Positions 1-64,000 of a DNA stretch of 64,000 bases are shown here, one piece after another. The translations under genes and the position numbers were made by a program. The stretch covers positions 5,022,001 through 5,086,000 of the forward strand of contig OX597831.1 in assembly GCA_951406725.2 (NCBI GenBank). Reading direction: 5' to 3'. The notes below the pieces were generated by a model. The model was given only the letters and a program-made list of their open reading frames with translations, had not been told where the DNA came from and made no database searches. How positions within the stretch are numbered: the first letter of the stretch is position 1; the number at the start of each line of letters is the position of its first letter. Origin of the DNA: Octopus vulgaris. Lineage: Eukaryota.

Positions 1-390
1 TAAAACCACTTCGGTTCTGCTTTGTTGTGTGCGTTTCGTTTGTTGTTACTCCTGTCTAGGTTTTGTTTAATTCCGTTGGGTAGATCGAAAAACAATCCCC
101 ACTACTTCACTTTCGTTTTGTTGTTTGGATTTGGTTTAGAGTTCCTCCTGTCTAGTTTTAGTTTAGTTCAGTGGGGTAGATCGAAAAACAATCCCCACTA
201 CATCAGTTTCGTTTTGTTGTTTGGGTTTGGTTTATCCTTCCTCCTGTCTAGTTTTTGTTTAGTTCAGTGGGGTAGATCGAAAAACAATCCCCACTACATC
301 AGTTTCGTTTTGTTGTGTGCGTTTCGTTTATCATTCATCCTGTCTAGTTTTTGTTTAGTTCAGTGGGGTAGAGTGAAAAACAATCCCATA
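1..390. repeat. Tandem minisatellite, 96-bp unit, about 4 copies, probably continuing beyond the window start
   Basis: CCTGTCTAG recurs at 51, 147, 243 and 339 (period 96). The 32-aa periodicity of ORF 22..582 follows from this. Confidence 0.9.
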
Positions 391-765
391 ACCCTTTGCA
401 AACACGTCTGCGGAATGAAGAAGATGAAGAAAACATTTAACAATAGCAGATTAAATGATAAATTGATAGATTACAATCTGATTTGTTTGGAAGTTCCAAT
501 ATTTAATAATCTTGCGTCGCTGTTGTTAAAGGACAAGACAGTGACTTGCTATTTGCTTTTAGATTTCAGCCACAATTCATAAATGTGGCGAAAGTCGACA
601 TATTGCTGACAAAGTCTTCCTTTTCAAAGCAAACATCAAACGATTTGGAAACTAAATTCTATGTTAAATTTACAAGATAACTTTGTACCTGTATTAATAC
701 GGTGTACCCATATACTTAGATTATACATATGTATAGTGTGTATATATGTATACATATAGGCACAA

Positions 766-872
<107 letters not shown>

Positions 873-876
873 TATA

Positions 877-1045
877 GGCCCAAGAGTGGTTGTGTGGTTG
901 AGAGATCAAGGCACGCAACCATGTAGTTTTGGGTTCGGTAACACTACGCGATACGTCGCGCAAGTGTCTTCAACTATAGCCCTGGACTAACTAAAATCTA
1001 TTGCCCCGGACTAATTAATGCCTATTTGGTAGACGAAAACTGTGT
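877..1045 (+). mobile_element. SINE family A, degenerate 5' half
   Basis: Matches the head of the full copy at 2714 (gagtggttgtgtgg...gggttc...caagtgtctt...tttggtagacgaaaactg). Confidence 0.7.
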
Positions 1046-1076
1046 ATATATATATGTATATATGCCTCTGTGTGTG

Positions 1077-1107
<31 letters not shown>

Positions 1108-1181
1108 ATGTACATATGCGTACATATATAAATATATACATGTATATATATATATGTATATATACATATATATACATATGC

Positions 1182-1226
<45 letters not shown>

Positions 1227-1247
1227 AGCATTGTGTGTGTGTGTACA

Positions 1248-1522
1248 CACTAATCCCTAGCCATATCGCGGTTCACTTATCGCGGTTCACTTATCACGGT
1301 TCACTTATCACGGTTCACCTATCGCGGTTTATTATTTAAGCTTACGTCGATTCCTGCATGATGTTGTTTTGCATTTATAATATAATAGATATATACAAAT
1401 TATAAAAGTTATATATATATATATATATATATATACAGTACAGTACTGTTTCTACTTCGCAGATTTCCATCCATCGCGTGGGGTTTTGGAACGTAACACC
1501 CGCGATAGACGAAGGGTTACTG
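1248..1522 (+). mobile_element. pogo/Tigger-like MITE
   Basis: Imperfect terminal inverted repeats CAcTAATCCCTaG and CGAAGGGTTACTG. Internal 14-bp tandem (atcgcggttcactt) about 4.5 times. The same left end occurs inverted at 52622-52708. Confidence 0.6.
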
Positions 1523-1528
1523 TGTGTG

Positions 1529-1566
<38 letters not shown>

Positions 1567-1580
1567 CATAAATGCATATG

Positions 1581-1637
<57 letters not shown>

Positions 1638-2166
1638 GTACATATATATCTATATATATGTGTGTATATCTATATATGTGTGTGTATGTATGTATGTATG
1701 TATGTATGTATGTATGTATGTATGTGCGTCGTCTTATGTCTATGTACTGTACCTTCATATATGCGTCAGCCTTTGGCACTTTGGCACTAAATGAGACAGA
1801 GACAGACGTGTAATAAATTAAGTGATACAAAATCTTTATAAAACAACTTCGTTTGTTACAAAACTTGAAATCTATCGATTTTCCAGTTCTGTAAGACATA
1901 AGATATGGTAATTTAACGCTGGAGATTTGGTGAAGAGCCATTAAGGGAGATTTTACGTTATGTTTCACACTTTTCGGAAACCCTAATAAATAACAAAAAT
2001 AAAAAAGGGCTTCATTTATACAGTGTCTCTCCCATTTCATCTGCTAATTAACCCTTCTTGACAAATTTCGAAATATTAAGGCACCTCTTAATACGGAACG
2101 TATTTCGAAATTCGCTACCGAGCGGGTTTCATTTTATGTAAAGTTAACGGAATATAGTATAGATGT

Positions 2167-2238
<72 letters not shown>

Positions 2239-2280
2239 TGAGATTATGGTGCATGAGAAATAATATTAATCGAGTATAAG

Positions 2281-2495
2281 GCATCGAGTTAGAAGAATTT
2301 CTGAGCAAGCCGGACAAAATGCGTAACGGCATTTCTTCCGTCGCTACGTTCTAACATCAAATTCCACCCAAGTCAACTGTGCCTCTCATCCTTTCTGGTT
2401 CGATGAAATAAGTACCAGTTCTGTACTGGGGTCGATGTAATCGATTTACCTACTCTCCCGAACTAGTTTAACTCGTGCCGAAATTTGAAATCAAT
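2281..2495 (+). mobile_element. SINE family B, diverged copy
   Basis: Alignable by eye to the family B consensus (caaattcc...gcct.tcatccttt...ataagtaccag...ctggggtcgatgtaatcga). Confidence 0.7.
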
Positions 2496-2679
2496 ATCAG
2501 TCTGGTATCGATTTTAGTCAATGATATCCCGATAAAAGGACGCTCAATGAATCGCATTTCGAAACTAATAATGGGCGTAAATTGAAATTTCATATTGGTC
2601 AGAGTAACTTTCCTCTCTTACATGACCAGGTGAACTGAGGCAGTCACAAGAGACAAGGCACTATATAATACTGGATATA

Positions 2680-2713
<34 letters not shown>

Positions 2714-2715
<2 letters not shown>

Positions 2716-3110
2716 CGCAGGAGTGGCTGTATGGTAAGTAGCTTGTTAACCAACCACATGGTTCCAGGTTCAGTCCCACTGCGTGGCATCTTGGGCAAGT
2801 GTTTTCTGCTATAGCCCCGGGTCGACCAATGCCTTATGAGTGGATTTGGTAGACGGAAACTGAAAGAAGCCTGTCGTATATATGTATATATATATGTGTG
2901 TGTATATCTTTGTGTTTGTCCCCTTAGCATTGCTTGACAACCGATGCTGGTGTGTTTACGTCCCCGTAAATTAGCGGTTCGGCAAAAGAGTGCGATAGAA
3001 TAAGTACTAGGCTTCCAAAGAATGAGTCCTGGAGTCGAGTTGCTCTACTAAAGGCGGTGCTCCAGCATGGCCGCAGTCAAATGACTGAAAGAAGTTAAAG
3101 AGTAAAAGAG
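2714..3110 (+). mobile_element. SINE family A, full length (tRNA-derived head, internal TA/TG microsatellite, LINE-like tail)
   Basis: Pol III A-box-like TGGCTGTATGG and B-box-like GGTTCAGTCCC. Tail ggcggtgctccagcatggccgcagtcaaatgactgaaa followed by gtaaaagag repeats. Many near-identical copies in the window. Confidence 0.9.
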
Positions 3111-3126
3111 TATATATATATATACA

Positions 3127-3365
3127 CTCTTTACTCTCTTTTTACTCTTTTACTTGTTTCAGTCATTTGACTGCGGCCATGCTGCAGCACCGCCTTTAGT
3201 AGAGCAACTCGACTCCAGAACTCATTCTTTGGAAACCTAGTACTTATTCTATCGGACTCTTTTGCCGAACCGCTAAGTTACGGGGACGTAAACACACCAC
3301 AATCGGTTGTCAAACGATGTTGGAGGGACAAACACAAAGATATACACACACATATATACACACAA

Positions 3366-3427
<62 letters not shown>

Positions 3428-3589
3428 GATGGGCTTCTTTCAGTTTCCGTCTACCAAATCTACTTACAAGGCTTTGGTGGGCCCGAGGCTATAGTAGAAG
3501 ACACTTGCCTAAGGTGCCACGCAGCGGAACTGCACCCGGAAGCATATGGTTGGTAAACAAGCTACTTACCACACAGCCATTCCTGCGCC
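3127..3589 (-). mobile_element. SINE family A, full length, inverted relative to the preceding copy
   Basis: Reverse complement of 2714-3110 with a longer internal (TA)n. Confidence 0.9.
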
Positions 3590-3971
3590 TGTGTGTGTGT
3601 GTGTGTGTGTGCATATACACACACGCACACAAATGTATGTACGTGTAGATGCATGTGTGGCCCTGACATGTATAATTAAATTAGATTCGGATAAAAACCT
3701 TGTAGTAAGTTGTGCAAAGCTCAAAGCACGTCCACAGGTATTGGTTATCAGATGTCATCATATGATGGGAATACTCAAAGCTACAGGATATACATTAGAA
3801 AAGCGCATCTTGCACCTTTGTTCGATAACATGGATTATACAATATGTTATTCATGTGGTTTCACCAATGTACTACGAATGTAAAAAAAAATGTGTGGAAA
3901 TAGTTGTAGTGATATTAAATAAAGATTATCATTCAGTCCGTTTTCTATTATTATTATTATTATTATTGTTG

Positions 3972-4077
<106 letters not shown>

Positions 4078-4245
4078 CATGCTTGAGGCATTTTCGTGTT
4101 TAGTAAGCTCCGTTTTGAGTATGCAGCTTGCTGTGGATTTTTCGACAGGTGTATATCCATTCTGTTATGCTCTCCTCGTCAAACATTCAAAGATATTCAG
4201 CAGATATTTGAATATACGAGGCTACCAATAGACATTTCAATCAAT

Positions 4246-4298
<53 letters not shown>

Positions 4299-4361
4299 AA
4301 CACATACACACACACACACATATATATATATATGTATATATAAATACATAGATGATTACAT

Positions 4362-4437
<76 letters not shown>

Positions 4438-4483
4438 GTATATGTATACATACATATATATAAATATATGTATATGTATACAG

Positions 4484-4570
<87 letters not shown>

Positions 4571-4964
4571 TAGGATAAATAAGAATTTATCAAGTAGTCA
4601 GCGTGATAAACCTCATAATTATTGCCTTTAAATATATTTATTTATATTAAGGGCATTGCTACACATAAATGTCTCACGCTATGAGGGACTCTTAAAGTCA
4701 AAACTATCATAATACACTGTATTTATTATGGTAATATATATATATATACGTATATATACATATATATATATATACATACACACATATATATATATACATA
4801 TACATACACATACACATATATATATATATACACATACATACACACACACTCACACATACATGTATAAATATATACATGCATGTAAATATAAATATACACA
4901 CACACGTGCATACACATATATATAAATACACACACATACACACACACACACACATACACACACA

Positions 4965-5024
<60 letters not shown>

Positions 5025-5714
5025 CATACATGCTCACAAATATACATAAACGTCTTCTTACAAAATGTGATAAATGGGAGAACGAGAGAGAAAGAGAGAG
5101 AAGTAGAGCGAGAGAAATTGTAAAGGGAGAGATTGAGAATTGACCAAAACGTGGTGAAATACCGCTGAAACGCTGACATGAACTTTTGCCGGCCATTAGC
5201 CACGTGACAGAAAGGCAAGACCTTTACAAGCCGTGGATTTTATGGAAATTCTGCCGCCAACGACAACAAGGCTTTGCTCGGATTAATATACAAGAGATAC
5301 AATCCGCCAGATCGGACAATGTATTAGAGATGTATTACATTAACGATAGAAAGGTTCACTCGACGCACACATTCTAAACCTAGTGGTGTGTATGACTTGG
5401 TATTGTTCAAAACTATTGTATTCTAAAAGTTCTACTCTCTGTCCAGGCAGATTGATGTGCCGACTTTGGGAATTGTATCATCCCCTCTGATGAATATTTG
5501 CTGGCATTAAATTCCTATCACTTTAACCATTCATTCTTTGGATAACGATTCATTCTGTCACTACCAACATCTTCATTTGTTATTTTCTACTTTCTCTGTG
5601 GAATTTACGGCCGCATTTGTCTTTGAATTCTTTTGTATACTTAAGAATTTTCTAAGTAGTCTTCCCCCAGCTATTATACTGTAGCTGTTTAGAAAGATGT
5701 TTATTTTTGCATAT

Positions 5715-5774
<60 letters not shown>

Positions 5775-6084
5775 TATATATATAGCATATATATATATGT
5801 ATATATATGTATGTATATAAGTATATATGTATATATATATATATGTATATATATATGTATATATATGTATGTGTATATATATAAGTATTTATATATATAT
5901 ATATCTATTTATATATATATGCATGTATATATATATTTATATATATATATGTATTTATATATATGTGTGTGTGTGTGTGTTTATATTTATACATGTCAGT
6001 TTGTGTATGTGTGTGCATATATATATATACACACACATATATATATATACATACACACAACCATACACACATAGATGCATACAT

Positions 6085-6250
6085 ATTAGTTTGTTTACGA
6101 CCTCGAAACTTAGCGGTTCGACAAAAGACGATGTAAAGAATAAGTACCAAGCTTGAGAAAAAAGTAATGGGAGTGAGTTGTTCGACTTATATCCTACAAG
6201 ATCGTGCTCCAGCATGGCCGTTGTGCTGTGCTTAAGACAAGTAAAAGATA
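6085..6250 (+). mobile_element. SINE family A, diverged 3' half
   Basis: acttagcggttcgacaaaaga...aataagtacc...gtgctccagcatggccg. Confidence 0.7.
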
Positions 6251-6987
6251 ATAAGATGTGTGTTGATCGGTGGAGTGTACAGAAGTCATAGGAGTGAAGA
6301 AACGTCAGAAAAGTAGAATAATTCCCTTTAGGAAAACGGTGAATCTTGAAGCAAAAAATGAGACATGGGTTCGACTCCATTTGGCAGATTTCCTTCGACC
6401 TTTTCTTTCCAATGGTTCTTTTAACCCAATATGTTCACGTTTTCATTATAGCTTGATGTGCTTCAAGATTCACTGTTTCTAAAAACAAATGTATATACAT
6501 ATATATATATATATATACCGTGATCACGTGAACGACCATAATATCAGATGTTGCTACGCATCCCTGGTCACAATGCGCTTTTGCAATATTCTTTTACTTG
6601 TTTCAGTCATTTGACTGCGAAGTATGTATAATCCGAAGTATGGAACGTTGCAAATGTTCGCAATGACCGTTATTGTTCCTTATTATTTTCTTCTTCGTCT
6701 CTTGGCATTTCTCATTGTGGTGTATGATGTCTGCTGGAGTGGATGGAAAGTACGTACGTCCATAGACAAAGAGGATAACGGCAAATTTTTGCAGCTTCCG
6801 ACGTTTTAGGTTTCTACTTTTTTAATAAAAGACATCACAACAACCACTCGCAGACTTGGTATAGTGATAGTAGAACTAGTGGCACTGGTTCTGTTGTTAG
6901 GGAGGTGAGGTGGTCATGGTGGGATAGAGACATTTCCTTCAGAATATTTTGATGTAATAGTGGTATTTGTTGTTGATATTTGCTCCC

Positions 6988-7315
6988 ATGGCTCAGTGGT
7001 TAGAGCGTTGGGCTTACTATCGTGAGGTTGTGAGTTCGATTCTTAGACTGGGTTGTGTGTTGTGCTTTTGAGCAAGACACTTTATTTCACGTTGTTCCAG
7101 TCCACTCAGCTGTAGAAATGAGTTGCGACGTCACAGGTTCCCAGCTGTATCGGCCCCTTTACCTTTCCCTTGGATAACATTGGTGGCATGGAGAAGGGAG
7201 GCTGGTATGCTTGGGTGACTGCTGATCTTCCACAAACAACCTTTCCCGGACTTGTGCTAAGGATGAGAACTTTCTAGGTGCAATTTCATGGTCATTCATG
7301 ACCGAAGAGGTCTCT
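6988..7315 (+). mobile_element. SINE family C (tRNA-derived head, CORE-like centre)
   Basis: A box TGGCTCAGTGGTTAGAGC and B box GAGTTCGATTC, then tgagcaagacacttt...cactcagctgtagaaatgag. A second copy lies on the minus strand at 27818-28106. Confidence 0.8.
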
Positions 7316-7517
7316 ACCCAGACCTGAGACAGCTTAATCAAAATATTCCAACCGTCACATGTCATCTCTTAATGGGGTATTTTGTGTCTATGAAGCGGTT
7401 ATAATGATGCCTTAAGAGTTCCCCAATGACCAGACCTCGGAGGCTCAAAACACAATGATGATAGATCCGTCGGATACGAACGCAGAACGTAAAAAGGCTA
7501 TCACTAATTAGCACGAC

Positions 7518-7809
7518 TTGCTTTGCTTTGCTTTGTGATGGAGTTCACCTAGGGCGGGTTGAGCCGGCTTCTTCTCTGGTCCTGACGGCATCACGAACCA
7601 TGGCAGCCCACGCTCGACGGTCCTGTGCGAGGTCATTGGAGATAGCGAACCATTCGCGGTTCCATCTGCGCAGACCGACCACCTGCGGACCTGAGAGTTC
7701 AGAGAGGTCCTCCTTTATCGTCGTTGCCCATGTCTTCAGCTTCCCGCCCGTGCGTTTGCGCCAGTTGGGAAGCGGAGGTGGGAGAAGGTCATCGCGAATC
7801 AGCTCACTT
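7518..7809 (-). mobile_element. 5'-truncated RTE-clade LINE, 3' end
   Basis: Encodes RKRTGGKLKTWATTIKEDL...LAQDRRAWAAMV, a typical RTE ORF C-terminus. Short 3' UTR ending in (CAAAG)n. Candidate 14-bp TSD ctaattagcacgac (7504) / ctaattggcacaac (7810). Confidence 0.8.
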
Positions 7810-8104
7810 CTAATTGGCACAACGCCATTTTGTCGGTTACTCTGCAAATTCTAGAGAAATGCTTTAAAATAGGAAGGAAGGTGACAATAATAAAATGGTT
7901 CATATCAGTAATAGTCAGTGAGACACAGGTTGACTGACCTGGGGTTAAACCGCAACATAATCAACAACAACCCAACAATAAGCAATAACACCTGCTATGG
8001 CTGTCCTTATCAGAGGTCAGTGAATCTATATAGACGAACTGATAGTGTTGAAGTGGTTGAGTACATCAAAAGCACACAAACACGGAAATACTTATAAATA
8101 CGAT

Positions 8105-8345
8105 GGAAGCGCGTGGCAAAGTGGTCAGGGTATTACACTCATGATCGTAAGATTGCGGTTTCGATTCCTGAACCGAGTGATGTGCTTTGTACTTGAACAA
8201 AACATCTACATTAGCGGTGCAATCGTCCACTCAGCTCGCAAAAATGGATAATGTTGCGACAGAGCGGTGTCCAGTCTTGGTGCGGATTATATATACACCA
8301 CACAATGGGAGAAAGCCGTGTTATGAGGTAACGGCTTGGGAAGGA
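8105..8345 (+). mobile_element. Diverged tRNA-headed SINE (family D-like)
   Basis: A-box-like gtggcaaagtgg, B-box-like ggtttcgattcc, then gtccactcagct. Related to 11035-11266 and 63858-64000. Confidence 0.55.
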
Positions 8346-8425
8346 CATTTGACTGTTTTTATATTAATCAATATGAATGTATGTTCGTATTAGTGTGTGT
8401 ATATGTATAGATATATGCGGGTGGG

Positions 8426-8499
<74 letters not shown>

Positions 8500-8587
8500 G
8501 TGTAAATATGTATATGTATATAAATGTGTAGATATAAATGTATATATAGATAGATAGATAGACAGACAGACAGAGACAGACAGATAT

Positions 8588-8651
<64 letters not shown>

Positions 8652-8791
8652 GTAGATAGATAGATACACAATTATATATATTAGAGAATATATATATGAG
8701 AAAAGAATAAATTATTATCTTATGAAACTCAATAGCTTACAGCTGTTTCTGCTATGAGATGCAGTGGACTTTTAGTCGATATATGTGTGTG

Positions 8792-8861
<70 letters not shown>

Positions 8862-9067
8862 AGAATTTAGTTGCCCTATACAACAAATTTTGTGTGAATG
8901 TATTCCCGGTTATTTAAATACAGATTGAATAACAGCGAATATACAATTGCACGAAACCTATGGTATCGGGTTACTTATTTCTATTAAAAGAATATTCATT
9001 CACACTTGCATTGTTGTGCACTATTTCTTCCAGTTCGTTACCAACGTGTATACGCACACATACACAT

Positions 9068-9119
<52 letters not shown>

Positions 9120-9124
<5 letters not shown>

Positions 9125-9810
9125 TAATCCAAACAAGAAAACACAGAAAAAAAGAAAAAAAAAAGAGAAAAAAACACACAGCAACGCAGGACGTGGAACA
9201 ATTAAAGTATTATTGACGCTCAGGAAAGAAGGGAAGGGGGGTTTAACGTTTCGAGCGGAGCTCTTCGTCGGGAACAAGGAGAAGGAAAGATCCCAAGGAA
9301 GGAAGACAGAGGAGAAAATATTTGAGCTGGTGGTGCTTAAGAGATGTATGTATATATGTATATATACAAATATATATATATATATATGTATGTGTGTGTA
9401 TATATTTGTGTTCGTGTATTAGGATATTGGGTGGTTGGGCAGTGTTGTGTTGAATTAATGTATGTAAATGTAAACCACTTCAGTAAGTATACTTTAATAG
9501 TAAATATGTGTCTGAGTGTTCTTATTTGGATGCAATAATTTGAGAGTGTATATGTATGTTTGAGTAGAGATATGCGTGTGTATGAGTCTGTGTATGTATC
9601 TGTACATGTGTGTTTTCATTGTGTGTACGCATGTATATATATATGTCTTTGGTTTCTATAAAAAATGTAGTTATGGAAGTTGATCTTCTGGATGTAAGAG
9701 TTGTATTAGAGATTTGTGGCAAAATAGATTATTTTTTCGCTGAAGAGATTTCATAAGACTCAAACATGTCCCTTAAATCCAAGATTTGCTTACTTCCAGA
9801 ACTACATTTT
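9120..9810 (-). mobile_element. Penelope-like element 3' remnant containing a hammerhead motif
   Basis: 9120-9320 is homologous to 57035-57215 and carries a hammerhead core. The minus-strand peptide ILDLRDMFESYEI near 9750-9790 weakly resembles the Penelope GIY-YIG C-terminus. Bounded by (TA)n. Confidence 0.5.
9241..9275 (-). ncRNA. Minimal type I hammerhead ribozyme motif (core variant CCGACGA)
   Basis: Minus strand reads GUUC-CCGACGA-A-GAGC(UCC)GCUC-GAAAC-GUU-AAAC. Confidence 0.6.
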
Positions 9811-9822
9811 TTTATATAGGTC

Positions 9823-9866
<44 letters not shown>

Positions 9867-9967
9867 ATATGTATATATATGTATATATATATGTATATAT
9901 ATGTGTATGTGTGTGTATGTGTATGTGTGTATATATATATATGTGTAAAAATGTGTGTGTAAATGTG

Positions 9968-9998
<31 letters not shown>

Positions 9999-10889
9999 AT
10001 GTGTATGTATATATATATAAATATACGTATATATATGCATACATATATATATGTATATATGTGTGTGTGTGTGTGTGTATGGATAGATAGGTTGGTAGAT
10101 ATACACGCATTTGTGTACGTGTATACAATAAAAACTCAAACTCACATATTCGTACATACACACATACATATGTATGTTCATATACGCACACACTCACACG
10201 CACGCACACACATATACATACATATTTATATATGTGTGTGTAAGTGTAAAAACATTTATGCGAGATTAAATACACATATTTAAAACATGCTCCTGTATGT
10301 AACATCATCATCATCATCACCATCATTATCAATACCCTCACTGTTACCACCAGCACCGAGAATGCGCCTGCCACCCCTTATCTACCCTGTGATGATCTGC
10401 TGGAGCATGTACCCAGACACTCCTCTGGGTTATATACAGATTACGTTAGGCATTAGTGAGTTCGTGTACCCGTTTCCACTCAATCAGCTGCGAAGGTTTA
10501 TCTGTGTAGAAATAGGAAGTTCTAATTAGAATCGCTCCACACTACAGCCTTACATAACACTAGGATTTATGTGTGTGTGTGTGTGTGAGTATATATATGT
10601 GTTTGTGTGTGTGTGTGTGTATGCATGTATATTTGAAGTGTGTTTGTGTGTTATGTGCGTATGTATTTACTGCAAATATTTATGCTCGTACGTGTGAATA
10701 ACATGGCTTCTCTTAATGTTAAAAATTTCGCTCGTTCTGTGTTGTACATACAACAATCTATAAATATTCAAACTTAGGAATATCCCTTTCTCTCTCTCTC
10801 TTTCTCTTTCACATTGCATTCTTTGCTGTGGAATTGGTTACGTTGGCATTACGCGGTCGTTGCACTGACAAGATTTCACATATTTAAAT

Positions 10890-11033
<144 letters not shown>

Positions 11034-11034
11034 G

Positions 11035-11266
11035 GGGCTGCAATAACAATGTGACAAGGCTGGCCGCTTTGAAATACAGGTACAACAGAAACAGGGAGAA
11101 AGAGTGGGGACAGAGTACACCAGGATTCGCCACCACCCCTACCGGAACCACGCGGAGCTTTAGATGTTTTCGCTCAATAAAAACTCACAACGCCCGATCT
11201 AGGAATCGAAACTCTGATCCTACGATCGCTCGTCCGCTGCTCTAACCAGTGGGCCATTGCGCCTAC
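11035..11266 (-). mobile_element. tRNA-headed SINE (family D)
   Basis: Minus strand begins ggcgcaatggcccactggttagagcagcgg...gagtttcgattcct (A and B boxes). The internal segment matches the window end (63960-64000). Confidence 0.7.
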
Positions 11267-11667
11267 ACTCTGTATATATATATTTGAATGTGTGTGTGTG
11301 TGGGTGTGTATGTGTGTGTGTGCACGTGTGTATTTTTGTGTGCACGTGTGTATATTTGTGAATGTGTATATGCGTATTGCATATGTGTGTTTGTGAATTT
11401 TTATTTTCTTAAATGCTGTTACGAAACTTCACCATTCTCATCACAAGTACGCTGCTACGAGTAACCCACATACCCCACCCCACCCCCAGTACATTCATAC
11501 TCACAAACACGCTCACACGATGACAATATACACACGTACACCTGTCCACATACATACTCCTATAAGTATAATTACGCCCATACACTCATACACACAAACA
11601 CACACACACACACACACACACATATACGGGTACGTACACACACGCACGCACACAAACACACACACAT

Positions 11668-12005
11668 GGCCTATACACTTACACACTTATTCAGAAACTT
11701 ATACACACATCTGTACATACTCTTATAGAGGCACACACGCCTCTATGCACGCATAGAGCTTTGCACATATACATCTATACGCACACCTACGAACGCCTGT
11801 ATGCACACACATACTCGCATACATACACAAATTCACATACTTATACACACCTGTACACACACCTACACACACAAACAAGCCTATACATACACTTATAGAG
11901 ACACAGGCGAGTACTTACACACCTACAAACCCATATATTTCCACACACACATGAGCCTATACAGAGAAACAATTACACACACACACACACACAACACACA
12001 CACAC

Positions 12006-12039
<34 letters not shown>

Positions 12040-12316
12040 ATCTATACACTTACACACTTATTCAGAAACTTATACACACATCTGTACATACTCTTATGTA
12101 CATACTCTGTACATACACATTCAGAGAAACAATTATACACACACACATACACACAACACACACAACACACACACACACAATACAACACACACACACAATA
12201 CAACACACACACAAAGGATCTATACACTTACACACTTATTCAGACACTTATACACACATCTGTATATACTCTGTACATACACATTCAGAGAAACAATTAT
12301 ACACACACACACATAC

Positions 12317-12350
<34 letters not shown>
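11668..12350. repeat. CA-rich region with three copies of an about 55-bp unit
   Basis: ctatacacttacacacttattcagaaacttatacacacatctgtacatactc occurs near 11670, 12042 and 12220. Confidence 0.8.
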
Positions 12351-12352
<2 letters not shown>

Positions 12353-12808
12353 TGTTGAGCAACACTAGTTTCAACTTAACTACACCAACATCAATAAATG
12401 TTCTAACAACAACATAAAAAAACCAAAATGTCAGCCATCATCATTAACACCCTCTCTCGTTCTCTCCCGCTCTCTCTCTCTCTATCTCTATACTACTCTC
12501 TCTCTCTCTCTCTCACTCTGTCCTCCTCCTCTGTCCTCCCCAGCTCTATCTCCCCCACACCCCCAATTTATGTCACACAACTTCATAATTGAACAACTTT
12601 GCTTTCATCTTTCCATTTTACACTCATCTTACATTTACAAACCACAAACTACAGTCGCCATATTATTTCATATTATTACACTTACAATTACTAACGACCA
12701 CAACAACAACAACAACAACAACAGCTACAACTACAACTACAACGGTTATTACTAGAGCTGCTGCTGCTGCTGCTACTACTACTGCCCCTGCTCGATATGT
12801 GTATAGAA

Positions 12809-12839
<31 letters not shown>

Positions 12840-12951
12840 CAAACGCATATACATACTTGCATACACACGTTCACATACAGTTACATAACTTCACATACAC
12901 ATGCATAAATGTAAGCATACATATATAAATATATATATGTGTGTGTGTATG

Positions 12952-12996
<45 letters not shown>

Positions 12997-14034
12997 CAGA
13001 TATATATATACATATGTATATATATATGTGTGTGTATGTATGTATAATATTACCCATACATAGAAACATACATATACGCATACATACAGGCACATATAAA
13101 AGCACATGCATATTGGTGCACATTCATACACACATGCATGCACACATGGATACCACTACACATACACATATACATACACACACCCACACATACATACACA
13201 TATACATACACACATCCATGCACATCCATATACATACACACATACATAGACATCCATACACATATACATACACACATCCATACACATCCATGCACATACA
13301 CACACCTACACATATATACACATACACATCCATACACATACATACACATCCATACACATACATACACATACATACACATATACATACACACATCCATACA
13401 CATACATATGCACATACATACACACATCCATACACATACATACATATACATACACCTACACATACACACATACATACACATATACATACACACATCCATA
13501 CACATACATATACACATACATACACACATCCATACACATACATACACATACACCTATACATACACATCCATACACGTATACATACACATATGCATACACA
13601 CGAATAGTGAGGAGATGTTTCTAATTACTGTTTAATGTCGTTTATGAAGGCAATTTCCGTTGTTATTCTTCTTTTTGATTTTATTATTCTACGTGTTTTT
13701 GTTGTTGTCGTTGTCATTGTTATTGTTGTTGTTTTTGTTGTTGTTGTTGCTCTTCTTGTTCTTGTTGCAACTGTTGTCGTTTATTTGTCGGTTGTTGTAT
13801 TATTGCCGTTGTTCCTTATAAGCGAGATTATCGATGTTGCTGTTATTATTGTTCCCACAGTCAATGATGTAAATCCGAGGCGTGGTTATCGCTGGTTGTT
13901 ATTGTTGTTGTTGTTGTTGTTGCTGCTGCTGCTGTTGCTGTTGTTGTTGTTGTTATTGTTGTTGTGGTGGTAGTGGTGTTGGTGGTCATTAACCAGATAC
14001 TGTAAAGTGACGCAATGTTGTAACTGTAATAATG

Positions 14035-14262
14035 CGGCGTGCTGGCAGAACCGTTAAGCACGCTGGACAAAATGCTTAGCGGCATTTCATCCGGCTTTAC
14101 CTTCTGGGTTCAAATGCCGCTGGGGTCGAATTTTACCTTTTATCCTTTCACCATTGATAAAATAAGTATCACTGGAGCACTAGGGCTGATTTAATCGACT
14201 TAGCCCCTCCCTTCCCCCCCCCCCCCGAAATTGCTGGCCTAGTGCCAAAACTTGAAACCAAT
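14035..14262 (+). mobile_element. SINE family B
   Basis: Head ggcgtgctggcagaaccgttaagcacgc, B box gggttcaaatgcc, and the family core. Confidence 0.8.
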
Positions 14263-14331
14263 ATGATAACTGGAAGGATAAAAAATAGCAGCTAGTTCTC
14301 TTCCCCTCTCCCCTCTCTCCCTTTCTGCAAC

Positions 14332-14375
<44 letters not shown>

Positions 14376-14494
14376 CTCTCTCACTCTCTCCTCGTCAACT
14401 TACGCTGCCAAAGATATGGAATGGTCAGGCGTACTTTCCACCACAGAACTGTTGGATCTCGGTTCACCTGGCGTTTACACAACAACTACAGCAC

Positions 14495-14640
14495 AGGCGC
14501 AGGCGTTGCTGTTTGGGAAATGTTTTCTTCCCAACGCCACGGTTCAGAGTTCGATCTAATTGCATGTCACCTTGAGCAAGTGTCTTCTACTTGACCGAAG
14601 TCTTGTGAGTTGAGATGGTAGACAGAAACTGAAGGAAGCC

Positions 14641-14645
<5 letters not shown>
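14495..14645 (+). mobile_element. SINE family A, diverged 5' half
   Basis: ggcgcaggcgttgctgt...caccttgagcaagtgtcttctac...ggtagacagaaactgaaggaagccc. Confidence 0.75.
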
Positions 14646-14724
<79 letters not shown>

Positions 14725-14836
14725 CTATATATGTATATATATATAGATATATATATATATATAAAGAGATGAAAATGGATAAGGAAATATAATACTAAAA
14801 TATGATTATGTGTATATTTTTATTAATAGTAGTGGA

Positions 14837-14873
<37 letters not shown>

Positions 14874-15076
14874 ACACACACACACACATACTATCAATAT
14901 AAGGATGAAATTTTAATTTTTCAAAAACATTTTATCAGTCGCCAGCATATTAAAATTCCCTTCAAGGTGAAAATATAAACAATTATAAACAATTTTTTTT
15001 TACCTTAATTAAAATTATACATATATATATATGTGTATATATATCTCTATATTTATATATTTCTCTCTCTGTTATA

Positions 15077-15271
15077 TTATCTGTTGAAGATTTAGGCTCG
15101 AAACGTAAACACTTGACTTTCTCACTTTCCCGAGCGTCAGAGTAATACATCTGTTTGTTGTTTACACACCCGTCTTCGTCTTTAAAGACTTTCTCCTTCA
15201 TATCTGTTTGTTGTTTACACCCGTCTTCATCTTTTCTTTTGTTTTGCTTGCTTTTTTGTAAATTCCAACTA

Positions 15272-15272
<1 letters not shown>
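15077..15272 (+). mobile_element. Penelope-like terminal repeat with degenerate hammerhead
   Basis: CTGTTGA-A-GA...GCTC-GAAAC-GTA, followed by sequence homologous to 36655-36745 and to 21492-21550 (minus). Ends in (TA)n. Confidence 0.55.
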
Positions 15273-15338
<66 letters not shown>

Positions 15339-15374
15339 TGTGTGTGCGTGTGTGTGTATACATGGAAGTGTTTT

Positions 15375-15605
15375 TGTCTGTGTCTTTGTGTCTAACCGCT
15401 CACAATCACCTGACGACTGGTATTGGTGTGTTTATGCCCCGTGACATTAGCAGTTCGGCAAACGATACCCGATACAATAACTACCAGACTTTAGAAAAAA
15501 TCAGTACAAGGTGGTGGGGAGACAGTTCGATTTTTTTTGTCTACAAATCTTTCAAACCAGTGTTCTAGCATGGCCGTAGTCAAATAACTGCTACAAGTAC
15601 AAGAT
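15375..15605 (+). mobile_element. SINE family A, diverged 3' half
   Basis: ggtgtgtttatgccccgtgacattagcagttcggcaaa...agcatggccgtagtcaaataactg. Confidence 0.7.
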
Positions 15606-16281
15606 AGAAGCTAACAATTTGCAGTTTACACCCAGGGATTGCCGCTTAAAACATAGAGTTCAAACATTTAATCATCTTTGAATCTGGTGAAGGTTATTGG
15701 TTTCCCATAATGCACTATCGTACCCTAAACTTTATGCCTGGGTATCATGCAATGAGTCACATCACCTCGGGTGTGATTACATTGTTTTCGTTAATTAGAT
15801 GCCTAATTAAGATACAATAAATATCATCCACATTGAAGACAAAAAAATTTTCCATGGAGTTAAAAACAATAACCCTTGGATGGATACCAGTAATTAGCAA
15901 TGTATAAAGGTCAGTGGGCAAAGGGCAGGTTACATTTCTTTTGTGTGATTGTAATAAGGGCGTGTGAAATAGTACATCGGTAATATATAAATATATATAT
16001 ATGTATGTCTGTGTGTGCATATATATTTGTATATATAAGTTTGTATTTTTTTACACATACATATGAGTATATATATATGTATGTATATGTATATAGCATA
16101 CGTATATGCATATAACAGTATATCCGCATTGGGTATATTTGACAAAAATCGTCATTTTATGAGAGACATGCAAACGCATGTATACCTAGGTGGAGTTATG
16201 TCAATATAGATTTAATAGAATAAATATATATGAATACATATGTGTGTATCTCTTTCTCCCCCTCTCTCTCTCTCACTCTCA

Positions 16282-16335
<54 letters not shown>

Positions 16336-16345
16336 ATATATATAT

Positions 16346-16383
<38 letters not shown>

Positions 16384-16469
16384 TGAGACAGAGACAGAGA
16401 CTGACGACAGACAGAGATTTAAAAATATATATACATATATATATACATGCTTATATATATATTTATATG

Positions 16470-16528
<59 letters not shown>

Positions 16529-16763
16529 GTATGTATATGTATATGTATATATATATGTATATATATATATATATGTATGTATGTATATACATACATATAT
16601 ATACATATATATTTATATACATACATATAAATGTTTCTCTTTCTCTCTATATATCATATATGTATATTTATAGATATATATATATATAAATATATATATC
16701 TATATATATAAATATATACATATACGTACGTATATACAAACACATATGGATATACACATATGA

Positions 16764-16837
<74 letters not shown>

Positions 16838-16983
16838 ATTTGATATATATACGTATATATGTATATACATATATATATATGTATATATATGTATATGCTT
16901 AAATCTGCTTATACATATATATATACTTATACACACATATATATATACATACAGATAGACCTATATACATACATTTATATGTA

Positions 16984-17036
<53 letters not shown>

Positions 17037-17339
17037 ATATGTATAGTACGTATATACAACAGCACTACAATAAATACGTATATATGTGTGTCTGTGTGTG
17101 TGTGTGTATACGAGGGGCGTATGAAAAATATATGCATATATTTACGTATGTGTACTTATGATGAAATATATATGTACTATACATATTTATGTAAATATAT
17201 GTAGCTGTGTGTATATTTCTATACGTACGTACACACGCACACACACCCACACACAAACACACACGCATACACACACGCATTCGCATACACACATATTTGC
17301 TCACATTGTGTCATATATCAGCCAGCCACAGGTTAAAGA

Positions 17340-17657
17340 CATCCCATAATGCCATGGTAATTGGATGTCACAGGGACGTCAGAAGACTCTTACGGAGATT
17401 TGTTCTGCTATCAATTTATAATTGGAAACCTGTTAAGTCATTAGTTTCTTATGATTATTAATGCAAACTTCAAAGAGTTAAAAGTGGGCGGGGTCAAGTG
17501 CAGGGTCAATTAAACATAATTGTTTGTTAATTAAGTTTTACTTAGTCCTTTACTAAACTGAAAGCGGCTCTTGTTTGCATATCTGAATTAATATGCAAAT
17601 CAGTTTAATGTTTCTCATTTTTAATAACCTCAACCAAACTAGTTAATCACTGGCCTG

Positions 17658-17660
<3 letters not shown>
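17340..17660. promoter_or_regulatory. Candidate cis-regulatory module
   Basis: Unique island between microsatellites with TAATTGG x2, TTCAAAG, TCAAGTG, TTAATTAA and an inverted pair of octamer-like sites. Motif evidence only. Confidence 0.45.
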
Positions 17661-17723
<63 letters not shown>

Positions 17724-18334
17724 TGTTCGAATATACATATATAATTACACGCTCACACACACACACATATATATATACATAGAGAAAGAGAGAGAGAGAA
17801 TTAATAGACATATATATATATATTTATCTATACATGGATGTATATATGTATATGGGTGTGTTGCTGTGTGTGTATAAATACATATATATATAAATACAGA
17901 CACACACAAATACACTCACACACAAACACTCATACATATATGATCGTGTATGCATGTGTGTGTATATAAATGCAAGATTCCATATATTTATTTATGTCTA
18001 CATACATACATATATTTGTATACATTCACATACATCTAATGTATATATGTTTATACTTATGTATGAAATATTTGATACAATATTTAAACATGTCATACTT
18101 CATATAAATGCATATATACTATATATATACTTATGTATTAACTATATCATGTATTGTAAATGCAATATATGTAATATACATATGTATGCATACGTATGTA
18201 TATATGCATATGTGCATATGTATATATGTCTGTGCGGATGAGGCCATATATATATATATACACAGTTCAACTATATAAATACTTCAAATAGAAACACACC
18301 AGCTAACACCATATGTATATATATACATTGTTAT

Positions 18335-18336
<2 letters not shown>

Positions 18337-18374
<38 letters not shown>

Positions 18375-18377
18375 GAA

Positions 18378-18408
<31 letters not shown>

Positions 18409-18490
18409 AAGAAGAAGAAGAAGAAGAAGAAGAAGAAGAAGAAGAAGAAGAAGAAGAAGAAGAAGAAGAAGAAGAAGAAGAAGAAGAAGA
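18337..18490. repeat. Compound (AAT)n(AAG)n microsatellite
   Basis: Directly visible. Source of the poly-N/poly-K ORF. Confidence 0.95.
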
Positions 18491-18491
18491 G

Positions 18492-19108
18492 AGTTTATTG
18501 ACCCGGACCTATCAAGTCAGTGTGATGAAAAATGGTGTGGACCAAAAGTGCTCATACTTAATCTCTGGGTGTAAGGACCACCTAATCCCTAGGATGTAAA
18601 GGTTTAGCACCTGTAGAGTACAAATTAAGACATGGCAGAGTTAGCCAATATCTACATTGGATAATGTGTCGGCATTTTAAAATCAAAATTGCTGACAAAT
18701 GGTACAAGCACCACACTGAGGCTGTAACTGAGGGAGAAAATATAACTATTTTTTGGCACTTCCCAGTATGTAGACAGGGCCATCAAAGCTAATAAATCAG
18801 ATATTGTTGTTATGACAGACCAAAACAATAAAGTCTGTTTATTGATTGACATGAGCATATCCTGTGACCATAATATCTCGGTAAAAGAATTTGAGAAGCT
18901 CAGAAAATATAAAGATTTGCTAATCGAAACCGAAAAGATGTGGCATCTCAAGATGGTTACAATACCAATGATTGTAGGAGCAATTGTAATGATCAAAAAG
19001 AGGAACTGAAAATCATTTAAGAATGATCTCTGGCTTACCATCCATGCAGGAAGTGCAAAAGGTTGTCTTAACTGGTACGTCACACGTATTGGGAAGAGTG
19101 TCGGTGTG
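18492..19108 (+). mobile_element. Decayed R4/Dong-type non-LTR retrotransposon, zinc knuckle and restriction-like endonuclease region
   Basis: Frameshifted translation SLLTRTYQ...KC...GCKGLAPVEYKLRH...WYKH...KANKSDIVV...LLIDM...EKLRKYKDL...IPMIVGA...QKVVLTGTSHVL. The motif order (RH, PD-like, ID, K..KY) fits the R2-group REL endonuclease. Confidence 0.8.
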
Positions 19109-19187
19109 AATTTTCTTTCGTTTTCCCCCCTTTATTTGTTTACGTTTCTATATCTTTATTACTTCTCTCTGTCTTCCTCTTTTTCTC

Positions 19188-19362
19188 TAGTGCGCTGGAC
19201 GAAATGCTTAGCGGTATTTCGCCCATCGCTACATTCTGGGTTCAAACCCCCGCCGAGGTCGACTCTGCCTTTTAAACTTTCGGGGTCGACAAAATAAATA
19301 CCAGTGAAACACTATCTCGATGGAATTGACTAATTCCCTCCCCACAAATTGCTGTCCTTGTG
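19188..19362 (+). mobile_element. SINE family B
   Basis: gaaatgcttagcggtatttcg...gccgaggtcgact...cggggtcgac. Confidence 0.8.
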
Positions 19363-19363
19363 A

Positions 19364-19443
<80 letters not shown>

Positions 19444-19459
19444 ATAATTAATAATATTT

Positions 19460-19657
19460 TCTAGTATAGATACAAGGTCAGAAATTTGTGGGGAGGGAGA
19501 TAGTCGATTACATCGACCCCATTACTCAACTGGTACTTAATTTATCGACCCCGAAAGGATAAACGGTAAAGACGACCCAGCGGGATTTGAACTCAGAACG
19601 TAGCGACGGGCGAAATACCGTTAAGCATTTCGTCCAATTTTGCCAGCTCGCAGCCTT
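19460..19657 (-). mobile_element. SINE family B
   Basis: Reverse complement of the family B consensus, ending gccagctcgcagcc. Confidence 0.8.
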
Positions 19658-19660
19658 TAC

Positions 19661-19750
<90 letters not shown>

Positions 19751-20034
19751 GCGTCTCTAAAAGAAATGGAGAAACTTTCAAAATACAAAGACCTGGAAAT
19801 AGAGGTAACCAGAATGTGGAATCTAAAAACAGAAACAATTCCTATCATAGTAGGTCCATTAGGCATGATAAAAAAATATTCAGACAAATACATAACAAAA
19901 ACATCAGGACTTACAAAACATATAACATACAGAAAATTGCACTACTAGGCACTGCACACATCCTACGCAGAACACTTTCCATACAATAACCATCAGAGCA
20001 TCACAACAAATCACAGCACAAACCCAAGGCACAC
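19751..20034 (+). mobile_element. 5'-truncated Dong/R4-like retrotransposon inside an (AAT)n tract
   Basis: SLKEMEKLSKYKDLEIEVTRMWNLKTETIPIIVGPLGMIKK...IQKIALLGTAHILRRTL, plus a short 3' UTR. (AAT)n on both sides. Confidence 0.85.
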
Positions 20035-20045
20035 AATAATAACAA

Positions 20046-20138
<93 letters not shown>

Positions 20139-20685
20139 CAAGGACAACAACAGCAATGTTTGAAAGGGAACATTAGCCCAAAGTATTTTTATTTCATTTG
20201 GCATTCACTGTAAAATTTTAGTAAAGAATTGGTGAAAAAAGTGCTAGATGGTGCATGGCAGGGAAATGAAAGAAAAACCATTTATGTTTGAGGGAGAGAA
20301 AGGAACAGAAATTGGATAAAAAAAATAGTGAAAGATTCACAGAAATGTAGAAGAAAATTTAAAACAAAAGAAGCTGAAAAATATGCAGGCAATATGGCGG
20401 AATTTGTGCAAATTTTCATTTATCTAAAGTAGATTGTTGCAGGCTGAACTCTGTGCGTGTTGCTTTTTGTTTTTGTTACAATGTGTGCACATGCGCACAC
20501 AGAAACACGCGTGCGTGCGTCCACACACATGTACAGACTCTCACACACACACACATACACACACACACACATACACACACACGCATACACACACACAAGC
20601 AAATATACATATTTGTGCATATATTTGTATTCGTATCTTTAAGCGTATGTGTGTGTGTTTTGTGTGTATATGTGTGCTTGTGTGT

Positions 20686-20760
<75 letters not shown>

Positions 20761-20988
20761 TGTGTGTGTGTGCTTGTATTTAATTTTATATATTAGGAGT
20801 CTAATCTGTAAAAAAATGTATTGTAACATCAGAAATCGAGACAAACAGACAGACACTGTAATTGTTGAGATGTGGATTGTATAAGCTAAAGATGTTATGT
20901 GCGCGTGTGCATGTGTGCGCATGCGTGTGTGTGTGCATGTGTATGTGTGTGTGTGTGCAACGTGCGTGATTTGTTCTATACATGTCTA

Positions 20989-21026
<38 letters not shown>

Positions 21027-21438
21027 TTGTGTGTGTGTTTGTTTATGCGTATTTAACAAATGTAAGAAGGATGTAATATAAAAAAAAATACAAAAAATCT
21101 GGCGGTAGACAAAAAAAAAAGTTTCAAGAAATGAAAGAACAGAAAAAAATATGTGAAGTTATTATTAATAACGAGAGGGGAGAGAAAGAGACAGAGAGAA
21201 AAGGGCGGAAGGAAGGAAGGAAGGAAAGAAGGAAGAAAGGAAGGAAGGAAAGAGGAAAAAGGAAAGAATCTGAAATGAAAGGTAAACAATAGAACATTTG
21301 TAAATGGGATGAATTAGAAAGAAATGAAAATTGTAGGTAGGTAGGTAGGGAAGGAGAGGGAAGGAGGCGAGGGGCGTTGGAAGACAAGAAAAGGAAAAGG
21401 TGAATGAAGGAAGCGGAGATGAAGAGCTTTGTGAAGGA

Positions 21439-21494
<56 letters not shown>

Positions 21495-21558
21495 GTTGGA
21501 ATTTACAAAAAACAAACAAAACAAAAGACGGAGACGGGTGTGTAAACAATATATATAC

Positions 21559-21682
<124 letters not shown>

Positions 21683-21747
21683 GTATACATACATTGACAC
21701 ATATCTATATAGATGTGTACATATACATATATATATATATATGTATA

Positions 21748-21788
<41 letters not shown>

Positions 21789-21951
21789 AGGCGCAGGAGT
21801 GGCTGTGTGGTAAGTAGCTTGTTTACCAACCACATGGTTCCGTTTTCAATCCCACTGCGTGGCACCTTGGGCATGTGTCTTCTACTATAGCCTCGGGCCG
21901 ACCAAAACCTTGTGAGTGGATTTGGTAGACGGAAACTGAAAGAAGCCCGTC

Positions 21952-21989
<38 letters not shown>

Positions 21990-22030
21990 CATTTGTGTGT
22001 TTGTGTGAGTGTGTTTGTCCCCCTAGCATA
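21789..22030 (+). mobile_element. SINE family A, 5' half and start of 3' half
   Basis: Near-identical to the head at 2714. Confidence 0.85.
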
Positions 22031-22439
22031 GCCAATGGAAAAGTAATTATGCAATCAAGTTCATTAGCTCACAGTTGTTTCTGCTACATGTAAAGAAGTA
22101 AAGAAGCAATACACTTAGAGCTAGGTGCTTGAGCCACATCTTATAGTTTCCCCGGAGTTATTACATTAAAGGAGAACATTCATGCGTGTGTTTGTATCTG
22201 CGTTTGTATGTATCTGCAGTAATATGTTATTTGCTAGGTATGTATGACATACAATCACACACGAGATCTCTATGGTGAATTTGAACTACAATCTCTATGC
22301 AATCACTTTTGTAGACTATTTAGCCATTTTATTTCTTCTATCACGTGATGATATCTATCATCATTTTCTAATATAATGGAATTGTGGGATTGATCGAATC
22401 CATCAGCCGCACATTACTGGTGTGGAAACGAACTAATGA

Positions 22440-22850
22440 AAGAGGCTTTATAAGATCACTAGACTTTCTAAAAACAATAACCAAATCTCTTTCTAATCAC
22501 TACCATCTTATCAAAATGATTGATCACATTGTAAAATCTTTGTAAAATAGACAGAAAAGTCGAAGCCGGAACAGCTTTGATCCTATAATTGTTTAAACAA
22601 GTTTGATTTGCCGCTAAACACCAATAATAACTATTTATTTTATCAACGCCCCTATATAGATAATTGTTACTGAATTTATCGACATGAAATTAAGCAGGTG
22701 AGCCTTTATGTGGTCACTCGATCTGCTAGAAACAGTAGCCAAATCTTCCTCAAATCTAGTCCTACCATCTTCAAGAAGGGCCCATTAGATTATGTTATAT
22801 AATTTTAAGGCTATATATTTTGGAAGAAAGGTTCAAATGACCGCAATATT
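22440..22850 (+). mobile_element. Old unclassified interspersed repeat, two degenerate copies
   Basis: A motif like ctgctagaaa..agccaaatct..ctcaaatc..cctaccatctt recurs at about 22460 and 22720, and more weakly at 27345 and 33115. Confidence 0.4.
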
Positions 22851-23229
22851 TTTCTGATACTTTCGTTTTCGAGCTCGGATATTAAACTAGATTTCAGAGG
22901 ATTCGAACTCAAAGCATGAATAGACATAATTAAGCACCACAAGGTATTTTGCCCTTCGTTCTACAGATTGTGCTCATCTAATATTTGGCTTTCCAGTCGA
23001 ATACAAATTTTCTTACTTAGACACAAGACCAGAACTTAGCTAGTGGGCGAAGGGGACCTTCCCCCACCATATGGAACTTATGAACACTGCAAGAATGAAT
23101 GGATAGATTGACTTCATTGTGATTTGAACTCAGGACCATAACAGAATGCTACAACGTATATTTTTCTTGCTGCCCTTTGTATCCAAAACATGGCCGCTCT
23201 TAACGTCTGCTATTAATGAAATATTTCCT

Positions 23230-24127
23230 TCTATAAGCATAAGGCCTGAAATTTTGAAGAAAGTTCTAGTTGATTACATCGAATCCAGTGCTCAACGAGT
23301 TCTTTATTTTATCGACCCCCATCGAAGGATAAACAGCAAAATAGACCTGCGATGGAATTTGAACTCAGAGCGTAAAGCCGGAACTAAAAGCGCGAAGCAT
23401 TTTGTTCTGTGTAGTAATGTTTCTTATTTCTTTATTGCCCACAAGGGGCTAAACATAGAGGGGGACAAACAAGGACAGACAAACGGATTAAGTCGATTAT
23501 ATCAACCCCAGTGCGTAACTGGTACTTAATTTATCGACCCCGAAAGGATGAAAGGCAAAGTCGACCTTGGCGGAATTTGAACTCAGAACATAAAGACAGA
23601 TGAAATACTGCTAATCATCTCACCCAGCGTGCTAACGTTTCTTATTTCTTTATTGCCCACAGGGGGCTAAACATAGAAGGGACAAACAAGGATAGACAAA
23701 CGGATTAAGTCGATTATATCGACACCAGTGCGTAACTGGTACTTATTTAATCGCCCCCAGTGCGTAACTGGTACTTAATTTATCGACCCCGAAAGGATGA
23801 AAGGCAAAGTCGACCTTGGCGGAATTTGAACTCAGAACGTAAAGACAGATGAAATACTGCTAATCATCTCACCCGGCGTGCTAATGTTTCTTATTTCTTT
23901 ATTGCCCACAGGGGGCTAAACATAGAGGGGACAAACACGGACAGACAAACGGATTAAGTCGATTATATCGACCCCAGTGCGTAACTGGTACTTATTTAAT
24001 CGTCCCCATTGCGTAACTGGTACCTATTTAATCGACCCAGAAAGGATGAAAGGCAAAGTCGACCTTGGCGGAATTTGAACTCAGAACATAAAGACAGATG
24101 AAATATTGCTAAGCATCTCACCCGTCG
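23230..24127 (-). mobile_element. SINE family B head-to-tail concatemer (three young units plus one older unit)
   Basis: Units start near 23420, 23638 and 23887 with no spacer DNA. Confidence 0.9.
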
Positions 24128-24273
24128 TAGAGAAATACACATTGGCTAATGTGCCCTGAACTTCTGTAGATAACAAAAAGTGTTACGGCTGAAAACCATT
24201 TGATTACATGCCTACTGAATTAGTGCAAGCATGGGCCTAAAATACTATTACTAAAATACTACTACTTAAATAT

Positions 24274-24341
<68 letters not shown>

Positions 24342-24555
24342 ATATTACAACGACTACTACTACTGTTATGAACCATTTAACCCGGCTCTGCCACTCCATC
24401 CCCGCCCACACTTTGAATATTTTACTGAAAAAAAAATCAAGAAAGAAAGTAAAAAAGCACTGAATCTTTCCACCATTAATAAATATTTTGGTAAAACATC
24501 GACGGAATATATTGACAAAATATATTTTGCTCTACTCTCTCGCGCTCTCTCTTTC

Positions 24556-24594
<39 letters not shown>

Positions 24595-24951
24595 ATATAT
24601 ATATATACACACACTCATACATAGAGAAAAAGGTTCTTTTTCTTCTCCATGTTGTCTTCTCCTCTTCCTCCTCCTCTTCTTCCTTCTGCATTTCTGTCTT
24701 CATCTTCACTGTCTTTCCCCCTCTTCTTCATTTTCATCCTCATCTAGCCAACAGTTAAAATATATCTCGCTGTTGATAGCTTTTCAAATAAAACTGTTGA
24801 AATTCCTTTTGACCTTTCACGAGCGAAACCATCTTCCAGAAGTTTTCGAATAATTAAATTTTGATATTTGTACATTAAACATGGCTGCTTTGAGATGTTT
24901 GACAGAAGAACTGGCCTGGGGTGAACTGTGGCAGTGTGTGTGTGTGTGAGT

Positions 24952-25003
<52 letters not shown>

Positions 25004-25074
25004 AAGTATGTGTTTGAATGCATAGGAAGGCAGAAAGTAGATGAAATGTTATACACATACATGCGTGTATATGC

Positions 25075-25105
<31 letters not shown>

Positions 25106-25166
25106 CAAGCACACTCAATATTTATTTAAAAACATATGTATGCATATATCTGCACGTGTGTATATA

Positions 25167-25230
<64 letters not shown>

Positions 25231-25327
25231 ATGCATGTATGTATCTATCTATGTGTCTATCTATGAATGCATCTAACTATAAATGTATGTACGTACATAT
25301 GTGTACGTATATGTGTGTGTATATACT

Positions 25328-25372
<45 letters not shown>

Positions 25373-25381
25373 GTATGTATA

Positions 25382-25470
<89 letters not shown>

Positions 25471-25981
25471 TGTTATATTATATCATATTCTGGTATATAT
25501 TATATTACATGTGTACATGTATGTCGAATTTACAAGGCACAGAAATTTACGTAAGGAAGGGCAGCGGGTGGTGCAGTGACGTGTTCACTTAAGAGGAAGT
25601 CTTAAATAAAGATTGGTGTTTGTCGAAGACAATATGTTACTGCTTCGTAGTTTCTTCTTTATTCATTTTATATGAGCTGTTTGTTGTTGTTGTTGTTCTT
25701 GTTTGTTATTCGTGGCGTTGTCTTTGTTGATAAAGATTTCGTGGTTGAAATCATTGCTGATATCACATTGTTACAGTATTTTCCAGTTGTTATTGTTGTT
25801 GTCGTTGTTGTTGTTATAATATATTTATTGCCTATTTCTGAAGTAAACAATCCAGTTTATTGGAGCAATATTTCCATGTCATTCTGTCTGTTTGTCCCAG
25901 TATATTCTGCCTTTTCTCTTCTCCTCTATCTTTCACTCATTCACTCTCTTAAACATTCAAAGCAGCTCCTTCATTTCTCTA

Positions 25982-26082
<101 letters not shown>

Positions 26083-26221
26083 TCATATATGTATATATAT
26101 GTATATGTATATATGTGTATATATATGTGTATGTATATATATATACATATATATATATACATACATATATATCTGAGTGTATACACTTATGACTGAATAT
26201 ATGCATATATGTACACATGTT

Positions 26222-26302
<81 letters not shown>

Positions 26303-26956
26303 TGAGGGAAGAGAGAGAATGAGAGAAAGAAACATATACACACTACCATATATAAATATGCATTGGAGAAAATTGAAGAACGGGTGCATAACAGGGATTC
26401 TTCATACGCTTAAATTAAACACATTATATATTGTACATTCGGAAATCTAATTATAAACACGCTGTGGATAATTCCAAACTTATTTGACATCAATTTCCTT
26501 TTCAATTGTCATCTTTTATACATAGAAGGTAGATTCGATGTTGTTACAAGATCTGACGAGACGGTGAAACTAACAGTTGTAATACATTTAGTGTTTAAAA
26601 CAGTATTTAAATATATTGAACTATACGGTTATTGCACTTAGTTCTATACAGTTTAGATTATTTCTTTGTGTGTGTGTATTGGCGTATGTTTTTATATGGA
26701 GATGTAGTAAAAACAAATTTACATTAAACTAAAGTATTAATACTTCTCGTGGAATACATGTTTATTACACTTTTACAAGAAAAGAGGCGACAGAGATTTT
26801 GAAGATATTATCCCCGCTCTAATTTTATAAATTTATGCTGTTGTACAGAGAAAGTCGTAACGAATTCTCTATGTATATATCTTCTTGGTTTACTATACAA
26901 TCTTACCTGAGTCAATTAAAAACCTGTCACGGAAATACCTGTGTTTATATATATAT

Positions 26957-27208
26957 AACAGCCTGGGTTTCAAGGGCCCACAGCTATTTAATATTCTCCC
27001 AAAGAGTCTGAGGAACTTGCACAAAGTAGATGTAGGGGTTTTTAAATCGAAGCTGGAGCTCTTCCTGTTGAGAGTCCCAGATGAACCTACCTCACGGCAA
27101 GAGGTGCAAATGGGGGTAGCTACATCAAACTCCATTCTTCACCAAGTGCCACATATTAGCACAAAACGGCGGTGCATCAGCATGGCCGCAGCTCTGAGCT
27201 GAAACTAG

Positions 27209-27211
<3 letters not shown>
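26957..27211 (+). mobile_element. CR1/L2-group LINE 3' end
   Basis: NSLGFKGPQLFNILPKSLRN...FKSKLELFLLRVPDEP resembles an ORF2 C-terminus. Its 3' tail is shared with SINE family A. Confidence 0.75.
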
Positions 27212-27258
<47 letters not shown>

Positions 27259-27817
27259 TCATATAGGCAGCACTTTGCAATGTTTTACCAAAAAGGAAAA
27301 CTGAAATTGTCACTAAATATCACTAGGGTGTTGGAACCACCTACATTGCTAGAAATAAGAGCTAAGATACTCGAATGTTGTAGTCAAAACACAATTGCAT
27401 ACTTATGTACTGACAGGGGCAGTGATCGCCCGAAAACACCGATCGAGAATTCCCTATAATAACCTGTTATTTCCGTTGCCTCATCAGTAAGATGCTTTCA
27501 CTACAGCATTAAAGCATTTTAGCTCTTACTTCTAGAAATGTACGTGTTTCTAACACCCTAGTCATAGTGTTGAACACTTTCGGTATGCAAATTAGGGACC
27601 CCTTCATAGAGTAACTGCTGCATTTGTTAAGTATATAAACAGTTTGACTGATTGTTTCTCTGGTGACTGTCAGAATGATGTAGACGACTTTGATAGGAAC
27701 CCAATAAGGTTCGAAAATCGATTAAGCTTGATAGGTTGTTCATCATTTTTATCAGTCTGCGGAGAATGGCTAAAATTTGGCCTGTTTATAATTATACATA
27801 TACATATACATATTCGG

Positions 27818-28106
27818 AGACCCCCTTCGGTCACGACACAGACCATGGGATTGCACCTAGAAAGTTACCCTCCGGGCGAGGTTGTTTATGGAAGACCAGC
27901 AGTCACCCATGCATACCAGCCTCCACTCTCCACGCCACCAACGTTATCCAAGGGAAACACAAATGTCGATACAGCTTGGCACCTGTGACGTCGCAACTCA
28001 TTTCTACAGCTGAGTGAACTGGAGCAACGTGAAATAAAGTGCGGGATTCGAGCTCACAACCTCACGATCGTAAGCTCGACGCTCTAACCACTGAGCCATG
28101 CGCCTT
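27818..28106 (-). mobile_element. SINE family C with internal deletions
   Basis: Reverse complement of 6988-7315. Confidence 0.85.
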
Positions 28107-28314
28107 CACATATACATATACATACATATATCTATATATATTTGGTCGATGGTGCCTTCAAATCGTGACATTTGATGAAGCAAATGGTCTATTAGATACT
28201 CCAATATATTATGCCATGCATTACATACCGTATGAATTGTCTAACAGCGTATGAGATGTAGAACACAAATATTGTCCGTTTACGGAGACAATTGCAAAAT
28301 CAGTTTGACGTATA

Positions 28315-28556
28315 CTCTTCTACTCTTTTACTTCTTTCAGTCATTTGAATGCGGCCATGCTGGAGCACCGCCTTTAGTCGAGAAAATCGACCCCAGGACT
28401 TATTCTTTGTGAGTCTAGTATTATTCTATCGGTCTCTTTTGCCGAACCGCTAATGTTACGAGGACGTAAACACACCAGCATCGGTTGTCAAGCCTTGTTG
28501 GGAGGACAAACACAAACACACAAACATATACAGTTACATATACACACATGCACACG

Positions 28557-28588
<32 letters not shown>

Positions 28589-28589
28589 C

Positions 28590-28620
<31 letters not shown>

Positions 28621-28791
28621 TATACATATACGGGCTTCCTTCAGTTTCCGTCTACCAAATCCACTCACAAGGCTTTGGTCGGCCTGAGGCTACAATAGAA
28701 GACACTTGACGAAGGGTGCCACGCAGTGGGAGTGAACCCGGAAACATGTGGTTGGTAAGCAAGCTACTTACTCCACAGCCACCCCTGCGCC
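28315..28791 (-). mobile_element. SINE family A, full length
   Basis: Reverse complement of the family A consensus. Confidence 0.9.
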
Positions 28792-28820
28792 TATTTCCTC
28801 ATTTGAATTATTATCATTAT

Positions 28821-28851
<31 letters not shown>

Positions 28852-29014
28852 GGCGCAGGAGTGGCTGTGTGGTAAGTAACTTGTTAACCGACCACATGGT
28901 TCCGGGTTCAGTCCCACTGCGTGGCATCTTGGGCAAGTGCCTTCTGCTATAGCCCCGGGCCGACCAATGCCTTGTGAGTGGATTTGGTAGACGGAAACTG
29001 AAAGAAGCCTGTCG

Positions 29015-29071
<57 letters not shown>

Positions 29072-29306
29072 GTGTATATATCTGTGTGTGTGTGTGTTTG
29101 TGTGTCTGTATTTGTCCCCCTAGCATTGCTTGACAACCGATGCTGGTGTGTTTACATCCCCGTCACTTAGCGGTTCGGCAAAAGAGACCGATAGAATAAG
29201 TACTAGGCTCACAAATAATAAGTCCTGGGGTTGAGTTGCTCGACTAAAGGCGGTGCTCCAACATGGCCACAGTCAAATGACTGAAACAAGTAAAAGAGTA
29301 AAAGAG
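28852..29306 (+). mobile_element. SINE family A, full length
   Basis: Near-identical to 2714-3110. Confidence 0.9.
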
Positions 29307-29624
29307 TGAGAGTAATATATATATATATATATATATACTTGTAGGTCATTACAATATACTGTATATATCTATAAAGTAAATTTTATACTCTTAATTATTA
29401 TTAATATTAATATATACACCAGACAATTTTTACTGTCCAACGAAGGGAACACAGAATTACCGATCGGAAGAATTCACAGAGTGACTAACATCTAAATGTG
29501 CTCACAGATCGTTGTGGTTAGCCCTTAACTGGAACTTAACTGAGGGCTAATACTGTATCCACCAGAATAATATATTCCCCAAACTCACTTACATACATAC
29601 ATACATACATACATACACCCACAT

Positions 29625-29680
<56 letters not shown>

Positions 29681-29712
29681 TTTATTTTAAGCAGCAGAAA
29701 ATTCAACAAAAT

Positions 29713-29750
29713 CTGTTACTCTGAGTTTCTCGTTGCCGTTCATCAGACAA
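29713..29750 (-). ncRNA. Type I hammerhead ribozyme motif
   Basis: Minus strand reads UUGU-CUGAUGA-A-CG(GCAA)CG-A-GAA-ACUC(A)GAGU-A-ACAG. Confidence 0.65.
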
Positions 29751-29810
29751 AACTGTCTGATGAACGGCAACGAAAACTCAGAGTAACAGATTTTGTTGAA
29801 TTTTCTGCTG

Positions 29811-29848
29811 CTGTCTGATGAACGGCAACGAGAAACTCAGAGTAACAG
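29811..29848 (+). ncRNA. Type I hammerhead ribozyme motif
   Basis: CUGU-CUGAUGA-A-CG(GCAA)CG-A-GAA-ACUC(A)GAGU-A-ACAG, with stem I CUGU/ACAG and a GUA cleavage triplet. Confidence 0.7.
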
Positions 29849-29950
29849 ATTTTGTTGAATTTTCTGCTGCTTAAAATAAAGCATATTACTCTACCACTGG
29901 TATTTGAGTACTCTTTTTTCCACCTTGTTTCACATTTATGTGTTTACTCC

Positions 29951-30010
<60 letters not shown>

Positions 30011-30297
30011 TACATATATACAGATATATATACATACTTATGTATATTAAGGGTTCATTCATCCAGTTTGTACGCTTATTTAATTTGTTGACAAGTGTTA
30101 TGACTAGATGTCAATGGGTCTATCATTAGATAATCGATATCATAGTATCATTACTCTTTTCCGTGTTTTCAAACGTATGATTTGTCACCTGTACGTTTGT
30201 TGATACAGCTATTAACTGTCGAATAAAAGTGATATCAATGACTCCGGTATATATATATATATATATGTTTGTATGTATGTATGTATGTATTAATATG

Positions 30298-30462
<165 letters not shown>

Positions 30463-30638
30463 TGATATATTTTTTTCTCTCGTTTATTACTGTTCTTATT
30501 TTATTATTTTAACTCATGCCCATTGTCCGGAAACTTTTCATTACACATCTGTGACCTCTTAGGCGACACTTTTCGTTTTCGTGTGTGTTCAAGCTCCACT
30601 TACACTGTTCTGGAATCTTGCAAAACGAATTAGCAAAC

Positions 30639-30669
<31 letters not shown>

Positions 30670-30670
<1 letters not shown>

Positions 30671-30790
30671 GACAGGCTTCTTTCAGTTTCCCTCTACTAA
30701 ATCCACTCACAAATCCACTCATGAGGCTATAGCAGAAGACACTTGCCGATGATACCACGCAGTGGAACTGAACCTGGAACCACGTGATTA
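30670..30790 (-). mobile_element. SINE family A, partial 5' half
   Basis: ggcttctttcagtttcc...gaagacacttgcc...ccacgcagtggaactgaacctggaacc. Confidence 0.75.
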
Positions 30791-31103
30791 GTTGAAAGGA
30801 TCTGAACAGAATCCTCTCGCGTGGATTTTTACCGGTAATTCAAGACCGTTCAACCTCATCACACGCTGCGTCACGCTGGTTGGGCCCGTGAATTGCATTA
30901 AAGGCTTACCTGTGTGTGGAATACTCAGCCATGTTGATCAAACAAATGAATCCTCGTCGATGAACGACGGAAGCTCACCATTACATTTCTATCCATTCAC
31001 CAACCTCTTTTTCTTATTGTCAGTATATCTCTGTTTCTTCACGCATGTGTGTATGTGTGTGTCTGTCACCATTCATCAATTTCTCCCAACATCTCTCTCT
31101 CCC

Positions 31104-31137
<34 letters not shown>

Positions 31138-32241
31138 ATATATATGTGTGTGTGTACGTATGTATGCATATATGAATGTATATGTATGTATATATATATG
31201 TGTGTGTGTGAGTGAGTGTGTTTGTGTATTTATATATATGTATATATGTATGTGTGTGTGCGTGTGTGTGCGTGTGTGTGCGTACGTATGTATGCATGTA
31301 TATATGTGTATGTATACATGAATGTATATGTATGTATATATAAGTCTAATTTTCTTAGCCCTTACTTATAAGTTGTATGTATACATATATGTATAGTTAC
31401 GTATATATGTGTGTGTATTTATATATATATGTATATGTGTGTATATATATATATATGTGTGTATACATATATATATATATACGTATATATATGTATATAT
31501 ACATATATATATACGTATATATATGTATGTGTATGTATATATATGTGTGTATATATATATGAGTGTATATATATGTGTGTATGTGTGTGTGTGTGTGTAT
31601 GCATGTGTGTGTGTGTTTGTTTGCATATCTTTCAATTTACCAATCCTTTTATCCTTATTCTCTTTCTTTCAAATTCTGTCTGACCTTCTTTCCTTGTTAC
31701 CATTTTTCATTAAATCTTCCTTTCATATCCCTCCTACTACCACACACATTTTACTCTCTCTCTCTCTCTCACTCCCCATCGTCCCCCCCCCATCTTACTC
31801 TCCCTCTCTCTCTCACACATTCTTTGTTCCTCTTTTCCCCTCTTCCCTTCCGCCCTCTCTCCAGATATGTATATATCCCTACAAATTCTCTTCACACTGG
31901 AAGAGCCGGATGTCAGAATGGTAACTAACTCAAGCAAAACAACGCGAATCCTACCTCTCAGCCTCAACAATGCTATCGATTCACATATGACCAATTATGC
32001 TAATGTTCTTCCGAATGATCGATCTCCTAAAGTGTCCTCTTAATCTGTATTATTAAGCTAGCAATGGGTTATAGCCACGTGTAGGATTAGGAGCGCTCAA
32101 ATGTTTGTTTGGACATGGACAACCTAACGCTCTCAAATGCCTTTCTACATGTGTACGCAGCTAATCATACAGAAATAAGCACACAGAAGCGAATATATAA
32201 TGCATACGCGCACACAAACACGCATATATATAGACGCTTCT

Positions 32242-32287
<46 letters not shown>

Positions 32288-32418
32288 ACACAGATTCACA
32301 CATGTTTGTGTGTTTGTTATTTATAAACATATAGATGTATGCAAATATTTACACGTAAAAGTTAAACACGCGCTCACAAACACACTCAAACACACAAATA
32401 TATACAGGTCTTATGTTG

Positions 32419-32464
<46 letters not shown>

Positions 32465-32478
32465 TATAGATGGATAGA

Positions 32479-32585
<107 letters not shown>

Positions 32586-32726
32586 ATAGCTAGATAGATA
32601 GCTGCTATGAAAAGCCTTTTACGGGTTCGAATATCTTCTATATTTGAGCTACACTCAATCACATTTTTATTCTCAGTTATTACTTCGCATCTTCACACGA
32701 TTTTGTATGTGTGTGTGTGTGTGTGC

Positions 32727-32761
<35 letters not shown>

Positions 32762-32797
32762 CACTTCTATATATACATATATATATAAATATATATT

Positions 32798-32837
<40 letters not shown>

Positions 32838-32937
32838 GATACAATAGGGTATATAATACCACTTACTAAAACCAGAGCCAATGCCTGTAACGGTGTGAAC
32901 TTGCTAGCATCTTACTATAAATAACAGTAAAATATCT

Positions 32938-32979
<42 letters not shown>

Positions 32980-33399
32980 GCTTGTTTAGAGATATCCAAA
33001 ATGAGGGCTTTGGTCTGGTGGCAGAACGTCTCGCAAGTTTACAGTAGATGTTTTGGGTCTACAGTTCCCTCGAGGCCAAATACAATACAACGGCTTCGTA
33101 CACGATGTTCCAGCTGCTGGAATATAGCAGGCAAACCTCCCTGGAATCATCCCTACCTCTCGTCTAAATACACAAAAGCAATGTCAATGTAACCCTTACT
33201 TTCTGTAGTAAAAGTTAAAAGGTGACTCGACGGGATTTAAATTCAAATTCTGAAGAGCCGAAATGAATAATGCAAAACATATTTTCGGATGCACAAGCCA
33301 TTTTGCCACTTCGTCATTTTAATAAAAACCAATATATTCCCCCAAAATACGAGAATGCCAAGTTTGGAACCCCTTTTGTTCATAGAAGTCCACTCATGG

Positions 33400-34400
<1,001 letters not shown>

Positions 34401-34439
34401 AACAACAACAACAATAATATTAATAATAATAGTGATAAT

Positions 34440-34476
<37 letters not shown>

Positions 34477-34479
34477 TTA

Positions 34480-34520
<41 letters not shown>

Positions 34521-34919
34521 GTATACATGTATATATGTGTGTGTATATATGTGTATGTGTAGATATACATATATATATATTTGTGTGTGTGTATGTATGT
34601 ATGTATGTATTATGTAAGTGTGTATTTATATACGTATGAATGATACATTGAGAGAGAAAATGCACATAAGGATGTACAATTCAACTGCACACACATTCAC
34701 ACGCGTTTGCATACAAGCGGACTGTGTGCAGTCAGAGGGTAAGCACACACACACACATATATTCGCATTATACACACACACGTACATATATATATATATA
34801 CACACACTGTGTTTGTATACGCGGCAACTATGTGTAATCAGATGGCAAACTCGTAAAAATCAAGACATCATTACAATGAGAAGGTTAAAAGACTCGCCAC
34901 GTCGAAACAGTAATAATGT

Positions 34920-34960
<41 letters not shown>

Positions 34961-35262
34961 TTATTATTACTAAAAATGATAATAATAATGATACTAAATA
35001 ATATTAATAGTAATAATAAGAATAATAATAATGACAATAAAGTGAATAAACAAATTGTATGCATGGTGTCTCCCCAGAGACTCGAATCGTATTCATGGGC
35101 AAATTTTAATTTAAACTCTGCATCGGCCATTTTAAAACAGCAATTTCTTATTACTGTTGGGAATTCCATCTACAATTCTTTCCCTCTCCCACCCTCCCTC
35201 CCTCCCTCTCTCTCCTTCTTTCTTTCTTTCTCTCTTTCTCCCTCTTTCTCTCTTTCTCTCTT

Positions 35263-35293
<31 letters not shown>

Positions 35294-35337
35294 TTCCACC
35301 ATTCCATCGTCGTCACCGTCAACACAGCAACGACGGC

Positions 35338-35815
35338 CATCATCATCATCATCATCATCATCCGCATCATCATCGTTATCATCGTAATCCTCCTCATCAT
35401 CATCGTAAAAATCATCATCATCATCATTAAAATCATCATCATCATCACTACAATACCAACACTACCACCATCATCATAATCATCATCATCATCATCATAC
35501 GCATCATCACTATCATCGTAATCTTCCTCATCATCATCGTTACAATCATCATCATCATCATCATCGTCGTCATCTTCAACAGCTGCACGTCCTTCGGCTC
35601 CATCCTGCAAGTCATTAGCATAACCTATGACATCATCATTACCATCATCGGTGTCATCATAATTCTCGTCATCAGCAACGTCGCCAACTTCATCGTCTTC
35701 ACCACAACCACCATCTTCATTTTCATCATCATAATCATTAGCATAATCAATGACGTCATCATCATCATCATCATCATCATCATCGCAGTCATCATCATCA
35801 TCATTATAATTGTCA
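35338..35815. repeat. Degenerate (CAT)n low-complexity tract
   Basis: Directly visible. Confidence 0.9.
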
Positions 35816-36307
35816 TTGACGTTATCGTCGCAATCAGCATTTTAAAATTGACCAGGTATAATACATATATACATATATATATATGTGTGCATGTGTGTGG
35901 TATGTGTGCGTGTGTGCTCATATATATATATGTGTGTGTATGTGCGTGTGTGTATGTGTGTGTGTGTGTGTAGATACACGCGCAAACACATATGCATATA
36001 TACATTTACACGTGTATGCTTACATTCATACCCACACTTACAAATCCATATATTTTCGTTAATTCCTGTATCAATAGATGTGTGTATATATCTGCATGCA
36101 TATGCATATGTGTGTATGTGCATGTGTGTGTACGTGTGTATGTATGTTTGTTTGTGTGTGTGTATTGTTCTCTGTGCTTTTGTCTGTATATATATGCATA
36201 TAATTAATAATATCAGGGTAATAAAGATTCTAGAATTTTTCTACTACTAGTGGCCTAGCGTGTAGAAAAATTAGTGAATAGACTATATATTATTCATATA
36301 AATACAC

Positions 36308-36531
36308 TGTACATTTAACCACATAAGAGGTATGCGTCATAGGAATCCTGACACGCTAGAAGGAACAGCCAAAGTCCAAACCACTATTAGGGATAAAAAC
36401 TTCGAAGGGAATGATAAATAAAAACATTTACCATCTATCTCCTGGACCTAATATTGGTTTGGACTTTGGCTGTTCCTTCTGGCATGCCAGGATTCCTATG
36501 ATGGATACCTCTTATGTGTTTTAAATGTACA
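36308..36531. mobile_element. Foldback/MITE-like element with about 84-bp inverted arms
   Basis: 36308-36391 is an imperfect reverse complement of 36447-36531. Confidence 0.7.
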
Positions 36532-36617
36532 CTATTTATAAGCATATATGTATATATATGTATATATCGCTAGCCACTACACACATTTTTTTTCTCTCCT
36601 TGTTTCTTTCTGTGTTC

Positions 36618-36653
36618 CTTTCTGTGAAAGAGCGTAGGCTCGAAACGTTAAAG
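36618..36653 (+). ncRNA. Minimal hammerhead-like motif with altered core, in a Penelope-like repeat (about 36570-36745)
   Basis: CUUU-CUGUGAA-A-GAGC(GUAG)GCUC-GAAAC-GUU-AAAG. Stems are intact, but the core deviates from CUGANGA. Confidence 0.5.
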
Positions 36654-37428
36654 ACTTCTTCAATTCTCGAGTGTTATATTAATACATCTATTTGTTTTCT
36701 ACACCACCTGTCTTCGTCTTTTGTGTTTTTCGTGAATTCTCCCTATATATATACACACACATATATATATATTGCGTGTATATATACGTATATATATATA
36801 TATATATAAACATATATATATATATATATATATACGTAATTATATACTTACGTACATGTGTGTGTATACACACACACTTATACACACAGGAGCACAAAGT
36901 GCTTAATACTGATTTACATTAGAGCATCGCAGAGAGAACGAGGCAACAATAATACAGAAATATTAAACGTAAGAACAATTCCTGGACCTTGTAGGTTTCA
37001 CGTGGCTCAGCACTATCGTCAGCGGGAAGAAACTTAAAGAGAATTACGGAAGGAATTAAGAACTGTAGGCAACTAATTGTTCAATGTACTTTTGTAAAAT
37101 GTAAAATGGCAGAGTCCATTTGCATATCACAGGATGTGTTGCTACGGCAACGAAAAATGAATACAAAAGGAAAGTAATGAATAAATGAAAGTCATTTGGT
37201 TTCTTAATCATCATTGCAATATTTAAAATGTTTGAGTGCTCAACAATTAGGTGCTATGTTACTTGAAATATATCAGACTCGAGAATATTTTAACATTTAT
37301 ATCCAATTTTTATAATTTATTCTACATATCTCTAACACATCTTCTGTATAGAGCATGATGATGATGATGATAATAATAATGATAATAATAATAATAACAA
37401 CAAAAACAACAACAAAAACAACAACAAC

Positions 37429-37474
<46 letters not shown>

Positions 37475-37667
37475 GTAATGATAATTCCTTCTACTACAGA
37501 CACAAGACCTATAAATGTAGAGTACATATATACTCTACAAACTGTATTGAGCAATCTTTCAGTTTAAAGGAAAATTATTAAAATTCGACATAAAAATCAA
37601 ACATCACCATCATCATCATTATTATAATTATTGTTGTTGTTGTTTTTGCTTTTGTTGTTGTTGTTGT

Positions 37668-37703
<36 letters not shown>

Positions 37704-38019
37704 TTGTTTTTGTTGTTGTTGTGGTTGTTCTTCTTCTTCGGGGATCGATGAGTTTCGTTCCAATGAAACCCTGGGGTCGATGTAATAGACTAGTCCCGTC
37801 TCCCCAAAATTTCAGACCTATTATTATTAAAGCAGAAACTGTTATTTAGTTTCACGTGACCGTTCGTCAGACATTTGTGATAAAACAGTACCTATGTGTG
37901 TGTGCTTGTGTGTGTGTGTTTTATGCCTATATACATTCTGAGCTCACATATGCATAAAGGATGTAAGATAAATCAAATTTAAAAATACAAATAAAATAAT
38001 ATATATGTATGTGTGTGTA

Positions 38020-38231
38020 TGTTTGTGTGTCTGTGTTTGTCCTCCCAACAACACTTGATAGCCGATGCTGGTGTGTTTACGTTCCCGTAACTTAGCGGTT
38101 CGGCAAAAGAACCCGATAGAATAAGTACTAAGCTTCCAAAGAAATAGTCATGGGGTCGATTTGCTCGACTAAAGGCGGTGCTCCAGCATGGCCACAATCA
38201 AATGACTGAAACAAGTAAAAGATTAAAAGAT

Positions 38232-38293
<62 letters not shown>

Positions 38294-38497
38294 TGTGTCT
38301 GTGCTTGTCTCCCCACCATCGCTTGACAACCGATGTTGCAGTGTTTACTTCCTCGTAACTTAGCGGTTCGGCAAAAGAGACCGATAGAATAAGTACTAGG
38401 CTTACAAGGAATAAGTCCTAGGGTCGATTTGTTCGACCAAAGTCGGTGCTCCAGCATGGATACAGTCAATTGACTGAAACAAGTAAACGAATAAAAG

Positions 38498-38500
<3 letters not shown>
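38020..38500 (+). mobile_element. Two tandem SINE family A 3' halves separated by (TG)n
   Basis: Both match 2910-3110, and neither has the tRNA head. Confidence 0.85.
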
Positions 38501-38570
<70 letters not shown>

Positions 38571-38834
38571 TGAGAATATATAAAATAATGTATATATATA
38601 TTTGCACATAAGGTCTGCAAATCTAACGGAGGCCGCGAAAACACTATTAGATCCATAAAGTGCAGTTCTCGGTGGTTCAAATATGCAATTTATGTGGGAT
38701 TCTTTTTAAAACATTACCTTGTTTAAAAAGCCACGTAAGACACAATGATAGATCTAAGGTGTTTAGAACAAAAGATGGTCAGACTCTGCTTAAGGACTAG
38801 ATAGCTACCATATATATATATATATATATATATG

Positions 38835-39035
38835 TAGGTCCCGGGTTGATTCGGGGTTAACCACAGTAAGTAAGGTACTCAATACATAGCAGAGTAAAAT
38901 TAATTTATTATATAGAAGGAGCTTCTACAGGACTAGTACTGTTTCATTCAAGAGAAATCTTCAGGAAGCTTCAGGAGCTTCCTGAAGATTTCTCTTGAAT
39001 GAAACAGTACTAATCCTGTAAACTCCTTCTATATA

Positions 39036-39041
<6 letters not shown>
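38835..39041 (-). mobile_element. Penelope-like terminal repeat with inverted duplication
   Basis: 38903-38970 is an imperfect reverse complement of 38976-39041. Both arms carry a hammerhead, and (TA)n flanks both sides. Confidence 0.7.
38920..38970 (-). ncRNA. Type I hammerhead ribozyme, the best-formed copy in the window
   Basis: Minus strand reads AGCUUC-CUGAAGA-UUUC(UCUU)GAAU-GAA-ACAG(UACUAGUC)CUGU-A-GAAGCU: 6-bp stem I, 4-bp stem III, GUA triplet. Confidence 0.75.
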
Positions 39042-39076
<35 letters not shown>

Positions 39077-39494
39077 TTTCTCCTCAGTCGGTTTCCTTGA
39101 AGGTCTTAGTGGTTTCACGCTATATACATTCACACACACACTCCCAACTGAACGAGCGTTAATTACGGGGCGGGCAAGAAGTGTCAAACATTGTCACCAA
39201 TACGCCATCTTGTCTGCACTATCTTATTTCTCTCATTGACATCATGTCATGTGATTTAGCATCAACACCGCTTCCCTCCTCCCTCCTCCTGCTTCTGTGT
39301 CCTCCACCCTGCATCTTAGTAAATCGATCAAACCTCTCTACAGGCTCTATCACAGCAACCACCGCGGCACCATACCACTTTGTTTCGACGCTCCTAGACA
39401 CAGATTGATACGGCCCCCATCATTAACACCTCCAGACAACTACATCGCACCATTACTCTCTTGCTCTCGCTCTACCACACGACGACACATAGAT

Positions 39495-39670
39495 TGTGAC
39501 CAGCCTTGTCGCAATCTATGTCACACTGAACCTCTCTGAAAGCTGCGTTAAGGTTACGCATGTCAATGGAGTTCTCAGCCACTTGCACGTTAATTTCGCT
39601 AGCAGGCTGTTCCGTCGTTCCGTTGATCGAATCAGCTGGAACACTCGTCGCCGTAAACGACGGAGAACCA
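39495..39670 (+). mobile_element. Unclassified interspersed repeat 3' segment
   Basis: Shares tgga.t.ctcagcca...gttgatc...ctcgtcg...aacgacgga with 30860-30980. Confidence 0.5.
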
Positions 39671-39702
39671 GGTCATATGTACGTAGGTATACACGTACGT
39701 AC

Positions 39703-39888
39703 GTATTTCGTCCGCCGCTACGTTCTGAGTTCAAATTCCGCCGAGGTCGACTTTACCTTTCATCTTTTCGGGGTCAATAAATTAAGTACCAGTTACGCAC
39801 TGGGGGTCGATGTAATCGACTTAACCCGTTTGTCTGTCCTTGTTTGTCCCCTCTGTGTTTAGCCCCTTTGTGGGTAATAAAGAAATAG
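39703..39888 (+). mobile_element. SINE family B monomer truncated at gtatttcg, with flanking direct repeat
   Basis: taggtata(c/t)acgtacgtacgta occurs at 39684 and 39886. Confidence 0.85.
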
Positions 39889-40306
39889 GTATATACGTAC
39901 GTACGTACGTACGTATGTATGTATGTATGTATATATGTATGTGTGTGTGTATGTATGCATGTATGCGTGTATGTATGTATATGGCAAAGCATACCACTGA
40001 ATATATGTGTGTTTGCGTGTGTGTAGATGTATCTGTAAGGGTGGTGGTAGGTAGTGGTGATATAGTGGTATATATGTGTGTATATGTGTGTGTATATGTA
40101 TTTATATATGAATGTGTATGTGGATATGTATTTGTATGTGTATATATGTATTTGGCAAAGCATACCAGCATATATATATGTGTGTGTGTGTGTGTGTATG
40201 TGTATATGTGTAGATGTGTCTAAAATGGTGGTGGTGGCGGTTGTGGTGATATTCATACACCGTACCCCAATAAAACTACAACACCACCATCATCCGCAAC
40301 CCCATC

Positions 40307-40354
<48 letters not shown>

Positions 40355-40907
40355 ACACACCACACCACCACCATGTCACTCCTAAACACCACGCCACCAC
40401 AGGAGTGCACTACCATGCTGTCACACCAGACACACCACCGTCACTACACCGCAGCTACGTAGGCCGTACCACATCACCCGTCTAACCACACCGCCGCCGC
40501 CACCACCACGCCACCACCATGCCGCAACCACCACACCACCACCATGCCGCCACGATGCCATGTTTCGTCGCCGCCACACCGCCACCACCATAACCACCAC
40601 CACCACCACCACCACCACCACCACCACAGCCAGCAATGCTTCCATGTCTCAATCACAGATATATATTGCCATCTTCACAACCATACCCACTACCACCATC
40701 GCCAACGATACCATGTTCTACCAATGCCATCGCCACTGCTGCCAACAACAACAATAACAACAACAACAACCCTGCCGTGTCTTAACCGCCATGTTGATAG
40801 TAGGAGGTCAAACGGGGTTAACGTTATCGTTTCTCCAAGGTCGAGGTCATTGGTCGTACGATGTAAAAGATGAATTAAAATGCATCTGTTAATGGAGACA
40901 GAATGCT

Positions 40908-40945
<38 letters not shown>

Positions 40946-41311
40946 AATACGTAAATGTGTGTGTGTGGAGGTGGGGTGGAATACGCATAGAATACGTAGG
41001 TGTGTGAGTGGGGGGGAAGGGATTACGTACGCAATACGTATATTTGTGTGTGTAATTATGTGTATATATGCATAGGTATATGCATATATATATATATATA
41101 TATCATATATATATTTATATATGCATACGTATACAATTATATATATATGTATGTATATGCATATATTCTTGTATGTATGTATGTATGTATGTATGTGCAT
41201 ATATACATATATGTATAGAAGTGCGTATATATATATGTATACATATATGTATATATGCGCGTATATGTATATTATATATATACGTACATAATATATATAT
41301 ATATATCCATG

Positions 41312-41356
<45 letters not shown>

Positions 41357-41430
41357 GAATATATATCTATGTATGTATATGTGTCTAAATATATGTACGT
41401 ATATTATGTACCTGCTTGGTGTGTCTTTGT

Positions 41431-41509
<79 letters not shown>

Positions 41510-41908
41510 TGTAGGGATGTGCCTGTGCTATTCATTTCGGATGCTTGTGTATTGTGTCGATTTGAAAGACAAAGGAAGGCGAGAAAAGAAGCGAGTGGGG
41601 TGTTAACAGATTACATTTGTCTTTATTCGGAGAACATTAATCTGAGTGCATCTTATGTGTGTGTGTGTGTGTGTGTATTAAATCACTTTCTGTCTATCTA
41701 GTTATCTATCTATCTATCCATCTATCTATCTATCTATATCTATCTATCTATCCATTTATCTGTCTGTCTATGTATCTGTCTGTCTATCTATCTATCTGTC
41801 TGTCTATCAATTTATCTATCAGGTAGGTAGATAGTTAGATAGATAGATAGATAGACAGACAGACACATAGATAGATAGATGGATAGATGGATAGTAGGAT
41901 ATAGATTA

Positions 41909-41996
<88 letters not shown>

Positions 41997-42420
41997 ATGG
42001 ATGGATAGATAGATAGTCGGATATGGGTAGATAGACGCACACAAATATCTAATAGTGTCTCATGAGTGTCACCCAGAAACAATCAGATGAAATTTTTAAC
42101 TTCGCAGACATTACCTTGCAATATGGAGACAAAATCTTCACGTATGGGCGTTTAATACCTAAAACTATACGTGAGATATCTCCAATAACGTGTTGCAATA
42201 AAGCCGGTCTACCTATTAGGGTCATATGATCTGATTATGCTGCAGTGTCCATACTTAATATATATATATGTGTGTGTTTTAGACATTTGCATTGATATAT
42301 CTTGTACTTGCATTCCTCAAGTGTCAGTGATGTTCTCATTCAAGTACACATTCAAAGCCTCTTTAATGAGGCTTTGAATGTGTCCTTGAAGTGCATTTGC
42401 TATCAACACGCACACGCATG

Positions 42421-42508
<88 letters not shown>

Positions 42509-42782
42509 ACAAGCTGATTAAGCGAAACTGGAAGTTCTAATCATCTCAGAGTTGATTAATACATTTGACTTTAGAATCCAGCCACCAGTAGATGCTCTGG
42601 TATTCTTTATAAACCGATTGACAATGTCAATTACTGCGATTTATACAAATATGGTTGGGAGGTAAGACGTTTCTTTCACAACCGCAATGGTTCCGGATGT
42701 AGTTTGTCTGCGCATCATACGTGAGATATGCAGGGATATTGCATCTGCAGTTCCATTATTTAAGCAGAATGGTATGAATATA

Positions 42783-43204
42783 TATTTCTTTACTACCCAC
42801 AAGGGGCTAAACACAGAGGAGACAAACAAGGACAGACAAAGGGATTAAGTCGATTACATCGACCCCAGTGCGTAACTGGTACTTATTTAATCGACCCCGA
42901 AAGGATGACAGGCAAAGTCGACCTCGGCAGAATTCGAACTCAGTACGTAATGACAGACGAAATACCTATTTCTTTACTACCCACAAGGGGCTAAACACAG
43001 AGGAGACAAACAAGGACAGACGAAGAGATTAAGTCGATTACATCGACCGACCCCAGTGCGTAACTGGTACTTAATTTATCGACCCCGGAAGGATGAAAGG
43101 CAAAGTCGACCTCGGCGGAATTTGAACTCGGAACGTAACGGCAGACGAAATACGGCAACGCATTTCGCCCGGCGGTGCTAACGTTTCTGCCAGCTCGCCG
43201 CCTT
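42783..43204 (-). mobile_element. SINE family B dimer
   Basis: Two units joined at about 42965. ggtatgaatata occurs at 42771 and 43216 (candidate TSD). Confidence 0.9.
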
Positions 43205-43717
43205 CTGGTATGAACGGTATGAATATAAGTTTCCTGTACCTTGTGTGTAAGTTCAAATAGTATTTAAAATTGGTCACTCCAAGCATAGTGTTTGTTTGTA
43301 AACGGTGTTATTATTAACACACGCACACGCACATAACGATGCATGGAAAAGCATTAGTGAGCATGTGTGTATGTATATATGTATGTGTTTGTGTGTGAGT
43401 GTGTGTAGCTTTGTGTGCGTTCGCTTCTATAAATAGCACTCACTCGATTACCCTGCGCCAATTTCCAGTCTTGTAGACTAATCAGTCATATATTATTTGT
43501 CAGACAAAATTCATACATCATCTGTTAGTCACAGCATTGCGAAGACTAGTTAATGACGTCATATCATCTGTTCGCCATATTCGTATATGATTCCGTTGTG
43601 TGATTACGACAAACTAGAGCTTAACAGGCAAAGAGATTCCCTAACTGTATCGTTATTGTCATCATTAGTCGGATGGCGCGATGGCAGAATCGTTAGAGCG
43701 CCGGATCGGAAATATTT

Positions 43718-44532
43718 ATTTTTTTCATTGCCCACAGGGGGCTAAACATAGGGCGGACAAACAAGGACAGACAAAGGAATTAAGTCGATTACATCGACCC
43801 CCAGTGCGTAACTGGTACTTATTTAATCGACCACGAAAAGATGAAAGGCAAAGTTGACCTCGGCGGAATTTGAACTCAGAACGTAACGGCAGACGAAATA
43901 CCTATTTCTTTACTACCCAAAAGGGGCTAAACACAGAAGGGACAAACAAGGACAGACAAACGGATTAAGTCGATTGTATCGACTCCAGTGCGTAACTGGT
44001 ACATATTTAATCGCCCCCGAAAGGATGAAAGGCAAAGTCGACCTCGGCGGAATTTGAACTCAGAACGTAACGGCAGACGAAATGCGGCTACGCATTTCGC
44101 CCGGTGTCCTAATGTTTCTTATTTCTTTATTGCCCACAAGGCGCTACACACAGAGGGGACAAACAAGGACAGCTTGTTTAAGTCGATTATATTGACCCCA
44201 GTGCGTAACTGGTACTTATTTAATCGACCCCCAAAAGGATAAAAGGCAAAGTTGACCCCGGCGGAATTTGAACTCAGAACGTAACGGCAGACGAAATACC
44301 TATTTCTTTACTACCCAAAAGGGGCTAAACACAGAAGGGACAAACAAGGACAGACAAATGGATTAAGTCGATTATATCGACTCCAGTGTGTAACTGGTAC
44401 TTATTTAATCGACCCCCGAAAGGATGAAAGGCAAAGTCGACCTCGGCGGAATTTGAACTCAGAACGTAACGGCAGACGAAATACGGCTACGCATTTCGCC
44501 CATGCTAACGTTTCTGCCAGCTCGCCGTCCTT
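43718..44532 (-). mobile_element. SINE family B tetramer
   Basis: Junctions at about 43901, 44115 and 44299. 16-bp TSD cggatc(g/t)gaaatattt at 43702 and 44533. Confidence 0.9.
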
Positions 44533-45029
44533 CGGATCTGAAATATTTCAAACCCTACCAATATCAAATTTGCTTTTTCTTTCTTCAGGATCGATCAAAT
44601 AAAGTACGACTAAAATACCGAGGTCGACGAAATACCCCCCTCCCGTCAAAATTTTTGGCCTTCTGCTTAAATCAGTAGCAATTAGAATCATTATCATTAA
44701 TGGGTGGTTACACTGGGTGGAGTATCGGGGTAGAGGATGAACAGTGGGTGGAGTATCGGGGTGGCACAATGGCAAAGCTTGTAATGTATTCGCATACCTC
44801 ATTCACCAAATTTTATGTGCTTGTGCCCAGGTTTGAAACAGTTTGTAAACAACTTCTCTTTCATGGTTTTTACTGAGGCGATGAACAGGCAGAATCTTCA
44901 GCGCGCCGGACGAAATGCTCCGAGACATATCTTTCGGCTTTACGTCCTAAATTCAAGTTCCGCCCCATAAGAACGACTTTGTCTTCCATTCTTTTTGGAT
45001 CTTTTTGTAGTCACTGTTGTTGTTCTTGT

Positions 45030-45422
45030 TGTTCTTCTTCTACTTCCTCTCCTTCTTCTCATACTCCCTCTCCTTCTCCTTCTTCTTCTCCCTCTCCTTC
45101 TTCCTCCTCCCCTTCTTCTCCTTCTTTCTTCTCCCCTTCTTCTTCTTCTCCTTCTTCTCCTTCTCTTTCCTCTCCTTCTTCTCCTTCATCCTCTCCTCCT
45201 CCTTCTTCCTCTCCTCCGCCTCCCTCCTCTTCCTCTCCTTCTCCTTCTTCCTCTCCTCCTCCTTCTTCCTCGCCTCCTCTTCCTCTTCTCCTTCCTCTTC
45301 TTCTTCTTCTTCTTTCTTCTTCTTCTTCTTCTTCTTCTTCTTCTTCTTCTTCTTCTTCTTCTTCTTCTTCTTCTTCTTCTTCTTCTTCTTCTTCTTCTTC
45401 TTCTTCTTCTTCTTCTTCTCTC
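45030..45422. repeat. Polypyrimidine (CTT/CCT)n tract
   Basis: About 390 bp almost free of purines on the + strand, ending in pure (CTT)n. Confidence 0.95.
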
Positions 45423-45785
45423 TGTTGGTTCCCAAGTTCCCGTTGTTGCTTGTGGTGTCGATGGTAGCCGTGTGTCTCTCGGCATTATCATATTCAATAT
45501 CCGATGTGGCCCACCACCATAGGAAGTCTGTTAGAATTAATAACCATCGATTTTTACCATCTCTTATTGGGCTTTTACGGCCGGAATTAAACGGAGAAAC
45601 CTTTCTCAAGCTTCTCAACAAACCGAAGAGGGAGGGTTTGTGGGATTAGGGGACGGTCAGGAGGAATAATACAACTTGTACAATAGAACACGACGCACGT
45701 GTTTATATATATACATATACAGATAGATACACATATACACACAAGCATGTAAACACATTTATATGTAAGTCTATACGAGTGTGTT

Positions 45786-45852
<67 letters not shown>

Positions 45853-46921
45853 ATACATTATATACACACGCATATGATGCATGCCTATAATCACACAAAG
45901 ATTAACAGGGAAGCACATATGTAGTGACATATTAAACCTTGTACATACTCACACACATACTCTCACACACTTGCGCATACAGACTCACATGCACACACAC
46001 ACACACACACACACACGTATACAGAGAGTGAGGGGCAGAGTGAGTAAAGAATAAACAAAGGCAGAAGGAAATAGAGAGAGAAATAGAGAAAATGAGAGAG
46101 AGAGTGAGATGTTAATTCAGTAAAGGTAAAGGGAAGAGACCTTCCAAAGCAAAGAAAGAGACCCAACAGTGTAGCTGGAGGGAGTGTGGTCGAAATGACG
46201 AGTGTTAAATTTGTAATGCCTAAACGTTAGCTTGTATTTCTCACTGAACGCTGGCCAATATCCATAAAACAAATTCAATTAGGCTGAAATTCACTGCCAA
46301 CTCTTCCGCATCTCATAAAAATAAACTAATTAATTCGTTGACAAAATGTCTCTTAAATCTTTTTCTTACAAAACCTTTACTCGGGCCGCCATTACGCCGT
46401 TTTTCTTCTCTTTTTTTCTTTTTTTTGACTTCTCCCTACACTCAGCCACTCGGCTACTCTTTTTATCTCTATTCTTCGACCAATCAAATACTCTCCTTTA
46501 TTCCCCGCCTCCTTCACACATCTACTCGGTAACTTCTTTACTCTCACAACTCCGTCTGCTCAGATACTCCACAACTCCTTATTCGCTATATCATCCATCA
46601 GTGACTCTCTCCCCTCTCGTCTCCATCTTTAAAACTTTCCATTACGAAAACTCGTTCACATTGACTTAAACTCTTTCACTGGTCTTTCTTTCATTTCTTC
46701 GTTTTTCTTCAAATCTTCCTTCTGGGATTTTCTTTCCTTATTCTTCTCGTTCTCGCTGACAATCCTTTTCATTATCTTTGTTCAATTTTCTTGTAATTCT
46801 TTTGTTTTTAGTTTTCTGATTTTTACATTTATTTTCTCCTCATTTTATGTTTATCTTTATTCTTTTGTTTTCCCTTGACTCACTGTCGTTCATTCTTTCT
46901 TCGCACTCAATGTCTCACCCT

Positions 46922-46973
<52 letters not shown>

Positions 46974-47127
46974 CACACATTCATATACATACATATATAT
47001 ATATATAGTAAAAGCTGATGAGTACAGGACACTTGTATTTGCTGCAATATTTGCAGCTTTTAATAAAGCTGGTCTTCGTATGAAACAATTGTACTGAAAA
47101 ACTAATCCATTCTTGTTACTTTTTTCT

Positions 47128-47197
<70 letters not shown>

Positions 47198-47430
47198 TGT
47201 ATGTATGTATATATGCATGTATGTATGTATGTGTATATAAGAGAGAGGGAGGATTACGTGATCGTAATAATCCACACTAAGAAGATAATCAATGTTACAA
47301 AGGGGAGAGATTTATTGTTTAATGTCTCCGTACAACATAGCCAGATGTTTCGACTTCCGTATCCACAGAGAAATATTTATGGTCTCTCCTTCTCCTTCTT
47401 TCTCTCCGTCTCTCTCTCTCTCTTCTCTGC

Positions 47431-47493
<63 letters not shown>

Positions 47494-47874
47494 CGAGCAA
47501 AACGCTCCTCGTCCAATGGACGGAGCTGAGTTGTCAAACATTTAAACCAAATTTTATCAAAACAACTTGTCCGACCGTCCCATAGGCCTCCCCTTTGAGA
47601 AACACTGATTTAACCTAAATTTGAGTCACCAGCAAAAGAAGAAATAAAGATAGACATTTTTTGTATTCCAAGAAAAACGATTTTACAAATGCACGCTCCC
47701 ACGGCTTTATCGATCGCAATCTCACCTGGAATCGATTTTTGTAATTTTTTCAAGACTTATACACGCCCTGATACCGTCGGTATCTACATATCAAATTTGA
47801 GCGTAGTTTGATGGAGGATGCCCGAGATCCGAGAAGACACACACAGACAGACAGAACGGATTTTATATAATAGA
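47494..47874 (-). mobile_element. Non-autonomous Helitron-like element
   Basis: Minus strand starts A|TCTATTATATAAAA followed by (CTGT)n. It ends with a GC-rich hairpin (47504-47526) about 10 nt before CTCG|T, and has no TSD. Confidence 0.55.
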
Positions 47875-48017
47875 TAATATATATACAATTAGAAAAGTGT
47901 TAATAGTAGCTTTATTTTCATGCTTTAAGATATATTAAACTGACATATTTATGTATAACATGCCAAGTAACTCCAGGAAATCTGCCAGGCTCAGTTCATG
48001 ACGTGAGATGTATTTAA

Positions 48018-48232
48018 CCCATTAAGTCCCAGACTACTTAAATTTCTGAATATTACTTTTAAATTTTTACAGCTGATTGAAAATAGGTTAAAATGAAAAA
48101 AAAAAAATTATTAAAACTCCTTTACTTCAAGTAGAAATGGAAATACTCGGAGTCCTATAAATAGGACACTGAGACAATGTGATATAGCTTATTTAATGTT
48201 CTCATTTAGTGTCCTATTTATAGGACAGTGGG
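48018..48232. mobile_element. piggyBac-like MITE
   Basis: TTAA|CCCA...TGGG|TTAA boundaries and an internal perfect 19-bp inverted repeat (48152-48170 / 48208-48226). Confidence 0.55.
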
Positions 48233-48599
48233 TTAAGAACCAGGATGATTGATAGTCTATGAGCAAACATAAGAAAAGATGAGAGCAAAAAGCGCGAAGA
48301 AATTTGATGGAAAAAGTGGAACGAAATGAAAGAAAAGGAAAGTAAGAAAGCTAATATCTTCGTCCTCTTTGAATGTAACATAGCTACTCAAACCGGAGCA
48401 GGTAGCGAACTCCAGTTTGACAAAGGAAACTTGTCAATGTGCTTGTATTTGCTAAATATCTCGGATCTGGAATTAAGTATAGTTCTATATTTAAAAGATA
48501 AGGAAATAGGTACATTTTATACATTATTTACATTCAACAGATATATGTCTTCATCTTGCTTGTTGCTGATATACCCTCCAGCACTCTTCAGGTGTCTTG

Positions 48600-48721
48600 G
48601 GGCATATAGCGTAGTGGCTAAGAGCGCGGGCTACTAACACCAAGATTCTAGTATGCACTGGGGTCGATGTAACCGACTTCCTTCCTCCCCCAAAATTTCA
48701 GGCCTTGTGCCTCTAGTAGAA

Positions 48722-48763
<42 letters not shown>

Positions 48764-49010
48764 GTTGTTGTTGCTGTTGTTGTTGTTGTTATTAAAGCGG
48801 TAAGCTGGCAGAATCGTTAGCAAGCCAGGCGAAATGCTTAGCGGTATTTCGTCCATCTTTACGTTCTGAGTTCCAATTCCACCGAAGGTGACTTTGCCTT
48901 TCATCCATTCGGGGTCGATAAATTAAGAACCAGTTGTGTACTGAAATCGATCTAATCGATTACTCTCTTCCCCCTAAATTTCAAGCCTTGTGTCTTTCGT
49001 AGAAAGGATT
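48600..49010 (+). mobile_element. SINE fragments: tRNA-like head, family B tail and a family B copy (48796-49008)
   Basis: agcgtagtggctaagagcgcggg head; ctggggtcgatgtaaccgact tail; gctggcagaatcgttagc...gagttccaattcc. Confidence 0.75.
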
Positions 49011-49133
49011 ATTATTATTATTAATATCATCATCGTCATCGTCGTCGTCATCATCATCATCATCATCATCATCATAATTATTACATAATTATAATCCCAA
49101 AATACTTAGTACAAAAAAAATTTAAAATTGTTA

Positions 49134-49530
49134 GGCGTAGGAGTGGCTGTGTAATAAGTAGCTTGTTTACCAACCACATAGTTCCGGGTTCAAGTTCCAC
49201 TGCGTGGCACCTTGGGTAAGTGTCTTCTACTATAGCCTCGGGCCGACCAAAGCCTTGTCAGTGGATTTGGTAGACGGAAACTGAAAGAAGCCCGTCGTAT
49301 ATGTATATATATATGTGTATGTGCGTGTTTGTGTGTCTGTGTTTGTCCCCCCAACATCGCTTGACAACCGATGTTTACGTTCCCGTAACTTAGCGGTTCG
49401 GCAAAAAAGAGACCGATAAAATAAGTACTAGGCTTACAAGGAATAAGTCCTGGGGTCGATTTGATCGACTAAAGGCGGTGCTCCAGCATGGCCACAGTCA
49501 CATGACTGAAACAAGCGAAAGAGTAAAGAG
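49134..49530 (+). mobile_element. SINE family A, full length
   Basis: Near-identical to 2714-3110. Confidence 0.9.
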
Positions 49531-49689
49531 TTTCAGATTATTTTCACTGCAAGAATAGAAAAATTACGATTTTGAAGAAACTAACACCCTAAGAACCGCA
49601 ATTAACTAATTATTAATTAAATTTAAAAACGAATAAAATAATGAACTGATAGCCGCGTCTGAACTAATTCCTGATGAAGGGTAATAATG

Positions 49690-51095
49690 TAGGAGGGGAC
49701 GGGTATATATTGTTGACGGGTGGTGGGAGATTTAGTTGACTAGAGATAAGGGTAGATATGTAGGTGGCATAGGAGTGTTAATGGGGTGGGGAATAATGTT
49801 GACGAGTAGTGGGTGGATATAGCAGACAGGTGTATGGGGTATATCTGTTATTGGTGAGGTGGGATATATTGTTGTGTGCGTGGGTGGAAAATATTAATAT
49901 TGGTGGGGTAGTATTGTTTAGATGTGGGGTGGAGCATAGTTGAGGGTGGTCAGAATGTTTTAAATGGTAGAGGAGCGGGAGATATAATCATATAGGTGAC
50001 AGGTGCTGGGTAAATTCCATAGTTAGTGGAGTAGTTGTAATTGCCCGTTGGTGGGTATATCTACCCGTAACCGTTAGCCGGTTACGGGTGGGTAGTTATA
50101 GCCGATGAGTAGTGAACATATTTGTGTAGTCAGTGTGTGTGATAGCTAACTAGTGGTGGGTATATGTGTATATTTGTATACGTGTTGGGGTACATATATT
50201 TATCAGCTTCTGAGGTAGATATATTTGACTGCTGGTGGGTATATTTCTGTATTTGACTGCTGGTGGGTATATTTCTGTATTTGACTGCTGGTGGGTATAT
50301 TTCTGTATTTGGCCGTATAGATATAATTAACGGGTGGAGGGTACATTTTGAAGCTAGTTTGGGTTACAGCTAACAAGGGATGGGTTTATGAGTAAATTTG
50401 TGTAGGTGTTTGGGTAGATATAATTTGCAGGTTCTGTGGTACGTATAGTTGACTGTTAGTGGATATATTTTTGTAACTTGCCGGGTAGATATAGCTGACG
50501 GGTGGCAAGTATATTTCTGTCGTTACTGTTGGTGATAGCTAGCTAGTGGTGGGTAGATTTCTTTGGATATTTGGGTAGATATAATTTACAGGTTCTGGGA
50601 TATGTGTAGTTGACTGTTAGTGGGTATGTTTTGTAATTGGCCGGATAGATATAGCTTACGGGTGGTGGGTGTATTTCTGTAGTTAGTGTGGGTAACAGCT
50701 AGCTAGTGGTGGATAGATTTTTATAGGTGTTTGGGTAGATATAATTTGCAGGTTCTGGGGTATGTATAGTTGGCTGTTAGTGGATATATATTTGTAACTG
50801 GCCGGGTAGATATAACTGACGGATGGCAGGTATATTTCTGTACTTAGTATGGGTGACAGCTAGCTAGTGGTGGGTAGATTTTTATAGGTGTTTGGGTAGA
50901 TATAATTTGCAGGTTCTGGAATAGATATAGTTGACCGGTGTTCGATATATTTCTGTAACTGGCCGGGTAGATATAGTTGACAGAGTAGGAGTTAAATATA
51001 ATTGACGGGTGTGGTAAAAGGGGTAGATATAGCTGACAGGTTGTGGGTATAGAGGTATATTTGTGTTAGTGGCGGGGTAGATATGACGGGTGGCT
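49690..51095. repeat. G/T-rich degenerate minisatellite with 28-bp and 160/161-bp periodicities
   Basis: A perfect 28-mer occurs three times from 50222. tgggtagatataattt occurs at 50411, 50572, 50732 and 50893. Confidence 0.85.
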
Positions 51096-51475
51096 GGAAT
51101 ATTATTTACATATTCTCATAACCTAATTTATATAACAGCGCAAACACTTTTCACACATTCAAATTTAAATTCTTTAATCCTAAACGCAATGAAATGTATT
51201 TATGTGTGAGTGTGTGTATGAGTCTGTGTGTAAGCGTGAGTGTCTGTATGTGTGTGTACATGAATGTGTGTGTACATGAATGTGCGTGTGTGTGTGTGTG
51301 TTAAAACGTAATTAATTAATAAACTAATTAATTATATCAAATATCACAATTATATCAGGAGGCGCTTGAATGGTATTTTTATTTATTCAAATGAGTGTGT
51401 ATGCATGTATCTATGCATCTATCATTCTATGTATGTAGCTGCGTGTGTATGTATGTATATATGTATGTATGTATG

Positions 51476-51509
<34 letters not shown>

Positions 51510-51681
51510 TGTATGTATGTATGTATGTATCAGTGTATCTATGATTTAGTGACGTACATGTATCAGTGTGTGTATATGTATGTGTGAGTGTGTGGTGCCT
51601 TATTAAGGGCATGTATGTGGGTTGTGATATGTTAATGTCGCAGCTCTTTCCATGTCTATGATCATTATTATTATTATTATT

Positions 51682-51711
<30 letters not shown>

Positions 51712-51713
<2 letters not shown>

Positions 51714-52211
51714 GTGAGAGACATCAGTGCATGTCATCAAAGTGACACTGGGGTACAGATATTCGAAGCCCAATATACCCATCATAGTTACTCGTACGAC
51801 AAGGGTACATCAGGCACACAGTCACATGTGCGCGACATTGTAACCTCATATCAAGATAAACAGCGCTTGGCCCTGCATTTGGGACCCTGTTAGAATTTTC
51901 TTCAAGTCCCTGAATAAGGTTTACTTGAGGATGATGAACGAAACACCCATGTTTCCAGGGGTGAATAATTCAGATCCCAAAGAATTCCTTTCAACATATG
52001 GCTCTGATGCACCTCTACTACCGCCCCTCGTGATCAGAGATGCACATATCGTCAGCCACTAAGGGACATGCTCAACTGGTTCCGTTCGAGCAACTGACAA
52101 GCAAATCTGTGGTATTGAGCAGAATATTTGCTGTAGCTCATTCTTACACGAATACCATCAGCTAAGATCAGAAGCCATGAGGGCCAGTGCTTAGTACAGC
52201 ATCAGGGCATT
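51712..52211 (-). mobile_element. Putative non-coding insertion within an (AAT)/(AAC)n tract
   Basis: A 500-bp complex sequence bounded by (ATT)(GTT)n and (ATT)n. No recognisable ORF and only one copy in the window. Confidence 0.45.
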
Positions 52212-52226
52212 TATTACTATTATTAC

Positions 52227-52287
<61 letters not shown>

Positions 52288-52309
52288 GTTATTATTATTA
52301 TTATTGTTA

Positions 52310-52382
<73 letters not shown>

Positions 52383-52559
52383 CATTGTTGTTATTATTGT
52401 TGTTGGTGGTGGTGGTGGTGTTGCTGTCGTCGTCGTCGTAGTCATCATCATCATAATCATCATCAACCATGCTGGGCGTGAGAGAGCCATGCTGGGCGTG
52501 TAAATGTGGTCTTTCCCACAGAAATAATTAAAATTTTAAAAAATATAAATAACTATCGT

Positions 52560-52708
52560 TCGCAGAAACCCGCGATATACTGAGGAGACTGCAATATAAT
52601 TTTACATATATTTGCCAGACAAATCCGCGATGTACTGTGTGCGCGATAGGTGAACTGCGACGTACCGAGTGCACGATAGGTGAACCGCGATATAGCGAGG
52701 GATTACTG
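52560..52708 (-). mobile_element. pogo/Tigger-like MITE end
   Basis: Minus strand reads TA|CAGTAATCCCTCGCTATATCGCGGTTCACCTATCG, matching 1248-1330. Confidence 0.65.
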
Positions 52709-52859
52709 TATAATGCAATCCAAAAAGTACCCAACTATAAAAAACGAGTTAACTTGGTTCCCGTGTGCACGGAACCAAATATACTCAGTTGCCAAGCAAT
52801 AAGGGTTAAAACACTTTACGTTGATGGGTTTTTTTTTTTTCTTTTTTTTTTGTTTCAGT

Positions 52860-54130
52860 TCTGAAAGTCTAAATATGTTGTGTCAAGTCGTTTCCAATTT
52901 CGAATTAAATTTGTCATTTCTAAATATTGTATTCTTGGCTTTATGCATAGAACACCCACAAATGATGTGAAAGTAGTGAGTCTTTTATGATTTGAATATT
53001 GGCGGCATGTGTTTTGTTTTAGCATTATTTCATGTGTTATTGCCCCATGATTGTTGTGTGTAACGTTGACATCTTTTACTTCCATAAAGGTAATTTCGAT
53101 GCTCTTAACTCTGCCTATCTAAAGCATTTCCTTAACTTTGTCCTAAACCTCCATGCCTGTTTTTATACTTGTTTCATACATTCTGAGTAATACAAAACCT
53201 TCTTTTCATTAATCCCATGAAAACCTGGTGGTTGAAAAAATCGGGAATATGTATCATATATGATGCATGGACACCAGGGAAATATGTCTTATGTATTACA
53301 TAGAATACACAGGCCAGGCCAAGGGTTAGTGATGTTTTAAAGTATTTTACAAGTAAGATAACGCTATTACTTCCCGTTTTTAATATTGCTGACACTGCTG
53401 TTCACATTGGTATTCATTCATACTCTGTTGTTTTATTCTGGAGTATAGCTTGGTGATTTTTATGTGATTATTTCGTACATTATATTAGACAGCATTTTTG
53501 ATATTTTAGAATTCATTTACTAAAGATTCGTGGCTTTTGTCATTCTCTGACGGTATTCGTACGCCTTGGGAAAAGTGTTTCTACGTGGGAAATATATTGA
53601 TAGACTGGTATTCAATCTGTGACCACCCCGTCTTCTCTTGCATATTACATTCAGCACTTCTATTGCTTTCAGCCATATGGTTGATGAATTGATATATGTG
53701 TGTGTATATGTGTGTGCATGTATGTGTTTCTATTCTAACTATATGTTCTACTGTCATGGTACTCCTTATATTTTTTATGTTTATATTCTTATATTTCAAT
53801 ATTTTTTATCATCTATGTCTTGATATAAATATGTGGTTATTTGAATGGAATAATATCTCATGTCATACTTCTGAATTATGAATTTCCTTGTCTGAATGTT
53901 TAAGACGAATATCTGAAATTTTTAACTTATACCAAATTGTATAAATCTTTCGCTCACCATATAAATATATATATGTTCTTGGTCATTTTTCTACGTTGAG
54001 TTATAATAAAGACAGATTTGCATTAAACTGAAGGATTACAAATACTTTTTGTTCAGTACATGTTTAACTTTAGCAAGAACAGCGGTGACGTTAACTTCGA
54101 TGACTCGGCCTGCTAGACGACATCGAACAA
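52860..54130 (-). mobile_element. Possible highly decayed Penelope-like reverse transcriptase remnant
   Basis: Minus-strand peptide ITFMEVKDVNVTHNNHGAITHEIMLKQNTCRQY weakly resembles the Penelope RT motif FLDV.V...G...T..YRK.T...QY. The region has many stops. Confidence 0.3.
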
Positions 54131-54360
54131 TCTGCTGAAGACTAGGAAACCGAAACATCAAAGTTACTGCCACTGCTTTTCTTGTAAAAGTCTAACATAT
54201 ATATATATATATGTATGTGTGGTGTAGCGTGTAGGTGTGTGTTTGTTTGAGTGTGTGTGTGTGTGACAAAATCTAAAAGTGGCCATTTTTGATTTGATTC
54301 CTGATTTCGTATTTTCATTTTCATACCGCAAGCACACACACATACACACACAAATACACG

Positions 54361-54410
<50 letters not shown>

Positions 54411-54471
54411 CATACGCACACACACACCGACCTCTTTAACGCTTTATCTCTTCTCTCTTTAATGTCAACAG

Positions 54472-54650
54472 TTTCCCAACAAAGTAACGTCATAGTTGAT
54501 AAAGACGGCAAACGGAAGCACACGCGGCCGACATTTTCTGGCCAACAGATATTCGCCCTGGAGAAAACATTTGAACAAACAAAATACTTAGCAGGACCAG
54601 AAAGAGCGCGACTGGCTTACGCACTCGGGATGTCAGAGAGTCAAGTTAAG
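54472..54650 (+). CDS. NKX6: Internal exon of an NK6-class homeobox gene (homeodomain residues 1-46)
   Basis: Encodes [59 protein letters not shown], nearly identical to the Nkx6/HGTX homeodomain. Pyrimidine tract and CAG acceptor end at 54471 (phase 1). Donor AAG|GTAGGT at 54651 (phase 0), just before the expected VWFQNRR. Confidence 0.97.
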
Positions 54651-54793
54651 GTAGGTGAATGAATCGTCTTTTGACATTATTTAAACAAACGATTTAGTTG
54701 GAAACAACACTATCTCTAAGTATGGATTACTCTGAGTGTTTGTGTCTGCGAGTGTGGGTATATATGCATAAATAAGTGCATGTATATATACTT

Positions 54794-54826
<33 letters not shown>

Positions 54827-54857
54827 GTTAATCCAAACATGAAAACACAAAGATAAA

Positions 54858-54904
<47 letters not shown>

Positions 54905-54994
54905 ATATATATATGTATGTATGTATATATGTATGTAAGTGTGATGTGGGTGGGTATGCACATATACATACATACATATTTAAATATATGTATA

Positions 54995-55212
54995 CAAGAG
55001 GGTGCCGAAAAGTTCCTGGCTGTGGGTAAAAAGAAATACACGAAGATCAGTTAATTATGATTTTATTCAATATATTGCCCTCTCAGATTCATACACTTAT
55101 TGCAGCGGTCGTTCAATTTTCCCAAGCCCTGGAAAAGAAGTCGGAAGGCTGGGTCTCCAACCAGGCCTTTCGTGACACCCTTCAAGTCAGGAACTTTTTC
55201 AACACCCTCTCG
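54995..55212. mobile_element. Mariner-type MITE (218 bp)
   Basis: About 28-bp imperfect terminal inverted repeats (caagagggtgccgaaaagttcctggct / agtcaggaactttttcaacaccctctcg) with TA on both sides. Confidence 0.85.
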
Positions 55213-55763
55213 TATATGTATAACTACATACATAAACATATGTAAAAGCTCGTGGCACTCATGATCGCGAGATTTCGGTTTCAGTCGCCAGACAAGCAGC
55301 GCATTGTGTTCTCGACCAAAGCACACCATATCACGTTACTCCTGACGACGGGAGCCAGTTTTACCGTAATGCTTAAATGCATCTACTACTGGTTGCATAT
55401 CAGTGATTTTCTGTGCACTCTTTCCACTATGGACATTACAACTATTACGTGAGTCCGAGCCCCACGAAACAGCAGTCGGACTTGAAACACCATGCCTTCT
55501 CCCCTTACTTTTTAATTTATTTTTGTCCTCCATGTAAATATATCCTGTAAATATTTTTATGCTTATACACGAGTGATCATCTGAATAATTTCAATCTTGT
55601 TTCTCTCTATATATCTATATATCCCTATATATATATATGTACGTGTATATGTATGTATATTTTACATATCAATCCAAGGCGTTTTTATCTTCATCAGTGT
55701 ATATATATATATATGTGTGTGTGCGTGTGCGTGTGCGTGTGTGTGTGTATGCTTGCATGTATG

Positions 55764-55796
<33 letters not shown>

Positions 55797-55997
55797 ATAT
55801 TATATATATATATTTGATATAATAAATAATATCGAGATTAATCAGCCGAAATTGCGAGGATGATCCGGTTCTTGACTGAAGATAAAAGGCTTCGAATGAC
55901 CCGTCCGTGTTTTTTCGTATCGTCTATCTGGATGTTTTGTTGTCCCTTTTTTGTATCACCTCGTTGTCCGGATGTTTTGCGTTCTTGTCCCATTTTG

Positions 55998-56038
<41 letters not shown>

Positions 56039-56699
56039 TGTGTATGTATGTATGTATGTATGTACATGTGTGTGTGTGCGCGCGTATCACACACACACAT
56101 ATATAGAGAGAGCGTATGTGTAACTTTTCTTTTAGACATGTTGGATTGAAAACGCCAGTGTGTTCTAATTCAATCTTTTTTATTAGTTTTTGCTTCTAAG
56201 TTCCTTATAGTTCGTTTTGGAAATGTCTCTAAATCCTTGTTTATCAACATTTCCAGGCTATCGCATTCACCCCCATCATCAGCTTGGGAAATGTTTTTGA
56301 CCCATGTACTGCTCCTTTGTATAATGGATGCCTTATGTTTATACACAATTTCCCGCCAACATTTAACCGTTAAGGCATTAGAGTTCTTAATCACTGGATT
56401 TACATTTGTGGTGCATGTTTGTTGTACGCTAATCTGGAGCTTCACTTGAGGCCTACTTTCTAGCTAGCTAGATAGCTACAGTTCAAAACAAAAGACTATA
56501 TAAACACAGACGTTTAGTATACACTAGATACGTAGCTGATACCCTAGTATTAATGAACACATCAAAAGAAATTGAGAAGTTAAAGGAGAACCTCTTGAAA
56601 CTACTCAGAACTAAAATTCAATATCTAAAGCAATACCCATACAAGTCCACTTCTAGACATAGACATTCAGATTTAAAAATAGTAGCTACATAATCTTTT

Positions 56700-56885
56700 G
56701 CGTCTTCCAGTCATTAGACTGCGGCCATGTTGCGTCACCATCTCGAAGACGTTTGGTCAAACGATTTTATCTTACTGCTTATCTTTAAAAAGAGTGGTAC
56801 TTATTCTGTCGTAACCATTAAGTTACGGGGACGCAAACACACCAACATCGGTTGTCAAGCGCTGGGGGTGACACAGACAGAAACA
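56700..56885 (-). mobile_element. SINE family A, diverged 3' half
   Basis: cagtcattagactgcggccatg...taagttacggggacgcaaacacaccaacatcggttgtcaagcg. Confidence 0.75.
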
Positions 56886-56893
56886 TACACACA

Positions 56894-57215
<322 letters not shown>

Positions 57216-57499
57216 TATATATACACAAGTATATACGACAGGTTTCTTTCAGTTCTGTCTACCGAATCCATTCAAAAGACTTTGGTCAGCCCGCGGCTAT
57301 ACTAGAAGACACTTTCTCAATGTGCGAAAGAATATAGTACAGGCAGAAATATTATACGACAAATACCTTAGACAGTAAAGCAACTAAAAATACACATATT
57401 AAACACGAATAGTATCATAAGAAGGAAATGCATATGAAGTATAGAATAGACGAATACATAATCAAAAAGCATAAAAAGAAACAAAAGACATCACACCAG

Positions 57500-58110
57500 A
57501 CTATAATACAACACTAGTAATATATTACAAAGACAAATGAGATCAAAAACCTCCTTATTAACAGCACACCATGGGAATGTAAACCTGAGAACAAAGGTAG
57601 AATGATCGATGTAATTTATCAATTTGAGTGCAAAGGTGAAAGTCGCAAACTTCCTAGATACAACTGTTACACTGGCCATGCACGTAAGACAAAAAGCAGT
57701 TGCAAATCTCCACGCCATACATCATAAAAGAAAGCTAGATAGGAAAATATCAACAGAAAATACTAGCAAACTTAATAGAATTCCCCATAGATAGAAGGTT
57801 GCATATAAAAACAATGCGATATGGCGACACAAGACAAGAATTAACGCACAACATATAAAAGTCACAAATGTAAATCCGATGACGTAAATCTCTGAAGCGT
57901 TGACGGTCGAATTCTAGCAGAAAGGTTTCTATAAGCATAAGGTGTCCAGTGTCAAAAAAGGGAGCAACAGGAACGACACAACTCCAGATCCTGAAAATGT
58001 GGGTAAAATAGTTTAGAAATATCGATGAAGATGAAGCTGGGTGTTTTAATATCCGAAACGAACTTTAAATATCTGCTACACAGATACGAGGAAACTTTAA
58101 TTAAAATGAC
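57500..58110 (+). mobile_element. Decayed Penelope-like element: GIY-YIG endonuclease remnant and 3' region
   Basis: Frameshifted TLVIYYKDK...DVIYQFECKGESRKLPRYNCYTGH...HHKRKLDRKISTENT...DRRLHIK. A degenerate hammerhead lies at 57988-58026. Confidence 0.6.
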
Positions 58111-58151
58111 TGAATTACAAAATTGGTTATTTAATCCTCTTCACCCCACAG

Positions 58152-58191
<40 letters not shown>

Positions 58192-58219
58192 GCTAGCTAG
58201 CTAGCTAGCTAGCTATCTT

Positions 58220-58343
<124 letters not shown>

Positions 58344-58593
58344 TATATGTGTATATACATATATATAGAAGTATATATAAATATATATATATATATATAT
58401 AAATGTATGCATATATATATATGTATATGTATGCATATATATGCATATATATACCTGTATATGTATATATATATATATAGAGATGTATATGTATACATAT
58501 ATATGTATATATGTATATATATATATATATATAAATATATATATGCATATATATCTATACATCTATATATCTATATCTATCTATCGCTATATA

Positions 58594-58645
<52 letters not shown>

Positions 58646-59266
58646 TATATATATATGGACTGTATGAAGCTGATACATCAGTGTTTTTCCATAGTTTCCT
58701 CTTCACTGAATTTTATTCAGGCGACAGTTTTGATGAAGACTGGAATTTAACCTGGTTACTTCAGGCCATATGAATGAAATATCCTATTCTGGGACAGATA
58801 ATGCCCAGCTTATATACGTTACTAAACTCCCGTTTTCCAAGCGAGATCCCTAAATACGTAATGCTTAACAATTCCCCACGCACCAGCGATTCTTACTTTC
58901 TGGTAGTAAATGTTGTCCAGTTTAGATTTCATAAATATCCGTCACAGGTATGTGTTTGAGGCAGGAAAGACTTTTTTTTTTTTTTTTGTAAATAAGTAAT
59001 AAATGTTTCGCTTTTTCGTCCCAGATGTTATGTGGCATGTTTGGTGTTCTGCATTCCTCTTTAGTGCATGGGTTACTTCAGTTTCCACTGACAATTTTAT
59101 GGTTTCGCTTTCTAGACAAACCTTCAATTTATGGTGACATCTTTGATGTCACATTCTCTAAGATTCCAGATTCCTCCATTGTATACGGTGTGCATATCGT
59201 GATACCGGCATTTGAAAATGCCTATCTATCTATCTATTTCTCTCACTCTCTCTCTCACTCTCTCTC

Positions 59267-59396
<130 letters not shown>

Positions 59397-59717
59397 TATG
59401 CATATACATACTGTGGTATATATATAGATGTAAAATATTTCACAAACATATTTTAACTAGTCTGAAGTTCATATGTATGTGTGTATGTATGTATGTATGT
59501 ATGTATGTATGTATGTATGTATGTATGTATGTATGTATGTATGTATGTATGTATGTATGTATGTATATATATGCATATATATATATATATTTATATATAT
59601 ATATAGATATATATATATGTATATATATATATAATACGGAAACACACATTTGTTATATATATATAGATATATACATACATACACATGTACACACACACAT
59701 AGATGTGTGTGTGTGTA

Positions 59718-59783
<66 letters not shown>

Positions 59784-60324
59784 GCAGTTAGTAAATATAT
59801 ACATCCGATACCAACGACTGTGTGGTGTTTGTTCTCAGTATATAGAAACTAAAAGTGAAATATTAATCCTGCCAATGTCAAACGTTACTGTTAATTATTA
59901 ATTAAACTCAACTGATTAGTCACATTAGCAATTATTAATACATTAATTTATTCAATTTTATTTTATTTTATTCATTTTTGTTTAATTATCCTGGGACATA
60001 TTGGATTTTGTTACGATTATAGCAGCTACTGGTTAAAATGGTGGTATGTAACGATACGGAAATAATTTCATTGAAGTGAATTTCGTCTCTTTTACTCGTG
60101 TCTCTATTGTTATTTCTTTCATATAACAAATATACAAACAGGCGTGTTTTTGTTTGTTTTTGTTAACGAAGTGTCTATGTAATGTTTGGGTCCGTATCTA
60201 ACAATTTATGCTTCAGACTTCCACCGTTCATGAAAATATCAAGCTCTTTGCCTACTGACATTGGCTGCCTGGATGTGGCAATTAATCAGTCTATCTGTCT
60301 ACCTATTTTATCAGTCAATCAATT

Positions 60325-60342
60325 TATCTATCTATCTATCTG

Positions 60343-60417
<75 letters not shown>

Positions 60418-60458
60418 GTCTGTCTGCCTGTCTGTCTATCTGTCTATCTGTCTATCTG

Positions 60459-60509
<51 letters not shown>

Positions 60510-60578
60510 GTCCATCTGTCTCTCTATCTATCTATCTGTCCATCTGTCTGTCTATCTATCTATCTGTCCATCTGTCGG

Positions 60579-60628
<50 letters not shown>

Positions 60629-60670
60629 CATCTATCTAGCTGTCTATCTATCTGTCTGTCTGTCTGTCTA
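60325..60670. repeat. (TCTA)/(TCTG)n microsatellite
   Basis: Directly visible. Confidence 0.95.
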
Positions 60671-60849
60671 TTTGCTTTTCTCTTTGTCTGACAATCTACC
60701 TCCTTATCGAGCTATTTAACCAGCTAGCTATCCCTCTGTCTATCTCTTTGTCTGTCTATCTTTCTATCTACCAACCAGTCTGTTTTTGTCTCCCTATTAG
60801 CCTGTCTAATTATATGTGTATGTGTGTGTGTATCAATCTATTCTGTACT

Positions 60850-60882
<33 letters not shown>

Positions 60883-61078
60883 TATGCTTTCCCAGTAAAT
60901 TAGGTATCCACTTCGTTTTCTCTCCACTCACTTTTCACTTTCAACCTTCTACCTTCCACCTTTCTCTCTTCCTCTCTGTCTCTCTCCATCTCGAATGATG
61001 TATGCATAGGTTTGTTTGTATCACTCTCTCACCCTCTTTCCCTCCTTCGTCTATCCTTCTCTCTCTGTCTCTCTGTAC

Positions 61079-61172
<94 letters not shown>

Positions 61173-61999
61173 TAGATATAGATACATATATATAGGTATA
61201 TATATATATACATATATATATATATGTATATATGTGTATATATATATGTGTATATGAGTATGTTTATATATGTGTATATATATCTATATATATATATGTG
61301 CATACATATATACATATATATATATACATATACATATATATACACGCACACACACATATATATATATGCACCTATATACACATATATATATATATCATAT
61401 GTCAGAGAGCTTTTGTGTAATCTTTTGCAATATAGTTTTTAAAAATCAATTTACACTCTGTAATTACAGTGTAATCAATTAAGCTTACATTTTAATTGGC
61501 TTTCATGAAATTAATTATCATATAACTTACATCAATAGTCCCCCACACCACCACCACCACCACCACCACCACCAACGCCACCACCACCACATCAACATTA
61601 TATCAGCCTCTCCACTTCTATTAGCTATCGTTATTATTATCACCCAGCATAACACATCGCTACTTCAACCACGACTTCACTTTACCTCATCACCACCATC
61701 ACCACCACCACCACCACAACAATAACAGCAATAACAACAACAACAACAACATTAACAACTACCAGTAAAACTATTGTGACGGTCGCCGCCGCCGCCACCA
61801 CCACCATCACCATCATTATCATCATAACGAACATCATTAACGAAAGCAAGTTTTATCAACATCATTGTTAATGGAATTAAAGCGGGAACATCTCAAACAA
61901 CGATGTATTGAGAAAGGCAGCCATTGTTAATATTATTACATCGACGATTTATCGCAACGCAGATATTATTATCACGACTGTTGTTAATATTATTAATAT

Positions 62000-62635
62000 C
62001 AGTTTCAATTTTTGGCACACGGCCAGCAGTTTTGGGGAGTGGGTAAGTCGATTAGATCGACCCCAGTTTTCAACTGGTACTTTATGTTATTGGCCCCGAA
62101 AAGAATGAAAGGCAATGTTGACCCCAGTGGAATTTGAACTCAGAACGTAAAGACGGGAGAAATACCGTTAAAAATTTTGGCCGGCGTGCTAACGATTCTG
62201 CCAACTCGCAGCCTTACGACTATTAGTAATATCGGCTACAAATTTTAGCACTGAGCCAGCAATTTCGAGAGAGGGAATAAGTTGATTAGATCGACTACAG
62301 TGCGAAACTGGTACTTTATTTTATCGGCTACGAAAGGATGAAAGGCAATGTCGACCTCGGTGGAATTTGAACTCAGAGCGTAAAGACGGACGAAATACCT
62401 ATTTCTTTACTAACCACAAGGGGCTAAACACAGAAGGAACAAACAAGGACAGACAAACGGATTAAGTCGATTATATCGACCCCAGTGCGTAACTGGTACT
62501 TAATTTTATCGACCCCGAAAGGATGAAAGGCAAAGTCGACCTCGGCGGAATTTGAACTCAGAACATAGCGGCAGATGAAATACCGTTAAACATTTTACCC
62601 GGTGTGCTAACGATTCTGCCAGCTCGCAACCTTAC
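62000..62635 (-). mobile_element. SINE family B cluster, three units including a dimer joined at about 62398
   Basis: Matches the family consensus, with the same junction as at 42965. Confidence 0.85.
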
Positions 62636-62665
62636 AACTATTGTTAGTATTATCACAGAGTATAA

Positions 62666-62880
62666 AGCGGAGATCTAGCAGAATCGTTAGCATGCCGGGT
62701 GAAATGCTTAGCGGTATTTCATCTGTCTTTACATTCTGAGTTCAAATTCCGCCGAGGTCGACTTTGCCTTTCATCGTTTGAGGGTCGATAAATTAAGTAC
62801 CAGTTGTGTACTGGGATAGACCTAATCGACTGGCCACCTTCCCCAAAATTTCGGGCCTTGTGCCTAGGTTAGAAAAGGAT
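62666..62880 (+). mobile_element. SINE family B
   Basis: gcagaatcgttagcatgccgggtgaaatgcttagcggtatttc...gagttcaaattccgccgaggtcgac. Confidence 0.85.
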
Positions 62881-63182
62881 ATCATCATAGAGTATAATTA
62901 TAACTGCACCTCATCAATGCGGTTCAGCTTCCGGTCACAATCCACTGATCAGTTTTCTGGATGTCAGTAAGAGATACCAAATGAATGAGGCTCAGTCCCA
63001 AAACCTGCAATCAATTAATCTAGCTCAGCTGCTCTCAAATGTCGTCCGTATGACCCTTGGCAATCCATTTAAGATTTTGTAGTTAAGATTTATGCGCAAT
63101 GAATTAATTATATTTCTACAACACTGAAAATATTTCAACGATATTTTAATGTAATTCCTAATAATATTTAATTATTAATTAA

Positions 63183-63635
63183 GGCAGCCAGCTGGCAGAA
63201 CCATAAGCATGCCGGACAAAATACTTAGCGGCATTTCGTCCGTCATTGCGTTCTGTGTTCAAATTCTGCCGAGGTCGAATTTGCCTTTCATCTTTTCGGG
63301 GTCAATAAAACAGATATCAGTTGAAGACTGGTGGGGGGGGGGTCAATGTGATCGACTTATACCCACCCACTCCCCGAAATTGCTGGCCTTGTGCCAAAAC
63401 ATGAAACCGATAGTTGTGAGGAGGCGAGCTGGCAGAATCGTTAACACGCCGAACAAAATACTTAGAGGCATTTCGTCTGCCTTTGCGGACTGTGTTCAAA
63501 TTCCACCGAGGTCGACTTTGCCTTTTGTCCTTTCAGATTCGATGAAATAAATACCAGTTGAATACTGGGGTCGATTTAATTAACTTACTCCCTCACCGGA
63601 AATTCCTGTCCTTGTGCCAAATTTTGAAGCCAGTA
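63183..63635 (+). mobile_element. Two SINE family B copies
   Basis: Heads at about 63183 and 63421. Confidence 0.85.
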
Positions 63636-63857
63636 TTTAATTGTAAAAACATAAGATTTTGTCACATGTAAACAAACATAAGTCTGTTTTTGAAGCGTTG
63701 AAATGTATTGTAGAAAAAGTAAAAAGATAAATTTTATTCCAACACGCAAATACTAAACAGTATATACAAAGGATAAAATCTTTGCCGGTAAATTTCTCTG
63801 CTCCTAAAAGGATTTTATCCTTTATATATACTGTTTAGTATTTTTTTTAAATTTATG

Positions 63858-64000
63858 CGCCCTTTTCAAGCCTAGCCAGGCTCATGGGCCCGCTTTCCCG
63901 GTTTCTATGGCGTATGTGTTCCCCCCAGCTGGACGGGACGCCAGTCCATCGCAGCGTTACTCAAGAAACAGGAAGAAAGAGTGAGAGAAAGTTGGAGCGA
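63858..64000 (-). mobile_element. SINE family D-type 3' tail, cut by the window end
   Basis: Minus strand reads gcgatggactggcgtcccgtccagc...atagaaaccggg. The purine-rich segment matches 11085-11105. Confidence 0.6.

What the first reader, a model, noticed from the sequence alone, without database searches (positions are those of the whole stretch)
29680..29952. Triple hammerhead cassette: one inverted and two tandem 58-bp units able to form a dimeric ribozyme
Seen: the unit CUGU-CUGAUGA-A-CG(GCAA)CG-A-GAA-ACUC(A)GAGU-A-ACAG occurs at 29811 (+), at 29753 (+, missing one G) and at 29713-29750 (-). Stem III is a near-palindrome with a 1-nt loop, and stem II is 2 bp capped by a GNRA tetraloop. 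The whole cassette is also a long hairpin with 70-bp arms. The downstream sequence (aataaa..ttactct..tttgagtac) resembles that of the 38.9-kb element although the ribozymes differ. Established: minimal hammerheads with a palindromic helix III cleave as dimers formed from tandem copies. Inference: the tandem supplies the partner, and the antisense arm could sequester it.
Basis: partly seen in the sequence, partly recalled or inferred. Interest (0 to 1): 0.85.

Follow-up and report, generated by a model that had tools for sequence, protein, structure and literature searches.

The report
Stump of a Hydra-clade Penelope retrotransposon
The three hammerhead-like motifs are the cut-down, mirror-image ends of one young Penelope-like jumping gene that has thousands of copies in this genome, and the extra tandem copy is likely a one-off copying slip rather than a ribozyme switch, so the cassette itself is ordinary.

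Summary
29680-29952 is one 5'-truncated insertion, in a (TA)n tract, of a 3,365-bp Penelope-like element (PLE). The 34-nt hammerhead core has 4,270 genomic copies. Full-length parents encode a 727-codon telomerase-like RT plus endonuclease with the Hydra-clade motifs.

The inverted arm plus a 71-nt tail is the family norm: 49 of 61 short insertions have an adjoining inverted arm. The close tandem is not: 4 cases genome-wide, each with a different junction. Here the added copy has a damaged core, and the dimer fold lies 70 kcal/mol above the hairpin. The ribozyme design is already published for Hydra PLEs (PMC8557442, File S2). Stem II's base is A·A in this subfamily and A-U in an older one.

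Side result: short arms stop about 65-86 nt upstream of the element's end. ORF-bearing copies never do (0 of 54), and there is a small peak at the cut site. This fits, but does not prove, circular or read-through templates. The scan noted similar pile-ups on other DNA. Cleavage is untested.

The parts
29645..29679 (.). (TA)n target tract, left part
   Evidence: the family inserts in (TA)n: 84 of 94 tail ends are followed by a TA repeat
29680..29749 (-). Inverted 70-nt arm: 3' end of the PLE pseudo-LTR, ending at end site 1 (no tail). Holds one hammerhead motif; predicted cut 29717/29716
   Evidence: 100% identical to the last 70 nt of the full-length unit in L031; core position
29749..29812 (+). 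Copy A: partial duplicate (75 to 11 nt upstream of site 1) with a 1-nt deletion at the stem II/G12 boundary; joined to copy B through a 2-nt CT microhomology
   Evidence: 98.5% over 65 nt; this junction is unique in the genome
29811..29881 (+). Copy B: last 71 nt of the pseudo-LTR with the intact hammerhead motif. Stem I 29811-14/29845-48, core 29815-21, stem II 29822-31, GAAA 29832-35, stem III to 29843, predicted cut 29844/29845
   Evidence: 100% identical to the full-length unit; stems called
29882..29952 (+). 71-nt PLE 'tail' between end site 1 and end site 2. In full-length copies it runs on into the ORF leader; holds a small TACTC/GAGTA hairpin
   Evidence: 89 of 94 tail-anchored ends stop at site 2; the hairpin is weak on its own, z -1.8
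29953..30047 (.). (TA)n target tract, right part

Best explanation
The cassette is a short, protein-less insertion of the hammerhead-bearing end of a young Hydra-clade Penelope-like retroelement, likely made when the element's enzyme primed two cDNAs in a (TA)n tract and joined them head to head, with the third copy likely a one-off template slip. SHOWN: sequence identity to the 3,365-bp parent; the parent's RT and endonuclease ORF; two fixed end sites 71 nt apart; the head-to-head arm pair as the family norm; the rarity of the tandem. INFERRED from the Anolis PLE biochemistry (PMC11167929): the protein nicks both strands of AT-rich DNA and starts reverse transcription at two adjacent RNA sites. 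One cDNA would start at site 2 (tail-bearing arm) and one at site 1 (inverted arm). Both stop about 65-86 nt upstream of site 1 and are joined through microhomology. Here the site-2 cDNA would have jumped back about 59 nt once. INFERRED: the hammerhead matters, if at all, in the parent's RNA, where its dimer partner would be the copy one unit (3.4 kb) away. In this stump any read-through RNA is predicted to form a 70-bp hairpin that buries the ribozyme.
For: Parent: L031 has same-strand cores 3,365 nt apart around a 727-codon ORF; 45 of 150 scored matches lie in an open frame of exactly 727 codons (counted by eye). The AlphaFold model (pLDDT 92) has telomerase TERT as top Foldseek hit (3du5, E 1.4e-9). 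The Hydra motifs RWK, DKT, CxCx5C, CxxC and CxH are present, with no Cys between the GIY- and YIG-like motifs (against PMC8557442 section 11). Architecture: 89 of 94 tail ends at site 2; 49 of 61 short copies have an adjoining inverted arm, 48 of those 49 end at site 1; arm lengths are correlated (Spearman 0.78). There are 692 genomic junctions of the class just upstream of the core. Tandem: 4 genome-wide, all with different junctions. Folding: the dimer lies 70 kcal/mol and the monomer 20 kcal/mol above the cassette ensemble.
Against: Twin priming is borrowed from another PLE clade. Fold-back self-priming, which PMC3846280 favours for head-to-head junctions, also gives correlated arms and was not excluded. 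The endonuclease was identified from motifs only: Pfam gave no hit and the fold searches covered residues 64-496. Clade membership rests on motifs, with no tree. Whether this locus is transcribed is unknown.
Confidence: 0.9

Rival explanations
1. One reading: a functional dimeric ribozyme cassette in which the 58-nt tandem supplies the partner and the inverted arm acts as an antisense switch.
For: Stem III is self-complementary (-7.4 kcal/mol duplex). Dimer and trimer constructs of a PLE minimal hammerhead cleaved weakly in vitro (PMC4209133). On the + strand the tandem is transcribed right after the inverted arm, so the hairpin competes.
Against: 4 tandems among 4,270 cores, none sharing a junction. 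Copy A's core is damaged. The dimer fold is 17 kcal/mol uphill in the tandem alone and 70 in the cassette. The antisense arm is made before the sense copies in a + transcript, so the ribozyme has no window in which to fold first (inference).
Confidence: 0.04
2. The short palindromes are a self-propagating non-autonomous element (MITE- or retrozyme-like) copied as a unit, and the window holds a variant of it.
For: One junction, centred on CTAG, recurs many times: 23 of 98 arm ends are at 81 nt (listing).
Against: Junctions vary from 15 to 130 nt arm length, with templated inserts, while the arm sequences stay near-identical to intact parents. The tail can lie on either arm. Each arm ends at the parent's own two end sites. 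CTAG is a palindromic microhomology that would be reused independently.
Confidence: 0.06

Closest known systems
Hydra clade of C-terminal EN+ Penelope-like elements (Craig et al. 2021, PMC8557442; e.g. Hydra-2_Amil, Penelope-3_HM, Penelope-13_HM, Hydra-1_Obim)
   Same: Diagnostic protein motifs; (TA)n targeting; hammerhead near the 3' end. File S2 lists Hydra-2_aMil with the same stem I, same stem III arms and same cleavage base, and Penelope-3_HM with the same stem III including the 1-nt A loop. Many HM families have a U·U pair at the base of stem II. Penelope-13_HM carries an inverted 5'-truncated copy.
   Different: The unit is longer (3,365 nt against under 3 kb for most) with a ~1-kb 3' region. 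Stem II is only 2 bp with A·A at its base. The listed octopus family Hydra-1_Obim has a different ribozyme and protein. Two family-specific DNA strings and one protein string were absent from the supplement, so this family is not listed there.
PLE insertion architecture: pseudo-LTR, inverted 5'-truncated copy and one-sided tail (PMC3846280; PMC8557442 Fig. 2; two RT start sites in PAc, PMC11167929)
   Same: Head-to-head inverted arms, junction microhomology or palindrome, a tail on one end only, AT-rich target.
   Different: The tail is 71 nt here against 30-40 nt described. Most insertions are stumps under 170 nt (61 of 94 sampled).
Metazoan minimal/dimeric PLE hammerheads (Cervera and de la Pena 2014, PMC4209133) and animal non-LTR retrozymes (PMC7229834, search listing only)
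   Same: Type I core, short palindromic helix III, pairs on opposite strands close together.
   Different: The G10.1-C11.1 pair that this paper calls highly conserved is absent. The unit is not a tandem-array retrozyme: close tandems are 4 in the genome.

Membership tests
Penelope-like element (EN+) | Single ORF with telomerase-like RT | tested here: met
   727-codon ORF, YRDD at 360; TERT is the top Foldseek hit
Penelope-like element (EN+) | C-terminal GIY-YIG endonuclease | tested here: inconclusive
   GVVY...YTG motifs with downstream R, H, E, N seen; no Pfam hit; domain not folded alone
Penelope-like element (EN+) | Pseudo-LTR partial tandems, inverted 5'-truncated copy, one-sided tail | tested here: met
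Hydra clade | RWK and DKT motifs | tested here: met
   RWK at 53, DKT at 129; definition
Hydra clade | CxCx5C linker; no cysteines between GIY and YIG; CxxC and CxH around conserved E and N | tested here: met
   CNCKNESSC at 578, 0 Cys, CRLC at 683, CRH at 711; the three Cys motifs are in 119 of 119 aligned homologues
Hydra clade | Insertion into (TA)n and hammerhead near the 3' end | tested here: met
   84 of 94 tail ends followed by TA; core 67-38 nt before site 1
Hydra clade | Phylogenetic placement with reference Hydra RTs | not tested
Type I hammerhead ribozyme | Conserved core CUGANGA, GAAA, UH with stems I-III | tested here: met
   copy B and the inverted copy; copy A has a 1-nt deletion in this region; core invariant in 22 aligned copies of two subfamilies (that sample was selected by a pattern containing the core)
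Type I hammerhead ribozyme | Paired base of stem II (10.1-11.1) | tested here: not met
   A·A in 102 of 102 young copies; A-U in an older subfamily, 503 hits; U·U occurs in published Hydra ribozymes
Type I hammerhead ribozyme | Covariation of stems | tested here: inconclusive
   80% of cells paired against 33-47% for slid controls, but covariation not above shuffles, 464 of 500 as high
Type I hammerhead ribozyme | Self-cleavage | not testable with these tools
   only an indirect hint from arm ends
Animal non-LTR retrozyme | Tandem arrays of short hammerhead-bearing units (definition recalled; paper seen as listing only) | tested here: not met
   4 close tandems among 4,270 cores (spacers of 10-40 nt tested); the regular same-strand spacing seen in the listing is about 3.35 kb

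The most novel reading that the evidence does not exclude
The family's insertion ends record three RNA templates. (1) Linear RNAs beginning about 84 nt upstream of site 1 give the hundreds of short palindromes. (2) A few RNAs cut by the hammerhead give the small peak at 37-38 nt. (3) Hammerhead-cut, re-ligated 3,365-nt circles, which have no 5' end, give the ORF-bearing partial tandems; this would explain why 0 of 54 such copies stop at 65-86 nt. That would be genomic evidence for the circular-RNA step proposed for PLEs in 2014, in a family with dozens of intact copies to test it on.
Probability: 0.2. Interest if true: 0.65.

Novelty: new member of a known kind. Interest (0 to 1): 0.27.

Why it matters
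The cassette itself matters little: it is one of thousands of stumps. The parent family is more useful. It is a young Hydra-clade PLE with at least 45 matches in 727-codon open frames, and none of the papers I saw describes this clade's biochemistry. The role of the hammerhead in PLEs is still open (PMC8557442; in PAc it was dispensable in vitro, PMC11167929). The contrast between short cassettes and ORF-bearing copies, plus a subfamily switch from A-U to A·A in stem II, gives a ready system for asking whether the ribozyme cuts and whether circles are templates.

Tried and rejected
Rfam scan: no hit. Pfam on the ORFs: 0 families. Homologues gave nothing useful. PDB sequence searches: none significant. 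Single-sequence AlphaFold: pLDDT 33, discarded.

RNA: no listed holder is on record as RNA. Four runs guessed to be RNA, held as contigs, cover the unit and show no splice-like joint in the leader. Contigs cannot show ends or levels, so this is neither for nor against expression or cleavage.

Simple 'one transcription start at 84 nt for all element RNAs': rejected as stated, because 0 of 54 ORF-bearing copies that reach that region stop at 65-86 nt.

Apparent compensatory change ACA/TGT in stem II of old copies: rejected as CpG decay on both arms. My by-eye impression that an extended helix I covaries was not confirmed.

The monomer energies used a forbidden 1-nt loop and were redone with a 3-nt loop. 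Arm lengths above about 200 nt are under-called at homopolymer indels and are used only as 'long'.

Literature: 7 searches found no paper on this family's ribozyme or on a pile-up of PLE ends upstream of the hammerhead. Subscription papers, Repbase and Dfam were not searchable.

Full report
Observation. The 70-bp arms pair perfectly and the cassette folds far better than shuffles. The stretch 29680-29952 is bounded on both sides by (TA)n. The host is a 2.8-Gb, microsatellite-rich animal genome. It looks like an octopus-type genome to me, but that is an inference and was not tested.

Family. A 34-nt core pattern has 4,270 matches in the genome and the reversed control has none. In the listing, matches often come as (-)(+) pairs, and some same-strand pairs lie about 3.35 kb apart. 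Twenty such stretches were fetched. In L031 two same-strand cores 3,365 nt apart enclose a 727-codon ORF. The window's copy B and inverted arm are 100% identical to the end of that unit. Of 150 scored matches to the protein's N-terminus, 45 lie in an open frame of exactly 727 codons (counted by eye), so the family is young.

Protein. Pfam and PDB sequence searches were blank. A homologue search gave 1,761 hits. With 119 sequences aligned the model reached pLDDT 92. Foldseek ranked telomerase TERT first, and the wide search listed RT folds at Z up to 12.7 over residues 64-496. The endonuclease part was not tested by fold. The motifs that Craig et al. use to define the Hydra clade are present: RWK, DKT, CxCx5C linker, no cysteines between the GIY- and YIG-like motifs, CxxC and CxH. 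From that paper (PMC8557442) I read passages, section 11 and supplement parts. No tree was built.

Insertion anatomy. Positions are given as arm length upstream of end site 1 (...AAAATAAAG); site 2 lies 71 nt downstream. To avoid requiring an intact ribozyme I anchored on the site-1/tail junction (1,624 matches) and examined the first 100 listed. Six rows were dropped: one duplicate and five internal unit junctions. Of the 94 kept, 89 end at site 2 and 84 are followed by a TA repeat. 61 are shorter than 170 nt; 49 of these have an adjoining inverted arm, and 48 of the 49 end at site 1. The window cassette fits this pattern: a 70-nt inverted arm ending at site 1 and a 75-nt direct arm ending at site 2. 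This is the known PLE structure (PMC8557442 Fig. 2 legend; PMC3846280, passages). The Anolis PLE protein cleaves and extends both strands and starts at two adjacent RNA sites that bound the tail (PMC11167929, parts 1-2 of 4), which is the basis for the twin-priming inference.

The tandem. A same-strand second core within 10-40 nt occurs 4 times in the genome, the window included. All four are inverted-plus-tandem triples, each with a different junction. Here the join uses a 2-nt CT microhomology, and copy A has lost a G where stem II meets G12. The dimeric fold lies 17 kcal/mol above the ensemble of the tandem alone and 70 above that of the whole cassette. The monomer lies 13.5 and 20 above, against 5.5 in the parent's leader. 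These are nearest-neighbour estimates without tertiary contacts. The tandem is therefore best read as an accident.

The ribozyme. A·A is the consensus of the young subfamily (102 of 102; 18 genomic copies with U). An older subfamily has ACG-GGAA-CGU with a paired base (503 matches). The differences between subfamilies fall at N7, loop II, loop III and 11.1. Pairing is kept (80% against 33-47% for slid controls) but covariation does not exceed shuffles. Craig et al.'s File S2 lists Hydra ribozymes from coral and Hydra with the same stem I or stem III and often a U·U base of stem II, so the design is known and conserved across phyla. PLE minimal hammerheads cleaved weakly and only as dimers or trimers (PMC4209133, parts 1-2 of 4). 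The PAc ribozyme needed the protein and was dispensable for insertion in vitro. Activity here is untested and may be reduced by the A·A.

Where the arms stop. Among the 49 paired cassettes, 49 of 98 arm ends lie at 77-86 nt, 2 at 35-39 (cut site = 37) and 4 beyond 86. The two arm lengths are correlated (rho 0.78; 0.51 in the 25 pairs with an arm under 76 nt). Genome-wide there are 692 junctions with both arms of about 73 nt or more, against 53 with both arms from 33 nt up to roughly 50 (spacer up to 30 nt in both). Of the 53, 49 loci were fetched and 41 kept as family on both sides. The longer arm ends at 37 in 6 and at 38 in 10, against 1.25 per position at 39-46. Nine of the ten at 38 share a snap-back motif that could create the peak without any cut. 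The 6 at 37 give Poisson P 0.002, not adjusted for the choice of position. This is a weak hint that a few templates were cleaved.

Against a simple transcription-start explanation, 70 of the best ORF matches were traced upstream: 16 stop before or within 6 nt of site 1, 1 at 38, none at 40-86, and 53 go further (some are partner copies at one locus). The upper edge, 84 nt, coincides with an initiator-like CCATTCT (motif recalled) and with the outer end of an extended helix I in the predicted fold. Short linear templates, a stall of the initiating RT, or circles or read-through RNAs for the long copies all remain possible. RNA data could not decide.

Verdict. Real, and explained as an ordinary stump of a new family in a known PLE clade. 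An O. vulgaris repeat paper (PMC13282606, passages) reports recently active Penelope families without mentioning hammerheads or Hydra. Its library and supplements were not read and may hold this family. Earlier scan notes from other genomes describe the same architecture and pile-ups; they are leads, not support. Interest 0.27.

Noticed in passing
window 38836-39045: A second head-to-head hammerhead stump with a one-sided tail in (TA)n. Its family has 1,967 exact core matches, and 3 of 30 loci carry fragments 34-44% identical to P0001, so it is likely a sister PLE family.
   Followed up: partly
window 37870 (-), 27487 (-), 26553 (+), 37022 (-), 57159 (-), 54135 (+): Further hammerhead-core-like motifs. 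The one at 37870 resembles the older A-U subfamily; the others may be relics of other PLE families.
   Followed up: no
window 29887-29911 and about 38874-38896 (-): Both tails hold a TACTC/GAGTA-closed hairpin, and by eye a similar one follows the ribozyme in the published coral element. Candidate protein-binding element; weak on its own (z -1.8).
   Followed up: partly
L147, L163, L168, L289, L297, L299: Six of 70 ORF-bearing copies have their 5' end within 6 nt of site 1, a second small cluster of stops that I did not explain.
   Followed up: no
L031:694-8293: A 7.6-kb insertion made of two nearly full units head to head, showing the same two-site, two-arm rule at full length.
   Followed up: yes
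window 23506-24128 and 21-387: Tandem arrays with periods of 249 bp (2.5 copies, 95%; SINE-like by eye) and 96 bp (3.8 copies).
   Followed up: no

What the first reader, a model, noticed from the sequence alone, without database searches (positions are those of the whole stretch)
38835..39041. Well-formed type I hammerhead ribozyme in an inverted duplication inside (TA)n
Seen: minus strand 38920-38970 folds as AGCUUC-CUGAAGA-[U-UUC(UCUU)GAA-U]-GAA-[ACAG(UACUAGUC)CUGU]-A-GAAGCU. It has the complete conserved core, a GUA cleavage site, a 6-bp stem I and a self-complementary ACUAGU in loop III. Stem II starts with a non-canonical U-U pair. An inverted sister copy (38974-39026, +) has lost 2 nt from the 3' strand of stem I. 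AATAAA follows both copies. Established: Penelope-like elements carry type I hammerheads in their terminal repeats and often leave inverted 5' duplications. Inference: this is a short non-coding, ribozyme-bearing mobile unit (Penelope terminal repeat or retrozyme-like) that standard annotation would miss.
Basis: partly seen in the sequence, partly recalled or inferred. Interest (0 to 1): 0.85.

Follow-up and report, generated by a model that had tools for sequence, protein, structure and literature searches.

The report
Hammerhead stump of Hydra-clade Penelope element
This 208-base hairpin in a TA repeat is the cut-short, two-armed end of a young, very abundant Penelope-type jumping gene whose full-length, reverse-transcriptase-coding parent lies in the same genome; it carries a real hammerhead-ribozyme motif (cutting untested) and a second small conserved RNA hairpin that likely marks where copying starts.

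Summary
The hammerhead motif and inverted sister are there (insertion 38834-39041). It is not an independent retrozyme. It is a 5'-truncated, head-to-head insertion of a young Hydra-clade Penelope-like element: 4,462 exact tail ends, and a full-length parent with an intact 713-aa telomerase-like RT + GIY-YIG ORF in G000. In 59 of 59 short two-armed copies one arm ends with a 69-nt tail and the other without. Arms meet at the first base of hammerhead stem I (39 of 120 arms), 29 nt behind a TATA box, not at the cleavage site. So the stumps are likely run-off copies of the 5' end of uncut RNA. A bulged GCUC...GAGCAC hairpin, which my searches did not find in print, follows the hammerhead in 50 of 73 hammerhead copies of distant relatives and lies between the two end sites. 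Two retrozyme-like arrays (277, 333 bp) of this family look like single insertions. Ribozyme activity is untested and the monomer is predicted to misfold. The scan has noted similar Penelope stumps in other genomes. Known kind, new member, one new-looking cis-element.

The parts
38834..39041 (.). Whole two-armed insertion (208 bp): tail-bearing arm on minus, tail-less arm on plus, head to head
   Evidence: ends match element positions +137 and +68 (+1 = 38970)
38920..38970 (-). Type I hammerhead motif (+1..+51); predicted cleavage after GUA, between 38926 and 38925
   Evidence: subfamily changes only at N7, loop II, loop III
38903..38909 (-). AATAAAT, ending at +68: the site where tail-less arms join (TA)n
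   Evidence: (1,523 exact ends)
38875..38895 (-). Conserved bulged hairpin ACUC-UGC(UAU)GUA-UU-GAGU-AC (clade consensus GCUC...YY-GAGCAC); inferred RT/EN positioning element
38834..38902 (-). 69-nt 'tail' (+69..+137); in the parent it runs on to the ORF start at +183
   Evidence: 4,462 exact tail ends
38971..38975 (.). 5-nt junction spacer between the two +1 positions; a non-genomic G precedes +1 of the plus arm
38976..39041 (+). Inverted tail-less arm (+1..+68) with deletions at +46 and +49 and G37A
   Evidence: the same deletions recur in other hairpin arms
38810..38833 (.). (AT)12 left flank, target microsatellite
   Evidence: filled versus empty site in L061
39042..39073 (.). (AT)16 right flank, target microsatellite

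Best explanation
The locus is a 5'-truncated, head-to-head insertion of the terminal repeat of a young Hydra-clade Penelope-like retroelement into a (TA)n tract, likely made when the element's RT/GIY-YIG protein primed both cut target strands at two fixed internal sites of its RNA and both copies ran off the RNA's 5' end. Shown: the parent element and its ORF, the copy number, the two fixed ends (+137/141 and +68) in strict one-of-each polarity, the pile-up of arm starts at +1, TATAAA at -29, and a conserved bulged hairpin between the two ends. Inferred: the endonuclease cuts both strands of (TA)n; one 3' end starts cDNA about 41 nt behind the hairpin and the other about 7 nt in front of it, the hairpin positioning the protein; the RNA is capped at +1 and not yet cut by the ribozyme; the two run-off cDNAs join through 0-4 nt of microhomology (AGCU palindrome, or TC/GA with a cap-templated C). 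Long copies would arise from tandem read-through or circular RNA that carries the 3' UTR upstream of +1. The ribozyme likely acts as a dimer or with protein help, to cut multimeric RNA to unit length, and would not be needed to make this stump. The stump itself is likely a dead end. Identity about 0.95; this mechanism about 0.6.
For: Parent: tandem 5,193-bp units in L061 with hammerhead, tail, ORF and long UTR. Intact 713-aa ORF in L103 and a 722-codon open frame in L237. The model (pLDDT 89) has telomerase RTs as its six best PDB matches. Hydra motifs are present. Youth: 40 of 40 scored hits are 100% identical over 138-141 nt; 1,085 exact 61-mers. Polarity: 59 of 59 two-armed copies; 0 of 30 loci picked by the tail-less end have a second tail-less end within 1.5 kb, 22 of 30 have a tail end. 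Arm starts: 39 of 120 at +1, 71 of 120 at +1..+5, 8 upstream of +1. Base before +1 genome-wide: T (genomic) 2,758, A 1,155, G 846, C 112; 84 of the first 100 A matches are perfect AGCT palindromes (my count of the list). ORF-bearing arms end at either +68 or +141. In vitro a Poseidon PLE cleaves and extends both strands, starts RT at two internal sites that bound the tail, and uses uncleaved RNA (PMC11167929). Hairpin: 50 of 73 hammerhead copies versus 72 of 2,310 random windows; upper stem 2.86 bp versus 0.65 shuffled, pyrimidine 2-nt bulge in 36 of 36; GC>AU double change in both G000 families. TA-runs after relatives' hammerheads fall before it (7 of 14 rows) or 92-112 nt out (6 of 14).
Against: No RNA 5' end, cap or cleavage was observed; the runs are contigs only guessed to be RNA. 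The G before +1 can also come from the partner arm by microhomology. 18 of the 39 arm starts at +1 come from 9 perfect palindromes, where +1 is the edge of the palindrome. The two arms nearly always share subfamily markers (A34T 14 both, 41 neither, 1 discordant; private T15C in both arms of L157), which a fold-back copy predicts as well. A TATA-like word upstream is found in only 11-12 of 34 relatives. L103 has two tail-less ends, +68 and +63. The lower-stem letters of the hairpin were part of the search pattern, and relatives are not independent.
Confidence: 0.72

Rival explanations
1. Same parent element, but the second arm is a fold-back copy: one cDNA snaps back on itself at its 3' end (or an antisense RNA self-primes, as proposed in PMC3846280) and is copied to the +68 site, where it joins the other target strand.
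For: Arms agree in subfamily and private variants (41 of 42 palindromic pairs agree at N7 in the list). The common junction GGA-AGC-TCC fits a 3-nt loop.
Against: Zero-spacer palindromes (9 of 60 junctions) cannot be a simple loop. The tail-less arm is often far longer than the tail arm, or carries the ORF (L124, L147), which a copy of the first cDNA cannot be. Both strands are extended in vitro (PMC11167929).
Confidence: 0.2
2. The 208-bp hairpin is a non-autonomous retrozyme or MITE-like unit that is itself transcribed, self-cleaved and recopied as a whole.
For: Very high copy number. The perfect-palindrome junction recurs. Retrozyme-like arrays of this family exist.
Against: Junctions vary widely among otherwise identical copies. 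45 of 105 tail-bearing loci are not short two-armed units, and most run into the parent's UTR. The TATA box is missing and the -103.7 kcal/mol hairpin buries both ribozymes.
Confidence: 0.05
3. The inversion is a long-read fold-back or assembly artefact on a single truncated copy.
For: Deletions at +45..+50 occur in 21 of 114 hairpin arms and 0 of 50 long-copy arms, and are not listed for short-read contigs, so some letters in these hairpins are probably miscalled.
Against: The arms end at different fixed sites, the flanks beyond are unrelated, spacers vary, and a short-read contig of run X1 shows the inverted arm joined at +1 (loose end before 3816).
Confidence: 0.03

Closest known systems
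Hydra clade of C-terminal EN+ Penelope-like elements (Craig et al. 2021, PMC8557442; section 11 read whole, passages, supplement searches)
   Same: RWK, DKT, CxCX5C linker, no CCHH, CxxC and CxH motifs, (TA)n targeting, canonical hammerhead, inverted 5'-truncated copies.
   Different: Unit is 5.2 kb with a long microsatellite-like UTR (described Hydra elements are generally <3 kb). Tail is 69 nt (30-40 bp described). The hammerhead differs from that of Hydra-1_Obim in File S2. The conserved hairpin is visible in that paper's consensus sequences but I found no mention of it in the passages I read.
PLE insertions with inverted pLTR and optional tail (Arkhipova et al. 2013, PMC3846280, passages; Cervera and De la Pena 2014, PMC4209133, parts 1-2 of 4)
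   Same: Head-to-head inverted pLTRs, palindromic junctions, tail on one arm, TATA/Inr in the pLTR, hammerhead pairs on opposite strands, palindromic loop III.
   Different: Here the polarity is counted (59 of 59) and the junction sits at the first base of stem I. Stem III has 4 bp rather than the minimal form. Their antisense self-priming model fits less well.
Poseidon PAc in vitro system (Frangieh et al. 2024, PMC11167929, parts 1-2 of 4)
   Same: Two internal RT start sites bounding the tail, both strands extended, AT-rich targets, ribozyme cleavage not needed, protein-assisted ribozyme.
   Different: Other clade; its start sites lie in an AC-rich stem-loop inside the ORF, here they lie in the 5' UTR around a GCUC/GAGCAC-type hairpin.
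Non-LTR retrozymes (Li, Clavereau, Pollet 2026, 10.64898/2026.07.22.740005, parts 1 and 3 of 5; supplements closed)
   Same: Type I hammerhead derived from a PLE pLTR; the 277- and 333-bp arrays of this family meet their tandem definition.
   Different: The window copy is an inverted pair, not a head-to-tail array. The arrays here look like single two-armed insertions rather than local expansions.

Membership tests
Type I hammerhead ribozyme | CUGANGA / GAAA / NUH core with three stems, open stem I | tested here: met
Type I hammerhead ribozyme | Conservation of core and stems over loops | tested here: met
   Changes shared by 2 or more of 30 ORF-bearing loci lie at N7, loop II (2) and loop III only, p=0.003 uncorrected for relatedness; one single-locus change in stem II. 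Sense-strand motif in 56 of 77 related loci versus 2 antisense.
Type I hammerhead ribozyme | Match to an Rfam hammerhead model | tested here: not met
   No hammerhead family at 38920-39026 at E<=1
Type I hammerhead ribozyme | Mg2+-dependent self-cleavage | not testable with these tools
   Active fold predicted at 0.024; loop III dimer -15.2 kcal/mol versus -1.4 for the monomer hairpin
Penelope-like element, EN+ | Single ORF with telomerase-like RT and C-terminal GIY-YIG | tested here: met
   P0001, 713 aa, YRDD and LVY..YIG; best fold matches are TERTs. Pfam gave no RT or GIY-YIG hit on P0001 itself; GIY-YIG hits on homologues P0038 and P0002, 1 of 33 alignment members.
Penelope-like element, EN+ | pLTR with hammerhead, partial tandems, inverted truncated copy, tail on one end | tested here: met
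Hydra clade | RWK, DKT, CxCX5C, CxxC, CxH; CCHH absent | tested here: met
   RWR38, DKT116, CNCHDKTTC567, CDLC667, CMH695; one Cys between GIY and YIG equivalents
Hydra clade | (TA)n insertion preference | tested here: met
   84 of 84 parsed tail ends run into AT repeats; filled and empty site in L061
Hydra clade | Placement in the Hydra clade of an RT tree with reference sequences | not tested
   Reference sequences were only read in the supplement; no tree was built
Non-LTR retrozyme | At least two head-to-tail units, each with a complete hammerhead | tested here: not met
   Window copy is head-to-head; met by the arrays L109 and L110 elsewhere
Non-LTR retrozyme | Circular RNA intermediate | not testable with these tools
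   Contigs only; no joints listed

The most novel reading that the evidence does not exclude
Hydra-clade Penelope elements carry an undescribed, clade-wide RNA element, a GCUC/GAGC stem with a two-pyrimidine bulge and a 3' AC, that positions the telomerase-like RT so that each cut DNA strand starts at its own site on either side of it. The stumps are strong-stop-like run-off copies of a capped RNA whose first base is the first base of the ribozyme. Retrozyme arrays are born in one step when the same two-strand priming meets a small ribozyme-made circle.
Probability: 0.4. Interest if true: 0.7.

Novelty: new member of a known kind. Interest (0 to 1): 0.42.

Why it matters
The locus alone is an ordinary Penelope stump. 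The family is useful: thousands of near-identical young insertions, an intact ORF and fixed end sites make the open PLE mechanism (origin of tail, inversion and pLTR; role of the hammerhead) testable. The conserved hairpin gives a specific mutagenesis target for RNA recognition by the closest relatives of telomerase RT. The two arrays link retrozymes to a parent PLE inside one genome.

Tried and rejected
Chance motif: rejected. miRNA precursor: Rfam hits lie below gathering scores and reflect only the hairpin. Ribozyme cleavage defining the template's 5' end: arms do not pile at +46; only L171 (+44) and L172 (+49), single-armed, end near it among 120 sampled loci. The 12 arm starts at +47..+50 are a parsing failure at double deletions (one search aligns through them). 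Deletions at +46/+49 as a scar of a cleaved and religated RNA: not supported, since long copies pass the same site with 0 of 50; sequencing error in hairpins or a hairpin-specific repair scar remain open. Spliced template (CTAAT ... TAG|CTTCC resembles a 3' splice site): no common exon sequence precedes +1; some run contigs have long unrelated sequence before +1, left open. Programmed frameshift: many copies break at a C-run, but contigs of all four runs carry one more C there and L103 and L237 are open, so it is likely an assembly error. Back-splicing origin of the arrays: unit joints show no GT/AG. Expression: no RNA holder listed. PDB sequence search: nothing significant. Nematis or Neptune membership: rejected on motifs.

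Full report
Numbering: +1 is the A of AGCUUC (window 38970, minus strand); +n = 38971-n.

Observation. The motif is as described. A type I descriptor finds three hits in the window: this one and two near 29.7 kb. 100 resampled windows give 0 at the strict setting. The insertion spans 38834-39041 between (AT)12 and (AT)16, with arms 98% complementary. Rfam has no hammerhead hit here. The monomer is no more stable than shuffles. The active fold has probability 0.024, with stems I and III likely and stem II weak; loop III favours a dimer.

Family. In G000 (2.8 Gb; window at C18:5,022,001) 40 of 451 candidates were scored. All 40 are 100% identical over 138-141 nt and all have a second, inverted match. 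Exact counts: 1,085 for a 61-mer, 4,462 tail ends into (TA)n, 1,523 tail-less ends of one exact form (this junction is variable, so the two counts are not comparable). The host looks like an octopus from my recall of its repeats; this was not tested.

Parent. L061 holds two tandem 5,193-bp units: hammerhead, AATAAAT (+62..68), tail, ATG at +183, ORF, long low-complexity UTR, TATAAA at -29. 47 places continue from the tail towards the ORF: 12 dispersed and 35 in two arrays. Of the 12, one (L103) has an intact 713-aa ORF; L237 has a 722-codon frame. The common break at a C-run is likely an assembly error, since contigs of four runs have one more C. The predicted fold (pLDDT 89) matches telomerase RTs in its six best hits. 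Motifs fit the Hydra clade as defined in section 11 of PMC8557442. 1,081 relatives at E<=1e-20 were found among 8,000 scored; the best 120 listed are mostly 37-44% identical. No tree was built.

Anatomy of insertions. I sampled 90 of the first 100 listed 61-mer places and the first 30 tail-less ends. One search dropped 7 duplicate or overlapping loci (113 left; 105 with a tail arm; 60 two-armed). One search dropped 2 more complex loci. All 59 two-armed copies there have one tail and one tail-less end. L103 is an exception among long copies. Arm starts: 39 of 120 at +1, 71 at +1..+5, 8 upstream; 12 were misparsed. Before +1 stand G (20) or A (19, of which 18 in perfect palindromes). Genome-wide: T 2,758, A 1,155, G 846, C 112. 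The stronger ACUAGU palindrome, which RT meets first, is rarely the junction (L160; L046, L060 and L186 nearby). I infer a template end at +1, 29 nt behind TATAAA. The extra G fits a reverse-transcribed cap or a non-templated C but is confounded by microhomology. Arms pass through the cleavage site, so templates are uncut or religated. Arms share subfamily markers with one discordant pair in 56 at +34. A stump sits in the parent's own UTR (TA)n in one L061 unit and the other unit is empty: (AT)14+12 versus (AT)17.

Ribozyme selection. Among 30 ORF-bearing loci, shared changes in the 51-nt motif fall only at N7, loop II and loop III. Of 77 metagenome loci of related proteins, 56 have a sense hammerhead and 2 an antisense one, with freely varying but paired stems.

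A second conserved element. 50 of 73 of those hammerhead copies are followed within 110 nt by RCTC...GAGYAC, versus 72 of 2,310 random windows. Among 36 distinct interiors all end in a two-pyrimidine bulge. The upper stem averages 2.86 bp versus 0.65 in 1,000 shuffles (maximum 1.25), and its first pair is UA in 19 and CG in 14. Both G000 families carry a GC>AU double change in the lower stem (30 of 40 available sequences aligned). In both, the tail ends 41 nt behind the AC and the tail-less end lies 6-7 nt in front of the stem. In relatives, TA-runs start 31-44 nt after the cleavage site (7 of 14 rows; L264 may not be an end) or 92-112 nt after it (6 of 14; 31-43 nt behind GAGCAC in the 5 with a matched hairpin); one row is a spurious motif. 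The element is visible in published Hydra consensus sequences and once in a non-Hydra part of that supplement. I did not find it described in six literature searches or in earlier findings. Subscription papers, Repbase and bioRxiv supplements were not available and may bear on this.

Arrays. L109 (277-bp unit, -38..+239, 14 matches) and L110 (333-bp unit, -88..+246, 21 matches) each have two multimeric arms head to head, with one tail and one tail-less end in (TA)n. The exact search found no other array. This fits copying of a small circle, but a missing source array cannot be excluded.

Mechanism and comparison. The simplest reading joins these data with the in vitro PAc results (PMC11167929): both strands primed at two internal sites, cDNAs running off at +1 and joining by microhomology. 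Fold-back priming is the main rival. Inverted pLTRs, tails and hammerheads are known (PMC3846280, PMC4209133, PMC8557442), and earlier agents of this scan report similar stumps in other genomes. What I read: PMC8557442 abstract, passages, section 11, supplement search passages; PMC11167929 and PMC4209133 parts 1-2 of 4; the 2026 preprint parts 1 and 3 of 5; PMC3846280 passages.

Verdict. Real feature, new member of a known kind, interest 0.42. The hairpin and the one-step arrays are the parts worth following.

Noticed in passing
window 29675-29952: Same architecture from a second Hydra-clade family: inverted tail-less arm (29675-29749), an extra 58-nt partial unit, a full hammerhead arm and a 71-nt tail in (TA)n. 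It matches 100% the leader of a 727-codon RT+GIY-YIG frame with many open copies in G000.
   Followed up: yes
L109 (G000:C2:64,628,300-64,632,200) and L110 (G000:C5:37,481,400-37,489,300): Retrozyme-like arrays of 277- and 333-bp units from this family, each shaped as one two-armed insertion.
   Followed up: partly
L061:1523-1714: A stump of this family inserted into the (TA)n of its own parent's UTR; the neighbouring tandem unit shows the empty site.
   Followed up: yes
element +45..+50 in hairpin copies: Single-base deletions at +46 and +49, just behind the cleavage site, in 21 of 114 hairpin arms and 0 of 50 long-copy arms; cause unresolved.
   Followed up: partly
L100:3795-3818 (element -22..+2): CTAAT ... 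TTCTTGTTAAATAG resembles a branch point and 3' splice site at the 5' end of stem I, as reported for D. virilis Penelope in PMC4209133; contigs of three runs have long unrelated sequence before +1.
   Followed up: partly
L233, L234, L235: Further Hydra-type ORFs in G000 (about 45% identity) with GAGCAC words upstream but no hammerhead core in the 420 nt examined.
   Followed up: no
L052/L053 (G000:C1:40,703,000-40,703,500): Two insertions of this family tail to tail in one (TA)41 tract.
   Followed up: no
window 23506-24128 and 21-387: Tandem repeats of 249 bp (2.5 copies) and 96 bp (3.8 copies).
   Followed up: no

Follow-up and report, generated by a model that had tools for sequence, protein, structure and literature searches.

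A four-unit SINE array in an octopus genome and its probable growth by insertion into SINE heads

Background

On the minus strand of the octopus sequence studied here (43718-44532, 815 bp), four head-to-tail units of one SINE-like family are enclosed by a single pair of target-site duplications (TSD). The question that this locus raises is whether the four units arrived together, as a copy of a multimeric template, or whether they accumulated one after another in the same place. A sequence-only reading of the window (the whole 64-kb stretch of DNA that was analysed, within which all positions are counted) took the first view.

Head-to-tail multimers are frequent among the mammalian SINEs B2, Dip and Ves, with up to eight units for Dip, and the available text of PMC8466645 leaves their origin undecided between insertion into another copy and multimeric templates. 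Complex SINEs as such are a recognised class, as far as the accessible portions of PMC3531059 and PMC4758252 go. The family described here, which we call B, allows a direct test of the question of template versus nesting that the same portion of PMC8466645 leaves open for B2, since each of its two tail subtypes marks a junction position of its own and since the heads of family B can be told from those of a related family, A.

Two SINE families in one window

The window is eukaryotic in its sequence context, AT-rich and rich in microsatellites, and about 9% of it consists of the two related SINE-like families, which have a common head and central region and different tails. A BLAST search of the window with the 5'-most array unit, T1, gave 28 matches, of which 11 have the family-B tail and 17 lack it. 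The 11 family-B units are found at five loci: the array (T), a dimer (D), a trimer (R), a nested copy (N62) and a monomer (M). A complex SINE that moves as a fixed multimer, as Alu does, would show many copies of one multi-unit architecture, each with a TSD of its own. The architecture is different at every one of these five loci, in a 64-kb window that is too small to exclude rarer architectures that repeat.

Family B has the properties of a tRNA-derived SINE in being short, non-coding, interspersed and flanked by TSDs, which are present at T, D, M and N62; at R, taken alone or together with its host, the search gave only 6-bp matches, which is the level of chance. An A-box-like motif is present in T1 and D1 and a B-box-like motif in all six units of T and D, as matches to consensus patterns, and on these pattern matches the internal Pol III boxes of a tRNA-derived SINE are present as well. 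SINEBase, in its available part, defines such an element by a head at least 60% identical to a tRNA. An ARAGORN scan for tRNAs returned 0 genes and an Rfam scan of 42500-45000 gave no tRNA match; the four weak matches of the latter do not overlap the array, and no ribozyme family appeared among them at E values up to 10. We presume that both families resemble the octopus tRNA-derived SINEs OR1 and OR2 of the CORE superfamily, a likeness that consists of a tRNA-like head, a common central region and two different tails, here those of A and B. OR2 is cited as a CORE-SINE of Octopus vulgaris in the available part of PMC5804259. Another candidate name for an octopus repeat, 'Twinkle', led to 0 papers and was dropped. 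The family-B tail pattern gave 0 matches in prokaryotic genome contigs. A search of the window for a partner LINE with the family-B tail as the query returned only the 11 units and five short weak matches, which were dropped, and no LINE.

The array and its target

Table 1. Positions of the array, its parts and the loci compared with it
Feature	Position	Strand	Description
Outer TSD, copy at array 3' end	43702..43717	.	16 bp, 1 mismatch
Unit T4	43718..43902	-	begins at head position about 50; tail subtype 2, degenerate end
T3/T4 junction	43895..43911	-	sequence identical to T1/T2 junction
Unit T3	43903..44119	-	begins at head position about 18; tail subtype 1; sister of T1
T2/T3 junction	44114..44128	-	tail to head position about 18; AAAGAAATA followed by AGAAAC
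Unit T2	44120..44300	-	begins at head position about 50; tail subtype 2 (GGGCAAT)
T1/T2 junction	44293..44309	-	tail to head position about 50; AAAGAAATA followed by GGTATTTC
Unit T1	44301..44532	-	full head; tail subtype 1 (GGGTAGT)
Outer TSD, copy at array 5' end	44533..44548	.	16 bp, 1 mismatch
Older family-A SINE hosting the array	43669..44705	+	empty-site alignments to four A copies
R	23425..24123	-	family-B trimer, three tail-to-AGAAAC junctions
M	39702..39887	+	headless family-B monomer, begins at position about 48, in non-SINE DNA
D	42783..43204	-	family-B dimer: full-head unit D1 and unit D2 from position about 50
P62	62002..62217	-	adjoining sister family-A copy without insert: natural empty site of N62
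N62	62235..62636	-	family-A SINE with 185-bp family-B insert (62400-62584, includes one repeat copy) at GGTATTTC

The four head-to-tail units of family B over about 815 bp, as first described, are indeed there, and so is the flanking direct repeat of 16 bp with one mismatch, which abuts the array at both ends. When random pairs of 48-mers of non-low complexity were drawn from the window, 3 of 1500 scored as well as this outer TSD. It is single and clean, and no inner TSD was found within the array. What the first reading missed is the host: closing the gap in silico shows that the array was inserted antisense into an older family-A SINE on the plus strand, whose head is left at about 43669-43707 and whose body and tail are left at about 44546-44705. 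About 35 bp of this host are deleted beside the target, and because the deletion is present in both copies of the TSD it must be older than the insertion.

In T1 the A-box-like motif lies at 44508-44519, the B-box-like motif at 44449-44460 and a TTTT run at 44317-44320. The statement that only the 5'-most unit retains the head holds in one respect, namely that T1 is the sole unit with a whole A-box-like motif. It does not hold for the head as such: T3 keeps 34 bp of it (44086-44119) that T2 and T4 do not have, with the A-box-like motif cut so that its first four bases are lost. T3 also carries a TTTT run (43919-43922) in common with T1. T2, with two such runs, has eight private events, the most among the 11 units.

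There are five TTTT runs in the 816 nt of the array against one in the 1542 nt of the other family-B loci (p 0.02-0.05), and TATTT and TGTTT are present in every unit. In the accessible text of PMC8466645, mammalian Pol III terminates at TTTT in 65% and at TATTT in 42% of cases, both TATTT and TGTTT acting as partial terminators. Five TTTT runs are awkward for a single Pol III transcript of the array, but the argument is weak, as these figures are mammalian and every unit carries the two partial terminators.

A junction formed in place

The most instructive of the comparison loci is N62, at 62.4 kb. It is a nested insertion of a B body in the head of a family-A SINE, with a natural empty copy, P62, adjoining it. 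The target duplication is the 8-bp GGTATTTC (62577-62584 / 62392-62399). The head of N62 is A-type (AGAATCGTT, TTTAACGG) and is identical to that of P62 at 52 of 58 positions; with T1 the count is 42 of 55 and with D1 it is 46 of 58. Beyond the insert and its 8-bp repeat, an A body and an A-type tail resume, with rare states in common with P62. The body alone does not single out P62, since the emptied N62 body is identical to it at 91 of 108 positions and to T1 at 92 of 107; that the two copies are sisters follows from the shared rare states, the type of tail and similar flanks of nine bases. Nested insertion can thus create a position-50 junction at the site itself. Furthermore, the target that was duplicated coincides with position 49-56 of the element itself, and the insertion therefore mimics a seamless unit of head and body followed by a headless unit, and this is the same pattern as that seen at T1/T2, T3/T4 and D1/D2.

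The other three loci differ in what they show. The monomer M is flanked by a repeat of 22 bp with one mismatch (39684-39705 / 39886-39907) that begins with TAGGTAT, the letters of tail plus junction. At the dimer D the junction (42959-42975) is of the T1/T2 type, and the candidate TSD noticed earlier proved to be real: 16 bp with one mismatch (42767-42782 / 43212-43227), though seven extra bases separate it from the element's 5' end. D contains no TTTT run and one variant private to its two units, and it may well have moved as a unit. In the trimer R, the last AGAAAC junction leads at 23425 into an old family-A body (23238-23424); no head remnant was found before its first unit. Its three units form a supported clade (96/95), which shows that local amplification occurs in family B.

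Recurrence of the junctions

Of the three junctions in the array, two join a tail to head position about 50 and one joins a tail to position about 18. We could score 10 tail ends from the 11 units, since the degenerate end of T4 did not match the pattern. The tail is followed by GGTATTTC at four of them (T1, T3, D1 and 62400), by GGTAT at one (39887, where the DNA is not SINE), by AGAAAC at four (T2 and three ends at 23.4-23.9 kb, in R) and by other sequence at one. The junction follows the subtype of the tail: subtype 1 leads to GGTAT in 5 of 6 cases and subtype 2 to AGAAAC in 4 of 5. Outside the array, the junction of the tail with GGTATTTC recurs at 42967 and 62400. Counted as independent loci, the position-50 junction is present at three plus the monomer M and the position-18 junction at two, the three junctions of R not being independent as its units are one clade. 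The evidence for recurrence comes from five loci in a single 64-kb window.

GGTAT has a frequency of about 0.001 in the window; 7 of 10 GGTATTTC sites lie in SINEs, against 11 of 108 other GGTAT sites, and this fits landings in heads with homology beyond five bases. The G at the junction is absent from the heads of T1, T3 and D1 (..CCG.ATTTC) and must therefore have come from RNA, although a multimeric template fits this observation equally well. When the heads are folded as RNA, a stem of 12 bp results and the position-50 junction falls at its apex; the z-scores are weak (-0.56, -1.27, -1.62), and folds of the tail and of junction-spanning RNA were no better than those of shuffled sequences. 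On this modelled fold, a structural preference of nicking or a stalling of the reverse transcriptase may contribute at position 50.

Two further counts bear on the origin of multimers. All 11 units end at the tail and none is permuted. Junctions from B to B number six and those from B to A two, while A-type matches outnumber B units by 17 to 11. Such an excess would not be expected from independent insertions alone, hence multimeric templates or local copying must contribute.

How the four units are related

The alternation of diagnostic words in the order A-B-A-B, which had led to the proposal of a dimer of dimers, is real; the proposal itself is not sustained by the relationships of the units. 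T1 and T3 are 96.7% identical (176 of 182 columns), whereas T2 and T4 are 88.2% identical (157 of 178). The distance of seven events between T1 and T3 is the smallest of all 55 pairs, and the 15 events between T2 and T4 are equalled or undercut by 23 of the 55. Exact doubling of a dimer, whether by a template jump on one dimer RNA or by unequal crossover, would make T2 and T4 as close as T1 and T3, with both halves equally diverged, and this is not seen. The strength of the contrast depends on how events are counted: equal rates are rejected with raw counts (7 versus 25 events, p 0.002) and with merged events to which three tail differences were added by hand (7 versus 18, p 0.04), and not with merged events when the tail end is left out (7 versus 15, p 0.13).

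Four of ten T4-specific substitutions relative to T2 match variants carried by at least two copies from other loci, against none of ten for T2 (p 2e-4 to 0.013, post hoc). On these sequence comparisons, T2 and T4 seem to come from different source genes. The trees do not reject a grouping of T2 with T4, leaving it open in one case and placing the two on one side of a branch at 50/71 in another. The markers by which T2 and T4 alternate with T1 and T3 are a tail variant that each of the three units at 23.4-24.1 kb carries as well, and a single site of CpG decay. T4 also has two variants in common with both units of the dimer at 42783-43204, 500 bp away, and two others in common with units of R, so that it is a mosaic.

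The differences are unevenly spread. Between T2 and T4, a single column of 58 differs in the 5' part and 14 of 118 in the 3' part, and the two have one CpG decay in common; the 5' part is near the consensus in all four units, and T4 differs from T1 there at 1 of 58 as well. Differences between T1 and T3 are denser in the head, where we counted 5 in 39 by eye, than in the body, where there are 6 in 175 (Fisher p 0.03, or 0.12 without CpG). The idea that T2 is a chimera of T4 and another copy is a weak one: it rests on a single CpG site and conflicts with a G-run common to T1 and T2. All units of the array differ from each other by 3-12%.

A probable stepwise origin

In our opinion it is reasonably probable that the array grew stepwise, by insertions targeted to SINE heads, together with a local copying event that made sisters of T1 and T3. 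A founder SINE, whose body we infer to be T4, would have made the single outer duplication, and later copies of the family would have entered its head at the two recurrent junction sites. Since nesting in the head of the founder keeps the founder's TSD around the whole, one outer TSD does not show that there was one insertion. As to the claim of a tetramer inserted as one unit, therefore, the single TSD stands as an observation, but it does not discriminate, and the same kind of junction was formed in place at 62.4 kb.

The following mechanism would produce such an array. The reverse transcriptase of a LINE would start at the B tail, and RNA bases past the tail would anneal to the nicked target. 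That the 3' end of the RNA pairs with nicked target DNA is, in the accessible part of PMC6007223, an accepted model for L2, CR1, RTE, I and R1Bm. Transcripts of B would not stop at the tail but continue into the following head of a nested source locus, so that the bases after the tail would be SINE-head sequence (GGTAT.. for subtype 1, AGAAAC.. for subtype 2), the source copies being nested themselves, and resident SINE heads would thereby become preferred targets. The 5' end would merge by homology and absorb the inner duplication, leaving no inner TSD to be seen. In one fitting order, T4 would come first, T2 would enter at position 18 and a subtype-1 body would next enter one of the heads at position 50; in the last step gene conversion or unequal exchange would copy the subtype-1 body into the other head and so give A-B-A-B. 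Other options are that the founder was a dimer, or that a subtype-2 cDNA primed at position 18 was resolved on T4 and thereby duplicated the first unit. The proposed order would explain the alternation, the likeness of T1 and T3, their greater difference in the head than in the body, and the TTTT run that they have in common.

A more far-reaching idea, which we offer tentatively and consider rather doubtful, is that family B is a self-homing SINE. The head bases after the tail would serve as an inherited RNA guide that sends each tail subtype to a fixed head position, where the insert captures a working Pol III promoter and becomes a new source with the same guide. If this were true, the cycle would be self-perpetuating, and older SINEs would be both safe landing pads and seeds of tandem arrays.

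Alternative explanations

The earlier suggestion of multimeric templates has a part that survives. Because the junction sequence follows the tail subtype, the source loci are probably multimeric or nested, and dimers may move as units; exact doubling and rolling-circle copying are the parts that we would give up. A tetramer assembled beforehand at another locus, a concatemeric master transcribed from the T1 promoter and inserted here once, would account for the clean single TSD with no inner ones, for the one intact promoter at the 5' end and for the excess of B-to-B junctions, and D, with its TSD, its private variant and no TTTT run, gives it some encouragement. Such a transcript would, however, have to read through up to five TTTT runs and be recognised through the degenerate tail of T4, and the architecture occurs once among the five loci. 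It also merely relocates a stepwise assembly, which N62 shows to be possible in place, and for these reasons we think it rather unlikely. We regard as improbable a version in which two dimer templates were joined by a template jump of the reverse transcriptase at AGAAA microhomology and inserted once. The alternating tail subtypes, the sister relation of T1 and T3, the presence of AGAAA both in the tail and at position 18, and a tree that does not reject T2 with T4 would all suit it; but T2 and T4 are much less alike than T1 and T3, and the family variants of T4 that T2 does not have would demand two different dimers with matching first halves. Moreover, at 23425 a junction of this AGAAA type is followed by an old A copy.

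If a single dimer had been inserted and its DNA doubled afterwards, and if gene conversion from other copies had then replaced part of T2 or T4, one could understand why T2 and T4 are so similar in their 5' part and so different in the 3' part, why they have a CpG decay in common, and why T1 and T3 have the same TTTT run, since such a run is easier to copy as DNA. Homologous crossover in a dimer restores the position-50 junction only, though, and not the one at position 18, and the 5' likeness counts for little where all four units are near consensus; there is, we believe, a small chance of this. Rolling-circle reverse transcription of a circular SINE RNA is very improbable. M does correspond to exactly one period, from position about 50 to the tail plus GGTAT, and the apex of a hairpin is a place where RNA could be cut and ligated. 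Such copying predicts one type of junction and near-identical units without an intact 5' head, since a headless circle cannot supply one, whereas the array has two types of junction, units 88-97% identical and a full head; nor is any unit permuted, and the Rfam matches included no ribozyme. An artefact of assembly, for instance a tandem joining of two haplotypes, has to be mentioned as tandem repeats are error-prone in assemblies, but with units that all differ from each other and a middle junction of the type of the family we give it hardly any credence. The reading that we prefer thus remains stepwise growth by head-targeted insertion with a local copying event.

Comparison with other systems

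The closest parallel that we found is in the blood clam Scapharca broughtonii, where HCD SINEs form TSD1-(SINE)n-TSD1 arrays of 4-15 units (PMC11481361, in its available part). As in the octopus, several units of one family lie within one pair of TSDs, and the whole tRNA-related head is present only in the first unit, later units being head-truncated. In contrast, the inner units of the clam are, in the same text, cut at one head position and have no 3' tail, and unequal recombination is indicated; in the octopus array every unit has a complete tail, and there are two alternating cut positions and two tail subtypes. The multimers of B2, Dip and Ves, as the accessible text describes them, join full-length units through an A-rich tail, whereas in the octopus the insertion lands within the head of the copy downstream. 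Squamate SINE-derived satellites consist of tandem units that are parts of SINEs, with alternating dimeric patterns in some species (PMC10702118, available part); they differ in being long arrays amplified at the DNA level, and that portion of the paper describes no recurrent tail-to-head retrotransposition junction. By analogy with them, R may be an early stage of a SINE-derived satellite.

The 3' end of the element overlaps the start of the TSD at M, at N62 and at the outer site, which resembles L2, CR1, RTE, I and R1Bm. The systems treated in the accessible part of PMC6007223 have microsatellite tails with an overlap of one to few bases, or rDNA targets, while the guide that we infer for the octopus is the element's own head sequence. 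A retrozyme-like element would be expected to have a self-cleaving ribozyme, and near-identical units with one type of junction; the array has neither, the former being judged by Rfam families only.

Implications

As a single locus the array is a modest finding. Arrays of the type TSD-(SINE)n-TSD are already known in bivalves, and the possible novelty lies in RNA-guided self-targeting, seen in only five loci. We found no literature on head-targeted self-insertion of an octopus SINE, in a search that had most subscription journals outside its reach and that is no proof of novelty. The locus does serve as a warning that one TSD around an array is no proof of one insertion. If self-homing held genome-wide, it would be a simple route by which a non-coding element achieves sequence-specific targeting and by which headless copies capture a promoter.

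Additional observations

Several features of the family loci deserve a brief description. The seven extra bases at the 5' junction of D (43205-43227) repeat part of the target beside the TSD, and the first two units of R carry an internal duplication of 32 bp. N62 and P62 belong to a dense SINE cluster (62002-62880 and 63178-63635) that includes another A pair; a tandem A pair in the cluster has similar 9-base flanks in a TSD-SINE-TSD-SINE-like arrangement, and an inverted A copy lies head-to-head at 62663-62880. On the minus strand at 33401-34359, four family-A copies follow one another, and a long (TTA)n tract lies between two of them, which suggests that they were inserted into earlier tails.

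An exon that encodes a homeodomain, presumably of Nkx6 type to judge by its sequence, lies on the plus strand at 54516-54653, and the SINE array is about 10 kb upstream of it. Its match to Pfam PF00046 has an E value of 5e-11.

Broken LINE-like reading frames are present at 19751-19945 (+) and 7548-7850 (-), and we assume that they are R4/Dong-like and RTE-like, respectively. A homologue search with the former gave 7 relatives from 46 candidates, at 57-88% identity; in a comparison of three LINE-like frames with Pfam no convincing family was found. A further interspersed repeat family occurs at 2661-3648, 21671-22054, 28378-29151, 38128-38689 and 49190-49468, with recurring translations around microsatellites. 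Tandem repeats lie at 21-387 (period 96, 3.8 copies) and at 29753-29871 (period 59, 2 copies, 98% match).
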